Below are positions 1 through 64,000 of a DNA stretch of 64,000 nt, one piece after another. The notes beneath the pieces were generated by a model that worked only from the letters and a program-made list of their open reading frames with translations, had not been told where the DNA came from and ran no database searches. The position numbers and the translations under genes were made by a program. Source of the stretch: Okamejei kenojei (lineage: Eukaryota); the NCBI GenBank assembly GCA_035221665.1, contig CM069152.1, positions 13,950,001 through 14,014,000 on the forward strand, written 5' to 3'. Positions within the stretch are counted from its first letter, which is position 1; each line of letters opens with the position of its first letter.

Positions 1-396
1 ATCAGACCGTATGGTAAGGGTCTGCTTGCAGTCATTGCTCGTTTATAGCAGGAAACATAAGACTTCTTTTTGGTTTCCTCTCTGAAATAAAATACTAGAA
101 CTGTTGCTTCAGTCTTGTCGTTAAAAGCTTTCAGGGAGATCTTTTTACCAAAATATATCATTAAGCCAGAGCAGCAATTAAAATGTCATATCATTGTGTG
201 TTGTTTGTTTGTGTGATGGTACTTCAAAATTACATATGTACCTGCTCTCTCGCCTCTCCTTGGTATTCACTTCATATAATTGGTTATTGCCAATCCTGAT
301 AAACTGTGAGTTATATTAACATATTGAACATTATACAGATTACAATATTCCTATTCCAAACCCTGCAGAATAAACCTGCCTTGATTCACATTTTAG

Positions 397-514
397 GTCA
401 ACTCCTTGTCCTAATGTCAAACATGGGGATGAATGGGGAGAACCCACAAAATGTGAGAGTGGGGATAATTGTCAATATTGTCACTCTCGCACGGAGCAAC
501 AGTTTCATCCAGAG
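397..514 (+). CDS. UNKL: UNKL coding exon (CCCH zinc finger)
   Basis: ttttag|G TCA ACT CCT TGT...CAT CCA GAG|gtaagg; STPCPNVKHGDEWGEPTKCESGDNCQYCHSRTEQQFHPE. Confidence 0.95.
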
Positions 515-3500
515 GTAAGGCTGTAAAATGTGCGAATAGATTAAACATTATTGGTGTTTGTTGACTCTTGCAAATCTGATTTTTCTTTTTGAGTGTAATG
601 ATGGATTCAAATAACTTCATTCCCAAAAATGTAGGTAGAGTTGCATAGAAAAATCCATTCATCAAGGCAGGAATAAACTATTCAGCCCCTCATTCCTTCC
701 CCCCCTTCAATATGTACATTGCTGAAGTGCTCCAGGCCTCATCTTCTCTTCTGTGCCCTCTATTTGCCATTTTTCAAGAATTTACCAACTTAAATAATCT
801 AACTTCCATAGCACAGTGGGGAAGAAATTCACCGCCCTTTGAAAAGTTGTTCGTGTGCGCCTGATTTAAATGACTGCCGCATAATCTTTAAATTTGTATC
901 TTGCAACTAATAAACCTTGTTCCGGAAACTGTTTGGATGCTTGACTTAACTGTGGTACCAAAATAGTAATGTTGCTACACATCATTTTTGTTTCAATCAA
1001 TTACAAGTTGTGTCTGTTCCCTTGAGCTCCTTGTATAGTGGCCAACTTTTATTCTTTGATCATCACCAAAACAGAAGATTGTCTGGGCAATATCTTGTTG
1101 CATTTTGGTTATAAAAAATAGTTGTTATTATTCCGTATTTTAAAAACATCAGCAATTCAAAAGTTTTCTTTCTTTTTCTTTGTTTTCTTTGTTTTCAGAA
1201 AAACGTTGGAAAACAAAAATGGGAAGAGCTATTTAAATGCATGTACTCCTTCCCGCCATCAGATACCTCCTGAAAAGATGCTCACTAACTTTCTCTTATT
1301 AAAATAGCAACCCATAAAATTGTATTGTGCTGGGAACCTGCATCCCCACCCCATTTCTTAATTTTGATACTGTTGAAAGGTACATACTTCTGAAAGGTAT
1401 ATTCAAAATGGTACAACTAAGCTAAATTCTTACTTCTATATTCCAGAGTTTGGTGGAATTTTATGATCCATTGGTTCATGTAAAATAAATTTAATATCTG
1501 CAATGAGATCCGATGGGAGGTTGTGTTGCTTCACAGAATGCCCTTTATTATTGGGATGACTTGGAGTCAGAGCTTCAGTGAATGTAAGCTTAATTTGTCA
1601 GTGTGGGCAGGTTGGGTCAAAGGGCCTGTTTCCACACTATATGAGTATGCAGAAGATGTATACAATGGAAGACGCAAGAAACGGCAGATGCTGGAACTTG
1701 GCGGAATTCAGCAAGATGTGGGAGATGGAGATAAGGAACTCCCAAGTCCCAACTCCTTACTTTTCTCCCTGCCCACCATCCCACACTGGTTCTAATATTA
1801 CTCCCCACCTTCCTTCATCAAATTTCACCATATGCACCATTATCACCTCCAACTTTGGTTGCTCTCTCCCTTCTTTCCTTCCTTTCCTTATCTAAAAACC
1901 AAGCAATCCTCATCTCGGTCCACGTTTCCATCTGAATCCACTCTTTCTACCAGCTAACTCCCCAGAACTCCATCAGTTTGAAGAAAATCCCAACCAAAAA
2001 CATTATCCTTTTCATTCCACAGATGTTGGCTGACCCATTGAGTTCCTCAAACAGATTGTTTTGACTCTATTCACAAAGGAAATATGAACCTACAAGGTAT
2101 ATTTTCAGGATGGCTAGTTGTGAATTTTAAGGTCTTAAAGTAGGGAGGTGCAGAAATGCCCGAAAGCAAAATGCAATAATTAGAATCTATTTGGTTGGAG
2201 GTGTAACAGTTTATGATAGTAATGGAGAATGATGAACAACATTTGATGCAGGATAAATAGGGACTTCTGAACACAGTTTAAGGTCACACAAAGATCATAG
2301 CAGTAGGGCAAAGAAGTATAATGTAAGCAAGAGTTGAGAAGACGTCAGGGGATTTTGATGCATTGTGACCTTTTATTTTAGTCGCAGAGTTGTACAGCAT
2401 AGATACAGATGCTTCAGCCCACCGTCTATGCTGACCTTGGTGCCTATATATACTCATCCTATTTAACTACATAAATTTAATGTCCTTCTGTGCCTTGCTC
2501 ATTCAGTACTATCCAAGATACCTTGTAAATCCTGCTCCACCACTTCCTCAGGCAACACATTCCTGATGTCAACTACTCTAGAAAAGAACTATCCCTCAGA
2601 TCCTCTTTACACCTCCAGTTTTAGACACCCCTACTGTTGGAAACAAATACTGGTTATCTACCAAATTCATCCCTATCACAATTTAATATATGGAAAAAAT
2701 CACCGCACTAGAATAATGGATAGGTGACATTTCGGTTCGTGAGCTTTCTTCAGTCCGAACAAGGATTCTGACGTTACCTATCAGCATTCTCCAGAGATGC
2801 TGCCTGACCCGCTGAATTACTCTAGCATTTTGTGTCTCTTTTTGTAAACCAGCATCTGTAGTTCCGTGTTTACCCATTTATAATTTTATATACCTCTACT
2901 GTTTCACCTCTTGTACTCCTTTGCTTTAGGAAAGACAGAACCAGCCTATCCTTTACAACTGAAGCCCTCTAATTCAGAAAATATACTTGTGAATCTTTTC
3001 TGTGTCCTCTGTAGCTTAATCACATCTTTCCTGCAGTGTGGCAACCAGAACTGCTCACAAAACTCCAAATGCGGTCTAATTAACTTTTGATACACCTGCA
3101 ACAAGACATGCTTGCACTCGGTGGGTCAGCTGATGAAGACAAGCATGTCATACGTTGCCTTCATCATCTTGTCTACAAGTACGTAGTTACTTGCCTCTTT
3201 CAAGGAGCTCTGTACTTGTGCTCCTAGGGCTCTTTGCTCAACAGCACTGACCAGCGTCCTACGATTCACTGTGTATGTCACCAGAAACTACCATTCACTT
3301 TGAGAAAGCTAATCTTTACAAAACTTGTTTGAGACTAGGCAGGAGATGAGATGATTTAAAAACTGAAGGTTGGAGGCGAGCACAATTAGAGCTTCAGTTC
3401 AGTTTTTTATTTGTCATATGTAGGTTAACACAGGGTCAATGCTACAATGAAATGTGTTTGACAAGACAATGGGTCACCTCAGCAATGATATTATAAGGAT

Positions 3501-6500
3501 AAAAAATAAGATAAAAAAATATAAGATAAAAGTGACATTGGTAGGTAAAAGACAATAATAAATAAAATAATCGACATATATGATGTGTTAATGAGTTCAG
3601 AAGCCTGATGGTACAAACTGTTCTTAAGTCTGGTGGTACGTGCAGCCATGCTCTTGTATCGTCTGGCTGACGGTAACAAGGAGAACAGTCTGCGTGCTGG
3701 GTGGCTGTAGTCCTTGATGATGCTGTGTGCCTTCCGCAGGCACCGCCTGTGGAAAATGTCCTGAATGGCCGGGAGACAGTTGCCACGGATGTGCTGTGCC
3801 GCCTTCACCACTCTCTGTAGTGATTGGCGGCTGTGGGTGCTAGAGAATAATTTTCTTTGAATTAACTTATTTTCCATCATTCTTTAGATCTACAAATCTA
3901 CAAAATGCAATGATATGCGACAGACAGGATACTGCCCTCGTGGGCCTTTCTGTGCGTTTGCACATGTTGAACGTAAGTTGACAATCTTTGTTTTTCACAT
4001 TGAGAATCCTACTTTTCTGAGGCTTTTTGGGTTGGTCATGATATTGCACGGTAGTGCACAGTTGCTTATTGAAGCATAATTGATTTCAATTTGTAAATGT
4101 CACCATTCAATTTAAAAAAAAAAAAAAGAACATCTTCTCTGAGTTGTCATTGTTATCCAGGGGTGCTAATTTTGAGCTTTTTCTGAAACCAACCATTTCA
4201 TATTCAAAACATAATTATTTTTAACCACTATGAAGGAAATTGAAGAAGAGACAACAGAACTGCAGACCACAATCTTTAAGCTGCCCTTAAATATGGTAAG
4301 GAATTGATAGAGGCATTTGTACAAGAAAGAGCAAATAGGGTAACTATTAATGTGTCTTGAACGCCAATAGAGGCCAAAAATGTAAAATGGTTAATTTTAG
4401 ATGGAGATTGCAAGTATTTAGGTGGGCTTAGTTAAATAATGACAGCCAGCTCCATCTTTAAAATACAAGTTGTAGCTAATAATTTTCAGTGGCCTGAAAA
4501 TAAATGAATTCATTGGATGCATTTGTTCTTCCTTGGATTATTTGTAAAATATTTAATGAGCTAATTATTTTTTAAGCCATTTAGTTTAGAGATATACTGT
4601 GGAAATAGCCTCTTCGGCCCAGGGAGTCTGCACTGACCAGCAAGCAGCCAAACACTAATTTTATCCAACACACTAGGGACAATTTGTGGTGAGGAATTCT
4701 TTGTCGCAAAAGTAAATATGAAATAAATACAAAAAAAATGCTGGAATTACCTAAATATCAAGAAGTATCTTGGTCGACGAGATAGTTCCTGTTTAAGGTT
4801 GCTGAATTCCATCAGAACTCTAATCCCATTTGTTGATGCCAAATGGTAAGATCTGAAAAGGGAAAAAATGCAACAGGTTCTGTGGATTCAAATACTCCTT
4901 TAGCAATACGAAAATTCATAATATATCCTGCTAAGTTTTTATTACGACTGTAATTGGGCCATAATGCAGTTTTCTACTTGCCTTCATACAACAAGCGAAA
5001 AAAAACTTTGCATAGATCACAAGGTCATTTCAGAGATGGAAAATCATATTACATTTGAAATACTACAACAATTTCCACTGATGCAGAGAGGCCAAAGAAG
5101 AGAATTAATAGAGGGTATAATTTCACAGTACCATGTGACAATAAAGTACAGTTGAAAAGGATCAAAACTTGTCATGAAGACTTGTCAGATAATCCAGTGA
5201 TCACCATGAGTCATGTACAAACCCTACCTTCCTCATTATCTCTCTTCAATTCACAGGTTGCAAGCTTGAAGACTTGGTTTGCTTAAGAACATTTGATTTC
5301 AGGAGGATGAAACAAGTATAGAGTGTTAGAAATATTATGGCAGTCCTTGACGGATGGGATGTATTAGTGTAGACACAATCCAGCTGTGGATGTCATAAAC
5401 TATTGAGGAGAGCTTTAATTGTCTCCACTTACAAATTTAAATTACTACAATCTTGAAATATTTTCTTAAGTAACTGGTGGTTATTTATTTGAGGTAATGC
5501 TCTTTTATTGAGCGAGGCATGTGTTTCATTATGAATTTTGATCATTTTTACTTGTAGGGATACCCTCTACTGAGGAAGTGCAGATCATGAATCAGGTAGC
5601 CTCAATGATGCAGGCAGGAGCTGTGGCAGGTGCTCAGCCCAAGCAAGGCCCTCGGCTTTATTCTACAGAAAGTCTTGGATCTACAAATGAATGGAGCACA
5701 AGTATTAATCCAACCAGCAATAATGGACAGATAGGAAATGTGAGAAGTCTTCCTAATGTCATCTCGTGTTGTTATCAAACTGTCTATTCTGCCATTTATA
5801 TCTTCACTTATGGGGATGTAAAAGCATTGCAGCACTGACATACCCAAGATACTTAAATGTCTTACTATTGTTGTTAAAACGTTTCATTGAGAGCTTTGTG
5901 AAGGGTTGATAGGAAAGTGTACGAGCACACTCTGTCATCTCTCCTGGCTGGAATTTGAATTCTTCATTTTTACTTTCTTAATTGTAACTTCCTGAAAATG
6001 AATAGCAATTATTAGAATACTAATTATAAAATAATTAGCCTTCTCTTGTTTAAATATATCCTTTGTTTACATACATGGACATGTTGCTTTAAGGTGTCAA
6101 AAGGGTCCAACTTTTTGTATAGTGTTTATGAGGATATGTGTTCACATGGCAAATGTGTTCGGAGGGGGGAGAAAAAGTGTTACTTCTGCTCTTACTACAA
6201 TTAGTCTACTCCACACTGGAAGATCTTTCATGGGAACTACCTCCCAGCCATTGTATGCAAGTAGCCTGTTTCCCATTAGCTGTTTGAGTTGGTTACTGCT
6301 GTGAATGTTTATAAGCACAGGGTGATGGGTATGAGAGAGTTCATACGTTGGTATATGTACATCCATAAGCAGCAGAGACTATCCTGCTCACAGGCTCTGG
6401 CATGATAGGTGTGCGATCATAGTTTATCCAACTGTGTGAAACAATAAGAGGAATATCTTTTCATGGAACCATGGAAACATAAACCACAGAAGTGGACCCT

Positions 6501-9500
6501 TGTGCCCTACTTTTTCCATGCAGACTATTATGCCTATCAGCAGTAATCCCTTCTTCCTGCAGAAACCTGTATCCCTCTACTCCTTTCCAATCCAGGTACC
6601 AATTCAAATGTCTTTTTAAATATAATAAAATGTCTCCGACAGATCATTCCAAATATTCACCACCCTTCGTGTGGAAAAACATACTCCTTAGATCTCCCTT
6701 AAATTTCTCCTCTGTCACCTTAAACCCATGCCCTCTTGTTCTAGATTCTAGTTCTTGGGTCCACTTTCTTACCCTTTCCACGCAACCATCGATTTTCTTC
6801 TAAGTATCTCGGCCTTAAATATATTCAAAGACTCTTCCCCCACAGTAGTGAAGAAATGGTGAGGGCAGCAAGCAGGTTGTAATGCAGCAGCAAGAATATT
6901 GGTGTTTGTGACTTCTATTTGTTACTTTTCTATTCAGAAAAATGTCTTTGAAAAACCTAATGTTTTGGATTTTTTTAAAAAGAAGAAATTTTTCTGAATT
7001 GAAAAGTGCAGTTAAGTTATATTAATGTGACTGTCAACATGTTGGTAAATGACTTACAGTTATGAACAAATTGTGTGTTTATTTTGTTTTGTATGGTTTT
7101 CCCAATCCAGGTTTCATCATCAAGCAGCCCTACGGTTACGTCAAGTTCAGGTAGTAACAGTTCATTGTATCCTGTTGGGCCACTAAGTGGATGCAAATAC
7201 TTTACTAATGGTAGTTTATGTTCAGATGCTGCGACATCAAGTGTTTCATCACCAACATCTACGTATCCAAAAGCACCGGGCTTTGAACGAGAAGATCAGG
7301 TAACTTTACAAAAAATATCTGCATTATGAATGGGGTTAAGGATTAATCATTTTCCAATCTTGGTTTTTCCCATTTTGTGTTTGCAGTAACCTATTAACAG
7401 GTGTTCAAATTTGAGTCCATCAGGAACTCTTAGTTCTGGCATCATTACAATATTGGTCCAATCGTGGACAAAAGTACTTAATTCTCTGGGACGAGATAAA
7501 ACTAACTGCCCTTGACATCAAGGCAACATTTGAGAAAGAGTGGCAGCAAAGAGCCTTAGTAACATTGATGTGAATGGGAAGCAAGGGAAAACACTGCATT
7601 GTTCATATATAGCATAAGATATCATTTTGGTTATTGGAAACGAGTTATTTAAACTACTGTGCCTTGTTGAAAGGTCATTGCCCAGCAAACACTCAATTAC
7701 TTTATCCATGACTGTTTAATGGAAGCCACAGTTTTATCCATAAATTCTCATAAAATGGTACATGCCTTGGTATGTGCAGCTGGGCAACATTTAGATTTGA
7801 AGAGCTAAATAACAAGCGACTGAGTGTGAGCCCAAAACTATTTCCAGAAAGTTCACCATCCTGAGCTACCAAAGATGAGAAAGATTAACTGTGTCAGTCA
7901 TGTGAATGCAACAAGTTCCCACAACATCTCAAAATTGAAAACATCCAGGCTGATAGATATCTACCTTCCATTCTAAACATTAATTCCATCCATCATCATT
8001 GCATTTCAGCTGCACGATGATGCTGCTGCAACATGCATCCAACAACTCATTTAGTCTTCTTTGATAGCAACCTTTACTTCTTGGAAGGACCAGTGAATGA
8101 AATGCAAAGAAAAACACAAACTCAAATTCTCCTTCAAGTATTACGTCCACAAGTTATAGGAGTAGAATTAGGCCATTCGGCCCATCGAGTCCATTCCACC
8201 ATTCAATCGTGGTTGATCTTTGCCTCCTAATCCCATTTTCCTGCCTTCTCCCCATAACCCTTGACACCTGTATAATATCATGATCTAGAATTATATCGAT
8301 TTTTTTTATTTCAATCAAAATCGTGGAACTTGGTACCTTTATCACAAAGGCTGCTCTGATTCCCAACAATTATCTGCCGGACAATTGGAGACTGCAATAA
8401 AGGCTGGCCACCCCAGCTAAGCCCATTCAGTTTCTACACACCACAATTCCATAAAGTGCAACATGTTTCTTGCCTATGATCTGACAGTTTAGAGCTATTT
8501 TGACCTTTCATTTTAAATGTAAGCATTTGGTAATTTAAGTCTCGGATATATGGACTTGCAGAGGTATAGTGTCTTTCACTTAAATGTTAAAAAATCATAG
8601 AACTTGTTTAGTGGCGAGTTCAACTCTGAACAAAGATCCCCAGATGTTTTGGGGACACTGATGGTGATTGAAAGAAAGGTTTTAAACAGTATGGATTGGC
8701 TATAATGTTTTGTCAGCCTGAAAAAGGGTCCTGACCCGAACTGTCACCCATCCATGTTCTCCAGAGATGCTGCCTGACCCACTGAGTTACTCCAGCATTT
8801 TGTCCTTTTTTTTTAAACCTCTGCAGTTAAACATCTGCAGTTGCTTGTTTCTATGTTTCGGCAATAATCTTTTGTTGTTTCTCTGCAACAATCTGCTCAT
8901 TTTAACTTTCCTGTGCATCATAGACATTCCTGCAGTGAGCAGTAGATTGATCTGCACTGTAGTCCATCTAAATGCTGACATCTTTCCAAATAGCTAGGAA
9001 TTGCACAGTAGGTCAGATTTGCTCTCTGCCATAACCCCACTTCCACCATAACAATTCCACTTAAGAAACTGTCATAATTTGGAGCAGTACCTTTGTCTAA
9101 TACACGCACCAGGATTTTTCATTTTGCACCAAAAAAACAAGAGCTTATAGGTTGCCTGTGAGCAGACAACTTGAAGGCTAAGAGCAATTGAGATCTCAGA
9201 TTTAACTTTATTTTTCTGATAAATGGAAACATTTATGGATCAATAGGCAATTCAAAAAGCTTGAAAGGTGTTGGCAATTTATCCCCCGACCCTTTACATG
9301 TGTGCACATAAGTGGCTGCAGTAAGATTAGTGCAGTAATTTTAGAAGCTTGCTGGTCGCATTGTGAAGTAATAGTGCTAATAGCTTCCATTTGTTTACTG
9401 AAATGATTACTGCAAAACTACCCTTTCCAGAGATGATTAGCATGCACGGTTGCTGAACTATAACAAGAGTGGGGAAGGAGTATCAAGTACTGATGAAAGC

Positions 9501-12500
9501 AGATATCAGTGAAAGAATGAGATATTTTAGTTGAAACAGAAATGCTTAAGTTAGTTTGTTTACTCGCAGGCAAAGCAACATAAGAGCCAAACACTAGAAA
9601 ATAACCAGAAATTGAATGAGCATGATAGTAAACAGGTGAGTGAGAGAAATTTAAAGCTAATTTTCAACTTCAATGATTTACCAAAAATTAGTTGGGTCTT
9701 ATTAACAATGTTCTTTGTTGGCTTGCCATCAAGTGCATAAAAATGAGTGGCCTTCATACGAATGTCAAATATATTTGTTTCAATTTGATTTAGTGTTTAC
9801 ATACCCATTGCAGTCACTTTGCTGTTTGAGATTTTGATTGGACATTTTCCAATTTAAAAAAACATTTCATCTACATTTATCTAAGGGGTAAACTTATTTC
9901 AATTTTACTAATAATGCATTTATTGAATATTCGCACGGGAAACCAGCAAGAGTTGCAATAATTCTAACTATCCGTTGCCACTTTTTCATCCCCACAGTCT
10001 CGATAACTGCCAACCCTCAAGTAGTCAATCTTATGAGCACTGTCTCAACCAGCCCTGATCTTAATCTATCTTCCAAAATGAGCAGTTGCGGTAGGGGCTA
10101 GTGAGTTGGTGATTTTGTTTTTAACATGGATATCATCCAGCTGACGATTTTTTTCCTTAGAAAATTTTATCCCAGTGTAGTTTATGAATTTTCACAATGC
10201 TGCTTGAGATTTTTATTCTGCAAGGATGACACCAATGTTTTATGAACTCTGCCTGTATAATGGAAGTACCTGGCATTTTTTAAAATTTTGCTCAACCATT
10301 CAAAAGATTGACAGACTTTTGTCACCTCTGCAAATCGTTTCTTCATTAATCTGATACCCCTAGATTCCCTTGATATCCAAAAAAGATTAACATCAGCCTT
10401 AACAGACTTACTTACTGCCCAGATTGGGAAACCAACACCTCGGCATATACCCTAGTGATTCATGTACAAAACAAAATATGTGTTTCTGATATTATTTCTC
10501 ATTTTTCTGAACATGATTCGGATTGCTTAATCTGTACTCATACGACCAACCTGCCAACCCCGCGGGATCCATCTGGTGGACCAATCCCTCTATATATCTA
10601 TTCACGTGGCCTGTCCATATTCATGCAACTACATGGACTAGAATTAGGTTTGAATTCCTTGAGCCAATCACAATTTAAGATCATGGCTAATCTGATTTTA
10701 ACCTCAATTCTGTAGTCCTGTCTACTTCTGGTAACCTTTCAAAACATTGCTTATCAAGAATTTATCTGCCTTAAAAATATTTAAAAACTCTTCCACTGCT
10801 CTTTTCAAGAAGATTCCCCTAAACACTCAACCCTCTAGAAAGGAAAGTTGCCTCATCTATGTGTGAAATGAATGGTTCCTTATTTTTAAACAGTGGCCCG
10901 ACTTCTATCGTCTCCCACAGACATCCTCTGCACCTTTACTTTTTCAAATCCTTTGGGATCTCAAATAAAATCAGAAAATGCTGGAAACACTCAGCAGTCA
11001 GACCACATCTGCAGGAAGAGAAACAGTTAACGTTTCAGGTCGAGGAATCTTTGTCAGAGCAGTTTTCCTGTATGTTAGTAGGAAAAGCAAATTGTTAGCA
11101 GATCCTGATTTTTCCCTTGCGTTCCATATTGCTTCAATGAAGTCTCTTATTGCTCTTTTAATCCCCAGTGGAAATGAGCCAAGCCAATCCAACCATTCCT
11201 GAATTAGTTCCTGAACTGTTTCAAGAAACTGAATGTAATGGATTTTATTGGTTTAACATTATGCTTTATTTTCAATGGAGCTTAATAAATGCTGTTGGTA
11301 AAAAACATTTGTTAAATATGTTCTAATCAAATGTGTGTTCCTTGCAGAATCTTTTAAATGTATTTTCAGTGGTAAATCCACTAGCAAGCAGTATAACATC
11401 TAGTTTGGCATCTAGTATTGGATCTGATACTTCATCTCCCTCCACTTTATCAACAATGAATGCCAAAGCAGTCCCATTTTACCCTGCTAGCAATACAGTA
11501 GAATCAGTAATTGGTAAGTGCTGATTATAACATAAACAGATGTTGTTTTTACAGTGAAAGTGATTTGTGGTAGTCAATATCTGTTGTTATAAGAGAATGA
11601 TTTTTCATCTGATTGTACTGAATTGTCGGATATTGATATAGTATTGACTGAACTTCAGTAACTTTCTCGCCATGTACAGCAAACTCTGCTGGAACATAAA
11701 AAGGAGTAGGCCAGTGAACCCCTTCCTGCTTGTTTTGCCATTGACCATGATCCTTTGTTGGCTTTAATAATGTTTATCCACACTCGCTCCATACTTGATT
11801 ATTTTGTACTTTAAATGTATGCCAATCTCTGCCTTGAATATATTCAATGACTGCACCACTATAATTCTGGGGTAGAAAATTCCAAACGCTTGAGAAACAT
11901 CCTTCTTCGTCGCCAGCTACAGTAGATGACTTGGTTCTAGGTGTGCCCTCTACTGTAAATCTTCACCGCACCCTGTCAGCTTAACAACATCCTTCCTACA
12001 GCAGGGTGACCAAAACTGAACACATTACTCCAAATGTACCTTCGCGAATGTCTTGTACACATGTAACATAACTTCCCAACTTCTATATTTAATACTCTGA
12101 CTGATGAAGGCTAATGTGCCAGAAGCCTTCTTGACCACCCTATCTACCTGTGACGCCACTTTCTATGAACTATGTACCTGTTATCCTGAATAATATTGAA
12201 CTCCATTAACCATTCCTCACCCCACCTGCCCAACTGATGAAATTCCTGCTACAATTTTTGATAGCATCTTTACTATCTACGTTGCCACCCACTTTTGTGT
12301 CATCTACAAACTTGCTAATCATGTATTGTACATTCTCATCCAAATCGTTGATATAAATCACAAACAGCAAAGTGCCCAGTACTGATCCCTGAGGCACACC
12401 GCTAGTCACAGGCCTCCAGTCCAAAAAACAACCTTCCACCATCACTCTGCTTCCTTCCATTAAGCCAATTCTCTATCCAGTTGGCTAGCTCTCCCTGGAT

Positions 12501-15500
12501 CCCATCCAATCTAACCTTCCAGCCTGCCATGCAAAACCTATCAAATGGTTTGCTAAAGTCCATATAGATGACGTCTATGGCTTTGCCCACGTCAACCTTT
12601 TTAGTAATTTCTTCCGAAATCTCAACCTGATTCATGAGGACTGATCTCCCACGTACAAAACTGCTGACTCGCTAATCAGCCCCTGTCTATACAAATGTAT
12701 ATATACATCTTATCTCTTAGAATACGCAACAGTAACTTGCCTAGATGCTAGGCTCACTGGTCTACAGTTCCTAGGCTTTTCCTTGCAGCCCTTCTTAAAT
12801 CGACGCGGCCATCCTCCAATCTCTTGACCACTAACCCATATCTAATGATGATTCGTATTTCTTAGTCAGAGCATCTGCAATTTCTTCTCTAGCTTTCCAG
12901 TGTCCTATGATATATCTGATCAGGCCCTGGAGATGTATCCACCTTCATGAGCCTTAAGATAAAGAGCACCACCTCAACTGTAACATTAACTGTCCCATTC
13001 CCTAGTCTTCACATCTTTCTCCACAGTAAACACAGTGGAGAAATACGCATTAAGGACCTTGCCCATCTCCTTTGGCTTCACGCAGATGACCGCTTTGGTT
13101 TCTAAGGGACCCTCCCGGAACCACGTCTCGATGCGAGTTGGAGCTTTCATTGTGGGAGCCCGTGTAGAGAGGAAGCCTGAAGGAAATTGAGCTAATTATA
13201 TTGAACTTAAAAAATAAAAAAAATATGCTGAAGGTCAAGCAGCATTCATGGTAGGAAATGGATATATGATGTTTCAGGTGGGACACTAATAATTCCATCT
13301 TATCGGTTTCTGGGAGGAGGTATGTGAATTAAAAATGTACTGATTGGAAAATATAAACATCTGCCCACCAATGGCACTTGAACCTGTTAGAATAGGAATT
13401 GGAATAGGTTGCCAGCCTTGGGCATAATGAACTAAGGATATAATTAGAAATAGTTTTTGATTGTCATGTGAAAATAATTTGTTTTTTGGTAGAGAAATGT
13501 AATAGGACAGAAGGAACTGAAAATGCAACAACTTACACTTGTCCAGACATTCAAATGCTGACTCCCTCAGCATTACCTGCCTAGGTAGATTGGCTACAAG
13601 AGTAGGGTAGATATGTGGAATTAAACAGCCAATTTATTCAAATGATTACATTTTCCAGAAAATTGACTTCCTATATTTGCTTCAATTGAATGTTGGCCGA
13701 GGCCAGGCTGACTAATCACACACTACTAAACTTTGTTTGGCTTCAAAATAAGTATTGGTACAGTTCCACTTTCCACAGACCTTTTATCACATCTAAAACT
13801 AGACCGATTGGATTTTTTTATTTGGAAAAAATCACCATAACAAGTTTGATGCCTTCCAATGTATTAGGTTTCACTGCCTATTTGTTCCTTGGTATTACCA
13901 GGCATGCAAACTAGATAACCTGGTTCAGTCCTTTTTTTATTCTTCCGGTCATCTTTCACTGGTATTCAGGCACTCGGCTCAGTATTGTAATTCTCTAGTT
14001 CATTCCTGATCCTGCCCACCACACACCTGGCATTTGTTTAAACAGATCATAATCATACTTTATTAGCCAAGAATGTTTTGCAACATACAAGGATTTTCAT
14101 TTGCCATAGTCATACCAATAAAAAGCAACAAAATACATTTTAACATAAACATCCACCACAGTGACTCCTCCACATTCCTCACTGTGATGGAAGGCGAAAA
14201 AAAGTTCAGTCTCAACCCTTCTTTGTACTCCCACGATCGGGGGCCTCGAGCCTTCCATTGTCGAGACGATCTTGGCTCTCGTAGACGGTGGTCGGGCCCT
14301 TCGCGTCGGGACGATCAATCTCTGCTCCCCCGTGCCGGGCGATCTGACCCCGGGCGATCTGACACCGAAACCTTCTGCGTCGTTTGGAGCTCCCGACATC
14401 AGTCTCCACCCAAGGCTGCGAGCTCCTCGATGGTTAAATCCGCAGGCTGCGGTCAGAGCGTCGATCCCACGCAAGGGATTGCAGGCTCCAATGGTATGTC
14501 CACAGCCCCGCGGTGGGGCTCAAAGTCTATCCCGAGCAAGGCCTTTCATTCCATGATGTCTGGCCGTAGAGCGACCGGAGATACAGTCCATCAAACAATT
14601 GCATCTCCGGCAAGGTAAGAGATTGGAAAAAAAAGTTTCCCCTGACTCCCCCGCCCACCCCCCACATTGATTTACCAGAGAACATTAACACATACTTTTA
14701 AAACACACTAAAAATAACTAAAAAAAGATGGACAGACTGTTGGCGAGGCTGCCATCGTCGGTGCCCCCTGGTGGTGATGATTGCCCGGTCAACTCTTAGA
14801 GACAGCAGGCAGAACTAAAGTGGGATGAATGGCCACATTTTTTTACACACAAATTCCACTGCTCTGTGAAATAGTTATCTTGAATTTGTTTGGTAGGAAG
14901 ATCCACTTACATTTTTATCTTTAATTCTTAAAGAAGTTAATACAAGAACATAGGAAAGCTGGAGCAACCAACAGGCCCTTCCTGGCTGACCTGCCACTAA
15001 CATTATATAATTATATTCAGCTTTCCCAACTATTAACTATTTTGTCTTTTGATTATTGACTCTTTGCACCTTTCCAATAATTAATTGACCTTTAGCCTTT
15101 TTTCCTTCTTGAACAAAGGAGTGAGATTGGCTTCTAATCCTCTTGTCACCCTCCTCTTCCACCCCCCCCCCCCCCCCCCCCAAAGTTCAGGGATTAATGA
15201 AATTTTTCAACTGGTAGGTTCACTATCCGTGTATCCACTTGGTTTAAAAACTAGTGTGCAGTCCATCAGGTATTGGCAATTTGTTGTTTATTCCCCTGCG
15301 TTTCTCCAAGACTTGATCTCTTGTAATTGGTATTTCTGAGGGACAAAGTGACAGTCATAATGTGACAGGCCAGGGCAGAAGATCTAAACGAAAATGTGCA
15401 AATATTGCAAAAAAGCAAATCCCGAGTCGGAAATAACGAAAAAAAAAATCAAAGCTTAATATTCTTTATTTGAATGCCTGTAGCATTTGGAACAAGATAA

Positions 15501-18500
15501 ATGAGTTGATGACATAACCACATATGAGTATGTGAGTTGATACATAACCACACATGAGTATGATGTGGTTATATAATGGCAATTACAGAAACATAGTCGC
15601 AGGGTAATCAGGACTGGATGCTCATTATTCCATGCTGTACACTATATCAAAAGAACAGGGCAAAGGAGGACATTGTTAATCAGGGAAGGTACTAGAATCG
15701 TGCTCAGTTGTGATACAATGGCAATGGATAGTGGGAGAGAGGGAGGCGGAGATGGAGGGGGAGAGGGGGGGAGAGGGGGGGGAGGGGGGGTCACAAGGTT
15801 TTTATCAAAGGACTTGCGAGAGGCGCGACTGGCAGCACGTTGGGTTTGCAGCGGGAGGGAGAGGGAAGGAGGATGGGAAGGGGATGGGGGGGGAGAGAGA
15901 GAGAGAGAGGGAGAGGGCGGACCTGAACTCGGTGAGCGGGCGGCTTGGACGGGGCCAACCTCGGCCGGCGTGGAGAGCCTCGGCGATTCCCCGTGTCCCT
16001 GTGATCGACGGAGGAATTTCAGGTTTCCCAGAGGGAGTAATGCCCTGCGCGACAATAACTGCCGCCGCCATGTTCAAGCCGGTGACCTCCCGATCTGCAG
16101 AGCATTTTGAGAACGGGGGGTGGGTTTGGAGTGAGCAGGCGGACGGGCGTGGGAGTCCAGCTGCGGGAAGCGTGGCGTGAGCATACTTGTTCTGGGCGCG
16201 GTGTTTTATTCCACAGCGGCGGGGGGGGGATGACGCCTGGGGGTAGGTGGGCCTCGATTGGTGGAAATGTGGGCATTGTGACGTCCGCAGCTGCCGCAGC
16301 TGGGCAGCGGTCTGATTTAAACAAAACAGTAAGATTTGTGAAGAATTTTATTGAAAATGTGTACAGATAAATGACCAAATTTAATGAGGAGTGGATATAC
16401 GAATTCATGTTAAATCCCTAGCAAAATTGTAAAAATCTCTGCGTTTTTGCGTCTGGTTTTCGCGGAGAAACGTTTCAAATGCAAATTGCCACACGCACAC
16501 ACAACTTTTTAAAAGTATATAGATAGATAAGATAACACACACACACTTATTTTAGATTTCATTTTACATAATGAGGAAGAATTTTGTCTTTGCTGCAAAA
16601 AACAGTGTCTATTCCCCTATGTTATCACCTATCACCGCTGCATTTCTCTTTTCTTTCCCCCATTTGAATGGCTCCCTGCGCCGTGGTATTACGGACAGCT
16701 TGCACATTTTCTTTGCAGTCCTAACCTGGTCTTGATAGGGAACAAGAACCTTGTTGGACAAGGGTAAGGGCTGAGACTCCTCTGGAATTCTCTCCCTGCC
16801 TTTTCTGCACACAATGTATTGTCCCTGACAATTCACCAACTTAAAGGTAGTTAATCTAATAGCTGGCGACTGCTCCTTGAAATACAGTTTTTTAAAGAAG
16901 GAACTGCAGATGCTGGAGAATCGAGGGTACACAAAAAGCTGGAGAAACATAGCGGGTGCAGCAGCATCTAAGGAGCGAAGGAGATAGGGAAGAAGGGTCT
17001 CGACCCGAAACGTCGCCTATCCCCTTCGCTCCTTAGATGCTGCTGCACCCGCTGAGTTTCTCCAGCTTTTTGTGTACCCTTGAAATACAGTGTCCAGGTA
17101 ACTTTTACGCCTCCCTGATGTGTCGCAGTATTCATCAGTGTCCCGCTCATTGATCTTGAGGCAAAATTCCTCAAGCAGCAAACATTTTTTACCTACCAGT
17201 TCCCATATTTTGTGACTACAATACATGGTCTGCCGAGTCATCTGATCTAATTAACTAGTTGTATTTATTAGTTGAATTAGTGTATATTAGGATTTACTTG
17301 TCTATACTAATGCATTGAACCTTTTTATTTATAAGCTGCTCAATCGATGTAGCAGTTGCAACCATGCTTGGTAATTAGAGTATTAAATGAAGTTGTCGCT
17401 AATGCAGCCAGCTACCTCCTCGGAGGTGTCGGGTTGCTTTTAATGCTGTTAGGTTGCAGAGCGCACGTGATGCAAATTGCTTTGATTAGTCAGTTTGTGA
17501 AGAGGGAGGGAGTGGTGTGTCTGACTGGAAATGGGTGTGGAACAGAAGCTGGTGCAGAGTGACTCAGCAGTCAGAAGGCCAGCACGAGTCCTGAACAGCT
17601 TACTCCGCCGAGGTGAGGGCATATTTACTGTAAGAATTCATAAGTTCCCGCAGTGTCCACTGCCATGGTCTGTTGCAGTCACATTCCATTATAATGTATT
17701 ATGTTGCTGGATAAGATTTTCTCTTGAGGTTTATGGATATTTTAAGAAAATTCACAATGAGGGTAAGGATAATTCTGTCTGAATGTCTTGGCTTGTTAGG
17801 AAGTGTCGTGAACAGTGCTTAAATAGATAAGAGTGTAGGTGGTTGATTGAGGAAAAGAATGTAACCTGTTCTATAACATAAATAGATTAGGTTTAGAACA
17901 AGCCACATATTTAAAGATTATTTTAAATATGGGAAAGTATTGTTATTTGGTCAAACATTATTTAGTAATGTGAAGGATCTTCCACATGTAAAGTTTCATA
18001 TTAAATCTTGATATTTTATTTTTGCATCAAAAATGTTGTACTAGTGAGTGAGTGAGTTAGCTAATATGCTAGTGCTGTTTGCGCTGCTACATTAGGCCTT
18101 TGTGGTTTGAAGGGGAAGGCCCGGTGTAATTCACAGATGGGGGACTGTACTTGGTGTGTGTAGAGTGAGACGGGACAAAATATGCAGTATGTGGCAGGCC
18201 TGCAGCACTCGCTGTTGATGGATCTGAATAAATAAACATGGTGTAGGTGAGATAGCAGGAGTATGGGCATCATGCTTGCAAACATACACCAGCCTCGGGA
18301 CAATGGCCAGAAATAATGAATAGTCAGCAACCCCAGTTTGCTCGAAAGTATTTGAACATTTTTTTTCGTCTGGATATTTTACTGTAATGTAACAAAATTG
18401 ATGCTCATTCAGTCCTTTACGTGGCACTAGACCAGATGTGGACCCGTTGGGCCTGTCCCCCAAGGCAATATTCCACCACTGACCTATAGCCCCCAACAGT

Positions 18501-21500
18501 GCAGGTGCGGCTAATGGGTTCCCGTTGTGACGCCATCGATCCCCGTTGTGACGCGTCACGGCAACCCTCCCCCAACAGCGCAGGCGTGGTCGGCAAGTGG
18601 CAGCGCCATTGTGACGTTTTTGAAGTTCAAAATGGCAATAACTTGTAAAAAATAAGATAAATCTGAACGCATCTCAATCTTCTTCTTGAGTCCCCTATTC
18701 CCCTCCTCCATTATCCACCCTCCACCAATACTCCTCTGCTTCCTGCCCTCACCCCCTCCCTCCTGTCCTCCCTCTACCCCTTCCCCTCCATTACCTCATA
18801 CCTTTTCCTACCCCTAACCTCTTCCTTTCCCCTCCTCCACCCCTCCCCCACTCCCTCCCTCACCTCTCCCTCCCTCTCCTTTCCCCTACACTCAGTCACT
18901 CCCTCCCTCCCTCCATAACCCCTCTCCCCTCAATAACCCCCTCCTCTCCCTCTATCCTCCTGCCCCCCCCCCCCCTCTCACGTCCCCCTATCCCACTTCC
19001 CCACAATTAAAATCAGGATTTGTTTTAAATGAAATTCTCAATGAAAATCACATTTTCCCTTTAAAATAACCTAACACAACGTTAGCTGTGAATGAAAACG
19101 GACGAATTTGATTAAAACTGATTTTTTTTTTAAAATCGCTATTTAAAAAAATATATATAAATGAGATTGTGGATCCCATCGTGATGTCATACGCGGCTAA
19201 CGGATTATATTTTCTCATTATAAATGGCACAGGTAATCACTGGGACCCTGATTGTACCCGTTCATATATTTAAAATGTACTAATTGACCTAGTGCAATGT
19301 CTAGTTATTAAAAGCTTGGCATGGGAATGGTGATTATCAGCTGTGTTCTTTGATGACTGTTACCATGACTTTAATTTCTATCACTGGTCTAGAATAAACC
19401 AAAAAACTTTAATTTGTAGCTGTTGAAAGTTTTTTTTTAGTTTAGTTTATTGTCATGCGTACAGTGAAAAGCTTTTGTTGTGTGCTAACCAGTAACCAGC
19501 TTTTTTGTTTTTTTTGTTGGTACCAGTGGAAATACAGTGGGCAATTAAGGATTCATTTAACTTTTGATTCTGAAATTCCGTAAATGGTTTTACCTTTATT
19601 GTGGCGCAGTTAATGTTTCTTTCCCTCCATCTCAAATTACCCCGCCTCCAATCAACTGTGATCTTGGGTTAGGAACTGTATAGAAAATGGATATAAATAT
19701 GGAGACAATTTAACTGTTTAGCAATTAAATTGGCAGGTCTTACAGTTCTGAGGCGAGCATTCAAATCTCAACGTGGCAGCTTTGGAATTTAAATTCATTC
19801 AATAATCTGGAATGTGCAAGGAAAAGAAAACCTACCTTTAGTTAATGATCACCGTGTAAGATACTGAATTGTCAATTAAAAAAAAACTATCTGCCTCATT
19901 GATGTCCTTCAGGGAAAGAGATCTTCCATCCTCACCCATCTGACCCAAATATCCAACCAGACCCACTCTACTTGACTGATTCTTACATGCCCTCTGAACT
20001 CACCAACAAACCATTCAGTTAAGAAGGAATTCGCCACTCCTTTAGAAGGTAATTATGATTGGGGAAATAAACTGCCAGCAACATCCAGATTTCAAAAATG
20101 AAGTTTAAAAATAAATGAAGGTGCTGGTTTTTGTTCCCCGTCCTATTCTGAATTTGTTTGTCTCAACTAGAAAGATTGTAGGCTCATGAAGTAGGTCCCT
20201 TCTCTATTTAGGTCTTGTTTTATATCACTTCCTATTCTAAAAGGATGTAGGTGGGTTATTTGATGAAAATTTCTTGTCAAGGTCACTTGTCGATAAGAAT
20301 AAAATCTCAAACTAATAACAGAATTGTATCATGACGATGGTACCTTCTTACGAGGGCAGAATGAGCAATTTTTGCAACAATATATGGAAATCTGTGAAGG
20401 GGGGGGGGGGGTTACACAAAATGCTGGAGAAACTCAGCGGGTGCAGCAGCATCTAAGGAGCGAAGGAGATAGGCGACGTTTCGGGTCGAGACCCTTCTTC
20501 AAACTGGTCAGGGATCAGGGAAACGAGAGATATAGACGGTGATGTGAGAGATAAAGAACAATGAATGAAAGATATGCAAAAAAGTATCGATGATAAAGGG
20601 AACAAGCCATTGTAAGCTGTTTGTGGTGTGAAAATGAGAAGCTAGTGCGACTAGGGTGGGGGAGGGAGATAGAGATAGAGGGAATGCCAGGGCCCGAGGG
20701 CTGAGGGAGAGGTGGGAGGGGGAGGAGACAGCAGGGGTTAACAGAATTGAGAAAATTCAATGTTCAAGCCCAAAGGATGCAAACTCCCCAAGCGGAATAT
20801 AAGGTGCTGTTCCTCCAACTTGCGGTGTTGCTCACTCTGGCCATGGAGGAGGCCCAGGACCGAGAGGTCGGATACGGAATGGGAGGGGGAATTGAAGTGC
20901 TGAGCGACCGGGAGGTCGGGTTGGTTTTTGCGGACCGAGCGGAGGTGTTCGGCGAAACGATCGCCAAGCCTCCGCTTGGTCTCACCGATATAGATCATCT
21001 GGCATCTGGAGCAGCGGATGCAGTAGATGAGGTTGGAGGAGGTGCAGGTGAACCTCTGTCGGACCTGGAAGGACTGCTTGGGTCCCTGAAAGGAGTGGAG
21101 GGGGGAGGTGAAGGGACAAGTGTTGCATTTCTTGCGGTTGCAAGGGAAAGTGCCCGGGGAAGGAGTTGAGCGGGAGGGGAGGGAAGAATTGACAAGGGAG
21201 TCGCGGAGGGACCGATCTTTGCGGAAGGCAGACAGGGGGGGAGATGGGAAGATGTGGCGGGTGGAGGGGTCACGTTGGAGGTGGCGAAACTGGCGGAGGA
21301 CTATCTGTTGTATTTGCCGGCTGGTGGGGTGAAAGGTGAGGACCAGGGGGACTCTGCCCTGTTTGCGAGTGGGGGAATGGGGAGAGAGGGCAGTGTTGCG
21401 GGGTATGGAGGAGACCCTGGTGCGAGCCTCATCAATAGTGGGGGAGGGGAATCCCCGTTCTCTGAAGAATGAGGCCATTTGTGATGACCTGGTGTGAAAC

Positions 21501-21671
21501 GCCTCATCCTGGGAGCAGATGCGGCGTAGACGAAGGAATTGGGAATAGGGGATGGAATCCTTACAGGAAGCAGGGTGGGAGGAAGAGTAGTCCAGGTAGC
21601 TGTGGGAGTCAGTGGGTTTGTAGTGGATGTCGGTCAGGAGTGTATCACCTGCAATAGAGATATCTGTGAAA

Positions 21672-21761
<90 letters not shown>

Positions 21762-24700
21762 GACACAGTGGTAGAGTCGTAATACGTGGAAACGAGTATT
21801 TGGCCCATTTGAGTCTGTACAGACCAAGCGACCATTTACACTATTATTCTTTCCACATTTTCATCATCACTCCNNNNNNNNNNNNNNNNNNNNNNNNNNN
21901 NNNNNNNNNNNNNNNNNNNNNNNNNNNNNNNNNNNNNNNNNNNNNNNNNNNNNNNNNNNNNNNNNNNNNNNNNNNNNNNNNNNNNNNNNNNNNNNNNNNN
22001 NNATTGAACCTGGGCCGCTGGAGCAGAGAGGTAGCAGTTTGCTAGTGCTCTGCCCTGTTACTCCTTCCTTGATCTCTCTCTCTGAACTTTGGGTACATTT
22101 TCCGACCCTCCATTGTTGCAGATAGTAGTCAATAGCTACTAACCAAACACTGATTCCCTTTTGTTCAGAGTCAAGCCTAATTATACTATTCCCAATATGA
22201 AATCTGTACAGACTCTGAGTGCAATTTTCTGATCCATATGTCTCGGAATACCAGAATTAAATGATTGCAGGAATCTATTCTGTTTCAATTGTATTTGATA
22301 TATCTCCTTTCTCATCTCTGAGAATTTTCTGGTATGTTTCTGTTTACAGTACATATGATATTTTTTACATTTAATGTTACTGACTGACCTCCCAAATTGT
22401 GCTCTTAACTATAACGACCATACAAATTATTATCGGCAGTAATTTGTGACTTTGGCTCTTTATCACTCGCGTTCTTTAAACATTTTGAGGTTTCATCTAA
22501 TATTTGAAGTTTCTTATTTCCCCATCAATGTCCCGGCAACAAAGCTTGGTATACAACAAAATCATTGCAGAGTTCCGGTGGTATCCGCTCTCAGACTCGC
22601 AGTAACATTGGCAAGTTCTATTGGCAGAGGGAGGGAGGGAAACTATAGAACGTGAGCTCCAACATTTCCATATTTATCTTGTCTCTGTGCTTTTCCGATT
22701 TGACTCATTTAACCAAATTTCTTTTCCTACCTTAGGTTCTGCATTAGATCTTCATTTTGGTGATGTAAATGTTGCATCTCTTGATAAAGAATTAGAGGAT
22801 CAAGATACTAGTGACATAGGATTAAAAGGTAATCACTGAAAAGTAATTTCATCCCTCACCAACACATCTACATTTACATCCAGGTCATTTATATGTATCA
22901 CAAACAGCTGAGGTCCCAGTACAGATCCGTGCAGAATCCCACTGGTCGCAGATTCTAGGCAGAATACCTTCTATCACAAATCCTTGTCTTCCATGTCTAA
23001 GACAGTTCTGAATCAATACAACCAAGTCATTGCGAATCCAGTACATCTTAATCTTCTGGATCAGCCAACCACGAGGGACCTTATCAAGCGCCTTACTAAA
23101 AATCCAATGTATACAACATCCACTGACCTACCTGCATCATTCTTTTTCATCTCAAAAAACCCAATCAAGTTAGTGAGACCTGTCGCGTACAAAGCCGTGT
23201 CGACTATCCCTAATTAGCTGTTAAAGTGGCAAAGTAGTTGTGCTCATGCGCTCCAATTCTTAACTGAACGCTGAGCGGCTTATGCCGTAGATCAAATGAC
23301 AATGCTCGTTGGAAGCATTAACTTTTGTAATGAATTGTATAAACGATTATAAATGAATAAACGTCGTTGAAATTATTTTTTTCCAATACATTTATTTTGC
23401 ATTCACAGGTCAGAGACTATTGGGCAGTTCGGCTCCTGTAAATATTCCAGGATCTCTTGCTCGTTCTTCTTCGTTGCATTCTTCTTCCTCCTTATCTGCC
23501 TCTCCACTTGGTTCCCTTTCCCAATCTTTCCTTTCATCCAGCATGGCTCCACAGCAGCAACAGCAATCAAAATCTGAGCATACTCTCCTGGGTACTTCAG
23601 CTTCCTCGCACAGTTCCTTGGGTAAGTTATTATAACATTTCCTGCATCTCTTTTATGTATTTTAACTTCAATGGTTTTAAATTTACCAATTTATTTAGAA
23701 TTGTACTTGCATTTTTTCAGTAATACTTGTTATTCATAATTTGTGGTCTATCAAATAATGCTTCCTTGTGTAATGTACTGAACAGTGTTTGAGGACCAAA
23801 CCATGACATCCTGTGTAAATTAGCATGCATTTAGCTCTTGGGTCCTCATAGTGTTAGCATATGTGTTATCATAGTCTATAAAATCACAGAATTGTTCCTG
23901 CAGTGGTGGTGGCAATTTTCCCATTATGTCCTAATGTTCTCATAGAGTAATCTGTTCAGTCCTTCTGCCCTGTTCTTTTCTCATAGATCTGAAAAAATAT
24001 TGTACCTCAGATCCCTATAAAGGTTCCTTTGAAAACCCTGATTACCCATCCTTACAAGTGGTGAGCTCCCAATCATAACCATACTCTAGTGTATATTGAA
24101 GGAAAGCTCCTTGCATCCTCTTTGGTGTCACTTTGAATTGATGTCACCTGCTTCTCCAAACACCTGCTGAATGTTACTGCTTCTCCCCATTTGCCCTTTC
24201 TACGTTTATCATGTTTATCTGTTCATCTTTGTCAAAATTCCTTTTAAACTTTGCTTCAAGTAGGATCCCATCTTCCATAGTCTCTTACAACTGAAATCTC
24301 TCATTCGTGGGACCATTCTAGTAAACATAGAAACATAGAAAATAGGTGTAGGAGTAGGCCATTCGGCCCTTCGAGCCTGCACCACCATTCAATATGATCA
24401 TGGCTGATCATCCAACTCAGTATCCTGTGCCTGCCTTCTCTCCATACCCAACTGATCCCTTTAGCCACAAGGGCCACATCTAGCTCCCTCTTAAATATAG
24501 CCAATGAACTGGCCTCAACTACCTTCTGTGGCAGAGAATTCCAGAGACTCACCACTCTGTGTGAAAAATGTTTTCCTCATCTTGGTCCTAAAGGAATTCC
24601 CCCTTATCCTTAGACTGTGACCCGCTTGTTCTGGACCTCCCCAACATCAGGAACAATCTTCCTGCATCTAGCCTATCCAACCCCTTAAGAATTTTGTAAG

Positions 24701-27700
24701 TTTCTATAAGATCCCCCCTCAGTTTTCTAGATTTTAGCGAGTACAAGCCAAGTCTATCCAGTCTTTCTTCATATGAAAGTCCTGACATCCCTGGAATCAG
24801 TCTGGTGAACCTTCTCTGTACCCCCTCTATGGCAACAATGTCTTTCCTCAGATTTGGAGACCAAAATTGTACGCAATACTCCAGGTGTGGTCTCACCAAA
24901 ACCCTGTACAACTGCAGTAGAACCTCCCTGCTCCTATACTCAAATCCTTTTGCTATGAATGCTAACATACCTTTTGCTTTCTTCACTGCCTGCTGCACCT
25001 GCATGCCTACTTTCAATGATTGGTGTACCATGACACCCAGGTCTTGTTGCATCTCCCCTTTTCCTAATTGGCCACCATTCAGATAATAGTCTACCCTCCT
25101 GTTTTTGCCACCAAAGTGGATAACCTCACATTTATCCACATTATACTGCATCTGCCATGCATTTGCCCACTGACCCAGCCTATCCAAGTCACCTTGCAGC
25201 CACCTAGCATCCTCCTCACACCTAACACTACCCCCCAGCTTAGTGTCATCCGCAAACCTGGCTATGTTGCATTCAATTCCCTCATCCAAATCATTAATAT
25301 ATATTGTAAATAGCTGGGGTCCCAGCACTGGGCCTTGCGGTACCCCACTAGTCACTGCCTGCCATTCTGAAAATAACCCGTTTACTCCTACCCTTTGCTT
25401 CCTGTCTGCCAGCCAGTTCTCTATCCTCATCAATACTGAACCCCCAATATCGTGTGCTTTAAGTTTGTACACTAATCTCTTATGTGGGACCTTGTCGAAA
25501 GCCTTCTGAAAATCTAGATATAACACATCCACTGGTTCTCCCTTATCCACTCTACTAGTTACATCCTCGAAAAATTCTATAAGATTCGTCAGACATGATT
25601 TACCTTTCGTAAATCCATGCTGACTTTGTCCAATGATTTCACCACTTTCCACTTTCCACTAGTACAAAGTTCTTCCGTATCATTTTAGGCCTGCGCGTGC
25701 TTCCTAAAGTGTGGTGACAATAATTATATTGGATACTGGTATTTTATGATGATCCAATATACTTTCCTGCTGCATGCTTCTATATGAATTCCAGGATCCC
25801 ATGTGAAAATTACAATTAAAAACTGGCAATCTGCCATAAAATCAGAAAATGCTTATCTGGGCAGCATTCGAGGAAAGAAAAAGTAAATTTAAGTCTTAAT
25901 GAAGTCTCCTGACCGACAACATTAACGCTTTCTCTTTCCACAAATGCTGTCTGACCTGCTGTGTGTTTCCAGCATTTTTTTTTTTTGTTTCATTCCAGGA
26001 TCTGATATACTTCATTCCCTCCCTGAATGTGTCCTACCACCTTCAAGGATTTGGGTTTCTGCGCTCCTTAAACCTGTGCTTTGAGTCTACATCACCTCTA
26101 ATGTCTTTCTGCCAAAATAAGTCACTTCACATTTCTCTTAAATTTCACTTCTCACTCTTCACCTGGCACAACTCTGTAACTCGGAGGATATGAAAATTAC
26201 AGCAAGATACACCATCATGAGGGAACTTGATGAGGTGGATGTGGAGAGAATGTTCCTCTAGTAAGAGAATGTAGAACTAGAGGTCGCTATTTGCACATGC
26301 AAGTCAGATGAAGCACTTTTTTTTTTTTCCCTGAGGTTAAAGTTTTGGAACTCTCCCTCAAATGTTGGAAGCAGTGTTCAAATACTTTTATGGCAGAGAT
26401 GGATAGATTATTGACAAATAAGAGGGAATAAGGTTATTGGCAGAATTATATATTTGAGATTGCTATCAGATCAACTGTGGTCTTATTGATTGGCAGAGCA
26501 GGCTTAAGGGGCCAATTGCCTTGCTCCTGCTGCTAATCCATATATTCTATGTGCACATTCATCCAGGGACACCAGATTTAGAAGTCCCACCCATTTCTTT
26601 GTGAGAACAGCTTGCTCTGAAACCTTAGAATCTGCCTTGAAACCCTCTCATTGTTCCGGCACTGATATATCTTCAATTATTTCTGCTTTGCCTCTGTCAT
26701 TGCATAAGTTGTCCTGACCTTATATGCCCTTCATTTGCTTATGACTTGCTGACTTTTATGTCAACTGGCATTATTTTCCTGTGATTTACAATTGTCCATC
26801 TTACTTTCCTTTTTACCTCTTTCAAGTGGCTGTGTTCTGCCCAGTTCTCACTTAAATTCTTCAAATGATATGTATCATACACCTTTTTTGTTTTATTCTC
26901 TATGTTCTGCCTCCTTTGTCATCCAGGGAGCTCTGGCTTTGGTTCCCCTAGCTTTGACCTTTGTGGGAATGTAAGTAACCTCTTCTCGAAGCATTTCTTT
27001 AACGATTTTATTTTCCATTCCCGTTTTATCTGCCACATGAACTTGGCCAGATTTTTCCCCTTGTTCCATTGGTGGTTAGCCCTCCTCCATTCGAGATGAT
27101 TTAGATTGAGAGGGGGTAAAAAATAATCTAAACCTTTGATATTGGTGTTCACGTCCACCTGGCTAGCCATTAATCCCGTGGAAATAGATCCACCAATGCA
27201 CTATATTAGGTCAAAAAACTACGGATCACGAATGTTCTCTTGAACAAATCTTAGTAACTCCTCCTTTACTCTGCCTTGGTAATTGAAGATTTGTGATATC
27301 TTTACATACACATCAATCTGTTCTGGCGATTTCCTTTAGCTTCCTCTCACAATTTGCCATTTACAGAATATCCCCAAAAGCTTCATCGCGTCCTCTTCCT
27401 TAACTCATCCTTGACTCGCTCATGGGTGACCCCTCTCTCCTGTCAGCGTTATTGTGACAACTCTTCTATAATTATGTTTCAGTGATACCACCCTGCTTGC
27501 TTTTCTGCACATCCGTATCCCGAATTCTAAAATGTCCCACTCTACTTTTTTTTGTGTCAATTATTGTTGCAGCACCACATTTATCGCATCTCTATTTGTG
27601 CCTGTAGCTCATCAACCGTGTTGGCCACACTTTGTGCATTACACATTCTTTCTAAACCCTCGATTGTCTTCTCAGTAGACTCACTTCATTTGCTCGAACC

Positions 27701-30319
27701 TAAGACACTCCTACTTCCCACTGTCATTCCAATTGCCACTTCCACTCCCTTATGTCACTTGTTCCTCACTTTTCCTTCTGCATACTGGTACCTGTTCTCC
27801 TGCCGTCTTAGTCTAATGGTGGAAACACTCAAATTTGGCTAATGTTGACACTTGAGTCATGGAATTGGATGAAGGGAGAAATAGAGCACAGAACTGGGTT
27901 AAGGAGCTTGAGAGTACAGTGCCGGGTGAGAGGGCATAGCACTGGATTGTGACTTCAATAGGACAAAACAGCATAAGGCTTTGAATACAAAGAAATTAGG
28001 GAAATTAGCTACATTAATATCATTAGTAATGTAGAGAATGAATGCAGGAAGCTTTTACTGCCACGCTGATTTTCCTTCAGAGCCATGTTTTGTGGATGAT
28101 GGGGCACCAGTATCAGAACCTGCATGTTATCTTATTACCACTCTTCCCCATTGAATTGTGCATTTGAAATCTGTTTTTCTTCCATTAGGTTTGAATGGTG
28201 TTTCTGGAAGCATCTGGGATCATTTTGTTAGTGGTAATTTCTCTCCCAGTCCATCCCCTGTATTCAGTAGTAGTGCCACAACCACCACTGCTGGCTCTAG
28301 CAACAGTGAGCTCACCAGAGTGCGGAGAGAACTTGAGGAGGCAAAACGGAAGATCAAACAGTGGGAAGACTCTTGGCAGCAAGTGAAGCAGGTGCGTGTG
28401 AAGGGGGTAGACATGCTTTTCCAGATCTTTGGAATAAGTTCTTTAGAGCTCTCCTTCCAACCAGATAATGGATACATGCTGCAAATTACTAAGAAATAAG
28501 TCATGAGATTGCACATTTAGTAATGGATGTGTTTGATTTGCCTGAATGTTGGTAAGAGATTGTAGAAATGTTGTCAGTGGCAGGATGGCTCATACTTAAG
28601 AGAGGCTTGCATGGGCTTTATGTGAGTCCTAATGTCTTCTCATTCTAGCTTATCTGTTACGTTGTGATCATGTGTATGTGTGATGTTGCTATTACGTGAT
28701 TCCAATTACATGTAATTAACTAAAATTTGGTATCCTTTGTAACAAATCATGTAGCCAAAGGGCTATAACTGAACAGCTAAATGACAATAACTGAACAACC
28801 ATTCTCATTGATACCATTACACCAGAGATTTACTTTACATTAGTGTTTCTGCAAGTGTCTCACTGAGATCTTTGCATTGTTAGTGCTTTGCTTCAGCCAA
28901 TAATTCCATTAGTGAAATGTTGCTTCTTCAATCCCAGATTGAATGGAAAGATGATGAATTAGTGTTGGGCTGTGGATACAGCATTTCTCAAAAATACAGT
29001 TGCGCGACGTCACCAGTTTACTTTTGAGGATGAATTAAAGTTCATTAGAGTTGTGTTTTTTCTTCCTCTGTTTGTTTTATGACATTGTTTCTCTAATCAG
29101 GCATGTGATGCATGGCAAAAGGAAGCTCAGGAAGCCAAAGAAAGGGCGAAAGTGGCTGATACCGACCGGCAAGTAGTAATACAACAGAAGGAAGAAGTGG
29201 ATAAACAACTAAAAAAGCTTCAAGAGGATTTCGATGCTTTATGTCATTCTCCAAACTTTCCCCTTCTTAGAAACTATGGGGACATAGACAAGCTTCCTTT
29301 ACCTAAGCTTCATTCTATACAAAGCCAATTACGTGCTGATTTGGACCTTGTAGATGGGGTGAGTTGGAACTTGTATTTAGCTTGTAGAAAATAAAGCCGT
29401 AAAGTATATACGCCTTAAAAAAAAAAACCCATACTGCACTCATCATTCTAACTTTGAAAGTACGTTACTTTATTTACCAAACTAAGAATTCGGGATCCAA
29501 AGTATGACTGATTCTTTATGTAGCAGGAAACCATCAGTTTAATCTGGGATTAATTAGCTGATTTCATGTCAATATATCACTACTGGGACAGAAGAGAACA
29601 CATGGAGTCCTCACTCCATATTGCTATACAATTGTTGGAAGTGTGTGTTTGATTTGCATGCATGCATGCATATGTGATTTGTCGTGGATTGAATAATGCA
29701 ACCTTGGCAGTGAAGAAATAACCAATGAATGCTGTCTTAAGGACTGCACCACAGTGAGAGTTAGCAACCTGTGTGGAGTAAGGCAGTGATAATATCCTGC
29801 ATTAGACCAAAACCTTGTAATTAGTTACTCATCTTTTCCCTTGTGCTCAGAAAGTGGAACCTGAACAATGAAGCATTTTATTTTGGGTACCATCAACTGA
29901 AAATCAGACATGTTATTTGACCAGACCTTCAGGCCTTCGGGTTCCATTAATAGTAGGACTGTGATAGCTTGCTGGAAGTTGAGGGGATGGGGTTAATAGA
30001 TATTGAACTTGTAATGAACAAGAATATTTATTGCATCTTAAATGCAGGGTGAAACAAAAGTTTTGATCTATTTTTTACAAGCTTAAAAAACTATGTAGAA
30101 TGTTATAAGCTTGGCAAAGAAATTGCAATAATCAAATCACAATTTATTTTTCATTCAATACAGGTAATATATCAGCTCCAGTCGAAGAAATGCATTGTAT
30201 GCCAGGAACGTGACCGTTCTATATTACTCCAGCCTTGCCAGCATTATGTCCTCTGTGAGCACTGTGCACCTAACAAAATTGAATGTCCCTATTGTAAAAC
30301 TAAAGTAATGAACTGGTGA
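397..30319 (+). CDS. UNKL: Unkempt-like zinc finger/RING protein (E3 ligase, RNA-binding), 5'-partial; join(397..514,3888..3972,5558..5739,7111..7299,9570..9635,11348..11513,22736..22828,23409..23621,28189..28391,29101..29358,30164..30319)
   Basis: Spliced translation gives CCCH fingers (STPCPNVKHGDEWGEP...CQYCHSRTEQQFHPEIYKSTKCNDMRQTGYCPRGPFCAFAH), GSALDLHF, GSIWDHFVSGNFSPSPSP, coiled coil ELEEAKRKIKQWEDSWQQVKQACDAWQKEA and a C-terminal RING ending W-stop. All introns are GT-AG with matching phases. Position next to GNPTG-TSR3 supports UNKL rather than the paralog UNK. Confidence 0.95.
2385..3290 (-). mobile_element. Degenerate CR1 3' fragment interrupted by a Penelope-tail element (about 2710-2875)
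   Basis: CR1-like text (ccagaactgctcacaaaactccaaatgcggtcta) and internal gatgctgcctgacccgctgaattactctagc tail. Confidence 0.6.
3392..3840 (-). mobile_element. Rex1/Babar-type LINE 3' fragment
   Basis: LQRVVKAAQHI...HSIIKDYSHPARRLFSLLPSARRYKSMAARTTRLKNSLYHQA; AATAAA and short-repeat tail near 3392-3412. Confidence 0.85.
3888..3972 (+). CDS. UNKL: UNKL coding exon (last CCCH zinc finger)
   Basis: tctttag|ATC TAC AAA...GTT GAA C|gtaagt; IYKSTKCNDMRQTGYCPRGPFCAFAHVE. Confidence 0.95.
5558..5739 (+). CDS. UNKL: UNKL coding exon (disordered region)
   Basis: cttgtag|GG ATA CCC...GGA AAT|gtgaga; phase 1 to 0, open frame ending SLGSTNEWSTSINPTSNNGQIGN. Confidence 0.85.
7111..7299 (+). CDS. UNKL: UNKL coding exon (Ser-rich, KAPGFERED motif)
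   Basis: atccag|GTT TCA...GAT CAG|gtaact; 63 codons ending YPKAPGFEREDQ, an Unkempt-family motif. Confidence 0.9.
9570..9635 (+). CDS. UNKL: UNKL small coding exon
   Basis: tcgcag|GCA AAG CAA...AAA CAG|gtgagt; AKQHKSQTLENNQKLNEHDSKQ, phase 0-0; too short for the ORF track. Confidence 0.85.
11348..11513 (+). CDS. UNKL: UNKL coding exon
   Basis: ttgcag|AAT CTT...GTA ATT G|gtaagt; NLLNVFSVVNPLASSITSSLASSIGSDTSSPSTLSTMNAKAVPFYPASNTVESVI. Confidence 0.93.
11690..13110 (-). mobile_element. Degenerate CR1 LINE fragments
   Basis: Frameshifted RT motifs VIYMDFSKPFD, VTSGVPQGSVLG, FVDDTKVGG. Confidence 0.85.
14047..14776 (-). mobile_element. GC-rich non-autonomous retroelement with LINE-like (ATGATT)n tail
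   Basis: Minus-strand 3' end AATAAAGTATGATTATGAT; CpG-rich body; ORFs show no recognisable protein. Confidence 0.55.
15340..16530 (+). mobile_element. Probable non-autonomous Helitron/Helentron-like element
   Basis: CpG-rich body with G runs; subterminal hairpin TTTTCGCGGAGAAA followed by CACAC...TTTTAAAAGTATATAGAT; family assignment is by resemblance only. Confidence 0.4.
16889..17077. mobile_element. Short fold-back element made of inverted Penelope tails, nested in a CR1 fragment
   Basis: Inverted arms around AAGAAGGGTCTCGACCCGAAACGTC; 14-bp TSD CCTTGAAATACAGT at 16875-16888 and 17078-17091. Confidence 0.85.
18427..19270 (+). mobile_element. Probable Helitron-like element with C/T-rich low-complexity core (18690-19005)
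   Basis: Starts ACTAGACC...GGACCCGTTGGGCC; internal short repeats cccgttgtgacg; long pyrimidine tract. Confidence 0.4.
19720..20112 (+). mobile_element. Old chondrichthyan SINE remnant (SacSINE1-like)
   Basis: ttcaaatctc B-box remnant, gatgtccttcagggaaagagatcttccatcctcacc core, A-rich end; identified by resemblance only. Confidence 0.45.
20411..21661 (-). mobile_element. Penelope-like retroelement, 5'-truncated (RT C-terminus, GIY-YIG endonuclease, 3' tail)
   Basis: Minus ORF: YKPTDSHSYLDYSSSHPASCKDSIPYSQFLRLRRICS...[30 protein letters not shown]...GLNIEF; flanked by ATCTGTGAA at 20390-20398 and 21662-21670. Confidence 0.93.
21673..21758. repeat. (CA)n microsatellite
   Basis: Perfect CA run of 86 nt. 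Confidence 0.98.
21874..22002. other. Assembly gap (129 N)
   Basis: Run of N. Confidence 1.
22736..22828 (+). CDS. UNKL: UNKL coding exon
   Basis: ccttag|GT TCT GCA TTA GAT...AAA G|gtaatc; GSALDLHFGDVNVASLDKELEDQDTSDIGLK. Confidence 0.93.
22860..23215 (-). mobile_element. Degenerate CR1 RT fragment
   Basis: Decayed reverse-complement RT text (ggtcccagtacagatccgtgcagaatcccactggtc; gggaccttatcaagcgccttactaaaaatcca). Confidence 0.65.
23409..23621 (+). CDS. UNKL: UNKL coding exon
   Basis: tcacag|GT CAG AGA...TTG G|gtaagt; QRLLGSSAPVNIPGSLARSSSLHSSSS...SHSSL. Confidence 0.93.
24324..25655 (-). mobile_element. Young 5'-truncated CR1-type LINE (ORF2 reverse transcriptase and 3'UTR)
   Basis: 354-aa ORF with QHGFTKGKSCLTNL, LDFQKAFDKVPH, GVPQG, FADDTKL, VRPHLEYCVQFW; 3' (TTTCTATG)n tail at 24324-24342. 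Confidence 0.95.
25799..25991. mobile_element. Older fold-back Penelope-tail element
   Basis: 11-bp TSD ATTCCAGGATC at 25788-25798 and 25992-26002; decayed inverted arms. Confidence 0.65.
28189..28391 (+). CDS. UNKL: UNKL coding exon
   Basis: cattag|GT TTG AAT...AAG CAG|gtgcgt; LNGVSGSIWDHFVSGNFSPSPSP...WEDSWQQVKQ. Confidence 0.95.
29101..29358 (+). CDS. UNKL: UNKL coding exon (coiled coil)
   Basis: aatcag|GCA TGT GAT GCA TGG...GAT GGG|gtgagt; ACDAWQKEAQEAKERAKVAD...LPKLHSIQSQLRADLDLVDG. Confidence 0.95.
30164..30319 (+). CDS. UNKL: UNKL last coding exon (RING finger, stop)
   Basis: atacag|GTA ATA TAT...TGG TGA; VIYQLQSKKCIVCQERDRSILLQPCQHYVLCEHCAPNKIECPYCKTKVMNW*. Confidence 0.95.
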   Translation, partial: VIYQLQSKKCIVCQERDRSILLQPCQHYVLCEHCAPNKIECPYCKTKVMNW

Positions 30320-31540
30320 TGAATATATTCCAGGTACATGGAACTAGCCTTTTGAAGAACGACTACACTATTCTAACAAATCAAAGCTGTAGTGCCCCCC
30401 TTCATATTGGAAATATTTAAAATTACGCAGTGAGTACATCCTACCCTACAAAATACAGCATTTGTTTCTGTATTTATTTACTAATTATTTTAATACATAT
30501 AAACTCTTCTTTCCCTGGGAAAACTTGCAATATGCATCTTGGTAACCCAGTTAATCACAGTAACTCATTTGGTCTTTTCTTGAGCACGTTTAGCTATACA
30601 GTTTGCTTTAGTCTGACTGACGTGCTTTTTAGACTGTTGCTGCATTTCCATCACTTCTGAGTTTACAACTGGACCCTTACCGCATGCATTCAGAAAGAAA
30701 AATTGAAGTAAACTCTAGGCACTTCAGATATCAAGTTCTAGTGTAGGATCGACTTGCTGTGTGTTTCCAATGAATACTGCATGCACAGCACTGCAGCTTT
30801 AGCATTTTTATGTTCTAGTATTTTACATATAAAAATTTTTAAAGAAAAAAAAGACTAGGTTATGTGAAGAGGTTTAATTTCCTGTAAAGCACTTTGTTAA
30901 CCTGGGTTTTTTTTCCGTTTAGAGGTTATAATAAATTGCTTTCAAGCTGCTTTGTAGTTTTTTTCAAAATATGTGATGATATAAAGCTTTGTATGTGTAC
31001 TGTGAAAACTATTAATAGGTATTTGGTATTCCAATTCTTACTGTTAAATCATAGTAAAGTGGACATTGTTAGATTTCCTATTCTAATTAAGTACAATTAT
31101 AAATATTAGTATTGTGCAACTTGCTAGGATTTTTACATTTTTCAATTTATAAATTAAATGCAAACTTTTAATGCTTAAAAGGATAACCAGCAGCAATTTC
31201 ATACAGGCACATATGCTAAACTAAGCAAACAAATAGTCTGAAGAGAAGTTTGCTATTTTATATAATAAAATGAACCAGTCTTTTTTTTCCTCCAAAGTGA
31301 GCTGTGTTGACCAGCTTGTGGTTGGAGATTTTGTAGCTAGCATCATGAAAGTTTTTTTATGAGTTTTGTTTCTTCTTTGTTGGTGCAACTCCTAGCCTTG
31401 TAAGTATTTTAAATGGTTATCTAATTTCTGGCCACTGTTACCAAGTGCCTTCTGCCTTGCCTAAATCTAAATTGCAATGACAACTTTTGTCAGACAGGCA
31501 AAGGTACTTTGATGTGAGATCTTTGCACTGATTATATATG

Positions 31541-31543
<3 letters not shown>

Positions 31544-31615
<72 letters not shown>
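31544..31615. repeat. (CA)n microsatellite in the putative UNKL 3'UTR
   Basis: Perfect AC run of 72 nt. Confidence 0.98.
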
Positions 31616-31617
<2 letters not shown>

Positions 31618-32472
31618 ATATTTAAATATATAATTAATGCGAAACTACAGACCAGCTTTCTCTTAACCGAAAAGAGGTAAGGTGCATAAAATTCAGGATG
31701 AAACCATACTGATAGTGGATGTTTTGAAATTTCCACCACTTCTTTGTGAATTTTGAGTACTTGTTACTGGGGGGCTAAGACATGTCCTCTCCTTTACATT
31801 GGTCACTTGATTGAGCAGCATTGTTTGTACGTTATAATTAAGAATGAAAAAACTGACCTATTACTGTGTTGATTTAAATTATTTGTCGTCACTTCTTGTC
31901 ATTCTGTATTAGAAGTCCATTGATAATATTGCCAACAAAGTGTTGAAATGCTGATCAGCGATGTTCACAGAAACTAGTGTAGTTGAGTGAATGGATCATG
32001 AAATGCCGTCATTCATGAATTATGTACAGATCTCTGTATTTTTTAAATTTGGTTTGCATTGCGACGTAGTATTGCTAAGCGCAAATGGAGAGAAGCCCTG
32101 GTCCTTGCTGGAATATCCTTGCAACGTAACCTAGGGAGTGCCATAAAAAATGTATAATGTCCAGTTCTGAGTAGAAGCGAATGGTTATTGTGTTGAAAAT
32201 TAATGTCACAACCAATCTTATTTAAACTTGCACCAGATCAGCTTGCTGGCTTAAAATAAATTCCAACTAAGGCAGGAGCTGAAAACAATTTTTAATAATG
32301 TTAACAGTAACATGTAATCAACACAATTTTAATTCTCATTTGTCTATTATATAACTATGGCTTTATGCAAAAATCTTTAATTTCTATGAATATCAATTGT
32401 ATTTTAAATATTGAATTAACATACCGAAGGGAAAAAAACCTTAAAAGCAGTCAGAATTAATTATTTAAATGT

Positions 32473-32991
32473 AAAACAAAGAACTGAAGATGCTGGCTTA
32501 TACAAAAGATAGACACAAAGTGCTGGAATAACTCCGCTGGTCAAGCAGCATCTCTGGAATAAAAGAATGGGTGACGTTTCGGATTGATGCCCTTCTTCAG
32601 ACTATGGAACTGATTAGAGAATTCAGCGTTCATACCTCTGGGTTTTCGGCTGTTCAAGCAAATTTTGCTTGTAGCTTACAACCCAGTGGTATGAAAGTTG
32701 AATTCTCTCATTTTAAGTAACTTCTACCTTCACTCCCCCTTCCTCCACCCTAGTTGTTTAACCAGTTCAACGGTTCACCAGATTGTATCCCTCTTGAGAT
32801 CACGCCTTCCCTGGCCAACAGTGGCCTACCAGGCACCACCCTGCTTGAGATCATTTGTGGCCGACTTCCAGTTCTTCATCACCCCACCCCCTAGTTTCAT
32901 TCTGAAGAAGGCTCCGACCCAAAACATCACCCATTCCTTTTCTCCAGAGACGCTGCCTGACCGCTGAGTTACTCCAACACTTTGTGTCATC
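32473..32991. mobile_element. Fold-back Penelope-tail element in the putative UNKL 3'UTR
   Basis: Inverted tails at both ends, internal head-to-head ORF-end remnants (SLQPSGMKVEF); 16-bp TSD TTAATTATTTAAATGT at 32457-32472 and 32992-33007. Confidence 0.85.
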
Positions 32992-35900
32992 TTAATTATT
33001 TAAATGTTCCTTTTTGGATTTAAGTTTATGATTCTCTTTCAAGGGTGGGTATATTGTTAATAATCTAGTGACCTAACTCTGTATAGTACTTTGAACTAAA
33101 TGCAGTGGTTCAAAACCAACCTCATAGCACATGAAACACACTCCCATTAACTTTTCAATGCATTTATAAGTATGCAGTAAACCAAGCAAATTGTGCTCTA
33201 GTACACTAGATTTGGAGACTGTTTTCATTGTGTCAATTCGGGTCTGAATTTCTATCCCTGAACAAATGTTGTATGCACATAAATGTTAACGTTGGAACTA
33301 ATGGGAAATGCATCTCAGGTAATAAAAATTTACCATGTGAAATTCATTTAAAATCCCCATCTACCTAGACCTCAACCCCTCTACAAGCTCTAGAAGACAG
33401 GTATTGGCTATTGCTGGGCTATGTGCACAAACCGAACAAGCACTTGGCACTTTGGTGAAGTGTTATAATGGACTTCTGGATCACACATAGTCTTTGCCAA
33501 AGAACTTTTCTGTATAGCAATTTATTATCTGTAGTTTTAACATGTATATACTAAACGGTAGCTCGTTCTAGGCAGAATTGCTGAAACAGTGACCAAAATT
33601 AGAAATTTTAATTCTGTATCGTGTTATCAATAAGGGAAAAAATATTCCACTTTTTGTATAAAAATGAAGCTTATCACATGAAATGCTCTTTGATCACAGA
33701 CTGCTAACATTTCTTTAAAAAGAATGTAGATTGTGTGGAGTCCTGCGAATACAAGTTGTATTTGGGGAAATATAGCAACTTCACAGAAGCAGTTCAGAAT
33801 TTGACGTTTACTTTCAACTATTCAAGATTATTGTGAAGAAAAATTTTGCTTGGTATTTTTTTTTTCCAAAACAAATAGTGGCCATATGCATCCATGCTTA
33901 ATTAAATTGCCTATAAGAATTTTGTAGGCTTTTTGTATTGATACATGTTAATGGTTAAGCCTATTACATATTAATGCTTGCGCTATACTGTTGGCATTCA
34001 TGAGGAACTATGTAACTAAACTTGTTCATTACTGCATGAACTGTACTCTGCCATCATTGCAATGAGAAAACAATGATTTTGAAAAACAAACCCCATTTAT
34101 TTTCACTTTGTGGCTGGATATCCACCATTGATGATGCGTAGTGTCCATTGCATATTTGAATTCACTCACTTTTGACAAACATAACAATTGGGCCAGGATC
34201 TAGTCAGTGAAAGGCAACATGAGAGCTAATATAAATCAGTATTAAGAATTAATGTCACGTTAGAATAAGATTATAAATTAAGTCTAAAATTGAGACGCCA
34301 ATTTCTTAATGGCCTTCTCAAAATACATCCATTAGCTGCCTTTGCCAAAGACCAGTAAAGATAACAGGAATGCCAGACTACTTGGTTTTATTGTTTTCGC
34401 CCTCCGTCACTTCAATCTTGTAGGTCAATTTTGCCACAGATGACAATGTTATGCATAAAGCCCAATAGATTTGCTTAAAATTCCTAAAGTGGAATGTTTT
34501 GCAAACCTATGTTTCAAAGTTATGTCAACAGCCTGAACTTGCACTATCACCCAGATGCTGTACACATTTTCATGAGATAATAGTCTGTTCTAGTTGAATT
34601 CTTGTCCGACCAGCTATCGATGTCAAATCTAACTTTGCATTTTCTATTCTTTGCATCCATGATAGATTTGTACCAAAGCTTGTGCATTACTGCAGCAATG
34701 AACAGTTTAATCACATTCTAAATCTGCAGAGCACAGGGGATCAACCAAGCAGAATTCATTTCTATATCCGTTTCTTTCTTCCTAATCCCTGTCAAAGCTA
34801 TAAATGACAAAATACTTTACAATATTTCGAATCAAAGGAGATGTATTCAGCAGAAACAAAATAGTGTGGAGGTGTTGGTCCTAAAAGTGCCCATTCGTCC
34901 ATTGTTTCTACCCCCCCCCCCCCCCCCCCCCCCCATTTATTCTCTGCAAGAAAGGGACTAAATTGGGGCAGGGAGCTGGACAGATCCATTAGGTTTGGGA
35001 GATATCAAGTGATCTGGGACGGTGAAAGAGTATAAACTACTGCCTCACAACACCAGCTGATCACTTGCCCTATTGGCAACCCCACTACTTAGCACTATTG
35101 TAACTTCTGTGTAAGTGAGAACCCAATGACTTCCCATTCAAGCAAAATTGGAAATCCAAAGTTACATTTGCAAACCATTTAATCAGAAACATGAAACTTT
35201 GGAACACAAATAATGCAGTGAACTAGTGTTCAAGTCTTTTTCTTAGCTCCTTGTTGATAGCGAAACGTAATTGTACATACTAAATGTAAATTTTATTTTG
35301 CCTGCACACTCTATACTAGATTTTAAATGTGAGGTATGCACAGAAATAACCCATGGAATAAATGGTTTGCATTAATGGTGCCAAATTGATAGGGAAGTGT
35401 AAATGATCAACAAAGAGCATTTAGAAACTAACTTAGTGCCAAAAATGCCTTAAGAGCCACTCAACCATTTAATGCCGAATTAAGGTGCCCCCATCCCTAA
35501 GAAACCAATTATATTTTAAAAAATTGTCCCAACAATGTCACAATATTTTGAATTAAAAAAATATCTGAATGTTGTCTGCTGTCCTCTATATTGAATGGAC
35601 TTAAGTAGAATTTTAGGTTCAGTCATTCAAGACCAGGAAGGTGGTACAGTTGCATGCAGTGTGGTAACAAACGAATTGCTGAAATTCCCATAGTGAGTAG
35701 CTTGTCATTTGTTGTACAACGGTTGAAATTAATCTGTCCCAGGCATGTGAAGTCACTGAATGTGTGTTGGTATACAAACATATTTCCCCATAAAACGGTT
35801 AACTGTAGTGTGCAATGTTTCCAAAATAAATTAGCATTCTGAACCAGCATGACATATTTCAAGAGTTGTGAAGTGCAAGGATATGTACCAAATGCTTGGA

Positions 35901-38873
35901 AGGTAGGATCAGGTGAGGTCACACTTTACAATTACCACAATCATGATGGGCTGAATTACCAACTATTTAACAATTGTTTTAAAATTATAACAATCTACGA
36001 TTATATTTAGTGCAGTGGGATCTCGGATGGTTGATGTGATTTACCGGTTGTATTTCTTCAAGCGGGCTAATTTAGTTTTATTGAGACATGAAGGGTAAAG
36101 TTAATTCCCAATTATATTCCATGCCATTGGCTTTATTTGATACTTCTCTTTCCTCTTTGTACTTGGACCTTTTGCTACTGGTTAATTGTCTGTTAAGAGG
36201 ATGAGATTAGTGTTGTTCCTTCACATTGATTACATCCCTTGTAGAATTCATTAGCTGTGCTCACAGACTTTCCTGTCAGCCCCCAGCACAAGTGCTGCAA
36301 TTCAGTATGTGAATATGCTTGTATCCTCCTTATGAGTGATATGCTTTGTTGCTCCTCAGTAATTGTGTTTTAAGGCTCACATTGTAATACATGCTTCAGT
36401 ACAGAAATAACTTGCTGCCATTCAATAAAAGTATTACATTCTGTGGCTGTTGCAGTAATAATAACTATTTTCTGCAGGGTTTATAAAATGAGTTAAATTG
36501 TTATATCTAATCAAGAATACAAATTTTAATGTGCTCGGCTTTGATTTATACAAAAAGAAATTATTATGGACAAGAATAGTGAATCAGTAATAAATAGTGA
36601 ACATTTTAATTTTGTATTACTTTACCTTAGTATTTTTAATTTTTAACTGCCAGAATTTTTCATTGAAAGAAATTGTATTTGGTGTATGATAGCCCATAAT
36701 TGTCATATGGCAGATGTGGTGAGATGGCCAATGACAGAGTCTGAGACTAGCCATCTTGGACCTGACAGTAATAATTCCATTGAAGTAAATGTATGGAGTA
36801 AAAGTGATTTCAGTCTTAAGATAATAATTTTACAGCAAAATTTTAATTTCTGAATGGGATTAGTTTCTATGTGAACACACTTTCAGAATCTTTATATGCA
36901 AGTTCCTCAGCCTGGGAAGAGCAACGAAATGGGAGGGGGAAAACTCATTTTCTCAGGGTATAAGGAACAATCTGTAAACCATTCTGTAGCTGTCAGGCTG
37001 CAATTTTAGATCTGTTTATTTTGTAAGCTCTTTGAATGGGAATAATATGCCATGGGTAACAGGCTGTTAGAAAAATCCAGCAAGTGGGTAGTTGTGCTAG
37101 TTTTTGTGCACATCACCACTTAATAGAAAATGAAATACCCAATTAGCCCCTTCCATTTTTACCCCAATCATAAATAATTGTATATGTCTCTTGCAGCATT
37201 TTTGTTTAAATCAAGAGGGCATACAAGACTGACCAGTCTTGAACTTCTTTACACGGGTAGCATACAGCTAAACCAGTGAATAGTTACTTTGTATCTGTAC
37301 AAATAATTAATTCAGCCATCGTGTTCTCCTGGAATTTTGACATTCGAGAAAATCGTAAGGTGCAAGAATTCAGTGACATTACTGGCAAAAATGTAGTAAC
37401 ATATCCCTGACTCTGTGATTTATGTATTGATGTGGAATAGCTCATATCTTAACTAGTGTCTAAATATTGTCTTGGTATATTAATTTTTGTGGTCAAAGCA
37501 AGACCTTAATTGAATATTATGGGAATTTTTTTTCATTTTGTGTATTAATTTATGGAAGCCTGTTGTATGCGGTCTAGGTGAGTGTACACAAACAATGGCG
37601 ATCTGAATGGAATGTTCTTATATAAGGTATTTATAAATGCATAATCATTTTACTCTAGTTCATTGTTTAAATTGTTAACACTTGTTAAGATTTTTACACT
37701 ATAGCATTTATGCAGTGGTTTACAGAATTCATGGAATTATTTTTATTATCAATATGAGAATTAAAATAATTTTTGATCCTCAAATTGCTATTATCTTGTC
37801 TTCTGGACTCCTTTTATTCTTAAGATTTTTAAACAAGAAATAGATTCCGTGCGACTTCATCCTGTTTCACTCGTTTTATCCAACTGTCTGTGTTCTGCGC
37901 TGAAATTTGGGGTTCACTTGGCTGCTATTTCTTGTGAGTGGGTCATTGAGTACCTTATCCCCTCTTCACTAATGCAGAGCCGAACTTACTTAAAACATTT
38001 AAGTGATCTGGTATGGTTAAAGACAAAATAAGTTTGGTTGGCTATTCTGATACATCGATTCTATTCTGAGGGGGAGGGAATGACCTTTACAAGTTTCCTT
38101 TAAGTCAAATTCCTCAATTTGAGGGGACTGCAAGTATGAAACTTCTATGAAGAACTGTGTAGTTCTATGCACTTATAACTCAATATGTAATCACCTTGGT
38201 GTATCCAATAAACTCCTTTCATTGTGGTCCCTTCAGCAAACTGGGGTTAGCCATTGACAACTAAACTAGGGACTGGTATAATTACATGATGCCTTTTTGT
38301 ATATTTTTCACTGCTGATCTATATAGGCAGATAGGAGCTTTTCAATGTAGTAGTTCAATCTACTAAACCAGGTTGGAGGTGATAGCAGCTTCCAAAAGAA
38401 AGTTAAATAGTTGGGGGGTTTTTCAATGTCACATCAATGTTGGTAGCACCATGTTCTGCACTCTGGGGTTAAGATGATAGCATACGTATAAAAATGGTTG
38501 GGTGTTTTTCACCCCCTGGTAGATCTTCAGTCTGGAGTTGCAGATTAAGATCGCATCAGTGGTTCATTCTCCCATGCAGTAGAAACCATTCATTTGGCAG
38601 TAGCACACCATACTGACTTTGTTCCGCGAAGTAAGTAGATGCACTGGTACATGTAGCACAAGAGCGAATACTGAAAATTCTCCAACATCCTATAAAAATG
38701 CTTTTTATGCCAATCATACAGCATGGAAACGGGCCTTTCAGTTCTGGTACATGCTTACCATTATCCGTCATAGCTTGGTTTATGTGGCCCACATCCCTCT
38801 AAACTTTCCTATCCACCTACTTGTCCAACAAACTTTTAAGTATATATTATTATACCTGCCTCAACTACTTTCT

Positions 38874-39900
38874 TTTTTTTTTTTTTTTTTAATTTTTTTT
38901 ATTGTAGAAACAATATATACCGAGTACACTCTTATACGGCAGTGAAAATTATATAATATACAAAATTATATAATATTGATTATCGATTGATACTGTTTAT
39001 GTTAATTGTAATATTATCCATTATACATTTCCTGGTTATTTATTTTATATAATTGGGAGTGTATGTAGTATATTCCTAAAATAAGCAATATACTCAGACT
39101 TCTCGTACCATAGATATTCTTCTAATTACCAAATACAAATCCCCCCTAATAAAACTACATAATACCCAATCTTAAACAAAGTTCTATGATATTCATAATG
39201 TTATAAAAATATTAAGAATGTTTGTATTATTATTAACTTTATATTTCAAAATTATTATATAGTTGAAAATGCACAATTTTATATAATTACAAATTTAAGA
39301 CATCTATAATCTTTTCATACAAGTAATAATAGGTGTATACATATTAAAAATTTATATAATATGTTTCTATATTTTTTTCCCTAATTAAAGATAGGAAGAT
39401 AGAGAAAGAGAGTAGAAAATAGAAAAGAAAATGTGAGAAGTTTGATGGAGATTAAAATATTACTAAATAATCCATTCTTGGAGATACATTCATGATTTAT
39501 TATATGTATTTCTTCATCATTCAGATATTCAGGCCTCAGTCAAGTCCTGCGCCGAACCATTATGACCCTGTAGATATTTAATGTAGGGAGACCAAATCCC
39601 TTTGAAGAGATCTAACCTGTCCATAAGGACAAGTCTCAATCTCTCCAAGTGAAGTGTCTCCGTCATTTCTGTATTCCACATTTTAATTGTTGGGGATACA
39701 GGGCCTTTCCAAAATTTTAATATTAATTTTTTCCCAATTATTAAAGAATAGTCGATAAAAGTTCTTTGATTCCTTGTAATTATTTGTTCCGTTTCCGGTA
39801 TTCCAAGTATGATTAACTTTGGGTCAGGAATCATAGTAATATTAATAACATTCGAGATTATCTTAAATATTTCATTCCAATATTCTACAATCTTCTACAA
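38874..39900 (-). mobile_element. 5'-truncated L1-clade LINE with polyA tail, nested in an older CR1 fragment
   Basis: ORF2 C-terminus IILGIP...KKLILKFWK...LHLERLR...IWSPYIKYL; long AT-rich 3'UTR; poly(T) on the plus strand at 38873-38890; 17-bp TSD TGCCTCAACTACTTTCT at 38857-38873 and 39901-39917. Confidence 0.88.
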
Positions 39901-42099
39901 TGCCTCAACTACTTTCTATGGCAGCTTGTTCCCATTACCAACTTCCCTGTGTGGATAGTTGCCCCTCCCATTCCTATTAATATTTTCCCCTCTCGCCTAA
40001 CATATGCCTTCTAGTAGCATATCTTGGGTTGGCAAAACACAGAATTTCACTGACTTGTTACACGTGAGAATAAAGTATTTATTCAAACAACAAACTGCAG
40101 ATTCTGGTTGGAGAAAATGGACACAAAGTGCTGGAGTAACTTCAGGTAGCATTGCTGGAGAACATGGATAGGTGATATTCTGGGTAAGACTGGCCCTTTA
40201 GTTCTTAATTTCCCCAACCCTGGGGTGAAAAGACTGCATTCTCCTTATCACTGCCTCTCATCATTTTTGTACATTTCTATAGTTGGCCAAAAATAAACAG
40301 TATGCTCCAAGTGTGGGGCTACCAGCATCCTGTACAATTTTAACTGCCAAAAGCTGCCTTCACCACTCTAATCTACGTGTAATGTCACTCAGGGAATTAT
40401 GCACGTTAAATCTTAAATCCCTCGCCTTTACAACACTTGCAGGGTCTCCACCATTTACCTGTCCTGCCCTGCCCTGATTCGAATTACTAAAATGTAACAC
40501 TCAGTTAATGGAATTAAACACCATTTGCCATTCTTTAGCCCACTTACCCCGGTCAAGAACTCGCTATAATTCTTCATAACCATCTTCACTATCAAACATA
40601 CTATACGTTTTTGTGTCATTTTCACTAATACAGAACGGAGACGAACGTTGAGATGCACCGATGATGTCGCCAACTTTCAAGGTGATAAAAGTTTGCTCAG
40701 CTTGCAATTGAGTACCACAAAAAGATAAAGAATAATAGACGTAGGGAAGACGGAGTGGTTGTGTACTTGTTGATTTTGCTTGTTTGCGCTAGAACAAATG
40801 CGCGTCTGTAATAGATCTGAAGAAGGGTCTCGACCCGAAACAGTACCCATTCTTTCCAGCGATGCTGCCAGTCCCACTGAGTTACACCAGTATTTTATGT
40901 CTATCTTGCATCTATGGGATGTCACCTTGGGATATATTCCATAAAACTGCAGCTTGTGAATTACTTTTGTTAATGCATAGACACTCGCAAGAAATGCAAC
41001 GTCCAAATCGCACACAGCAAATTCTTACAAACAGTAACGTGGCAACCGATCCCGTGATTTTTTTGGAGCCAAAAAATGAATTTACAACTGAAAATAGTTT
41101 CCAACCTGCCGTGTCCAGATTACCCCATCATTAGATTGTTTATCAGAGGGAAGCCTTTGAGCCACATCCAGTGTCCAATTCGACGATTATGCTGGAGAGA
41201 GGATGTGCTTTGTTTGTGGCATGGGGCAGGCAGTCGTTGACAGCAGGTTGCAGCATAACTGCGTGGAGTGGGTGAGAGGGAGAGAGTATGTGGTTCTTTA
41301 GGTCCAGGTCTTTAGGTCGCCGGTTATGTCTGGCTGGGGTCACCGCATGGTGTTTTTTTTCTTTCAATGCTGCGGATCGCCGTTTCTGACTGAACGACAA
41401 CATTGTATGGCCAACAGAAGTCCTGCAATCGGGAATGGAAGAGGTCCGAGTTGCACGTTTGTAACATGTGCAGTTGCTCTCCTTCCACGCGTACCTACAG
41501 GGACCGATAAGGGAACGCAACGTTGTGTCCGTCCACTCCCTCCAAGGTACGTTGTGTCCGGCTGTGGTTTACATTGGTCCAGGCACAGCTACCGCATCGA
41601 CACTCGATGGTAATCTAGACGCCTCCCTCAAACTTTATTACTCCAGTAATATTTTTTAAATCCAATTCTGTTTCAAATTTGATTTTACTTTTATGAAGCT
41701 GGACAGGAGAGTCCATCAATGTTTAACCATGATACAAGGCTAGCGACCTGAAACGTTATCTCTGTCCCCGTCTCCACGTTGCTACCTCCCACGCTGAACA
41801 TCTACGTTTCTTGTCTTTTTAATTTCGGATTCCCATCATCTGCTGTTTCTGCTTTTGAAAGTTCACTTCTTTGCACTTCACTTTTTTCGTGCCTGCTCTA
41901 TTCTGAGCCTTTTATTTCACGTCTGTGAAAGTATAAATCAACCCTGTTAAAAAATACTGACCACTCATGATGAGAATAAAGTCACTTTAATTATCCCGAA
42001 AAAAAGGGGGGGGGGGGGGTATTAACAATTCTAGAACAACCACACCATTTTCTGAATTACATAACCCATGTGTCCGGACTCTGACCATTCAGTTACTGC

Positions 42100-42191
42100 T
42101 CACAGCGAATCGTTCCGAACCGCAGGATCCCCCCGCTGCTGTTTGCCGCTCCGGATTTGAGATGTAATCAATGCAGGCATTTTATCACTCA
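42100..42191 (-). CDS. GNPTG: GNPTG exon 11 (stop)
   Basis: tttctcag|TG AGT GAT...CTG TGA; [30 protein letters not shown], with the conserved RGDP tail; AATAAA on the minus strand at 41911-41916. Confidence 0.88.
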
Positions 42192-45100
42192 CTGAGAAAC
42201 AAGGAACATTATTTTAGTTGTGACTCTGGTACAGAGCTGAAAACCTCTGCACCAATCTCTCTCATAAGCCCCTTTCCCAACACACTCTCAACGCAAAAAC
42301 AAAACTTGTTGCCTCCACATTACTCCCATCCTCACACCCAAAATTACCTGGCATTAAGCAGTTCTTCAACTGAACAGCAACGGGAGAATGTGAAATGTGA
42401 AGCAAATTCTTCAATAAACAATTAAAAATATTAAAAAGAGGCGCCTCAAAATAAGGGGTTGGACACCTAAAGAAGATGAGAAGAATTTTAAATGAGAAGA
42501 ATTTTCTTTCGTCAAGACTGGCGAATCCCTGGACCTTTCTAACAAAGTGCTCAATTGTTCAGTATATGCAACCTGCTTTCAAGTAATATGCAGCTTCAGA
42601 TATCATCTACAGCTATTTCATGTAACCCTGAAAGACAAAGAATGCTAAATTGAACTGGACAGTGATTGGGTTGTGCCCAGCTACAGGACTGTCAGAGATG
42701 CATCCATTATAAGCAACTTCTAACTGGTGGCTCTGGGGAGGATTAATGGGTTCAAGGATTGACATTGTATCTCTTATTTATCCAAGTACAATTTATATTA
42801 AGGGAATGTTCAGGAAATTGGTGCTGAACTGAAGCGTCAGCCACAGTATTATTGAAAGATGGAAGAGGTACGAGAGGCTGAACAGCCTTTCTACTTGTAA
42901 TGTTCTGATGATAGCCAGAATGAACAGCTCATGCAGCAGAAAAGCGAGATTGAACATAGAATTCAAACAGGTGGGGTATCAGACATAATGGGTGAATAAC
43001 TTACACATTGTTCCCTCAGCCATGCTCTCTATTGTCGGGCAACAGGAAACCCCAAGACCTGATTTCTTGACCCAGATCAGATCACACTGTCAGCATCAGG
43101 GAGGCACTCTGGATCACTCAATGAGTACCGTCCTTTGGGCCTGTAAGGAAGGAGTGACTTGTAATGAGCAAGAAATACTGACCAGGCAAGATCGTGGAAA
43201 TGTTGTGGCGTGCCAGGATATCCTTCAACATTTGTATCTCTTCTGAGAGTTTATTCCGCTCCTAAAATGGAACAAAGGAACAAATTCAAGAAACAGCTAA
43301 TGGAAAGAGTTGCATTAAATTGATTTCACAGTCTGAGTTTTTTTTTTAAACGGGTAACTAAAAAAATTGTCAAGTCAAGGCAGCAACCATGATTTACATG
43401 GACTCCAACAAGGCTTTTTAAAAGGTCCTGCAGAGTTATTGTCCAGAAGGTTGAGCCACGAGGAATCTAAAGCATGTTCACAAACGGAATCCAAAATTGG
43501 CTTGGTAATAAGAGATAGAAGATAATGGTCTGGAAGTCTGTAGGAAGTGGTGTATTGCAAGGATTGGTGTTGGAACCTCTGTTGTTTGTTACACGATTTG
43601 TATGAGAATGTAGGTCATCTTAGTTTGCTGAGGACACAAAAATTATTGAAGTTTAGATAGTGAAGGAGGTTGCCCAAGGATACTGAGAAACAAATCAGCT
43701 GAAAAGTTGGGTGGAACAGTTGCAGATGGAATGCAATCCAGGCAAGTGTAAATGGCAGAGACCTCAGAAGTATTGATGTACAGAGCAATGTTCAAGTGCA
43801 AGTTCACATTCCCCTGAATTGGTGTCACATAGAGCAGTGAGGTATTCCACGTGCTCTCCTCAGTAGACCAAGGCATTGAGTGGTAAGGAAATCTAAAATT
43901 TGAGGGGACGGGTGAGAAATTTAAAATGAGATCTGAGGTGATGGTTATATGAAATAAACCAACAGGAAGTGGTGGGGACAGAAACTATTAATGTTTTAAA
44001 GGCATTTGCTCAGGTACAGAGGAGTGGTATGTTCCATCTGAAAGGTGGGAGATCAGGGAGAAATTAAGTGTTCCTGACACCTACACTTCTATGAAATGTG
44101 TCCAAATGCAGTTCCTCTCAAACTGCATGAGAGGAGCTGCAGATCACTTCACAGCTATGTGACATGCTATATACAGGATTGTTTATTTTTCCGTGGAACC
44201 TTGTGTTTTCAAAATATATTCTCAAATGCTGGTATAAAATTGAAAGAGATGGTTCCTGAGGCAATGCAGCTATGAAATATGGACTGAAGAAAAACCCGCT
44301 CCACTCGTTCTTCATTCTGCCCACTACCCAACAAGCAATCTCTGGGAGTCAAATCTCAAACAGAATCAATCAATCATAAGTTGCCTTAAGTCAACACTCC
44401 TCCAAATCAACTCTCCCCTTATTACTATGTTCCATATTCCCACACCAAATCACACGATCCCCTAGTACCCTACCTCATTGCACCGACTTAGTGTCTCCTC
44501 TTGAGAGTGATTTTGTTGCTTGGTTTCTATTTCCTCTTGACCAGTTTTCAAGTAACCCGCATCTTCAAATATTGCTTGAAGCAATTTCCTGTAACCCTGA
44601 AATACACAACACATAAATGGACCTAGATCGTGATTTGCATTGCACCCATCAACAGTGCGCTGTGAGAGAATACTCAGATTGGAGCTGGTGGCGCTGGAGA
44701 GGAGCAATGTGATTCAGGACAGCTGGAGTTTCCCTTCACTTGACTGGTTGATCCTAGCTGTGACGTTACAAAACTTAGGACCTTGGATAAAGGGCAGAGT
44801 GGCAGAGGAAGTAAAGTCACTACCTCATGGGCTCAGACACGCAAGTTTAATCCTGACCTGAGGTGCTGTCTGTGTGGACCAAAGATCCTATGGCTCCGCT
44901 ATAGGATCTTTGGTGTGGACTGTGACAGTGTGAGCTTTCTCCTATTTCGTCCCACATACAAAAATGTGGCTTGATAGGTTACTGTTAATAGCCTCTATTG
45001 TCTAGAATAGTGGAATCTGCAGGGAATTGGTGAGAATGAGGCAAATTTTGAAAGTTAAGTAGGATAAGTGTAAATGGAATGTTGAGGGTCGACATGCAGT

Positions 45101-48100
45101 CTGTGGACCGAATGGACCATTTCCTTGTTGCATGTCTTTGATGCTGTGGCAAGTCAGTTGATTCTCTTGCCTTTTCCTCCAGCACACCCCATAACTTTCA
45201 TTCATGCGCTTTCAACAGGCAAGTCTTTTGACATCATAATTTCCTTTCACCACAGTTGAAAAGGTCTGATCCATTTCACACATCATTGCTCTTATCCCTT
45301 TCTCCAGTCCAACTTGTTCAAACCAAGAAAAAGCTCTCCTTATCCAGGTTTTCAGATTCAAAAGGAGCACTTAGATCAGTTTAAAGATACAGTGTGGAAA
45401 TAGGCTCCTCAGCACACCAAACCCACACCAACCAATGATCACCCATACACTCCCTCTATCCTACACACTAGGAACAATTTAAAGAAGTCAATTAACCGAC
45501 AAAGCTACACGCCTTTGGAATGTGGGAGCACCCGGAGGAAACCCACGTGGTCACAGGGAGAACTTATAAACTTCATACAGACAGCACCGTAGTCAGCATT
45601 GATCCTGGATCTCCGGCGCTCTACGGCAGCAACTCCACCGTTGCGCCATTGTACGCAATTATCTTTTTTTCTCTGAAATTTCCAATACCTGTACCTCCAA
45701 AATAATGAAATTTTCCCTCTATTTCCCCTTTAGAATTACAAAGAGACGGTTCTCTCTAACACGCGTGGATTGCGGTCCCTATTATAGTACATTTCCATTT
45801 CTAGTAGATAAAACTCCTGTCATTTTTCTACTTTCTCATCGTCATCCTCCTCAGTTTTCTCAGTGAAGCACTGATTTACTTATGTTCAAGATAATATGTT
45901 TATTGAGGACCCCACAAGCAGATTTGGTGACTGCTTTGTGAAACACAGGGCTGACCCGTGCTTCCAGTTACTTGTTCTTTTAATTCGGTCTCATTCCAAC
46001 TGTCCTCAGCTCTCCCATCCAAATCTTAATGCAAGTTCAAGCAAAAACGCATCTTCCGGCAAAGCATACTATACCCTGACATGTTCAATTTCAAATAATC
46101 ATATATTATTTGCGATTTCCAGCATTCCATCCATCAGCCTCTGGTAGTCACAATTGTTCTGAATATACAGTTCCTCCAGACTGACCCTCCAGACTGACCC
46201 GCCATCTTTTCTTGCTTTGTATCAACATTCCTTTCGTCATTAAATCTCTCTTGCTTCCCATTTTTCACAGAACTTTTGTAGTTGCCTCTCTTGACCTGGC
46301 TTGATTTGGTCTGAAGTAGGGCCCCCATTCGAAACATCACCTGTCCATTTTCTCCAGAGATGCTGCCTGACCTGCTGAGTTACTCCAGCATTTTGTGTTT
46401 ATCTTTGGTATAAACCAGCAACTGCAGTTCCTTATTATTATTATATTATCTTTTGACCCCTTTCTCCGTATTTAAAAAACTCAACTTTCCCAGTGCTTAT
46501 CAAACCTCCAACACCCAAAATAATTTTTGTTAGACTTTTAGATTTCAACGATTGCAGAATTTTGCTTTCTATTGGCATGATTAAATGTTGGATGAAGTCT
46601 GCTTGCGCCCATGTCTAGACATACTGGTCCCATAAACAGGATTTTAGTTTTCCAGCTTCCATGCCACTATTCTCTAGTAATACTGATAATTATTGTGTTT
46701 AACTCCTTCAGACAACTCCTTCATTCCCTTACCCATAAACCAGATATCACAGTTGTTATCCTTTTAATCTCATTATTAGTTTGCATCCATTCACACTGAG
46801 CCCCAGCTGAACACAACGTACTTGCTGAGTAATGAGGCCATCATAAAGTGACTGTTCAGCCTGGTCCCATCTCTTCTGCAGCTCCTCCTTCAGATTAGGG
46901 TAAACTACAGAAATAAACAAATCTTAGCAGGTGTTGTGTTGCTGTCTTCCCCATTCCAACACTCACCACACACAATTTCACTCACATTCACCACTCCAGA
47001 GCACCCCATCAAAAACACCGCCTCCTCATCACAACACAGTCCCTTAAACGCGTCATCCCATCTTCAATCCTTTTATGTTTCCCCAAATATGTCAGCCTCT
47101 CGTCCTCTCTGACAAAATGCACCCATATCATATCCAGACCCTGGTTGGATGGAAGTATGTTATAATTCTCAGGTGTGGGAAGGCACAATTCAGTTGCACT
47201 GCAGACCCTATTCCAGGAGGGAGTGATAACGCCACTTTACCTGAAGCCATCCTCAGCTCTCTCATGTTCTGAGGAATGACTTCCTTACTCACCCAGGAGT
47301 GATTGGGGATGGCAGACTAATGGTGTTTCGAAGGTGAGCCAGTAGATGCAAGTGTTGGGCTCAGAAACATGAGCCAGTTTGTGGCTGGTTCCACATGTGA
47401 AAAGGACCTGTGAATGAGAGAGAAGAGTTTCATTTGGTAGAGCAGAGGAGTGGCAGCGTTATTAACGATCACATTGCCCGATTAACCCAGGGTCTGACCG
47501 GAGCCGTGAGAGACTAACCACCTTGTGAGGCAAACCAACACCCCCCCCCCCCCCCGCTAATGGCTGAGTGCATTGTCGCAGAGCCCGATTAACCCAGGGT
47601 CTGACCGGAGCCGTGAGAGACTAACCACCTTGTGAGGCAAACCAACCCCGCCCCCCCCCCCCCCCCGCTAATGGCTGAGTGCATTGTCGCAGAGCCCATG
47701 CTGGTTTCTCGCTGTTAGCTTATCTGACACTGGTTACTTATTAGGTACACTCTAGCAGAATGAGGGTTTTGAAAATATTGGTTTCCGGCTCCCTATTCCC
47801 TCAGCTTGCACATCAATGAGCCTTGAAGTAGTGTCAGTTCACATTCAGTACACTGAGCAAAGGAAAAGGGAACACCTACCTTGGTCTGTCTGTTCTTGCT
47901 GGCACAAGAATCTCCCTCCTTCATCCACATTCCCACAAAGGTGTTGTTTACAATCTCCCATTCCAGCCATATGCTACAGAATAAAAGACAGTCAGATACC
48001 CATTTATTTTTCCTTAATCCTGATTCATCCACGTTCATGCCCCGCCTTAAATGTAACTGCATGACAATTTACCCAATTTCGATCCACATCCCCATTACAC

Positions 48101-51100
48101 TCACCACCTGCTCTAATGGGGATAAACTAAAGTAACAGGTAGCATTCTGACATCAGTTCAATCAGGGGACTCTACCGCTGCCTTGGTGTAAGGCAGTGGT
48201 AGAGTTGATGCCTTACTGCGTCGGACACCCGGGTTTGATCCCGACTACGGTTGCTGTCTGTACGGAGCTTGTATGTTCTCCCCGTGATCGTATGGGTTTT
48301 CTCTGAGATCTTCGGTTCCCTCCCACACTCCAAAAACGTACAAGTATGTATGTTAATTGGCTTGGTATAAGTGTAAATTGTCCCTGGTGTGAGTAGGATA
48401 GTGTTAATGTGTGTGGATCGCTGGTACAGTGCGGACTTGGTGGGCCAAAGGGCCTGTTTCCGTGCTGTATCTTTGAACTAAACTTCATAAGTTTTAACAA
48501 TCAATTGCATTCACTCTCTGACATTTTGAAGCAGGAGAAATGTTTTGATAATATTTCCATTCTTAAAGGATAATCATAAGAGCTTTTTTGGTTTGGTGAT
48601 TTTGTGGATCACATTCAGGGTAAAACTAATTGGAATAAAGCTGGACTCCTGCCAGAAAATGACACGAAATTCACAAAATATACTCAATGTTCTTCAGGAC
48701 TCCAGCTTCAGCCATTTCTTTCTACTATCTCTCTCCCCTTTGGCTCCACCATTAACGACATACCCAAGGATCCCACTGTACGCATTCCAGCGAAATGACT
48801 GCTCATGCTGTGTAACGTTGTGGAAAGGGCAGAATTCGTATTTGTACCTGCAGGAAACAAGACGTCAGCATGAAATTCACACATGAATCAGTAAGAGTCC
48901 ACTATGACCATTGTGCTGGCTCTTTGGTAGAGCTGTTCGATCAGTCTCAATCCCCTGCTCTTTACCCACAGTCCTGCTACATTTTCCCCACAAATTACTG
49001 AACTGTGCGGCAAAAGCACCAGTGAGAGCACCAGTGAAAATGTAGTGGATTTCCAAAGCTCTTTGATAAAGTGCCATGATCACTGAATCAGATTAGAGAA
49101 AAGGGTTAAATGTGGAGTCAGGAAGCGAAAAGCAGCTATACTAAAAAAAATCCAATTAGAGGAAAGCGATTGCCGTTTATTGTGGGAGAAAATAAATAGC
49201 AGGGTCCCAAAAGGATTATTTCTGGGAATGACAATTTATTCGCGATTTAGAAATTGTTTTTATTCTAAATTTGCCATTCATACTAATTTTGGTGGTCTGT
49301 ATATTAATGAATTTGGAAAATTAATTTTAATCCAAGTGCATCAGTGGATTTTGATAAGAAAATAACTGGTCACAGAATGCTAGGAAAATAAAGAAAAAGC
49401 TGTGTAGAGAAACAAATTGATCTAGGAATATAATACATGAAGAGTTGTGACATAGATCGAGGTAGTCATAATAAAATTGAAAAGTAGAGAAATTATGCCA
49501 AACTAATTGCTGATTCTGGCATACCCACTTACCTGCTAGGGTCGGAGTTCCTGCACCTTCTTGAAACTCACCTGCTTCCCATCAAACTTATTTCCCCAGG
49601 TACACTTTAAGATTACCATGTTCATTAGAAAAATGTATTGATCTAGTGAGTAATATCTGAAAAATGTTTTAATTAAAACCAACATTCAACGTCCTGAAAA
49701 TCTACCAGTCTGGCATCACCAACATCAGGAGCATGTTGGGTTAGAATTTTACTGTAAATGCTCATCACATTGGGCCAAATCACATTCCATTTATACAAGA
49801 ATAGAAGAAAATAGGAGGAGGTCTCAAGTCTGATTCATAGCTGATCTATGCCGGACTCAATTCCACTTTTGTGCCAGTTCTCCATAATCCTCAATCGTTC
49901 AAATAATTATCTATCTCCACTTTAAATATATCAAATGATCTGACCTCCACTACCTTTGGGGGCAGAGAATTCCAGAGATACACTACCCCCAGAGAGGAAA
50001 TGTCTCCACACCTCAGTTTTTACATACAGACCTTTATTCTGTAACTATCCTCCCTTGTTCGTGGTTCACCCACCAGTCAAGTAACACTCTATCCTGCGAA
50101 CCCGCACCTCGGAGCTTGTATGTTTGAATAAGGTCACCTTCATTCTCCTAAACTCCAAGAAATACAGATCCAAACTATCTACCTCTCAAACAAAAACAGA
50201 AAACGCTGGAAGTGCTCAGTAAGTCAGGGCACATCTGTGGGTGGTGAAGCAGAGTCAACATTTTAAGTCAGAAACCTTTCGTCAGAACTGTTTCTGTTTT
50301 AGATTTCCAGCATCTGATTTTTGCTAATTAATCACTCTTGATAAAACAACCCTCTCATCCAAGGAATTGGCCTGGTGAATCTCCTTGGGACTGCCTCCAA
50401 AGCTATTCTGTCTTATGTTTAGGTACTGACCATATATGGATGCATAGGTCCCTGTGGCCTGGACTTCCCAATCGAAAGTTTGAAACAGACCGTAGAGGAT
50501 TAGTGTACCATTTAGGCTTTCTCCAGAACACCCTTGCTTTACAGGGGCGCGAACTGGGCAAAGCTGGGCAAAGGATCACCTCTTATCAGACAAGGTTGCT
50601 TTTTAAAGAAGTTTTAAAGGAGTTGGGAGTTATTAAGATTGCTATTAATAAATTATTATTGCTCTTAAGTAGTAGTAGGTCCCTCTCGGTCATGACTGAC
50701 CATGGGTGATGCATCCTGGTCGGATGCAAGCCTGGGCGATGTCATATGGAGGACAGGCTGTTGCCCATGCAGCACGTCCCCCCTCTCCACGTCACTGATA
50801 GATCCAAAGGAACAGCTGGGCCATTACAAGGAGCTCCCGACAAGGGGCTCCGACTCCGGATTTTCTTGAGGTTTACTCCTGGAGCCTTTTCCATGACTGG
50901 ATATGGCCACAAGGCAGTGGAGGTTTTAAATCAGAGTTTTCCCTCTGCTCGATGGACTGCCTTCCCAGGCTGACAAGCCCCATCTGCCCGAGTCTCGTGG
51001 GGGTGAGAGCGTCTACCTTCCCATGCAGGTCTATAGCACCTGCCCACTGCCCAAAAGTAGTATTTTAATTAAAATTATTAAAAGACTCAAGAAACATTAA

Positions 51101-54100
51101 AAGAAAAATGAAACTTTTTTTTACATCCGTATCTCTGAATCTAATCCTTGTTCACTAGATTACAATCACATAACACGTCAAACTGGGTTATGATCATGTC
51201 AGCGAATCCCCAACATGACTGGGTTTGGCCAACGAATACCATGTAGAAATAAGCAAAAATAAATCTATCACTTAATTTCATGAGTTCATAAATTCTGGGA
51301 GCAGAATTATGCCATTCGGCCCATCAAGTCTACTCTGCCATTCAATCATGGCTGATCTATCTCTACCTCTCAACCCCATTCTCCTGCCTTCTCCCCATAA
51401 CCCCTGACAATCAAGAATCTGTCAATCTCCAGATTAAAAATATCCATTGACGGCCTCCACAGCCATCTGTGGCAATGAATTCAACAGATTCAACATCCTC
51501 TGACCGAAGAAATTCCTTCTTATCTCCTTTCTAAAGCTACGTTCTTTTAATCTGAAGCTATGGCCTCCGGTCCTAGATGCTCCCACTAATGGAAACATCA
51601 TTTCCACATTCACTCTATCCAGGCCTAGGTTTCCCAGACTTAGTGGGGCTGTGCAAGTCTGGGTTTGTACTTCAGCAATATGTCGGCATTTCCCTTCAGA
51701 ACTGCCAGCCACAGACAGTTTTATTTGATCCATTATGTAACGATGGAGGTATAGGAGTGGATGCAAAACAAAAGATTTACAAAGTTGTTTCCACAACTGT
51801 CAGTTCATAACCAAAATGAAAGGCTGAATGTATACAATTTCCCTTTGAAATTGTAGATTTCATGAGCACTGTGTATCTTTATACAAAATGCTAGTAAAAT
51901 GCACCATCCATCTAACTGGGAGATTGTCGTTACTGCAGTCAATAAAATTTCTACTCACGAAGACTCAATCATACTGAAGCATTTCCCAGCTAGTTTGTGC
52001 AGATGTGGTGGGCCTGAAAGAAATAAAAACACTTGACAATGTACATTATATATTGGTAATTATAAGCCCCATTTGTGGGCAGAGTCAATAGATCTCATGT
52101 GAGGAGTAGCATGGGGAGAAGGCAGCGTGGTAAAAAGGAGAGATCGTAGTAAGAAGAGTGCTAAGGGGGATTTAGTCTGGGGAAAGTGGGTGTGGAGAAT
52201 ATAACTGATGAGTGATGGTAGAGAGGAAGTGCTGGCAGGAAACAATGAAGGGCTAAAATCGCATCATCCATTACCTGAAATGGCAGCAGGACTTATTTTT
52301 GGTTGAAGCCGGGTTACTTGGGACAGGAAAGGATTATTCAACCTGAAATACAAATAACCACATTTTATTGATTGTTTGAGGTGGGGAATTAGTGCTAATA
52401 AATTTCTATTTTTTCCCTCCATATCTGTGGGGTAATTTCAGAGAAGGCCTCAATTCCAGATTGTACTCAATCCTGTCTTGAGGTGTGTAGGAAAGAGCTG
52501 CAGATGCTGGTTTACATCGTGGGTAGACATGAAATGCTGGCGTATTGTAACTCAGCAGGACAGGCAGCATATCTGGAGAGAAGGAATGGGTGACGTTTTG
52601 GGTCGAGTCCCTTCTTCAGAAGAAGTCTGAAGAAGGGTCTCGACCTGAAACATCACCCATTCCTTCTCTCCAGAGATGTTGCCTGTCCCACTGAGTTACT
52701 CCGGCATTTTGTGTCTACCTTCTGTCTTAGAGTACTTGCTCTGGGTGAAACCTGGTTCCCAAGGTTATATGGTCTCATCCACCTTATCATCTGACAAAGA
52801 GGTCTTTCTGTAACTTTACATCCTTTGGATGGTCTAGAAGTTGAGTACTCAACTATACTTTCTTTTAAATCCCAGTACTGGACATTTTCCACCCTCATTC
52901 CATGGTATAAAACCTGTCACCATTTTACGCAAAGTCTTATACACTGTTTTCTGAAAATCCCAAACTGCCTTACAGACCAAGAATAACTTTTAAAGTGTAT
53001 TACCCTGTCGTTATGTCAGGCTCTGCAATTTGTATATATTATATACCTACAAACAGCAATGTTTTCACAACTACATCATAATATTAAGTACTGTATTACA
53101 TTTACAGGACACTGGGAAGAACGCTTTAAACAGTGTCATGGGACATTTACATCTGAGGTGCAAAACATGCTTTTGGCTTACAGTTCCCCAGTACAGATTC
53201 ACATTGGAGTATCAGTCTGGATTTGGCCCAAGGTCTTTGGAGTTGGATTTGACCCACAATCTGTGGCTTGAGAAGCAACTAAACCAATAAAAATAGCGAA
53301 ATGAAGTTATTCATCACTGCCTGATCTGGGAAGATCCCCACCACTCTGACCCTCCAAGGAGAACGATTGTTTTTGCATTTACTTACCCGTAGGTGTTGGG
53401 CTCTTCTACAATTTTCATTTTAGTAGCCGAGATGCCAAGAACTGCAGAAGGGAAAGAAAATGAAATCTATTAATATCAGAGTTCAAGTCCAGAAGCACAG
53501 GAAGAAATGGAAGCGGCTTGTTGTCGGACGGTATTAAAAGCTGCGGACAAAAAAGTGTGGGAAGGAACTGTGGAGTCCAGGACCACAGTGTGTCAGAGTG
53601 ACTGGGCAGGTCGGGGCTGGGATGCCGGTTGTTGCATCCAACTGTGATGTCGGGTGCATTGAGTGGTCATTGACCAGAAGCACACCTAACCTTGGACTGA
53701 CCAATACCTGGGCCGGGGCTGGACAAACAGCTATTATGTCCCTCGCCCCTTAGTCAAATATCCGCATCGAGGGATGTGTAGGTACAAACAACCTAGGCCG
53801 GGAACGGAGACTCACAGTGCAGCCAGGGGGAGAGTGATTCACAGTGCAGCCAGAAGATGGGCTCAATGCAGCCAGAGGAGAGGGGTTCACAGTGCAGTCA
53901 GAGGAGAGGGGTTGTGGGGACTCACGGCGCAACCAGAGGAGGGGGATTCACAGTGCAGTCAGAGGGGGGTGGGAGAGTTTGGGGACTAGGAGCAGGCAGA
54001 GGAGGGGGACTCACAGTGTAGCCAGAGGAGACGGGGGGGGGGGGGGGGGGGTGCAGCGGGGGGGGAGGGGAGAGTTGGGGGACAGTGTAACCAGAGAGAG

Positions 54101-54641
54101 AGGGGGGGAGTAGGGGTACTCACAGTGCCGCCAGAGGAGGGGGGTTCACAGTGCAGCCAGAGAGGGGGGACAGTGGAGAGAGGGGGGGAGTAGGGGTACT
54201 CACAGTGCCGCCAGAAGGGGGGGGGGTCACAGTCCAGCCAGAGGAGACGGGGGAGGGAGGAGAGTTGGGGGACAGTGCAGCCAAAGAGAGGGGGGGAGTA
54301 GTGGTACTCACAGTGCACAGAGGGGGGGGGGGGTTCAGTGCAGTCAGAGGAGGGGGAGGGGGACAGTGCAGCCAGAGAGGGGGTGGAGGGGACTCACAGT
54401 GCAGCCAGAGGAGGGGGGACTCACAGTGCAGCCAGAGAGGGGGACAGTGCAGCCAGAGAGGGGGGGGGGGTAGGGGTACGCACAGTGCGCCAGAGGGGGG
54501 GGGGGGTTCAGTGCAGCCAGATGAGGAGGGACAGTGCAGCCAGAGGAGGGGGTGGAGGGGACTCACAGTGCAGCCAGAGGAGGGGGTGGGGGGGGGGAAC
54601 TCACAGTGCAGCCAGAGGAGACAGAGGCCGCCCATCGCCAT
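42100..54641 (-). CDS. GNPTG: N-acetylglucosamine-1-phosphotransferase subunit gamma, complete, 294 aa; complement(join(42100..42191,43183..43261,44474..44596,46822..46904,47293..47407,47880..47973,48764..48847,51959..52013,52275..52342,53387..53441,54605..54641))
   Basis: Spliced translation: signal peptide [39 protein letters not shown] domain ([44 protein letters not shown]...[22 protein letters not shown]), FEDAGYLK, C-terminus [13 protein letters not shown]. 11 exons with GT-AG introns and consistent phases. Confidence 0.95.
43183..43261 (-). CDS. GNPTG: GNPTG exon 10
   Basis: ttttag|GAG CGG AAT AAA...CCT G|gtcagt; [26 protein letters not shown]. Confidence 0.88.
43300..44020 (+). mobile_element. 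Degenerate CR1 RT fragments
   Basis: Decayed DFQKAF/VPQG/FADDTK-type text (tttgctgaggacacaaaaatt). Confidence 0.55.
44474..44596 (-). CDS. GNPTG: GNPTG exon 9
   Basis: tttcag|GGT TAC AGG...AAT GAG|gtaggg; [22 protein letters not shown]...ETLSRCNE. Confidence 0.93.
45378..45650 (-). mobile_element. tRNA-derived SINE (HE1/V-SINE-like)
   Basis: ctttggaatgtgggagcacccggaggaaacccacgtggtcacagggagaac, the V-SINE-type core in reverse. Confidence 0.75.
45895..46432 (+). mobile_element. Degenerate Penelope-like 3' fragment with tail
   Basis: [15 protein letters not shown] (decayed [15 protein letters not shown]); tail CTGAAGTAGGGCCCCCATTCGAAACATCACC...GATGCTGCCTGACCTGCTGAGTTACTCCAGC. Confidence 0.7.
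46822..46904 (-). CDS. GNPTG: GNPTG exon 8
   Basis: ctgtag|TT TAC CCT...CAG CAA|gtacgt; [28 protein letters not shown]. Confidence 0.94.
47293..47407 (-). CDS. GNPTG: GNPTG exon 7
   Basis: tcacag|GTC CTT TTC...CTG G|gtgagt; [38 protein letters not shown]. Confidence 0.96.
47476..47697. repeat. Tandem duplication, two copies of about 107 bp, in GNPTG intron 6
   Basis: GCCCGATTAACCCAGGGTCTGACCGGAGCC...GTCGCAGA starts at 47476 and again at 47583; the copies differ mainly around the poly-C run. Confidence 0.92.
47880..47973 (-). CDS. GNPTG: GNPTG exon 6
   Basis: ctgtag|C ATA TGG...ACC AAG|gtaggt; [31 protein letters not shown]. Confidence 0.96.
48190..48485 (+). mobile_element. tRNA-derived SINE (HE1/V-SINE-like) with CR1-type tail
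   Basis: B-box-like GGTTTGATCCC, core TGTTCTCCCCGTGA...GGGTTTTCTC...CTCCCACACTCCAAA, tail GGGCCTGTTTCCGTGCTGTATCT. Confidence 0.8.
48764..48847 (-). CDS. GNPTG: GNPTG exon 5
   Basis: ctgcag|G TAC AAA TAC...CTT GG|gtatgt; [28 protein letters not shown]. Confidence 0.96.
50668..51055 (-). mobile_element. RTE-related non-autonomous element
   Basis: (TAC)n tail on the minus strand; RTE-5'UTR-like text ggactgccttcccaggctgacaagcccc; AAGTAGTA on both flanks. Confidence 0.5.
51959..52013 (-). CDS. GNPTG: GNPTG exon 4
   Basis: tttcag|GC CCA CCA CAT...TCT TC|gtgagt; [18 protein letters not shown]. Confidence 0.93.
52275..52342 (-). CDS. GNPTG: GNPTG exon 3
   Basis: tttcag|G TTG AAT AAT CCT...TCA G|gtaatg; [22 protein letters not shown]. 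Confidence 0.93.
52482..52721. mobile_element. Fold-back Penelope-tail element in GNPTG intron 2
   Basis: Arms of about 95 bp (about 52524-52620 and 52626-52719) with a 5-nt spacer; CTGTCTT on both flanks. Confidence 0.85.
53387..53441 (-). CDS. GNPTG: GNPTG exon 2
   Basis: ctgcag|TT CTT GGC...TAC GG|gtaagt; [18 protein letters not shown]. Confidence 0.93.
53806..54620 (-). repeat. G/C-rich minisatellite in GNPTG intron 1, about 27 degenerate units of CTC(CTC)TGGCTGCACTGTGAGT(C)n
   Basis: Repeated plus-strand motif actcacagtgcagccagagg separated by G runs; the last unit is the true exon-1/intron-1 junction. Confidence 0.92.
54605..54641 (-). CDS. GNPTG: GNPTG exon 1 (coding part, signal peptide)
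   Basis: ATG GCG ATG GGC GGC CTC TGT CTC CTC TGG CTG CAC T|gtgagt; phase 1 matches exon 2; lies in the CpG island. Confidence 0.85.
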
Positions 54642-55030
54642 AACGACGGCCAGGCCGCGGTTCCGGGCACCGCGCCGGAAGTGCCGCGATGCTGGGTAAA
54701 AGCGAACACTTCCACGGGCAAATTTCCACGAACCGCAGGTCGACAGGTAAAAGTAGGAGATGCCGGGACGGGCATGTGAAGCGGGGCGGCCGGCCGGCCG
54801 ACGGCGAGGACTCGAGAAGCCAGTGGCGAACGGAGGCGCCTGGTGGCGGATAATGAGGGCGGCCGGTCGCCAGCGCCCGTCCAGGCTCAGGATCAAGCAG
54901 CCAGAGCCAAGGGGGGGCTTTAGTTTGTCGTTGCTGGGGTAAAACTTTCCCCACGGCTGCAAGTCGGCCAAGTACAGGTCGGCGGTCACGGAGCGAGGAG
55001 TGTGGCTGCTGCAGGCCCGGCCCGGCCCTC
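54620..55030. promoter_or_regulatory. CpG island / bidirectional promoter for GNPTG and TSR3
   Basis: Sharp local CpG and GC enrichment between two divergent genes; ETS/GABP motif CCGGAAGTG at 54675-54683; GC-box-like GGGGCGG near 54783. Confidence 0.8.
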
Positions 55031-55049
55031 CCTCTCCCCCAACTCTATC

Positions 55050-56050
55050 TCCTTTACATTGACGACTGCATCGGTGCTACCTCCTGCTCCCATGCAGATC
55101 TCACGGACTTCATCAACTTCACTACCAATTTCCTTCCTGCACTAAAAATTCACTTGAACCATCTCCCTTTTCTTTCGTGATCTCACCGTCTCCATCACAG
55201 CAGATGGATTATTGCCGGAGGTCTATTATAAATCAACCGACTCCCACAGTTATCTAGACAACACTTATTCCCACTTATACCCTGTCTCCTGCAAAGATTC
55301 TACCCCCCCCCCCCCCCCCCCTACTCCCAGTTCCTCTGTCTGTGCCACATTTGCACCCAAGATGAAGTGTTCCAAACTAGGACATCTTCGTTCTTTAGGG
55401 AACGAGGGTTCCCTCCCCCAATATAGATGAATCCCTCAGACGGATCTCCTGGGTATCCCGCAGCTCTGCTCTTGCTCCCCCTCCCCCCCATCACAACAGG
55501 GACATGAGTCCCCCATGTCCTCACCTTTCATCCCCATCAGCCGTCGCATACAGCGCATATTCCTCCGATATTTTTGCCACCTAGCAAGATCCCACCAGTA
55601 GCCACATCTTCCCATCTCCACCCCTTTCCACAGAGACCATTCCCCACGCAACTCCCTGGTTAACTCATCCCTTCCCACCCAACACAAATTGGAGGAACAG
55701 CATCTCAAATTTAGCATGGGCAGCTTACAATCCAGCGGAATGAATATTGAATTCTCTAACTTCGTATCCCTTGCATCCCCTCTCTTTCTCTCCTTCCCTC
55801 CCCCACCCTAGTTCTCCGACTAGTTTCATTGTCCTCTGGATTAATTTTACTGATTGTATGCCTCGTAGACCCCTCCCCCTCAGCCAACGATGAACCATGC
55901 TACATCATTGTCTGCTTTGAGTTAATTTTCACACCTTTCCCTTCCATATCTCTAGTCTCCCTCTTCCCTGACTCTCAATCTGAAGAAGGGTTTCATCCCG
56001 AAACATCACCCTTTCCTTCTCTCCAGAGATACTGCCTGACTTGCTGTGTT
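55050..56050 (+). mobile_element. Degenerate, internally deleted Penelope-like element
   Basis: Remnants YYKSTDSHSYLD...SCKDS and HKLEEQHL...GSLQSSGMNIEF; tail CTGAAGAAGGGTTTCATCCCGAAACATCACCC near 55980. Confidence 0.8.
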
Positions 56051-56677
56051 ACAACGCAGGGCAATGTGGGCAGCGGGGTCCTGAGACACCCAAAGCGTTG
56101 TTGCAGTGGTTGTGATGTGCCTTTGGAGTTCTCGACTCGACCTGAACAGCATAGATAGAATAGGCAGTGAGACTTTTTTCTCTTAGCAGTTATGTTTATA
56201 ACAACCTTAAGGTAAAGGCTATGGGATTTAAAGAAAATTTAAGGAAGATTTGTGTTTTCACCCAGAGATGATTGAAATTTGAAATTCACTGCCTGAGGCA
56301 TTGGTAGGGGTAATTTAACTTTTAAGAAGTATTTAGAAGAGTGTTTGACGTACCATTGCATTGAAGGTTATGGGCCAAGTGCTGGAAAATGGGAATAGTA
56401 TTGATAATTCATTGTCAACAAGGACACAGGGTGAACAGCCTGCTTCTGTATTCTGTGACTCTACATTCAAGTAAGATCAATAGATTTTTAGATATTAAGG
56501 GAACAATAGGACACATTGTTAGTGTACAAAGTGATACAGATGTAATTTTATCCATGATGTTACATGTGCCTAATTTCTGCTTTTGTTTCTTGTGTTTTTA
56601 TTTCATGAAATCTTGAGTCAGTTGCCATCGATTGAACTGTCAGCACCTTCAATTCCATTGCTGGCATTCTTGTTCAG

Positions 56678-56801
56678 ATGGGGCGGAAGAAACAGTTTCA
56701 GAAGAAGGAGCGTGCTGGTCCAAAATGGAAAGATGCCCATCATAGAGAGAGGCGCCAATCCTTTGAGACATTTGGAGAGGATGTTCATGATGCTCTGCAA
56801 G
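56678..56801 (+). CDS. TSR3: TSR3 first coding exon
   Basis: ttgttcag|ATG GGG CGG AAG...CTG CAA G|gtgcgt; [41 protein letters not shown]. Confidence 0.85.
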
Positions 56802-59800
56802 GTGCGTTACCATGTCCTAACTTTAGTTTAGTTTTGGTTTAGAGATACAGCACGGAAACAGGCCCTTCAGCCACCGAGTCTGCACTGACCAACGATCCCC
56901 ACACACTGACACTATCCTACACGCTAGGGATAATTTACAATTATACCAAGCCAATTAACCTACAAACCTGTACGTATTTGGAGGGTCAGAGAAAACTGGA
57001 GATCCCAGAGAAAACCAACACAGGTCACGGGGAGAATGTACAAACTCTGTACAGGCAGTACCCATAGTCAGGATCGAACCTGGGTCTCTGATGCTGTAAG
57101 GCAACAACCGCTGTGTCACCGTAAGGATCAAAACTTGTTTGGGGATACTGTTGCCCTTTTTGCTCTTTGCATCTTGTGTGTGAGTGAGCATGATAATGCA
57201 GTGTTCTAGCTTCTGCATGGCGTGACTCTACATTCAAATAGAGTCCCTAATTGCCCTTACCAATACCTCAGGCAGTGAATCTTCCTTCAATTATTTATGT
57301 TTTGATTGCACTGATAAACGCGTGTTATAGTAAAGAGTAGTTCATTTTCTGCACCCTTTCTTAGTAAAACATCAGAAGGCAATCAGGCTGAATAGTCAAC
57401 CCCACTATGCTTTGACTTTCAAATGTATCCTTTGTTGATAATGGTGGCATGTGTTAATGACATGTGTTAATTTTGTGTGTTACACAAAAAGCTGGAGAAA
57501 CTCAGCGGGTGCAGCAGCATCTAAGGAGCGAAGGAGATAGGCGACGTTTCGGGTCGAGACCCTTCTTCAGACTGGTCAGGGATCAGGGAAACGAGAGATA
57601 TAGACGGTGATGTGGAGAGATAAAGAACAATGAATGAAAGATATGCAAAAACATATCGATGATAAAGGGAACAAGCCATTGTAAGCTGTTTGTGGTGTGA
57701 AAATGAGAAGCTAGTGCGACTAGGGTGGGGGAGGGAGATAGAGATAGAGGGAATGCCAGGGCCCGAGGGCTGAGGCAGAGGTGGGAAGGGGAGGAGACAG
57801 CAGGGGTTAACAGAATTGAGATAATTCAATGTTCAAGCCCAAAGGATGCAGACTCCCCAAGCGGAATATGAGGTGCTGTTCCTCCAACTTGCGGTGTTGC
57901 TCACTCTGGCCATGGAGAAGGCCCAGGACCGAGAGGTCGGATACGGAATGGGAGGGGGAGTTGAAGTGCTGAGCGACCGGGAGGTCGGGTTGGTTTTTGC
58001 GGACCGAGCGGAGGTGTTCGGCAAAAACGATCGCCAAGCCTCCGCTTGGTCTCACCGACATAGATCATCTGGCATCTGGAGCAGCGGATGCAGTAGATGA
58101 GGTTGGAGGAGGTGCAGGTGAACCTCTGTCGGACCTGGAAGGACTGCTTGGGTCCCTGAAAGGAGTGGTGGGGGGAGGTGAAGGGACAAGTGTTGCATTT
58201 CTTGCGGTTGCAAGGGAAAGTGCCCGGGGAAGGAGTAGAGCGGGAGGGGAGGGAAGAATTGACAAGGGAGTCGCGGAGGGAGCGGTCTTTGCGGAAGGCA
58301 GACAGGGGGGGAGATGGGAAGATGTGGCGGGTGGAGGGGTCACGTTGGAGGTGGCGAAACTGGCGGAGGACTATCTGTTGTATTTGCTGGCTGGTGGGGT
58401 GAAAGGTGAGGACCAGGGGGACTCTGCCCTGTTTGCGAGTGGGGGAATGGGGAGAGAGGGCAGTGTTGCGGGGTATGGAGGAGACCCTGGTGCGAGCCTC
58501 ATCAATAGTGGGGGAGGGGAATCCCCGTTCTTTGTGTGTGTCTGGCGTTTGGTCTTTGACCCGCGGGTGTGGTTGATTTTCAGCTGTTGGAGATGGGCCA
58601 TCTGAGGATGTAACATGCCCCAAATTCCACTTCCCGTGCCCGCTGGCCATGTGGGAACTTGGACATTGTGATCCAAAAAGATGCACAGGCAGGAAACTTG
58701 TTCGCAAAGGGTTTGTCCGCAATCTGCGCATCAACGAGAGATTCAGTGGAATCATTCTCACTCCTTTAGGAACAAAATACGTCTCCCCATCTGACAGGTA
58801 AATGAAACAAATGTTTAATAATATAAGATTGATTAACAAAATGCTTATCGGCTTGTACTCGCTAGAATTTAGAAGATTGAGGGGGAATCTTATAGAAACT
58901 TACAAAATTCTTAAGGGGTTGGACAGGCTAGATGCAGGAAGATTGTTCCCGATGTTGGGGAAGTCCAGAACAAGGGGTCACAGTTTAAGGATAAGGGGGA
59001 AATCTTTTAGGACCGAGATGAGAAAAACATTTTTCACACAGAGAGTGGTGAATCTGTGGAATTCTCTGCCACAGAACGTAGTTGAGGTCAGTTCAATGGC
59101 TATATTTAAGAGGGAGTTAGATGTGGCCCTTGTGGCTAAAGGGATCAGGGGGTATGGAGAGAAGGCAGGTACAGGATACTGAGTTGGATGATCAGCCATG
59201 ATCAAATTGAATGGCAGTGCAGGCTCGAAGGGTCGAATGGCCCACTCCTGCACCTATTTTCTATGTTTCTATGTTTCTATCCATTGAAGGTCAATCAGTG
59301 CCGTGGTCATTGGGCAATGCTGCAGTCTGAATGGAATTACAATTTGCTTCTTGTGATTGTATTGTTTTACCATGCCAGGTGTTGAATGGTTAATTTGGGT
59401 AGAGCAATGGTATAGGGCATTTCTCCTCTGGACCTGCTGCAAAAGTCTATGAGTTTTGCCTGCTGTACAACTTGTAAACGGTAGTGGAATTATATCTTGC
59501 AAGTCCTGTTTCCCTGTTGTCAGACCACGGCTCGCTGGGATTATTCCATTGATGATGTATGAAGTGTGAACATTGAAACATAGAAGGAGTTGGTCACCTG
59601 ACCTTTTTGAGACTCCGCTGTTGAGTATCTTCAAGGCTGATCCTCTATCTCTTTATCACATTCCTGCACTCTCCCCATATCTCTCTGCTCTTTGTGCCTA
59701 TAGCTCTTATATCCACCTGAAGCTGTAACTTTGTTTTTCCCCCCTCCACAGATATTTCCTGAATGTCTGCTTTTCAGAGTTCCAGTTCATGTAATATTTT

Positions 59801-62800
59801 ACTTTTGAATTCCATTTGAGTTGGTCCTCAATGCTGGCACAGTTTAGTTCAATTACAAATTAAGACCCTCAATCTGCACTTTCTACCTCCAGAGAGATCG
59901 TGGAGCAACGAGGTGTGGCTGTCATTGATTGTTCCTGGGCTAAATTAGGGGACACTCCGTTCTCAAAGATGAAGGGCAGACATCCCCGGCTGTTGCCCCA
60001 CCTCGTTGCTGCTAATCCAGTCAATTATGGGCGACCCTGCAAGCTTTCCTGTGTTGAGGCATTTGCTGCCACGTTCGCCATTGTGGGTAAGTTGGAGGAA
60101 CAGCCTGGACCAAGTTTGAGATACATCCTTTCTGCAGATGCAATCTGCTCCGTCTAGACTGACCCAAGTTGTGTTTGCGTACAGATTGGATGCAGTGCTC
60201 AGGAGGCAGGTAGAAAGAAGTACAGATGATGGAGGAATGTGGGTAGAGTATTGGAGCAGGGCATAATGGGTGGGAATGAAGGCACCTAGGTGTGGAGGAG
60301 ATGGCTGGTGGTGTTTTCTAAAGTAAATGGAAAGTTGTGGGACTCAGTAACTGGAGGTTGAACAAGAGGTCCTGGTATGGGAGTGGGCGAATATAAGAGT
60401 TGGTACGTTACGGGAATATAAAGATGGGTCTAGGACACTGAAATTTGGGGGAAGATTGATCTGTCTTTGTCACAATGTTTGATTCTTGCAGGTTTTCCAG
60501 AACTGGCTGAGATTCTACTAGAGAAATTCAAATGGGGGAAAACGTTCTTGGACCTGAACCAAGTAGCACTGGAGAAGTATAGTGCATGCCAGAATGAGGC
60601 AGAGGTCCATCAAGCTGAGGAGGAGTGGCTTTTTGCAAAGCCAGAGCCAGAAGAACTAGAAGGTGAAAATTAATGCTTTCTCTGCTTTATGTAGGTGCAG
60701 CCTCTGTGGTCCTGAGTATTGTCAGAACATACAAGCTTGGTCATGTTTCAGCAGTTGCATCTAGATGGTGACCATCAACTATGCTCCCTCCCTCTGGGAA
60801 CCAGTGAAACCTAGTGAGAGTTTGCCCCTTCAAGAGAAAGTTGAGTGAATGTAAAGTAACTGGAAAATATGTTCCATTATTAAAACAGTTTCTCTTTTGC
60901 AGATCCATTTGATGTCGATTCAGGAAAAGAGTTCTGTAATCTTAATAAGCTGCACCTTGGAAGGTAAGGGCAAAGCATGCACACACATTCAAAGTTGTCA
61001 TCATTTGACTGGTTTGATGTTGGGAAAGCTAAACCATGTTCACGTCTACCTACGGAAACTCGTAGCCCTTCAATACCATCAACGTGTTTTGATAGTACCC
61101 TGGGTTGTAATACCTTAGTATCCTGTTGCACCTAAATGCCTTTACAAAGTCAATTAGAGGAGTTTTAATGTAAGACAATGCATTCTGGTGTTTAATTACT
61201 GATGGGAGAGAAGCAATTCTAGCTCTATGGTTGAAGAGAGGTGGATGGTACCAAGGAGAAAATTCCATTGTGTGTGGCAGAGTGACTAATTACATCAGCA
61301 CTGGGTCTCATGTATTAATTGTCATGCACAGGTAGCAGCATTGCAGCCACGTAGACTTGGACAACACACAGAAATAGAGATTGTGTATAAATTATCCAAG
61401 ACAGCGAGAAGTAAAAGATTGCACAAAAAACAAGAGATTATTGCAAAAGCAAAATTAGGAAACAACCCCTTGGTAGTCCATAGTGCTCTATTACTGAGGT
61501 AGAATTCGAGTTTTGCAGGTCGGTTCAAGTTCCTGGTCACTGAGGAGATGTTACCGAATACTTACTGATCGAGGTCTGCCATGAGGAAGTCAAGGATCCA
61601 GTTGCAAAGGGAGGTATGGAGGCCAAGTCCTGGAGCTTGGTGATGAGCTTGGAGGGGATGAACATATTGAACATTGAGCTGTAATCGATCATTGTGTATG
61701 TGTCCCTATTATCCAGATGGCCAAAAGCAGAGTGGAGTGCCAGTAAAATAGCATCTGCTGTAGATCTAGGCAAATTGAAGTGGATCCAAGTCATTTGTGA
61801 GGCAGAAGTTGATTTGCGGCATAATCCAAACTCTAAGCTCTTCATTATGATACATGTACATGCCACGGGTCAGTGGCCATTAAGGAAGTTAACTTGCATT
61901 TATTGGGTACCAGTGTGAGAGGCCCTTTTAAACGAGGTGGGAACCTTAGACACCAGAAGCAAGAGGTTGAAGATGGTCCTCAAATACTCCAGTCAGTTGG
62001 TCCACACAGGACTCGGGACGATATGTCGCCTGAGCCAGACATTTTGTGTGGATTCACCCCCAATGAATGATGTTCTGAAATTGGCCTCAGAGACTGAGAT
62101 CGCACGGTTGTAGGGGGCTTGTGTAGGTGCTTTATCATTCTCCATTTCAATGCATAAAAACTATTTGACTCAATTAGAAGTGATGCCATTTATGCTACTT
62201 GGTTTTACCTTGTAGAATAATAACTTTCAAGCCCTGCCTCAACCGTTGAGTGTTCATGTGTGATTCAAGCTTGGTCGAGTATTGTCTCTTTATGCTCACA
62301 ACCTCCTTAAGAGGTCATTACCGGACGACTTATATGACTCTGGATCCCCAGTTCAAAATGGCACAGAACTAGCCTTCAGCAGATTATAAATCTCCTGGTT
62401 CATCCGGGGCTTCTGCTTGGGGAAGAATTTTATCAAATTCTATCCAAATACTTCTGTCCTACCTGCACTGTTATTGATGGCAACCCTTCTATCCTTGGAC
62501 TCTACTTGTTTCTCTGTTATGAATCTCGAGATGGCCATGTGGATGCAGATAGTACTTGACCTTGTGTCTAGTCAAAAGAACTTGTTTCCAGAAATGGGAG
62601 TGACTTCCCAAGGCAATACTGAGAGCTATGTGAAGGCCCCTGTTAATTTTTAATCCCATAGGAATTGTTGAGTTTAGTATATTGTCACCTGTACTGAGGT
62701 ACACCTGTTAGCCAGTCAGTGGAAAGATAATACATGATTACAATCGAGCCATCCACAGTGTACAGATACAATTGAGAAAAATTTGCTGCATTCCCTTACG

Positions 62801-63007
62801 TCTTTCCCTTAATGTCATTTAAGAGCTGTAGAGTTTGAAGAAGGAAGTGATGAAGATTCTGAAGAAGAAGAAGAAGAAGACAAAGATAGTAAACCAGATG
62901 AAGGAAATGAAGCAGGGGTTTGCAGTGAACATGAAGAGCAAACTGGCTGCAGTGAGGTGGAGCAACTTGCTGGAAAGACGATGGGTATCGCAGAAAGCTC
63001 AGGGTGA
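56678..63007 (+). CDS. TSR3: 18S rRNA aminocarboxypropyltransferase Tsr3, 315 aa; join(56678..56801,58584..58797,59893..60086,60492..60662,60903..60963,62824..63007)
   Basis: Spliced translation: MGRKKQ...[21 protein letters not shown]...[11 protein letters not shown]...[28 protein letters not shown]...[11 protein letters not shown]...[11 protein letters not shown] plus an acidic tail; GT-AG introns with consistent phases. Confidence 0.95.
56823..57122 (-). mobile_element. tRNA-derived SINE (HE1/V-SINE-like)
   Basis: Reverse complement of the 48190 family; GGTTCGATCC B-box; (CTAAA)n tail. Confidence 0.8.
57481..58530 (-). mobile_element. Penelope-like retroelement, 5'-truncated, near-identical to the copy at 20411
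   Basis: Same GIY-YIG coding region with a frameshift near 58022 and the same tail; candidate TSD TTTGTGTGT at 57472-57480 and 58531-58539. Confidence 0.93.
57540..57573 (-). ncRNA. Minimal hammerhead-ribozyme-like motif in the Penelope tail
   Basis: Minus strand AGT-CTGAAGA-A-GGGTC-TC-GACCC-GAAA-C-GTC-GCC: CUGANGA and GAAA boxes, stem II, palindromic ACGT stem III, GUC triplet. Stem I is very short. Penelope-like elements are known to carry minimal hammerheads. Confidence 0.65.
58584..58797 (+). CDS. TSR3: TSR3 coding exon 2
   Basis: tttcag|CT GTT GGA...GAC AG|gtaaat; [55 protein letters not shown]. Confidence 0.95.
58849..59281 (+). mobile_element. CR1-type LINE 3' end, same family as 24324-25655
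   Basis: [26 protein letters not shown]...[10 protein letters not shown]; ends in TTTCTATGTTTCTATGTTTCTAT. Confidence 0.93.
59893..60086 (+). CDS. TSR3: TSR3 coding exon 3
   Basis: ctccag|A GAG ATC...GTG G|gtaagt; [18 protein letters not shown]...AFAATFAIV. Confidence 0.95.
60492..60662 (+). CDS. TSR3: TSR3 coding exon 4
   Basis: ttgcag|GT TTT CCA...GAA G|gtgaaa; [32 protein letters not shown]... Confidence 0.94.
60903..60963 (+). CDS. TSR3: TSR3 coding exon 5
   Basis: ttgcag|AT CCA TTT GAT...GGA AG|gtaagg; [20 protein letters not shown]. Confidence 0.92.
61310..62420 (-). mobile_element. Degenerate Rex1/Babar LINE fragment in the last TSR3 intron
   Basis: [46 protein letters not shown]. 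Confidence 0.75.
62824..63007 (+). CDS. TSR3: TSR3 last coding exon (acidic tail, stop)
   Basis: tttaag|A GCT GTA GAG TTT GAA...GGG TGA; [21 protein letters not shown]...ESSG*; the neighbouring AGs give early stops. Confidence 0.8.
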
Positions 63008-63624
63008 ATGTAATGGTGAAGAACTCTGCGAGAGTTGTCTGGAGGCTTCCTCCCTGTTTAGACAACTTTTAAAAAAGAACATTTCCAAATCTGTTCCAAA
63101 TAGTTATTTATAAATAATAGTTGGGTTCTATATAGAGCACTGCTTTTTTGGTCAAATAAGGCTTGCGGTTTTGCAGTATCTTACACAATGCAACAAATAA
63201 TAAGCCCATTTAGCCCCTAAAACCTAATCTACTGATCACCGAGTTTACAGTGATCTGTTTTTCTTTTAAAGCTCATTTTCTTTTTGCATTTATGGGTTCC
63301 AAATTTCTATCATGGGTGCAGGTGTATTTGCGAGTACAGTCTTGAATAACCTTGGCCCAATTTGTAGCCATGTTTTAAAGCTCAAATCACCCTTTAACCT
63401 TCTGAATTCCAGAGAATACGTCCCTAGTTTCTGCAATTTCTCTCTGATCTAAAACTTAGTCCAGGTATATTAACCCTACACTTGCTCCACAACAGAATTT
63501 TATGCAAACACATGGTACACTGGATTTCACTCACTACTCCAAATATGATTTATCCAGGGCTTAGTAAAGCTGTAGGATAATGTTATCTCCCTGTATCCCA
63601 AGTATAAAGACCTGCATTTCATGG

Positions 63625-63750
63625 TTGACAAAAATGCTGGAGGAACTCAGCGGGTGAGGTAGTGTCTATGGAGCGAAGGAAATAGGCAACGTTTAGGGTC
63701 AAAACCCTTCTTCAGACTGATCAGTATCCAGCAACTGCAGTTCATTCTTA
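63625..63750 (-). mobile_element. Short Penelope-tail element with inverted end
   Basis: 15-bp TSD ACCTGCATTTCATGG at 63610-63624 and 63751-63765. Confidence 0.8.
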
Positions 63751-64000
63751 ACCTGCATTTCATGGGTTGTTTTCATTAACTTCTGTCACTGTTATTTTAA
63801 CACAGGATATTATGAAACAGTTTTCATGCACCCATAACAATCTATAGACCTCTAGCGTTTCTAGCCATTTAGAAAATACTGCTTTATTTTTGGGGGATCC
63901 AAATCAGCGGCCTTCTATACTGTGATGTATTTGTTACAGTTGCTCATTCACTTCATTGATACTTCATTATAATTTAATTCTGCCTTCAACACTACTTTCA

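Follow-up and report, generated by a model that had tools for sequence, protein, structure and literature searches.

A minisatellite across the exon 1/intron 1 junction of GNPTG in the skate Okamejei kenojei, with assembled RNA spliced at the authentic donor

The first intron of GNPTG in Okamejei kenojei opens with a minisatellite whose first unit lies across the end of exon 1 and its splice donor, and this array belongs among the already known junction-spanning minisatellites of human F7, 6-16, CBS and ABCA7 and the mirages of amphioxus. The reading that we favor, and consider likely, is that the repeat was born at this locus, that the RNA is spliced at the authentic donor, and that the nine further intact copies of that donor are silent or nearly silent pseudo-sites. 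Positions below are those of the window, the whole stretch of 64,000 nucleotides that was analysed (GCA_035221665.1, contig CM069152.1, positions 13,950,001 to 14,014,000). The gene features at this end of GNPTG are as follows.

54605..54641, minus strand: coding part of GNPTG exon 1, 12 residues plus 1 nt (37 coding nt), ATG at 54641; placed by tblastn, and 54605 is where exon 1 stops in RNA contigs.
54599..54604, minus strand: authentic 5' splice site GTGAGT of GNPTG intron 1, donor GT at 54604; from the sequence and RNA contigs.
53810..54620, minus strand: junction-spanning minisatellite, the exon-1 end plus 26 degenerate copies of 21-43 nt each, with poly-C spacers.
53387..53441, minus strand: GNPTG exon 2, 55 nt, with the rest of the predicted signal peptide and then MKIVEEP, ATG at exon position 24; the acceptor AG precedes 53441.
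52275..52342, minus strand: GNPTG exon 3, 68 nt; from protein homology, with the joint 52012-52274 in RNA contigs.
54673..54746, plus strand: non-coding first exon of a head-to-head neighbor (PF04034), overlapping the GNPTG 5' end; donor 54747, exon 2 from 56622, ATG 56678.

Exon 1 is predicted to encode the first half of the signal peptide. The repeat was seeded by the last 16 nt of this exon, and its copies match the real exon end over as many as 16 nt. Annotated skate GNPTG proteins align by tblastn with residues 1-12 at 54641-54606 and residues 14-31 at 53439-53386, P0004 at 100% identity, and intron 1 is 1163 nt long. The neighbor, whose exon-1 start at about 54673 was deduced from depth in run X21, is taken to be TSR3, in keeping with human synteny.

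Each unit of the array consists of the last 13-16 bases of exon 1, the splice donor and a poly-C spacer, and the earlier note's description of the repeat as an amplified exon-1 end with its 5' splice site is borne out by the gene junction and by unit mapping. Its figure of about 27 units after the junction needs adjusting: there are 27 cores only when the real exon end (unit 0, 54620-54599) is included, followed by 26 copies reaching 53816. Higher-order duplications of ~85 and 170-190 nt overlie the units, and TRF reports periods of 21-34 together with higher-order ones of 63-188. A search with the 15-nt core at up to 2 mismatches gave 21 matches, all within 53814-54617, against 0.10 expected and with none of 100 shuffles reaching 21. 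In the 2.76 Gb genome the exact 18-nt core plus donor occurs four times, each time inside the array, and the other genome matches of the region are short or are low-complexity sequence at 64-79% identity; a dispersed-repeat origin of the unit was accordingly rejected. What is found here – a first unit across the real boundary, head-to-tail copies in the 10-100 bp range, intact donors in some copies, a unit local to the gene, and main use of the upstream donor at contig level – is what characterizes F7-type or mirage minisatellites. A literature search, mostly at the level of titles, turned up nothing published on a repeat in GNPTG intron 1 or on arrays of this type in skates. We infer that a short duplication over the exon/intron boundary, beside a stretch rich in G runs, seeded the repeat, that it was amplified in blocks (~85 and 170-190 nt) by slippage or unequal exchange, and that the copies then presumably decayed without selection keeping the donors.

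Which donor is used was examined at the level of Logan contigs, which drop rare forms, with joints judged among the matches listed, where SINE and LINE rows dominate. Runs X10 and X14 are from the same species and X21 is from another organism; all three lack RNA annotation on record and are probably RNA because their contigs are spliced. The check that the earlier note had proposed, junction usage into exon 2, has a uniform outcome at this level, with the main contig leaving exon 1 at 54605 in all three runs. X10 record 6 and X14 record 11 show 0 differences over 54605-54743 and then continue for exactly 124 further letters, where exon 2 plus exon 3 predicts 123 and use of the copies at +38, +180 and +207 would predict 161, 303 and 330; X21 record 21 likewise ends at 54605. 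The depth of the exon-2 bin is also fully explained by the main contig in each run (19.50 vs 19.5; 23.18 vs 23.2 over 57 nt; 44.40 vs 44.4 over 55 nt).

The hexamer GTGAGT starts at 54604, the real donor, and in nine copies at 54566, 54424, 54397, 54311, 54203, 54123, 54014, 53925 and 53815, in agreement with all ten positions noted earlier. The pseudo-donors, with their offsets from the real one, are these.

54561..54566, minus strand: pseudo-donor 1 (+38), frameshift; a 33-codon open reading frame whose terminal TGA overlaps the exon-2 ATG.
54419..54424, minus strand: pseudo-donor (+180); in phase and free of stops as assembled, would add 60 aa.
54392..54397, minus strand: pseudo-donor (+207); in phase and free of stops as assembled, would add 69 aa.
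54306..54311, minus strand: pseudo-donor (+293), out of frame; GTGAGTA, one extra predicted U1 pair.
54198..54203, minus strand: pseudo-donor (+401), out of frame; GTGAGTA.
54118..54123, minus strand: pseudo-donor (+481), out of frame; GTGAGTA, its own TGA closing the 173-codon read-through frame.
54009..54014, minus strand: pseudo-donor (+590), beyond the stop.
53920..53925, minus strand: pseudo-donor (+679), GCC/GTGAGT, beyond the stop.
53810..53815, minus strand: last pseudo-donor (+789), in phase, yet beyond the stop.

The earlier arithmetic, with a frameshift at +38 and an open frame that would gain 60 and 69 residues at +180 and +207, is confirmed by the sequence, and so is the claim that the GNPTG frame runs open into the array, which it does for 173 codons to a stop at 54122. 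The two extensions hold 18 and 19 prolines and 6 and 7 cysteines, respectively. Eight of the nine intact copies share the 9-mer ACT/GTGAGT with the real donor, and predicted U1 duplexes range from -5.5 to -6.9 kcal/mol in the copies vs -5.5 for the real donor, three downstream copies being a slightly better predicted match; judged by sequence, the copies appear fit to serve as U1 sites. If the favored reading holds, these sites would serve only upon failure of the first donor, and their silence would reflect the rule seen in human F7 that the most upstream of identical donors wins, probably aided, through first-exon definition, by a cap ~100 nt away. In any leak through the +38 copy, exon 2 would bring a premature stop and make the RNA a substrate for NMD, and a leak through +180 or +207 would place a proline-rich insert that splits the signal peptide, with function more likely lost than tuned.

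That such leakage does occur, with the nearest copies used at a few to ~15 percent, amounting to splicing noise that costs little in dosage, is in our view unlikely, yet it is the strongest competitor to silence. Under it the +38 product, a 33-codon upstream reading frame joined by an ATGA overlap to the exon-2 ATG, would be degraded or would permit re-initiation to a signal-less GNPTG, and the +180 and +207 copies would give rare extended forms. Its case begins with predicted U1 pairing that equals or exceeds that of the real donor, and with the nearest one or two copies being used in human 6-16, CBS and ABCA7 in the accounts available from PMC1557585 and PMC5954066. RNA contig depth of 6-12 is also present in the proximal and middle array, with none in the distal intron: X10 has 10.1 and 9.2 over 54196-54523 and X14 has 5.8 and 12 over 54032-54359, compared with 0-6 in intron bins that lie elsewhere and hold no repeat, and 0-1.3 in 53540-54031. 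With 42 of the 781 array 31-mers repeated, shared words do not fully explain this depth. In the bin 54524-54687 the residual depth (13.0 in X10 and 29.9 in X14) points instead to low-complexity cross-matching, since the DNA run X4 reaches 41.9 there too. We note that missing RNA cover in 53540-54031 proves nothing. Against leakage, the main contig is unbroken across the junction, exon 2 has no residual depth in any of the three runs, and in the part of PMC5954066 dealing with copy use, ABCA7 copy use did not scale with VNTR length.

Proteins on record bear on the same question. Four of the 15 proteins in the skate cluster start at MKIVEEP and are 274 aa long: isoform X2 at NCBI for two annotated skates, plus two further, contig-derived sequences. 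Such a protein is the product expected from out-of-frame splicing; rays, however, are annotated with isoforms that are also short and signal-less but of a different type (244 aa), and such models therefore need no array. All ten skate-cluster sequences that hold both exons read LWLH-FLGISA, and a Pro/Cys insert where exons 1 and 2 meet is absent from all 24 aligned chondrichthyan GNPTG proteins (of 27 listed). The read-through peptide was also compared with longer proteins (as an 81-aa query) and with near-length ones (as a 173-aa query), ~8,000 candidates in each case; this gave no match, nor did Pfam, both being weak tests with a low-complexity query. Separately, the 385-aa and 343-aa proteins P0001, P0010, P0011 and P0016 were considered as array isoforms and rejected: P0001 and P0010 have N-termini antisense to the neighbor's exon 2, P0011 and P0016 align with P0010, and all four are products of unstranded contigs crossing the overlapping 5' ends.

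A stronger form of leakage, which we regard as improbable, would make the array a valve: +38 would lead to the re-initiated 274-aa GNPTG, +180 and +207 to a Pro/Cys-rich spacer within the signal peptide, and poly-C lengths would set how much product is secretory and how much cytosolic or degraded. If this were true, the fast-mutating poly-C runs would flip copies between outcomes. The frames of the copies are set by 6-7 C runs, each 5-12 nt long. Three in-phase donors among nine is the chance level, and in a null model with 1-nt poly-C jitter the probability of at least one open in-frame donor is 0.43 and of at least two 0.15. The 173-codon open frame is slightly unusual in the same null (P=0.022), and its part past +207 serves no in-frame donor. 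Hydropathy barely separates the forms: over residues 1-30, the highest-scoring stretch of 11 residues reaches 2.21 in the canonical vs 1.96 in the extended protein.

Selection of the array as a regulator, by which its length and frame would adjust how much GNPTG is made or how it is targeted to the ER, or the array's load of U1 sites and G-quadruplexes would bias a promoter shared by GNPTG and TSR3, appears very unlikely. The array does begin within ~100 nt of that CpG-island bidirectional promoter (CpG o/e 0.99), its plus strand has a mean G4Hunter score of 1.21 with 30% of 25-nt windows at 1.5 or above vs 1.7% window-wide, and the long open frame noted above would fit. The donor hexamer, however, has been lost from 17 of the 26 copies; it is intact in 9 of 26 vs 15 of 26 for the exon hexamer (Fisher p=0.16, the copies not being independent), and the donors are thus preserved no better than the exon portion and decay at least as fast. 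The dependence of the frames on a few C runs and the absence of an extended protein from the 24 aligned sequences also speak against regulation, as does an RNA strand devoid of G runs. That strand is 50% C with no GGG, the G runs lying on the template strand, and the suggestion in the earlier note of G-quadruplexes or R-loops survives only in part: the sequence excludes an RNA G-quadruplex, the C-rich RNA disfavors an R-loop formed during transcription of GNPTG, and a DNA G-quadruplex on the template strand stays plausible. No AATAAA or ATTAAA occurs in intron 1, and hence no canonical premature poly(A) signal is there for extra U1 sites to suppress. The earlier proposal of competing U1 sites that tune GNPTG output or ER targeting finds no support in contigs that use 54605, a chance-level count of in-frame donors, and decaying donors.

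An origin of the array, or of its proximal part and frames, in faulty assembly is scarcely credible: although the array has 14 C runs of at least 6 nt, and DNA run X4, a second individual from another sample and study, has low contig depth over 54196-54523 (6.3 and 2.8 vs ~22) and no piece crossing the whole array among those listed, X4 shows depth in every bin and a 1244-nt contig that runs from unique flank at 52698 to 53968 and covers the last six units, and diverged units arranged in blocks would not be expected from collapse or expansion of identical reads. Relative to the assembly, X4 has 2 substitutions within the array and, at the array's distal edge, an insertion of 8 nt. The second individual thus bears at least the distal end, and existence of the array is supported, with doubt limited to exact run lengths.

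The closest known counterpart is the 37-bp VNTR of human F7 intron 7, in which the first unit likewise overlies the boundary, the donor is reiterated and the most upstream one is used; in the portion of the source describing it, the downstream pseudo-sites are identical, some are in frame as in GNPTG, and none is used as long as the first site is intact (PMC1557585). F7 differs in having 5-9 near-identical 37-bp units, an internal exon and proven length polymorphism (PMC1557585), whereas GNPTG has 26 degenerate units of 21-43 nt, nine with a donor, at a first exon within signal-peptide codons. The arrays of 6-16 (IFI6) intron 2, CBS intron 13, LMNB2 and PDGF intron 4 also span junctions with 10-25 copies, the 25 pseudo-sites of 6-16 coming near the GNPTG count of 26; the account there gives the first donor as the only one used in F7, LMNB2 and PDGF, and two pseudo-sites as used beside the authentic one in 6-16 and CBS (PMC1557585), unlike GNPTG, for which the contigs show no use of a copy. 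The 25-bp VNTR of ABCA7 intron 18, as reported in part of PMC5954066, resembles GNPTG in its C-rich unit directly after the exon, starting at the donor, and in the frameshift and exposure to NMD that follow, in GNPTG by prediction, from use of the next copy; its unit starts at the GT, in contrast to the GNPTG unit, which starts inside the exon, and its length of ~12-427 units correlates with skipping of the next exon (PMC5954066). Amphioxus mirages (Adh3, BflGb6, BflGb9) are tandem boundary duplications, many but not all with splice signals, described as leaving regular splicing undisturbed, and differ in globin units of 150-160 bp, in copying either boundary, and in haplotype and somatic length instability (PMC3087553, in the sections concerned).

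On the favored reading the GNPTG array is a clean but ordinary example of its kind, one that takes the F7 rule that the first donor wins to a first exon from a cartilaginous fish. Three copies that slightly exceed the real donor in predicted U1 match, together with a split signal peptide, make it a usable natural substrate for the study of 5' splice-site choice, and errors would be costly here because the repeat splits the signal peptide. The spl-TR definition asks that isoform ratio follow repeat length across individuals (PMC10078293, in the part defining the term). If leakage were real and tied to repeat length, a fast-mutating repeat would be linked to the targeting of a subunit of the mannose-6-phosphate pathway.

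A complete GNPTG gene, divided into 11 coding exons, lies on the minus strand of the window. Annotated skate proteins match it exon after exon, with identities mostly of 83-100%, and one of these proteins contains the PRKCSH families PF07915 and PF13015. The predicted protein is not identical to the versions from Leucoraja erinacea, Amblyraja radiata, and Rhinoraja longicauda. In exon 6 (47972-47877) it has a 10-letter stretch (not shown) where 24 of 24 aligned relatives have IWQEWEIEN, a difference of two changes in the mannose-binding domain for which a species change and an assembly error are both candidates. Intron 6 holds a 107-bp direct duplication (47476-47697; 95% identical) that spans no junction. 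The features of the first junction are as follows.

Minus strand, ATG at 54641, last base 54605: coding part of GNPTG exon 1, 37 coding bases
Minus strand, between exon 1 and exon 2: GNPTG intron 1, 1163 nt
Minus strand, starting at 53441: GNPTG exon 2
Minus strand, +38, +180, +207, +293, +401, +481, +590, +679, and +789 (nt downstream of the authentic donor): intact GTGAGT pseudo-donors, 9 of 26 copies

The first 795 nt of intron 1 are 26 degenerate copies, 21-43 nt each, of the exon end and the sequence following it, confirming the earlier note's description of an amplified exon-1 end with its 5' splice site; its count of about ten intact GTGAGT corresponds to nine copies plus the authentic donor. 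Elsewhere the donor hexamer reads GTCCCC (5 copies), GAACCC, GTGAAC, and GTGAAT (2 each), or one of six single variants. The array core gives 21 matches at ≤2 mismatches against 0.10 expected, and the unit is unique to the locus and was born there, since all four occurrences of the 18-nt core plus donor in the 2.76 Gb genome fall inside the array. Higher-order periods of 63, 85, 172, and 188 nt (TRF) and self-aligned offset blocks about 70-75% identical to one another suggest that the array is an older, block-amplified, and decaying one; a short duplication across the exon/intron boundary would have seeded it, followed by amplification in blocks and probably neutral decay. A second C-rich degenerate minisatellite (periods 11-18) lies at 18812-18948.

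An assembly artefact is discounted by sequencing run X4, guessed as DNA and from the same organism but a different sample and study, in which a 1244-nt contig runs from unique flank at 52698 into the array at 53968 with two substitutions within it. An 8-nt insertion in the contig at the distal array edge (window 53801) looks as if part of the flank of the last unit had been duplicated once more. X4 depth is present in 30 of 30 bins, dropping to 6.3 and 2.8 across 54196-54523, and no piece spanning the array is among those listed. The array exists, and its length and poly-C runs here are those of the assembled allele. The frames are sensitive to these runs, since +180 and +207 are separated from the real donor by six or seven stretches of C, each 5-12 nt long; the earlier note had anticipated this dependence on homopolymers.

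Donor use was judged in three runs guessed as RNA, which with X4 make up the 4 compared of 24 listed: X10 and X14, from the same organism and one study, and X21, from another organism in which the array is not on record. X10 and X14 contigs (depth 56 and 67) match 54605-54743 with zero differences and continue for 124 letters past 54605, against an expected 123 for exons 2 and 3 (a content derived by length arithmetic from tables) and 161, 303, and 330 via +38, +180, and +207. The X21 contig likewise exits exon 1 at 54605, and in 3 of 3 runs this single contig accounts wholly for exon-2 bin depth. None of 24 aligned GNPTG proteins (of 27 listed, all from other species) has a Pro/Cys insert at the exon 1/2 joint. 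At contig level, then, and among the joints listed, the authentic first donor is the major one used. RNA depth of 6-12 within 54032-54523 exceeds the 0-6 in repeat-free intron bins; shared words account for it only in part, because just 42 of 781 31-mers in the array are repeated, and it could reflect pre-mRNA, low-complexity cross-matching, or extended exons. Cross-matching is suggested by residual depth in the exon-1 bin that is higher in X4 (41.9) than in RNA runs (13.0 and 29.9). The array depth, and the fact that contigs omit rare forms, weigh against a fully silent array.

The earlier note saw competing U1 sites that could tune GNPTG output; the usable-looking sites stand, but competition and tuning find little favor, given first-donor use, chance-level frames, and no sign of selection to keep the donors. 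The real donor 9-mer is common to eight copies, and three have one extra predicted U1 pair (-6.9 vs -5.5 kcal/mol); as copies equal or exceed the real donor in predicted pairing, their silence is not due to site strength. In this assembly +180 and +207 are indeed in frame and open and +38 shifts the frame, yet the three of nine intact copies in phase are the chance expectation, and two precede the stop. In 20,000 trials that let every C run of ≥4 vary by one base, 43% produced one or more open in-frame donors and 15% two or more; the open frame reached +207 in 25% and its full 173 codons in 2.2%. That frame is a mild oddity without benefit, because no donor beyond +207 and before the stop is in frame. 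Of the 26 copies, 9 retain the donor hexamer and 15 the adjacent exon hexamer (p=0.16, although the copies are not independent of one another), which gives no sign of donor retention.

Use of +180 or +207 would probably be harmful. Intron 1 splits the codons corresponding to the frog signal peptide, residues 1-20 (PMC9388126), and the forms with 60 or 69 added residues would insert 18-19 prolines between hydrophobic core and likely cleavage region, making loss of function the likelier outcome. A further reading, that the copies leak signal-less or extended GNPTG, starts from MKIVEEP, the protein start at the exon-2 ATG, found in 4 of 15 skate-cluster proteins (two being NCBI isoform X2). The +38, +293, and +401 frames run into a stop at position 25 of exon 2, which overlaps the ATG at position 24, so re-initiation after such splicing would yield MKIVEEP proteins. 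Any alternative 5' end produces the same protein, however, and rays possess short isoforms of their own; we regard this reading as improbable. Two Mobula isoform X1 proteins (P0018, P0021) have exons 1-2 swapped for an unrelated 50-aa N-terminus with, as an impression only, a LINE-derived look.

The suggestion that the G runs form RNA G-quadruplexes fails, because the GNPTG RNA strand of the array has no GGG; the runs (G4Hunter mean 1.21, two canonical tracts) lie on the template strand, where DNA G-quadruplexes could contribute to array instability and irregular sequencing coverage. The C-rich RNA strand speaks against R-loops formed by GNPTG transcription.

The head-to-head neighbor we take to be TSR3, from PF04034 and synteny with human. 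The two 5' ends overlap (54673-54746), which places the array just upstream of the TSR3 start. Unstranded RNA contigs pass from GNPTG exon 1 into TSR3 spliced exon 2 (window 56622-56680), giving rise to false 343- and 385-aa 'GNPTG' reading frames in the protein collection. Two proteins from unnamed contigs (P0012, P0013) start MG-MAMGG, perhaps the trace of a template-switch adaptor linked to cDNA that begins directly at the ATG; if so, transcription starts very near 54641.

Similar arrays are known. As summarized in PMC1557585, human F7, LMNB2, and PDGF use the first donor only, as the GNPTG contigs do, whereas 6-16 and CBS use two copies besides it. The F7 pseudo-sites are unused even if in frame and, as here, not for want of site strength; these identical sites function once upstream sites are inactivated and otherwise do not compete. 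Human ABCA7 retains one unit, with NMD (PMC5954066), and amphioxus mirages are the same kind of array (PMC3087553). The skate array shares all five structural features: a boundary-spanning first unit, head-to-tail intronic copies, intact donors, local origin, and the authentic donor as the main one. The literature searched, mostly by listings, held no report of the locus. With its local origin, reiterated donors, and major use of the first donor, the skate GNPTG locus is a further case of junction-spanning arrays, already described as a kind.
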